In this document: positions 1 to 17,045 of the stretch, piece after piece
Position numbering within the stretch: the stretch's first letter is position 1
Layout of the letters: each line of letters opens with the position of its first letter
DNA from: Promethearchaeota archaeon
GTDB taxonomy: Archaea > Asgardarchaeota > Lokiarchaeia > Sigyniarchaeales > SOKP01
NCBI GenBank assembly: GCA_016930515.1
Contig: JAFGGO010000056.1
Span: 1-17,045 of the forward strand
Reading direction: 5' to 3'
DNA: 17,045 nt
Translations under genes and position numbers: made by a program
The notes under the pieces: model-generated
The model's input: the letters and a program-made list of their open reading frames with translations, nothing else
Databases searched by the model: none
Told to the model about the DNA's origin: nothing

Positions 1-162
1 CTGAAATTTTGCTTTTTTTTTTTTCTTCTTTCGAGTGATGGAAACAGAAAATCTGCTTAAATTACCTTTAGAACATTTACCAAAGGTTTTAATTAAAAAA
101 TAAGACTTTATCGATCAATAATACCAAGCTTTTTCCAAAATTAAGAATTAATAAATAGTATA

Positions 163-681
163 ATGTCAGAAAATGAAATTAAAGTCGGGGATAAGGCCCC
201 AGGATTTAAGTTAGAATCTTTTAACGCTGGAATTATCGATTTACACCAATTAGTAAAAGAAAAGAAGATCGTCCTTATTTTCTCAAGATATTTTGGGTGC
301 CCTTTATGTCAGCTCGATTTGAAAATCCTCTTAGACCATTCTGAAGCTTTAGAAAAGAAAGGTGTAAGAATTATCTACATCACCCAAAGCGAAGAGAAAA
401 TAGCGAAGGAATTCATCGAACAAAAAGGAATTACTTTTCCCGTTATTCCCAGCTCGAAGGATGAACTATATAAAAACTTTGGATTGGGTCTAATGACACC
501 AGAAGCGATGAAACAAGTTAAATCCAAATTTAAAACGGCAACTGATGCGGGATTCGTGCATGGTGAATACGAAGGATGGGAAAAACAAGGGCCAGGCCAA
601 TTTGTAATCGATACTGATGGTACAATAATCCACGCAAAGAAAGGATGGCTTGATGTTGACGCAATCATAGAAGTATTGTAA
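163..681 (+). CDS. Peroxiredoxin-like (AhpC/TSA, Prx-like2) thioredoxin-fold protein, copy A
   Basis: N-terminal 'VGDKAPGFKL', FSRYFGCPLC CxxC motif and 'QGPGQFVIDTDGTI' match the AhpC/TSA / Prx-like2 pattern. About 81% identical (139/172, hand count) to 11161..11679. Confidence 0.88.
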   Translation: MSENEIKVGDKAPGFKLESFNAGIIDLHQLVKEKKIVLIFSRYFGCPLCQLDLKILLDHSEALEKKGVRIIYITQSEEKIAKEFIEQKGITFPVIPSSKDELYKNFGLGLMTPEAMKQVKSKFKTATDAGFVHGEYEGWEKQGPGQFVIDTDGTIIHAKKGWLDVDAIIEVL

Positions 682-738
682 AAATTGAGAATTCCCTGAT
701 ATTATTCATCCTAGAAAACGATTAATAATAATACTACT

Positions 739-788
739 TTAGCTTTATTAACAGGAATCACCTTTTACTATCGTGAGATCGTTTTAGA
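739..788 (+). repeat. Dispersed ~51-bp intergenic repeat, copy R1 (most degenerate)
   Basis: ttagctttattaacaggaatcaccttttactatcgtgagatcgttttaga; retains the ACAGGAATCACCTTTTAC core and TGAG.TC.TTT tail of the consensus. Confidence 0.7.
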
Positions 789-915
789 TGCAATAAAGAT
801 TAATAAACAGTTTGTTTAACTTCTCAATCCAAATTTCAGATAATAAAGAAACATTATTTCACTTTTCTCTATGATTACTTTTTATACGATCCCCTTATCT
901 GTTAATTAATTAAAA

Positions 916-2169
916 TTGATAAAAAAGAATCGTGAAATAATGACATCCAAAAATACAAAAATCTTTATAATATCTATTATAATCATGGTGACAATTAGTA
1001 TTTCTGCTGTCTTGGTCCTACAAAATCAGAATTCCAATTCTATCGTATTCCCAAAGATCGATCGCTATCCCGATCCAGCGGACTATTCCTTCATAGGAGA
1101 TAGTTTAGGACCTGAATTCCCATCATACAATCCTAATTCGAGTGAACAATGGCAAGTTAATGTTCGCAGTTGCGATCTATCTGGATATAATTTGAGTGAT
1201 CGAGAATACGACTTAATGCATGCAAATTTTGATAATAAAACGGTTTGGCCAGAAATCCTTCCTGAAGCTTTCAATCCTGAAGAAATCATGGAATTGGGAA
1301 AAAATCCTGGGTTTGATTCGCGAACATTGCATCAGCAAGGAATAACAGGAAAGGGAGTTGGAATTGCGATCATCGATCAATGCTTGCTTGTAAATCATCA
1401 GGAATATTACGATAGAGTCAAGTTATACGAAGAAGTTGGCATAGGTAATGTCATTGCGTCAATGCACGGCTGTGCTTTAGCGTCGATAGCCGCAGGAGAA
1501 ACGGTCGGAATTGCTCCGGAAGCAGATTTATATTTTATGGCCGTTCAATTTTGGGAAACGGTTGAGAATGGCGGTGAATACACCACGATTTACGATTATA
1601 AGCATGTTGCGAGGGCAATTGACAGGATCTTGGAAATCAATAAGGTTTTACCAGAAGATCGCAAGATTCGGGTTATTTGCGTCGCTAAAGGCTGGAGTTC
1701 TGGCGAAATGGGATATGATGAAGTCGAAGCATCTATCAGGAAAGCGATGAAACAAGGAATCTTTTTCGTTAATTCCAATTTAGATAGACATTATCAATAT
1801 CCGTTCCACGGATTGGGGCGTCATCCCTTAAGCGATCCGAATAATTTCACGGAATATGAAGCGGGTTTATGGTGGCAAAACGCTCTAGCTAATGTTCCAG
1901 GTCGAGTTTTGGTCCCGATGGATTCCAGAACGACGGCAAGTCCAACAGGAATTGGCGATTACGTCTTTTATCGAGCAGGAGGATGGAGCTGGGCAATCCC
2001 GTACATCGCAGGAGCCTATGCTTTAGCCTGTCAAGTAGATCCAGCGATCACTCCCGCAAGATTTTTAGAGATCGCAATTGAAACGGGAGTACCGTTATTT
2101 TATCAAGGATATAACATTGGCAAGATAATCAATCCAAATCATATAATTGTATCAATACAAATTCCATAA
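916..2169 (+). CDS. Membrane-anchored or secreted S8 (subtilisin-like) serine peptidase, copy A
   Basis: N-terminal hydrophobic segment; GITGKGVGIAIID (Asp), MHG (His), GIAPEA and GGWSWAIP (Ser, variant of GTS.A.P). The true start may be the ATG at 940. Confidence 0.9.
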   Translation: MIKKNREIMTSKNTKIFIISIIIMVTISISAVLVLQNQNSNSIVFPKIDRYPDPADYSFIGDSLGPEFPSYNPNSSEQWQVNVRSCDLSGYNLSDREYDLMHANFDNKTVWPEILPEAFNPEEIMELGKNPGFDSRTLHQQGITGKGVGIAIIDQCLLVNHQEYYDRVKLYEEVGIGNVIASMHGCALASIAAGETVGIAPEADLYFMAVQFWETVENGGEYTTIYDYKHVARAIDRILEINKVLPEDRKIRVICVAKGWSSGEMGYDEVEASIRKAMKQGIFFVNSNLDRHYQYPFHGLGRHPLSDPNNFTEYEAGLWWQNALANVPGRVLVPMDSRTTASPTGIGDYVFYRAGGWSWAIPYIAGAYALACQVDPAITPARFLEIAIETGVPLFYQGYNIGKIINPNHIIVSIQIP

Positions 2170-2352
2170 TAAAACGAGAAAATTACCTAAAATTATTTAA
2201 CATCTTTTTATATTATTACAAAAAAGAGCTAAATCAATCTAAGATATTCACTTTTGATATGAAAGATTAAAATTGAATAAATATTTTCAACCATATCTTT
2301 CCTATTTTTAAGATAAGCACGACAAATAAAAAAATATATATAGGGTAATTGA

Positions 2353-2988
2353 ATGACAGCACAAGAACCAGATAGATTTTATTACCATGATCAGCACCTG
2401 GATCTTGTAGGAATCAGGGGTAATGATTTACCCATTCCAAGTGATTTTGGAATAGAAACCCATAGTAATGCCACGAATTGCTGGCGCGGATATGTAATGA
2501 GATATAAAATCGTTAGAAACAAATTGATCTTGGAAGGGTTTTGGTTCAATTCAAAAAGCGATAATCTTCCTGAAATTAACGGTTTAGGGCCCGTAAAAAC
2601 ATCAGAAATAAAATTTGAATCCATAATAACTTCTGAAGACTGGTTAAATCGTTCTTTTCAATACGAATATCGAAACCTTAATAAGATAATTCATTTTAAC
2701 GGGAGTCTTTGGTTAGGAAAGGATTTTATTCAATCAGAATACGTGCACATGGGTTTTCAAAGTCCCACTGCCTATAAAACCGTGCTTAAATTCGATTTTA
2801 AAGAAGGAATTATCGTAAGAGTTGAAGACAAATCCAAACAGGCTAATTCAGCTCGAGAAAGTGGCACTTGCAAGGAACCACAACCAGAATCAATGAAATC
2901 TGAGGATCTTGAAAAATGGATAGCAAAACGCTTCTCTTTAGATATTGATTTCTATAAAAAGAGGCAAAATGGGGAAAACGATAACTAA
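2353..2988 (+). CDS. Hypothetical protein (MTAQ.PD / T.CWRGY motifs)
   Basis: 211-aa ORF with normal globular composition; motifs MTAQEPD, TNCWRGYV and YVHMGFQS resemble a widespread uncharacterised family (from recall, not searched). Confidence 0.75.
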   Translation: MTAQEPDRFYYHDQHLDLVGIRGNDLPIPSDFGIETHSNATNCWRGYVMRYKIVRNKLILEGFWFNSKSDNLPEINGLGPVKTSEIKFESIITSEDWLNRSFQYEYRNLNKIIHFNGSLWLGKDFIQSEYVHMGFQSPTAYKTVLKFDFKEGIIVRVEDKSKQANSARESGTCKEPQPESMKSEDLEKWIAKRFSLDIDFYKKRQNGENDN

Positions 2989-3112
2989 AAACATGTCAAT
3001 ATCAGAATTTCCTTCCAAATCCAGAATATATTATCAATCCAATTAAAAAAATGGTTATCACCAACGAATCAACGAATAATTCAAGATTAACTTTTTTATT
3101 CTTGACTTGGTT

Positions 3113-3163
3113 TTGGTCTTGTTGATTGGAGTCACCGTTTACCCTTCTCAAATTCACTAAAGG
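3113..3163 (+). repeat. Dispersed ~51-bp repeat, copy R2
   Basis: ttggtcttgttgattggagtcaccgtttacccttctcaaattcactaaagg. Confidence 0.9.
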
Positions 3164-3194
3164 CTTGAGATAATAAAAGCATTAAAAAAAGCAA

Positions 3195-3533
3195 TTAGTC
3201 CCAAATAATTGATGCCGCACTGGCGATTTCGGTATCATTAGTTAAAATTGCCCTTGCGTTATAGCAACGATACAACGAAATTATCATCCTATCGTGGAGT
3301 TCCGGAACGGTCAATCCAGTAAAAATACGCCACGCGGGCATATCTAAATCAATTAATTCAAAGATCTCTCCATTCTCTAGTATTAAAAATATTAAATCGA
3401 TTTTTTCAATAGGAACATTCTTTCCAAAGATCTCCCTGCCTTTATAAATGGTATAGAGCGTTTCACCTAACGCAATTGAAGGTAATAGGAGTTTAGATTG
3501 CTTATTTTTGGCATCCTTGAATATCTTATCTGT
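3195..3533 (-). pseudogene. 5'-truncated PIN-domain (VapC-like) toxin, copy A (absent from the ORF track)
   Basis: Minus-strand translation TDKIFKDAKNKQSKLLLPSIALGETLYTIYKGREIF...PELHDRMII...ILTNDTEIASAASIIWD*; about 74% identical to PIN copy B over the last 84 aa. The N-terminal 'YVVD' motif is replaced by transposase sequence. Confidence 0.88.
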
Positions 3534-4856
3534 TTGTAAGCGGTCAGCGCTTTCAAGAGCACTAAGATGTAAATCAAGGATCGATGTCGAATCGCAGCGT
3601 CCATCCCACGGGTATTCATCCGATAGGCGTTATAATACATGTTATTGTATGAGTTTCCTTGCTCAATCATGGGTCGAAAACCATAAATCTTCAGGAACAG
3701 CTCGTCTGACCATTCTTTAGGAATGAAATCAGAATTAAAATAAAAGTCTTTTTTTAATTCCCTTATGGGGTGGGTTTTAAGGTTTTTCCTTGCCCGAATG
3801 ATGGGTACTAGCCCTTGATGCTGCATGGTTTTCATGGTTTGTAGAGAATATGGTCCGGAATCGGCAACGACAATCTTCCATTCGTAGTGTGTTGTTTGAA
3901 AAAATGCGGTCATGGTCTCTCTAAACGCAAGAATATCGTTCCGATTTCCAGCAAACATTTTAAAATACACGGATAACCAGCGACCAGCGATTAAAACAAT
4001 GAGCATGTAAAATGCCGGGATCGTAACCCACTCCTTTTTTTATTCCATTATGGCGGCAATAACCCGCATCGGGATCGTTATATTTAATGTTCCCCTTCTT
4101 TTTATTATTATTACAATTGGACTTAACGAACTGACCATCCCAAATCAGAATTTTTGGAACGATTATCCCATAAACCACGCATTCCTTTACCAATAATTGG
4201 AAGAACTCAAACAGGGCTGTTGCAGGAATTCGCGTTAAAACGTGACTAAGATCAGAGGCGTTGGGAAAGAACTCGTAGTCGTGTGTTACAGCATCTAACG
4301 GAGGGCATCTTATGAACTTGCTCATCTTCTCAATTCCCTTGTAATTCTTAAAGCCCAAGTTGATTCGAAGTAATTCGTACGCAATCACGTCTTCAATAAA
4401 CATGTTCTTAAACGAGACCCCTTCGTCCTCTAAAGTCCCCTGTAAGTCTTGGAAATAACTAAGATCGTTAAATTCAAACAAGTTCTCAAGAAATCCATCA
4501 AGTCCTTTAAGATATCGATGCATGTCCCATTCCATTTTAGAGATCGAATAGATACCGTGATCCTCAAAACGAGGGATTTTAACCCTTGGAAACCGATAAA
4601 TGTAATGCCCTCGCCTTTTGGGAAGCCAATTGATAAATTCTGGAATCCTTTTTTGAGATTTAGGCGGCGTGCTGTTGTTCTTTTTAACGTGCTTCCCCCA
4701 AACAGGATGAATCGAAATCCATCGAAATTTCTTTCGAGCGATCCTGTAATCTCGGGGAACGCTCATACCGTACCGCTCAACTGATCTCTTACCAATAAAG
4801 TCCGTCAATTGAGTCTGAAAAATACTGGGCAAGTCTTTATAGAGAATAATTATCAT
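3534..4856 (-). mobile_element. IS4/IS5-superfamily (DDE_Tnp_1-like) transposase pseudogene; frameshifted and 3'-truncated
   Basis: DDE motifs ILIWDGQ, DPDAG, VVADSG and a YREK-like YGFRPMIEQGN, split over ORFs 3960..4856 and 3467..4006. The frameshift is a 7-bp tandem duplication at 3977..3990. The C-terminus runs directly into PIN sequence at ~3533. No terminal inverted repeats found. Confidence 0.85.
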
Positions 4857-5160
4857 GGTGCGTCATTTTAGAGATCTATAATAAAGTATTAGTTAATCGC
4901 TTATTTATTTCTTTTGGTTAGGAATGAGAACTTAAGAGGGGCTTTTATTTATAAGATTCTCAAATTACTTGTTATTGTTCACGATAATTAAGAACCATTG
5001 TTTTAGCGGGTCATTTTCCTCCAGAAAAGATTTTTAAATTGTCGTCTTAGATGCCACGATATGATTCTCATAAGCACGGAATCGTTATAAAGGAAGTAAT
5101 TAATACGAGAATAAGGAAAAAAAAAGATTAAGATTTAAAATTTACTCAATTAGGAATTTT

Positions 5161-7137
5161 TTATTCATAATATCGATCTTCTGGTATTAAATTGGTACTA
5201 AAAGCGTTGTATCCTCCTAAATGTCTTCTGTCTTGACCAGAAGTAGTTCTAGTGAAAGTATGAGATAAAAGCATTGTATCTCCGGTTATTGAAAGTAAAC
5301 TCTGCGATGCTGAGAAATCAAATGCCATAGGAACACCCTTAATATTCAAAGAACCTTGCCCGCTAAATTTTAATTCAGAATGAGTTGAAAATTCCTTGCT
5401 CTCTTGCCAATCAATGTTATAATTATCATCAGGATCTGTTAAAGTAACTTTCTTTGGATTGTTTGTACCATCCATTTTATAAGCAACTTTAGCAGTTAAA
5501 GGCGATTCAAAAGGCTTTAATCCTATGGGATATCTTCTTGTATATTTGTCAGAAAAGCTCATATATTGAAATGCCATTGCATCAATATATTGTGTTGAAA
5601 ATGCACCATCAAACCAAAGATCAATATAACCACAAATATGTACGAACTCCAATTTTAGGTATACAACCACGGATTCTCCTCCCGAGGCAGTTACATCCCA
5701 AGTTTCAGATATGGTAGTAGTATGCCTTGTTGAAGATCCCGAAGCATAGTTTACTCCTAGATATGATTTTTCTCCCCCTAGTTTATAACCCATACTAATA
5801 TCCGAAGAGAATGTTGTGTCAATGGAATTAGAGTGTTTAAGTAAGAATCGATGCTCGTAATAATCTTCGCTTTCAATTAAAATCAGTGGTACATATGTAT
5901 CTATCCATTCAAATTTAAGTTTGTTGTTTCGATATACCCAATCAGGATAAATTGAATCTGTTAGTAATTTTATTTCGTTTACTATTGTTCGTGGTGAAGA
6001 AGGTAGAGAAGAAAAAACCATATCATAATACGTCATGCCATCTGACTGAGATCTTGCTATAATACTTATTCCGATATTACCAGTCAATTCTATTGAATCT
6101 ACAGGAACCCCCAGAATACCTTCGCTAATTTCTCTATCTGGTACAAAAAAAGGTGCTATTTTTGATTTATATATATTTCCAGATGAGTCATATCCCGTTA
6201 GTTGTATATCCCAGAATGCATCTTCAAGAAGAGCGGCATTAAGAAGCCCTCCTGGTAGGATTGCGTCGTTATTAACCGCCCCCCAAGGATATTCCCTTAA
6301 TTCGTAATCAATGTTGGAGAGCGAGGGAATTCCTGCCGCAGTCTCATATTTAACCTCTATATTCATATTAGAGTCGTATGATACACTCGCTTTATTCGGA
6401 GATAGGAGGTGAATTGGGTAATTAGATTCGTAGATGGCTTCCACGGTTGCTACATCGACTCGCATTTCCATTTTAGGGGGCCATTGTACATAATATGTCC
6501 ACCATAAAAACTGTATTGGTTGCATCCAGTGTTGCGCCCATGTGTAGACCATTACTGCACATTGTCCGTATTCATTTACATATTCGGTAAGGTCCGATTC
6601 TTCGTAATCAGAGCTGTCAAATTGGAAAGAAAGATACGAACTGAAGCTTTGTACATTGTCTTCCAACATTTCCCAAGATTCCTCTTTGAAGTTCCTGAGT
6701 TGAATGTCCACATGTCCTGTTGGATTTCCCAAATATGCCCACAATCGGAAATTGATCACTATATCCGATAGTGTTAAATCTTCGTACGGTCCCACGACAT
6801 CAAAATAATAGATATCGACCACTTCGAATCCGTCTACACCTAACCATGCGTGGTATCTATAGTGGTTAACGTTACCGTCAGCAGCGCTAGCCCAACCTGA
6901 AGGAAGCGTTGGATCGAAGTTATCTTGACCTTCCCTTATATAATCTTTTAAATAAAAGGTGTGAGGTTTTCCTAACGGTACTTGTGGTCCTTGAGAATAG
7001 TAGTATGTTGTAGCACTCGTTTTTACCTGTGTTTTTTCACTTAATATCGTGGTATCTTTAAAACCTAAAGTACTAAACGATAAGATCAATCCAAAAATGA
7101 CAAAAAGTGTAAAAATTGTTTTATTTATTTTTTTCAT
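5161..7137 (-). CDS. Secreted multidomain hypothetical protein (signal peptide; N-terminal domain paralogous to 13225..13989; Ig-like segment; Ser/Thr-rich beta C-terminus)
   Basis: 658-aa ORF; MKK followed by a hydrophobic signal; 'IHLLSPN...WDIQLTGYDSSGN' resembles an Ig-like domain; minus-strand T-tract downstream at ~5117..5125. Confidence 0.85.
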   Translation of the reverse strand: MKKINKTIFTLFVIFGLILSFSTLGFKDTTILSEKTQVKTSATTYYYSQGPQVPLGKPHTFYLKDYIREGQDNFDPTLPSGWASAADGNVNHYRYHAWLGVDGFEVVDIYYFDVVGPYEDLTLSDIVINFRLWAYLGNPTGHVDIQLRNFKEESWEMLEDNVQSFSSYLSFQFDSSDYEESDLTEYVNEYGQCAVMVYTWAQHWMQPIQFLWWTYYVQWPPKMEMRVDVATVEAIYESNYPIHLLSPNKASVSYDSNMNIEVKYETAAGIPSLSNIDYELREYPWGAVNNDAILPGGLLNAALLEDAFWDIQLTGYDSSGNIYKSKIAPFFVPDREISEGILGVPVDSIELTGNIGISIIARSQSDGMTYYDMVFSSLPSSPRTIVNEIKLLTDSIYPDWVYRNNKLKFEWIDTYVPLILIESEDYYEHRFLLKHSNSIDTTFSSDISMGYKLGGEKSYLGVNYASGSSTRHTTTISETWDVTASGGESVVVYLKLEFVHICGYIDLWFDGAFSTQYIDAMAFQYMSFSDKYTRRYPIGLKPFESPLTAKVAYKMDGTNNPKKVTLTDPDDNYNIDWQESKEFSTHSELKFSGQGSLNIKGVPMAFDFSASQSLLSITGDTMLLSHTFTRTTSGQDRRHLGGYNAFSTNLIPEDRYYE

Positions 7138-7164
7138 TTTTCTTCAATTTTCAAAGATTTTTGG

Positions 7165-7243
7165 CTCGTTTATCGATGTAAACGAGTCATGTTTAAACCA
7201 GATAAATCAGCATATAAAGGTAGTTGGTACAAAAGGGAATGAT
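7165..7243 (-). promoter_or_regulatory. Putative TATA promoter with a CTCGTTTA/TAAACGAG inverted repeat, upstream of the 658-aa gene
   Basis: Minus-strand TTTATATG at 7218..7211 and an 8-bp perfect inverted repeat at 7165..7186; the same block is conserved at 14008..14086. Confidence 0.65.
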
Positions 7244-7543
7244 CAAATTCTCAGTTTCCCTATTTACTCGAGATTTGAACGCAATTCTTCTCTGTTTCGT
7301 TTTAAATACGGCATTATGGAGATCTCTAATCATGAGATTAACACTTTATGGAAAACAATTAAATATTTAAATTCAATGTTTTCAATACGAAAAGAAAATT
7401 ATTTCAAATGTGTAGGATTTTAACCTAGGTTAATTCTTGTCAGTGATCTAATAAATAGGATAAATATCAAATTTAATTCTCTTTTTTTTTATTACTTCTT
7501 ATTTGTGTCAGAAGGGAATATGTGGCTCATTTTTGACCTATCT

Positions 7544-7594
7544 TTGGTCTTGTTGAAAGGGTTCACCTTTTATCCTGCTTTAGCTCAATTTATG
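7544..7594 (+). repeat. Dispersed ~51-bp repeat, copy R3
   Basis: ttggtcttgttgaaagggttcaccttttatcctgctttagctcaatttatg. Confidence 0.9.
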
Positions 7595-7825
7595 ATGATT
7601 TGAGGCGTATCGGCACGATATAACCAAGTCAATGATGCAATCTTTTTTGTGCGGGCAGGGTTCGTTTGTTAATATTTGAAAAATAAAGTATCTTGGGGCG
7701 AATAGATCTTAATTACCTGAACAGTAACTCAAAAACCTTAACATTCGTTCCAAGCGATTTTATATTGAAAAGATGATTAACATATAATACCTTTATACTT
7801 TTTTGTATAGAGTGTATTTAACGAA

Positions 7826-9169
7826 ATGGTTAAAATGAAATTTGTAAGAAAAAAGAAAGCAAAATTAGCACTCCTGAGCCTCTTTCTTGGATTATCCATT
7901 ATGTGCGGGACCGTGCGGTCCATCGTGGCAAGCAGTCCTGAAACAACAGTCATTGACGAACAATCCAATGTCATAGAAGAACAACCCGTCGACATAGACA
8001 TTTCTCAAGTCCCCAATCCCTGGAACTTAGACCCTTGGGATCTTCTCATCATTTACTCAAATCCTTGGGCCGATTTTGACGGCGACATGGCTGTTAATTG
8101 CTTGGAGGTATTATATGGAACGAATCCTGTAGATCGCGATTCGGACGGTGATGGAATGTGGGACGGGTACGAGATCTACGCCTGGAAGCAAGGTGGCTGG
8201 CAAAACCCCGTGGTGTACAACGAGCGTTATGCCGTATTACTCGCTGGCGGACTTAATAATAAACCAGAATTTTGGAATGAAATGGTTCGAATGTACGACA
8301 CACTAGTAAAAGGGTACAATTACAAGCCCGAAAACATCTGGGTGCTCTACGCGGATGGCAATCCTCCTAACGAAGATAATTTCGATCCAATCTCGAACTG
8401 GGATCTATCTTGGATTCTGAAGGATTCAGTTGAAACGCACGGAGAAATGATCAAGACCATGAGACCCGCAACCCCATTGAGCGTTTTTTTAAGTCTAACT
8501 GACCTTAGCAACAGGCTCACATCCGACGATTCCTTGTTCTTTTGGGTACACAATCACGGAGAAGGGGAACCTACCGCACCTAATGCTTCTATTTACCTCT
8601 GGGGAGAAGATGCATTCTTAACTGACGCAGAGTTAACGAGCTATTTCTTGAACGCTGAATTCGCTCAAGCAACTTTCGTCTTAGGTCAATGTTTCTCAGG
8701 AGGATTTTTAGATCCTTCTCTCTTAAGAGGAGGCGTTGATCCCTTGAGAGTTCATCCAGATGATTCAGACGATTATCTCAACCTTAACGACTTGGCACCA
8801 GACGGTACGAAAAACGTGATCGTGATGACTTCTCAAGACTGGTGTGAAACAGAATGTGATTATGATACTAAAGATTTCTTTATATATCCTTTTCGAAACA
8901 TGATCACTCCATATTGGTATGTCAATTGGTTGGATGAATTTAAACTTTATCCTAATGAATGGTTGAAAGGTGAATGGATTCTTGGTGTTTATGAAATAAG
9001 TTACGAATACTTGATGACTTTTCGAGCAGAATACTATCATAGGATAGATCCTGATGGCGTGGTCTCGATGTTAGAAGCGTTTTTTGGAGTATGGTTGCAA
9101 CATTATAATGCGGAAAATTATCAATATTGGGAGTCCGTTCCTGGCTTGGGCGCGAGAACTTACTTGTAA
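7826..9169 (+). CDS. Secreted clan CD cysteine peptidase (C13/legumain- or caspase-like) with TSP3-like Ca-binding motifs
   Basis: Signal peptide; DFDGD...GTNP.D.DSDGDG.WDG.E acidic repeat; RYAVLLAGG, DSLFFWVHNHG (His-Gly) and FVLGQCFSGGF (catalytic Cys) are typical of clan CD. Confidence 0.85.
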   Translation: MVKMKFVRKKKAKLALLSLFLGLSIMCGTVRSIVASSPETTVIDEQSNVIEEQPVDIDISQVPNPWNLDPWDLLIIYSNPWADFDGDMAVNCLEVLYGTNPVDRDSDGDGMWDGYEIYAWKQGGWQNPVVYNERYAVLLAGGLNNKPEFWNEMVRMYDTLVKGYNYKPENIWVLYADGNPPNEDNFDPISNWDLSWILKDSVETHGEMIKTMRPATPLSVFLSLTDLSNRLTSDDSLFFWVHNHGEGEPTAPNASIYLWGEDAFLTDAELTSYFLNAEFAQATFVLGQCFSGGFLDPSLLRGGVDPLRVHPDDSDDYLNLNDLAPDGTKNVIVMTSQDWCETECDYDTKDFFIYPFRNMITPYWYVNWLDEFKLYPNEWLKGEWILGVYEISYEYLMTFRAEYYHRIDPDGVVSMLEAFFGVWLQHYNAENYQYWESVPGLGARTYL

Positions 9170-9356
9170 TCTTAAATTATCCAACTTCTTTTTTTCTTCA
9201 ATTCTTATTGTTGCATGCTTGCTTTGATGAAATTTCGCCTGAAATCTTGCTCTCGTCTTCCAAATTTAGACGATATTTCACATTTCTCCATAATTCTTTT
9301 ATATAAGACCCATAAAGTTATTATTTATACTTAACAAAAAAAGAAACCGTGGTATT

Positions 9357-10562
9357 GTGAAGGGTATTCGTAATAAAATCGTTACTGTATCATCTATATT
9401 TATATTGATGATGGCAATCTGTATTGGGTTTATCGTGGTATCGCAAAATCAGGGAACGATCAAATAACTTTCCCAAAGATTGATCGTTGTCTCGATCCAG
9501 TAGATTTCTCCTTGATAGGAGATGGATTAGGATCAGAGTCTCCGTCTTACGACCCAAATTCAAGGAACAATGGCAAGTTGATGTGCGAAGTTGCGATCTA
9601 TCTGAATACGATTTAAGGGATCGAGAATACGATCTAATGTTCGCTGATTTTGATAGCAAGACCGTTTGGCTAGATGCCCTCCCTGATGCGTTTAAACCAG
9701 ACGAAATCAGGGAATTAGGAGAAAATCCGGGTTTTGATTCGCGGACATTACACTTGCGAGGAATAACTGGAAAAGGAATTGGCATTGCGATTATAGATCA
9801 AACTTTACTAGTTAACCATCAGGAATATAGTGATAGAGTTAGATTATACGAAGAGATTAACTTTGATGAGGATTGGGATGGATACACGCATGGATGTGCA
9901 GTAGCATCGATTGCGTCGGGTGAAACAGTTGGAATTGTTAATGAAGCCGAATTGTATTTTATGGCTGTTAATTTTCAGAGAATGGTTGGAAATACACCAA
10001 TTTTGGATTATAATTATATTGCTCGGGCGATTGACAGACTTGTGAAAATTAATAAGGATTTACCAGAAGAACACAGAATTCGGGTTACTTCTGTGGCTAG
10101 AGGCGGGGAGCTTGGCTATTTGGGATATGCCGAAGTAGAGGCGTCTGTCAGAAAAGCAATGGAACAAGGAATCCTTTTCGTTAATTCTAATTTAGATAGA
10201 TATTATGAATATCCGTTCCATGGATTAGGCCGTCAGCCTTTAAACGATCCCGATAATTTTATGGCATATGAAGCGGGATTATTCTGGCAGAATTTTCTAA
10301 CGAACGATCAAGATCGAATATTAATACCGATGGATTCCAGACGACAGCGAGTCCAACGGGGGTTGACGATTACTTTTTTTATAGAGCCTGAGGTTGGAGT
10401 TGGGCAATTCCATATATCGTAGGAGCCTACGCTTTGGCGTGCCAAGTTGACCTAGAAATCACTCCTGAAGAATTTGTAGAGATCGCAATAGAAACGGGAG
10501 TACCCTTGAATTACGAGGGATACGACATCGGAAAAGTAATCAATCCATTAACCCTTTTCTAA
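9357..10562 (+). pseudogene. S8 peptidase pseudogene, copy B
   Basis: Aligns end to end with 916..2169 but has 1-bp frameshifts at ~9453, ~9564 and ~10340, plus GGA>TGA at 10389..10391 just before the catalytic G-W-S-W. ORF 9487..10422 is only the middle part. Confidence 0.9.
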
Positions 10563-10566
10563 AACA

Positions 10567-10737
10567 TTAACTATCGTATATGTCTTCGGGGAACGAGCTA
10601 TCTTCATCGCTTTTTTCTTCGTCTTCTTTTTCGTTCCAATCCGCATCTTCCTCTCTTGTTTCTTTTTCCTCGCGATTTATATTTCTCTCGTTCCATTCGT
10701 CCGTTTTGATTTTTTTTCGGAATATTTTTTTTTTCAA
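10567..10737 (-). CDS. Small basic-then-acidic hypothetical protein (56 aa, absent from the ORF track)
   Basis: TTG start preceded by AGGAGA; MKKKIFRKKIKTDEWNERNINREEKETREEDADWNEKEDEEKSDEDSSFPEDIYDS*. It explains the Ser/Phe-rich shadow ORF 10580..10969. Confidence 0.55.
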   Translation of the reverse strand: MKKKIFRKKIKTDEWNERNINREEKETREEDADWNEKEDEEKSDEDSSFPEDIYDS

Positions 10738-10874
10738 TGTCTTTCTCCTAAATGCATTTTATACACAAGTTAAAATTCGTCAAGAGCACTTAAATGTGCT
10801 TGTTATAACTTATAATAGTGCTCCCGATTTTTTTCGTCAATCTAAGAAACGGAGTTATTTTAGAGGGAAAAATA

Positions 10875-10925
10875 TTGGTCTTATTGACAGGAATCATCCT
10901 TTACCATTCATGAGTTCATTAAGAG
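10875..10925 (+). repeat. Dispersed ~51-bp repeat, copy R4
   Basis: ttggtcttattgacaggaatcatcctttaccattcatgagttcattaagag. Confidence 0.9.
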
Positions 10926-11160
10926 CGCGATTGAAGGATTTCAACAAATATGATCAAGCCAAAAAGTGATTTAAATTGTTAGATCCCTAATCTCAATTTT
11001 GCGATTATGAAATCGTTTCGTTATGAAAGACTAGGATTTTTTCAATTAGAATAGAAAATGCGGATAAGGTTCCTTTAGAAAGTTTAATAAAGATTTAATT
11101 CAAGAAAAAACCATTATTATAGTATAAATCAAATATTTTTCTCTACTATTTGAATATATC

Positions 11161-11679
11161 ATGTCAGAAAAAGAAATTAAGGCAGGAGATATTGCTCCAG
11201 GTTTTAAGTTGAAATCTTATAACGCGGGAATTATCGATTTACACGAGTTATTAAAAAACCAGAAAGTTATCCTCATTTTCTCGAGATATTTTGGATGCCC
11301 TTTATGTCAGCTTGATTTGAAAACTCTCTTGAACCGTTCTGAAGAATTGGAAAAGAAAGGAGCAAGAATTATTTACATTACTCAGAGCGGAGAAAAAATT
11401 GCCAAAGATTACATCGCTCAAAAGGGAATTAAATTTCCCGTGATCCCCAGCTCAAAGGACGAGCTATATAAAAGTTATGGATTGGGATTAATAACGCTAG
11501 AGGCAATGAAGCAAGTCGGTTCCAAGCTTAAAGAGGCAAATGAAGCGGGATTCGTGCATGGAGAATACGAAGGATGGGAAAAACAAGGTCCCGGTCAATT
11601 TGTAATCGATAATGACGGCACGATAATCCACGCAAAGAAAGGGTGGTTAGATGTCGATGCTATCCTTGAAATCCTATAA
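11161..11679 (+). CDS. Peroxiredoxin-like (AhpC/TSA, Prx-like2) protein, copy B
   Basis: Same FSRYFGCPLC motif and same length as copy A; the upstream ~120 bp and downstream ~50 bp are also similar. Confidence 0.88.
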   Translation: MSEKEIKAGDIAPGFKLKSYNAGIIDLHELLKNQKVILIFSRYFGCPLCQLDLKTLLNRSEELEKKGARIIYITQSGEKIAKDYIAQKGIKFPVIPSSKDELYKSYGLGLITLEAMKQVGSKLKEANEAGFVHGEYEGWEKQGPGQFVIDNDGTIIHAKKGWLDVDAILEIL

Positions 11680-11842
11680 AAGTCCGAAATCACCAGGATA
11701 TTTTTAAATCTAAGAAAGATTAATCACTATCAGTTCATAATAACAAGGATTCTTAAGAATCGTTAAAATATTTGATTAGATTAAAATAGGAGTTAAACTT
11801 AATTAAGTACAATTACAAAACAATTGATATTGTAAGCTTAAA

Positions 11843-12022
11843 ATGGAGAAAAAATCAGAAAAATTTGGACTGAGAAAAAGATTAAGATTTTTTTACGGTA
11901 AATTTTTGAAATCCGAAGAGCTTCAACAAGAACAAAACTATGGCTTGGAAAACGACCGAAGACATTCGAAAGAAAATGAAAAAATAAGCGGATTCAAGAA
12001 AACGGAAGAAATTCCAGATTAA
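11843..12022 (+). CDS. Small charged hypothetical protein (59 aa, absent from the ORF track)
   Basis: MEKKSEKFGLRKRLRFFYGKFLKSEELQQEQNYGLENDRRHSKENEKISGFKKTEEIPD*; a purine-rich open frame filling the gap before R5. Confidence 0.4.
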   Translation: MEKKSEKFGLRKRLRFFYGKFLKSEELQQEQNYGLENDRRHSKENEKISGFKKTEEIPD

Positions 12023-12058
12023 CCTTAAATTATATAAGTTATGCCTTAAAATTTGGAA

Positions 12059-12108
12059 TTGGTCTTGTTCATGGGAGTCACCTTTTACTCGCTTGAGTTC
12101 ATTTTAAA
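12059..12108 (+). repeat. Dispersed ~51-bp repeat, copy R5
   Basis: ttggtcttgttcatgggagtcaccttttactcgcttgagttcattttaaa (1-nt gap versus consensus). Confidence 0.9.
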
Positions 12109-12263
12109 CTAATTAGATTTAATAGGGTCATCACGATGACTGATAAAATCTTCTTCTAGGTAAAACGGATAATTTTTTGAAAGAATTGTGAAATAGGTTC
12201 TAATTTGAATTATGGGTTTAGATAATTAGATTTGTAGTAATTAAGGAAATTTAAAATAAGATA

Positions 12264-12666
12264 TCATTCCCAAATAATTGTTGCTGCTTCTGCGATCTCA
12301 GCATCGTTAGTTAAAATTGCCTCCGCATTAAAACGCTTGTACATGGAAACTATCGTCCTATCGTGTAGTTCTGGAACGGTTAGTCCGCTAAAAATTCGCC
12401 ACGCGGGCACATCTAGACTAACTTTTTCGAAAATCTCTCCTTTTTCTAATGTTATAAATATTAAATCTATCTTTTCAATAGGAATGTTCCTTCCAAAAAT
12501 TTCCTTCCCTTTATAAATTATAGAGCGTTTCGCCCAACGCAATTGAAGGTAATAAGAGTTTAATTTGCTTTTTTTCAGCATCCTTGAGTATATTATCTGC
12601 GCCTTTTGGAAGCTTATCTGTTAAGAACGCTAAAAAAGCTACTGCATCAACGACGTAACTTTTCAA
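12264..12666 (-). pseudogene. vapC: PIN-domain (VapC-like) toxin, copy B, frameshifted
   Basis: TTG start 1 nt after the antitoxin stop gives MKSYVVDAVAFL...LLPSIALGETLY. A 2-bp deletion at 12518/12519 relative to copy A shifts the frame; the C-terminal HDR...ILTND motifs lie in ORF 12264..12581. Confidence 0.85.
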
Positions 12667-12667
12667 C

Positions 12668-12907
12668 TCAAATTCTCCATTTTTTTCTCTCAGATTGTAC
12701 GAAATCGATCGCCTTGTTTAGTTCGATCTCGTCTCTTAATAAGCCCCTTAGCATTCCAATGTGAGTCGTTTTTGGTTTAATCACGATTCCACCATCTTGA
12801 ATGTACAATAGTACTTCGTCTCCCTCATTTAGCTTGAGTTCGTCTCTAAAATCTTTTGGAATCGTGAGTTGCCCTTTCGTCGAAATTTTACAATATTTCG
12901 GCTTCAT
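12668..12907 (-). CDS. AbrB/MazE/SpoVT-family antitoxin
   Basis: KISTKGQLTIPKDFRDELKLNEGD is the canonical AbrB-fold signature, and the gene lies directly upstream of the PIN gene. Confidence 0.93.
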   Translation of the reverse strand: MKPKYCKISTKGQLTIPKDFRDELKLNEGDEVLLYIQDGGIVIKPKTTHIGMLRGLLRDEIELNKAIDFVQSERKKWRI

Positions 12908-12931
12908 TTATCAACATGCTTATAATGGACA

Positions 12932-12972
12932 TGTAAGGATATAAAACTTACTTTTTTAATTATAATCTTACA
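12932..12972 (-). promoter_or_regulatory. Putative TA promoter/operator: GTAAG-N9-CTTAC inverted repeat straddling a TATA-like box
   Basis: GTAAG 12933..12937 and CTTAC 12947..12951 flank minus-strand TTTTATATC; a further CTTACA lies at 12967..12972. Consistent with autoregulation by AbrB-type antitoxins. Confidence 0.45.
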
Positions 12973-12991
12973 ATTTTATTTTAACAAAACC

Positions 12992-13042
12992 TTGGTCTTG
13001 TTGATAGGAGTCGCCTTTTATCCATCTTAAGTTCATTTCAGG
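12992..13042 (+). repeat. Dispersed ~51-bp repeat, copy R6
   Basis: ttggtcttgttgataggagtcgccttttatccatcttaagttcatttcagg. Confidence 0.92.
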
Positions 13043-13224
13043 TTCACAAGTGGTGTTTTAGCATAATTAAATACCCAACATTTCAATCAAATGAGAGATA
13101 AAAGGAATAAAAACAACTCAGATTGTTTAAGAAAAAAAAATGACTATAATAACTCAATTAATTTGTGTTAGTTGCCACTTCGTAATTAACTTCAAGTCCG
13201 TTATCCAAGTAGTCATAATAATCC

Positions 13225-13989
13225 TTAGTATACCGAGATAGGAACTTCGCATAAATACCAGAGGTCTACATTGGCGCTAAACATTTTTATGGAAATTTCA
13301 GGCCACAACGTGCCAAATATGGGATATTGTGCCCAATATAAGGCGTACCAAGGACCTGCCAGACCCCAAAACCAGCCTACAATTTGTTGCTCGTTGTAAG
13401 CCCAGGCAAGTACCTGTATCTGAATTTTACCTTCGTCATTTATATAATTTAACGTATTCACAAGAACATCTATATCTTGAATCTGTTCGTTTATAGTAAC
13501 TCCCGAAAGCAAGTCGTATTTTAAAGTATCATAATTATAAATGCGTAATTGACACAAGTTAATCGAAGTGCGACTCCCTAAAATAAGACTATAATGAATG
13601 TGTATGTCAGCATCCTCAGTCTGACTTTCATTATCGTCTAATTGAAAAATCGAAGTTTCCGAGATTTCCAAGTAATTCTGCCAGCAGTCCGCTGTAACGT
13701 AATGATAACGCGTAAAAGCGTCATTGCGTTCATCTTCCCAGTTCTCATGTGTGAACGAATTGCGAATAGTGCCTTGGTTAAGGGCAAAGGATTGTGAAAT
13801 TAAATTACATTCCACAGATTCAATATAATATATGCTTGTACTAGTATTCAAATCCTGTTGTTGTTGAGATCCATATTCATCATTCCTAAGATTTATAGCC
13901 GTTATCGCAAATATTATTGGGAGGAAGATTGCTAAAAATATTAGACTAGATTTTATTTTGTTTTTATTTGAAATATTCATTTTTTTCAA
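13225..13989 (-). CDS. Secreted or membrane-anchored hypothetical protein, distant paralogue of the N-terminal part of 5161..7137
   Basis: N-terminal hydrophobic segment; shared motifs RYH, QLR.(F/Y), Y(V/I)N..G...(V)..WA and a Trp-rich loop followed by P.(M/I).(M/I)....A.V(E/D). Confidence 0.8.
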   Translation of the reverse strand: MKKMNISNKNKIKSSLIFLAIFLPIIFAITAINLRNDEYGSQQQQDLNTSTSIYYIESVECNLISQSFALNQGTIRNSFTHENWEDERNDAFTRYHYVTADCWQNYLEISETSIFQLDDNESQTEDADIHIHYSLILGSRTSINLCQLRIYNYDTLKYDLLSGVTINEQIQDIDVLVNTLNYINDEGKIQIQVLAWAYNEQQIVGWFWGLAGPWYALYWAQYPIFGTLWPEISIKMFSANVDLWYLCEVPISVY

Positions 13990-14007
13990 TTTTTATGGAT
14001 TTTCTAT

Positions 14008-14086
14008 CTCGTTTTTTCAATTTTAACGAGTTATGAAAGTAACTGAATATCCAGCATATAAAAGGAATTGGTAAAAAAGGGAATGA
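14008..14086 (-). promoter_or_regulatory. Putative TATA promoter with a CTCGTT/AACGAG inverted repeat, upstream of the 254-aa gene
   Basis: cagcatataaaaggaattggtaaaaaagggaatgat nearly matches 7208..7243; inverted repeat at 14008..14030. Confidence 0.65.
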
Positions 14087-14223
14087 TTAATTTTTACTTC
14101 GCCTTTTTTTTTTAACATGTGGAGCTTCAGAGGCTAGATTGGCTGGAAAGAGGCTCAGTTGATTGCCTATATAATTTTAATTGGACTTTTACCCGATTTT
14201 GCCCTTAGGATAGGTTTATATCT

Positions 14224-14274
14224 TTGATCTTGTCGACAGGAGTCACCTTTTACCCTGCCTGAGTTCATTTCAGG
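14224..14274 (+). repeat. Dispersed ~51-bp repeat, copy R7 (close to consensus; last copy seen)
   Basis: ttgatcttgtcgacaggagtcaccttttaccctgcctgagttcatttcagg; contains a GCCTGA-N7-TCAGGC hairpin that extends one base past the listed end. Confidence 0.92.
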
Positions 14275-14587
14275 CGTCGAATAAAGGAAGAACAAGCAAT
14301 AAAAAGAATAAAAATTAAGACAAAAAAATATTATTTTGGTTTTTTTTTTAAATCGTTTACATTCAATCGAAATTATCATTAAATAACATTATTGAGTCGT
14401 TTTTTTGTTTAAAGGTTGCATTTGCCTCTTTTATGGTCAATACCAAGCATTTTTATATCTAAAAATATTTAACAAGCGACTACAATAAAGCACGTTAAAA
14501 ATGAAGGGAAAGTAATTAAAAAATTTAATAAAAAATCTTTGGATTAAAACCTAATAATCTGGTGGTTTCAATCCAATCCTTTGGAGC

Positions 14588-14893
14588 TTAATTCATTGAC
14601 ATTCGACGATGGATCAACGACAAAAGCTCGGGCTTAACGTAGTTATCGGGCGGTCCATAGATGATTTGGTCTTCAAGATCTGATTTAGAGGCTTTCTCTT
14701 TACGACCTCTCAAGGTTAGTTTCTTTCCAAACTTCGTCTTAACTTTATCTTGCTTGCGATCGGTAAAAGTGCCTAATCCATAACTGTATTTCCAAGGTCG
14801 AACAGAATATTCCATTACATTCCTCATCCAACTATCTGCCTGATCTGTTTCGTAATCCCAGGTCGAGACAGTTTCTATTTCTGCTTTACTCAT
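14588..14893 (-). CDS. Hypothetical protein, 101 aa
   Basis: ATG preceded by purine-rich AAGGAAGTGA; GC content above the flanks; TATA-like TTTATAC about 65 nt upstream. Confidence 0.65.
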   Translation of the reverse strand: MSKAEIETVSTWDYETDQADSWMRNVMEYSVRPWKYSYGLGTFTDRKQDKVKTKFGKKLTLRGRKEKASKSDLEDQIIYGPPDNYVKPELLSLIHRRMSMN

Positions 14894-14975
14894 TTATTTT
14901 TCACTTCCTTTTTTTTCTTCCTAAGTTACTATCGTTAAATAGAATAGTTAAAGGTTATGTATAAATACTTAAAGG

Positions 14976-15041
14976 TAGTTTAAACACGATTAATATGTTT
15001 AAACTAACATCGCTAAAAATCAATTACTTTCGGTTTAAACC
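14976..15041. promoter_or_regulatory. GTTTAAAC palindrome cluster (putative operator)
   Basis: Perfect 11-bp inverted repeat TAGTTTAAACA-N9-TGTTTAAACTA (14976..15006) and GGTTTAAACC (15032..15041) in a divergent intergenic region. Confidence 0.5.
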
Positions 15042-15049
15042 TTATCTAA

Positions 15050-15086
<37 letters not shown>

Positions 15087-15198
15087 GGAAGATTTCCCAT
15101 CATAATTTTTATAAGGAATGGCAACAAGAAAAGCAAGTTTTAAAAATTTAAAAAATAAAAATGATTACAAATAATAATTTCACAATTTAAAATTAGAG

Positions 15199-15702
15199 TT
15201 GAAGAGATTGAAAACGCTTGTAACTTATATGTCACAAACAGGCAATACGAAAAAGATTGCTGAAGCAATATTTGAAACAATTTCAGGAGATAAAGAGATT
15301 AAACCATTGAACGAAGTTGAAAGCTTGGAGAATTATGGATTTACATTTATAGGGTTTCCGATTCATCAAATGGGACCACCACAACTAGCGTCAAAGTTCA
15401 TTGAAATAAAAGCAAAAAATCGAAAAATAGCGCTTTTTGTTACCCACGCTTCTCCTCCAGGATCACCATTCATTGACCCTTTATTAGCTAAATGTAAAGA
15501 ATCTACCAATGCTTCGGAAATGTTCGGTATTTATGACTGTCAAGGAGTACTTGCCCAACAAGTAGCAGATATGCTCCTAAAAATGGATAATCCTCAAGCC
15601 CAACAATTTGGAAAATTAAGAAATCTAACAGTTGGACATCCAAACGAACAAGAACAAGAAAACGCTCGCAATTTCGCAAGAGAAATGATGGAAAAACTTT
15701 AA
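15199..15702 (+). CDS. Flavodoxin-family protein
   Basis: FMN phosphate loop YMSQTGNTKKIAEAI, plus FIGFP, ALFVTH, CQG and HPN...A..FA motifs. The start may be the TTG at 15208. Confidence 0.9.
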   Translation: MKRLKTLVTYMSQTGNTKKIAEAIFETISGDKEIKPLNEVESLENYGFTFIGFPIHQMGPPQLASKFIEIKAKNRKIALFVTHASPPGSPFIDPLLAKCKESTNASEMFGIYDCQGVLAQQVADMLLKMDNPQAQQFGKLRNLTVGHPNEQEQENARNFAREMMEKL

Positions 15703-15860
15703 TATTTTTTTTTCTATATTCATCGAAAATTATATAAAATCAAAAATGAACTATAAACTCAATAAACATCTTGATTTCACGATGATTTAAAAAGGAGATA
15801 AATTTAGGAGAGAGAACAATCCTAACAAATAATAATGAATCGAATTCAAAAATATTAAAG

Positions 15861-16769
15861 ATGAAAAAATTTAAATTTAAAAAAATAGATGCTTTTGCCT
15901 CAACAAAATCAGAGGGTAATCCTGCTGGATGTATTTATCTTGAATCAGGAGAAGATATAACATCATATGAAATGAAACTTATTGCTAAAGAGTTAAAAGG
16001 ATTTGTGAATGAAGTTGGATATATTAAAAGGATTGGCAATTATGAATTTAACTTAAAATATTATTCTTCTGAAAGAGAAGTAGATTTTTGTGGACATGCA
16101 ACAATAGCAATAATGTACGATTTAATAAAAAATGATAAAACACTAATTGATTCAAGTTTTCTGACGGTTATGACAAAAAGAGGGAATTTAACGGTTGAAA
16201 ATAAAATATTAAATGAAGATTCCGTTTTTATCACGTCTCCTATACCTCAAGAAACTGTTATTGTTCCAACAATTCTTGATATTATATCTGCTTTAAATGT
16301 CAGAGAGGAAGAAATAGAAACAATACTTCCTATTAAAATTATAAACGCTGGATTGACAACTTTAATAGTTCCCATTAAATCACTTGAAATACTAATCAAG
16401 ATAATGCCGAATTTCAATGTTTTAAAGAATTTTTGTTTAAGTTCAGAGATAGATATTATCGAGGTCTTCACGAATGATGTTTCAAATAGTAATAATAATT
16501 TCAGAGTAAGAGTTTTTGCTCCTACTTTTGGTTATCTTGAAGATCCAGCAACCGGTTCAGGAAATTCTGCATTTGGATACTATCTAATACAAAATGAATT
16601 ATGGAATGATGATACTATAAAAATAGAACAAAATAGATTACGTGATGAATATAATCTCGTGAAATTACGAAAAAAGCAAGATGATAGTGGTATTGAGCGA
16701 GTATTATTTGGTGGTGGAGCAATAACAAGAATTGAAGGTGAATATATGATTTATCCTCAAGAAAAATAA
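15861..16769 (+). CDS. PhzF-family (phenazine biosynthesis-like) isomerase/epimerase
   Basis: IDAF...GNPA, EVDFCGHAT and RVFAP.FG..EDPATGS signature motifs. Confidence 0.93.
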   Translation: MKKFKFKKIDAFASTKSEGNPAGCIYLESGEDITSYEMKLIAKELKGFVNEVGYIKRIGNYEFNLKYYSSEREVDFCGHATIAIMYDLIKNDKTLIDSSFLTVMTKRGNLTVENKILNEDSVFITSPIPQETVIVPTILDIISALNVREEEIETILPIKIINAGLTTLIVPIKSLEILIKIMPNFNVLKNFCLSSEIDIIEVFTNDVSNSNNNFRVRVFAPTFGYLEDPATGSGNSAFGYYLIQNELWNDDTIKIEQNRLRDEYNLVKLRKKQDDSGIERVLFGGGAITRIEGEYMIYPQEK

Positions 16770-17045
16770 TATCATTTTTATAAACCATATTTGCAAGTCA
16801 TAATCTTATGTATTCTACTGAATGTTTGTCCTCACCTTTAAAGAATCAATTCAAATACCCTGTCTTGTTCTATTTAACATCCTTTCGATATAGATATTTA
16901 AAATCAACATCAACAAGCAATTCTTCTTTTTCAATTTATTCTTCGTGAAATCATCATTTCGCGTAAATAAATATGCGTGTTATTAATATCCAAGTATTAG
17001 CTAAGTATTATCAAAATATCTCAAATAAGGAATTTTTCAATAATA

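What the first reader, a model, noticed from the sequence alone, without database searches (positions are those of the whole stretch)
739..14274. Candidate cassette array: seven co-oriented copies of an unrecognised ~51-bp site divide the region into gene modules
Seen: consensus TTGGTCTTGTTGAnAGGAGTCACCTTTTACCCnnCnTGAGTTCATTTnAGG at 739, 3113, 7544, 10875, 12059, 12992 and 14224. All copies are on the same strand and between the supported genes. They occur between tandem, convergent and divergent gene pairs alike, so they do not track transcription direction as promoters or terminators would. Start-to-start intervals are 2374, 4431, 3331, 1184, 933 and 1232 bp. The modules are [S8+hyp], [PIN'+IS+secreted], [C13+S8 pseudo+small ORF], [Prx+small ORF], [PIN-AbrB] and [secreted]. 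Established: integron attC arrays and Xer/pdif modules have this architecture, including TA cassettes. This site lacks the attC RYYYAAC/GTTRRRY ends and the 11-6-11 dif layout. Inference: it is the recombination or attachment site of an undescribed gene-capture/shuffling system whose recombinase is encoded outside the window.
Basis: partly seen in the sequence, partly recalled or inferred. Interest (0 to 1): 0.9.

Follow-up and report, generated by a model that had tools for sequence, protein, structure and literature searches.

The report
Gene cassettes stacked behind archaeal RNA
The repeat is a copy of the tail end of an uncatalogued small structured RNA gene, and in two species of Loki-type Asgard archaea a row of different accessory genes has built up behind that gene with a tail copy at most joints, like an integron but with no known site or enzyme.

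Summary
Observation confirmed: seven co-oriented ~51-bp copies, plus one more in this 4.0-Mb Lokiarchaeial (Promethearchaeota) genome. That eighth copy (contig C20, which overlaps the window's start) is the 3' end of a ~130-nt structured RNA-like gene found across the whole family, absent from Rfam, with covarying stems. Each repeat is 28 bp of that gene's 3' end, a variable 8-9 bp, and a box B found only in array-bearing genomes. The closest GTDB relative has a six-site array behind the same gene with mostly different cargo; homology breaks at the first site. Paralogous modules in the window lie in different orders. The site is not attC, not a dif-type palindrome, not dispersed. No recombinase lies beside either array, no enzyme was identified, the crossover is unmapped, and the source sample's contigs show no excision joints. 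This array looks decayed. Best reading (0.6): integrase-free mini-islands stacked by site-specific integration at a small-RNA gene, like Dehalococcoides ssrA islands, but cassette-sized and on an uncatalogued RNA. This scan already noted the RNA alone, and non-attC Asgard arrays, on other DNA; I found no note linking the two.

The parts
1..27 (.). Overlap with the end of contig C20 (reverse strand), across a poly-T run. C20 carries the anchor RNA gene (C20:3357-3226), site R0, a Big_7/C13-type secreted protein gene and a zinc-ribbon gene, which form the first 3.2 kb of the array
163..681 (+). Peroxiredoxin-like (AhpC/TSA) gene, copy 1; no site upstream, apparently lost by a deletion at a short microhomology
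739..788 (+). Site R1 (most degenerate copy)
916..2988 (+). Module: subtilase S8 copy 1 (916-2169) and a 211-aa hypothetical gene (2353-2988)
3113..3163 (+). Site R2; similarity to the RNA gene extends upstream through the last hairpin
3182..3532 (-). PIN toxin copy 1, 5' part missing where an IS-like element begins
3467..4856 (-). Split DDE transposase (weak IS1634/IS5-type match; single copy; ends not found)
5161..7137 (-). Secreted 658-aa protein, related at its N-terminus to the Big_7/C13-type cargo family of both arrays; no site between it and the IS
7544..7594 (+). Site R3; includes the RNA's last hairpin upstream
7826..9169 (+).
9350..10550 (+). Subtilase S8 copy 2, broken (76% nt identity to copy 1); no site between it and the preceding gene; bounds approximate
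10875..10925 (+). Site R4
11161..12022 (+). Module: peroxiredoxin-like copy 2 (11161-11679; 81% nt identity to copy 1) and a 59-aa ORF (11843-12022)
12059..12108 (+). Site R5
12264..12907 (-). AbrB/MazE antitoxin (12668-12907, intact) and frameshifted PIN toxin copy 2 (12264-12666)
12992..13042 (+). Site R6
13225..13989 (-). Secreted 254-aa protein; upstream region homologous to those of the two other secreted-protein modules
14224..14274 (+). Site R7, last detectable copy; carries both box A and box B
14588..14893 (-). 101-aa ORF shared with the distal end of the sister species' array (55% aa); not found in the other four congeners; old cassette or flank

Best explanation
The repeat is an attachment-type site made of the last ~28 bp of a conserved small structured RNA gene (box A), a variable 8-9 bp, and a conserved box B with a short tail. 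In the lineage of this genome and its closest GTDB relative, accessory DNA packets of 0.5-4 kb were repeatedly inserted in one orientation at that gene's 3' end, leaving the gene intact and one more site at each joint. This is tandem integration at a small-RNA gene, as at tRNA/tmRNA genes, but with integrase-free cassette-sized units. The enzyme acted in trans or has been lost; this genome's array is decaying. Shown: the anchor, the site anatomy, different cargo and order behind the same anchor, absence of a flanking recombinase. Inferred: that insertion was by site-specific recombination through circles, where the crossover lies, which enzyme did it, and that the anchor is transcribed.
For: (1) The only other copy in the genome is the 3' end of a full-length element, on a contig that overlaps the window start. 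(2) The element is in 86/90 family genomes by BLAST and 25/25 by covariance model, with 97.5% pairing and 19 double-sided changes, 0/500 shuffles as high. (3) G003 and a 663-kb contig of the same species carry anchor + 5 sites with SIR2-TPR, Big_7, membrane, DUF3795, barstar and hydrolase cargo; upstream homology to G000 ends at box B of the first site. (4) In the window, order is Prx-S8-PIN-secreted in the first half and S8-Prx-PIN-secreted in the second, each family keeping its orientation, with sites at the changed joints. (5) Differences among copies are unevenly spread (p=0.0013) and the pattern correlates between the two arrays (rho 0.41), while most flanks do not align: constraint on boxes. 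(6) At two diagnostic positions each genome's copies match its own anchor (7/8 and 8/8 against 6/6 and 0/6), so sites were copied or homogenised after the species split. (7) Box A followed by box B occurs in only 2 of 154 genomes of the order. (8) Precedent: Dehalococcoides ssrA carries tandem islands bounded by a 20-bp copy of its 3' end, 15 of them without an integration module (PMC3146451).
Against: No integrase beside either array; none shared by the two genomes. Only two species, and the two assemblies of the sister species are identical over the array. Contigs of the source sample show no joint at any site (contigs drop rare variants). The one shared cassette (zinc ribbon) has no flanking sites in G000, and homologs elsewhere lie without sites. 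Left and right edges of similarity are ragged. Which side of the site travels with a cassette is unresolved (p about 0.05 both ways). A closer relative (GCA_016839425.1) lacks the RNA gene at this locus rather than showing a clean empty site.
Confidence: 0.6

Rival explanations
1. Copy-on-insertion, CRISPR-like: the ~50-80 bp around the RNA 3' end is a target that is duplicated each time foreign DNA is put in (by a transposase-, Cas1- or repair-type reaction); cassettes carry no site of their own and cannot be re-excised except by homologous recombination.
For: First and last copies both have box A and box B; copies match the resident anchor at diagnostic positions; edges are ragged; in G003 the first two sites are 94% alike.
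Against: Box-wise conservation suggests continued selection on internal copies; no decay gradient from the anchor in G000 (739 is the worst, 14224 among the best); Cas1 found only in G000, one beside an RT at a CRISPR-type locus; each gene family keeps one orientation.
Confidence: 0.15
2. Host XerA recombines the sites (IMEX or pdif-like), using box B and its tail as a degenerate core.
For: XerA is the only tyrosine recombinase found in G000. A few copies show a weak dyad starting at box B with 13-14 bp between the arms (read). Earlier notes report XerA/dif-like arms in other Asgard arrays (unchecked).
Against: Best mean arm match over all 11-bp arm layouts is 5.2/11; no conserved dif was found to compare; XerA is also in congeners without arrays and was not found in G003 (83% complete).
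Confidence: 0.12
3. The repeats are relics of tandemly duplicated RNA genes or are reused terminator/3'-processing signals in an ordinary accessory-gene hotspot; shuffling is by homologous recombination between them.
For: The RNA gene is multicopy in many family members; box A ends in a T-run; variable genes also lie behind the RNA gene in some relatives where no 3'-end array was detected; cargo families have site-free paralogs elsewhere.
Against: All 12 internal copies lack the 5' two-thirds including the invariant motif, yet keep box B, which lies beyond the T-run and is missing from array-free genomes; copies ignore the direction of the neighbouring genes.
Confidence: 0.1
4. A degenerate CALIN: the sites are attC or delta-attI sites of an archaeal integron whose intI is elsewhere or lost.
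For: Same architecture; archaeal integrons are enriched in Asgard and most are CALINs (PMC9668308); box B contains GTT in 11 of 14 copies; cassettes bounded by attI pieces exist (PMC12901181).
Against: No RYYYAAC/GTTRRRY pair bounds any copy on either strand; no consensus hairpin (-1.7 kcal/mol; single copies mostly z near 0); no IntI; cargo lies on both strands.
Confidence: 0.03

Closest known systems
Dehalococcoides ssrA genomic islands (McMurdie et al. 2011, PMC3146451)
   Same: Tandem units downstream of a non-tRNA structured RNA gene, each bounded by a direct repeat of the gene's 3' end; content varies between genomes; some units have no integration module.
   Different: There the target is tmRNA, the repeat is 20 bp, and 16 islands carry the serine integrase module dsiB/dsiA. 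Here the target is an uncatalogued archaeal RNA, the repeat is ~51 bp and runs past the gene's end, units are 0.5-4 kb, and none carries an integrase.
tRNA/tmRNA-targeting genomic islands (Islander, PMC4383910)
   Same: An intact RNA gene followed by displaced 3' fragments in the same orientation; tandem arrays occur.
   Different: Islander islands need a tDNA target and an on-board tyrosine integrase, and tandems of three or more are rare (4 in that database). Here 7 and 5 fragments follow a non-tDNA gene with no integrase.
Sedentary integrons and CALINs, including archaeal ones (Ghaly et al. 2022, PMC9668308)
   Same: Fixed anchor, directional row of small gene cassettes with one site per joint, toxin-antitoxin and secreted-protein cargo, no adjacent integrase.
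   Different: No attC ends or fold, sequence-conserved sites that copy the anchor, cargo on both strands, no IntI.
Xer/pdif modules and IMEX elements (from established knowledge)
   Same: Integrase-free modules that rely on a host recombinase in trans.
   Different: No 11-6-11 dyad; all sites in one orientation; site derives from an RNA gene, not from dif.

Membership tests
Integron / CALIN | attC ends RYYYAAC and GTTRRRY bounding the site | tested here: not met
   no pair bounds any of 14 copies on either strand
Integron / CALIN | Conserved single-strand hairpin with extrahelical bases | tested here: not met
   no consensus fold
Integron / CALIN | IntI integrase in cis or in the genome | tested here: not met
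   only XerA passes a curated cut-off (assembly 94% complete)
Integron / CALIN | Directional array of variable gene cassettes | tested here: met
tDNA/ssrA-type integrated islands | Intact RNA gene plus co-oriented 3' fragments downstream | tested here: met
tDNA/ssrA-type integrated islands | Target is a tRNA or tmRNA gene | tested here: not met
   no Rfam match above chance, no ARAGORN gene on C20 or C106
tDNA/ssrA-type integrated islands | Cognate tyrosine or serine integrase on at least some units | tested here: not met
tDNA/ssrA-type integrated islands | Empty site or excised circle with one hybrid site | tested here: inconclusive
   no joints, but contigs only; closer relative lacks the RNA gene at this locus
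Xer/pdif or IMEX | 11-6-11 dyad with XerA/XerC/XerD arms | tested here: not met
   best mean arm match 5.2/11
Xer/pdif or IMEX | Similarity to the host's own dif | tested here: inconclusive
   no conserved dif identified
REP / MITE / IS end | Dispersed copies in both orientations | tested here: not met
   all eight copies in one locus, one orientation
CRISPR array | Short spacers of even length and adjacent cas genes | tested here: not met
   intervals of about 0.5-4.4 kb hold genes; cas1 on other contigs and not found in G003
Structured non-coding RNA gene (anchor) | Covarying secondary structure conserved across genomes | tested here: met
   G-U pairs fit the strand on which the repeat reads
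Structured non-coding RNA gene (anchor) | Transcript with defined ends | not testable with these tools
   no RNA holder listed for the window stretch; the anchor itself was not searched

The most novel reading that the evidence does not exclude
A dedicated archaeal gene-capture platform in which the 3' end of a new family-wide small RNA (carrying an invariant Sm-site-like U-rich motif) serves as the primary insertion site, every captured gene packet receives a copy of it, and a recombinase of a class not recognised by tyrosine, serine, IS110 or Cas1 profiles, or host XerA in a new role, inserts and reorders the packets.
Probability: 0.25. Interest if true: 0.85.

Novelty: new variant of a known kind. 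Interest (0 to 1): 0.66.

Why it matters
It suggests how an integron-like array can arise without integron parts: by co-opting the 3' end of a resident RNA gene as the repeated site. It bridges tRNA/tmRNA-island accretion and cassette arrays, in Asgard archaea, where attC- and tDNA-based tools would miss it. It also gives a search rule (look for 3' fragments of unannotated RNAs) and ties a family-wide uncatalogued Lokiarchaeial RNA to genome plasticity. Limits: two species, no enzyme, no direct sign of present activity.

Tried and rejected
Rfam: nothing in the window, one chance-level hit on C20 away from the anchor. attC ends and fold: absent. Recombinase hunt: tyrosine (G000 XerA only; G003 one divergent enzyme with no G000 homolog), resolvase (one beside a transposase-like gene, one fragment), large serine (none in G000 or G003), IS110 (none), Cas1 (G000 only). 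A retron-like RT is shared by both genomes but unlinked, and box B lies beyond the RNA's T-run, so an RNA-templated route was set aside. HUH and other DDE families were not searched genome-wide. Pattern scans of viral and metagenome collections gave nothing or chance hits in bacterial coding DNA; GTDB gave only the G003 record and one single hit in a Peribacteria contig, not followed. A dif candidate on C94 lies inside a gene and is not conserved; similar motifs in G022 belong to an unrelated 315-bp tandem repeat. Same-contig pairs of RNA 3' ends in other genera proved to be mostly full-length or shortened paralogs. A tree of the 14 sites has no supported branch. Crossover mapping by paralogous modules was inconclusive. 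No RNA holder listed; the two metatranscriptomes laid gave only short pieces. Paper searches found no description of this RNA or array (the library is incomplete).
Full report
Observation. The window is the whole of contig C106 of a 4.0-Mb, 94%-complete assembly. Neighbouring genes and the record title of the closest relative place it in Promethearchaeota (Lokiarchaeia). A profile of the seven copies finds one more copy in the genome, on C20, and nothing else below E=1, so the repeat is not dispersed.

The eighth copy is the key. On C20 the repeat is the 3' end of a ~130-nt element (C20:3357-3226). This element is found in 86 of 90 family genomes by BLAST and 25 of 25 by covariance model, with no model hit outside the family in 125 genomes of the phylum sample (one genome of the order has a strong BLAST hit). 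It occurs in one to six dispersed full-length copies, most often between a membrane-protein gene and a radical-SAM gene. It has a closing stem, two hairpins, an invariant U-rich motif, a pyrimidine tract, and ends in three unpaired bases and a T-run. Pairing is 97.5% with 19 double-sided changes; no shuffle of 500 reached this (related sequences inflate such tests, but the slid controls fall to 32-48%). G-U pairs fit the strand on which the repeat reads. Rfam and ARAGORN do not know it. That it is transcribed is inferred, not shown.

Anatomy of the site. Box A (28 bp) is the RNA's last hairpin arm, 3' stem strand and T-run. Then come 8-9 variable bases, box B (GAGTTCA) and a partly conserved tail. 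Some copies also keep 10-25 bp further upstream. Box B is not seen behind the RNA gene in other genomes: box A followed by box B is found in 2 of 154 genomes of the order. Differences are unevenly spread over columns (p=0.0013) and correlate between the two arrays, which points to constraint. The site has no attC ends, no consensus fold and no dif-like dyad.

The whole array in this genome. The end of C20 (reverse strand) overlaps the window's first 27 bases across a poly-T run (an inferred join). The order is then: radical SAM, LRR gene, RNA/R0, Big_7-C13 secreted gene, zinc-ribbon gene, Prx1, R1, S8 + hypothetical, R2, truncated PIN + IS + secreted gene, R3, 447-aa gene + broken S8, R4, Prx2 + small ORF, R5, PIN-AbrB, R6, secreted gene, R7, 101-aa ORF. 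Four gene families occur twice or more at 74-81% nucleotide identity, always in the same orientation but in a different order: Prx-S8-PIN-secreted, then S8-Prx-PIN-secreted. Several expected joints have no site; the zinc-ribbon/Prx1 joint looks like a deletion at a short microhomology. Both PIN genes and one S8 are broken. The array appears to be decaying.

The sister species. G003, the closest GTDB relative (radical SAM 93% against 83% for the others), has six sites. A 663-kb contig of the same species (GCA_048941705.1) gives the unbroken locus: radical SAM, a 492-aa gene, RNA/R0, SIR2-TPR, R1, Big_7-C13, R2, 81-aa membrane protein, R3, zinc ribbon, R4, Big_7 + two small genes, R5, barstar + hydrolase, then the homolog of the 101-aa ORF. 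Homology with G000 runs through the RNA gene and stops at box B of R0. The zinc-ribbon gene (63% aa) and the secreted-protein family are shared inside the arrays. Its sites are 88% alike, against 72% in G000 and 74% between genomes. At two positions each genome's copies match its own anchor, which needs copying or homogenisation after the split. The two assemblies of that species are identical over the array. A relative closer to G000 (GCA_016839425.1) has the radical-SAM and LRR genes but no RNA gene behind them. In 121-135 family genomes no other contig showed a row of 3' fragments (the last part was not listed).

Enzyme. None lies beside either array. G000 has one tyrosine recombinase, an unlinked XerA. 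G003 has one divergent tyrosine recombinase without a G000 homolog. No large serine recombinase or IS110 transposase was found in either; Cas1 only in G000. Both assemblies are incomplete. Contigs of the probable source sample show no joint at a site, which does not exclude rare circles.

Mechanism. The geometry, an intact RNA gene followed by co-oriented copies of its 3' end, is the signature of integration at tRNA and tmRNA genes (PMC4383910). The nearest described case is the tandem ssrA islands of Dehalococcoides, 15 of which lack an integration module (PMC3146451). I rate repeated site-specific integration by a trans-acting or lost recombinase at 0.6, target duplication on insertion at 0.15, XerA at 0.12, relics or terminators with homologous shuffling at 0.1, and a degenerate CALIN at 0.03. 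Whether the site travels at the start of a cassette (island-like) or at its end (integron-like) could not be settled.

Membership and novelty. It works like an integron array and like tandem tDNA islands but fails defining tests of both (no attC or IntI; target not a tDNA; no on-board integrase). I found no paper on this RNA or array. This scan's earlier notes describe what appears to be the same RNA alone in other genomes and non-attC cassette arrays in other Asgard lineages; these are unchecked leads, and a sequence look-up of this site found no other window. Verdict: real feature, new variant of a known kind, interest 0.66.

Noticed in passing
L001:3226-3357 (G000 C20) and homologs L050-L078, L109-L137: Family-wide uncatalogued structured RNA with an invariant motif containing an Sm-site-like run (A, five U, G), a pyrimidine tract complementary to Shine-Dalgarno-like sequence, and in many copies a 5' leader complementary to that tract. 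The Sm link is a resemblance from memory, untested.
   Followed up: partly
G000 C110:8021-8157 (minus strand): Second, divergent full-length paralog of the RNA with compensatory changes in the closing stem; no sites follow it.
   Followed up: partly
L171:9487-9507, L172:9142-9160, L174:3798-3823; G000 C157:106-129: Short copies of the RNA's 5' part; in three loci they lie inverted a few hundred bases upstream of the gene. Unexplained.
   Followed up: no
L161:5202-5300 and 7834-7932; L162:4486-4572 and 6391-6477: Shortened (87-99 nt) paralogs of the RNA that keep the closing stem and 3' end, in tandem pairs.
   Followed up: no
L157:886-2346 (G000 C170) and L155:886-2346 (G003 C423): Shared retron-like reverse transcriptase (St85-type, just under the cut-off) with repeated non-coding segments downstream.
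   Followed up: partly
L156:1228-3679 (G000 C79): Reverse transcriptase next to cas1, suggesting an RT-Cas1 adaptation module.
   Followed up: no
L101:1015-2037 (G003 C145): Divergent 340-aa tyrosine recombinase behind two small regulator-like genes; no homolog in G000.
   Followed up: partly
window 11735-11790: Weak resemblance to site R1 just after Prx2 in a global alignment; possibly a decayed site, below the weight-matrix threshold.
   Followed up: partly
L191:200-850 and L192:218-851 (G022): A 315-bp non-coding tandem repeat with an internal palindrome, at contig ends; unrelated to this site.
   Followed up: partly
window 15043-15090: Run of TTA/TAT triplet repeats where the sample's contigs break.
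   Followed up: no
window 15199-16769: Flavodoxin and PhzF-like genes follow the array; the sister species has other genes here, so the region stays variable beyond the last site.
   Followed up: partly
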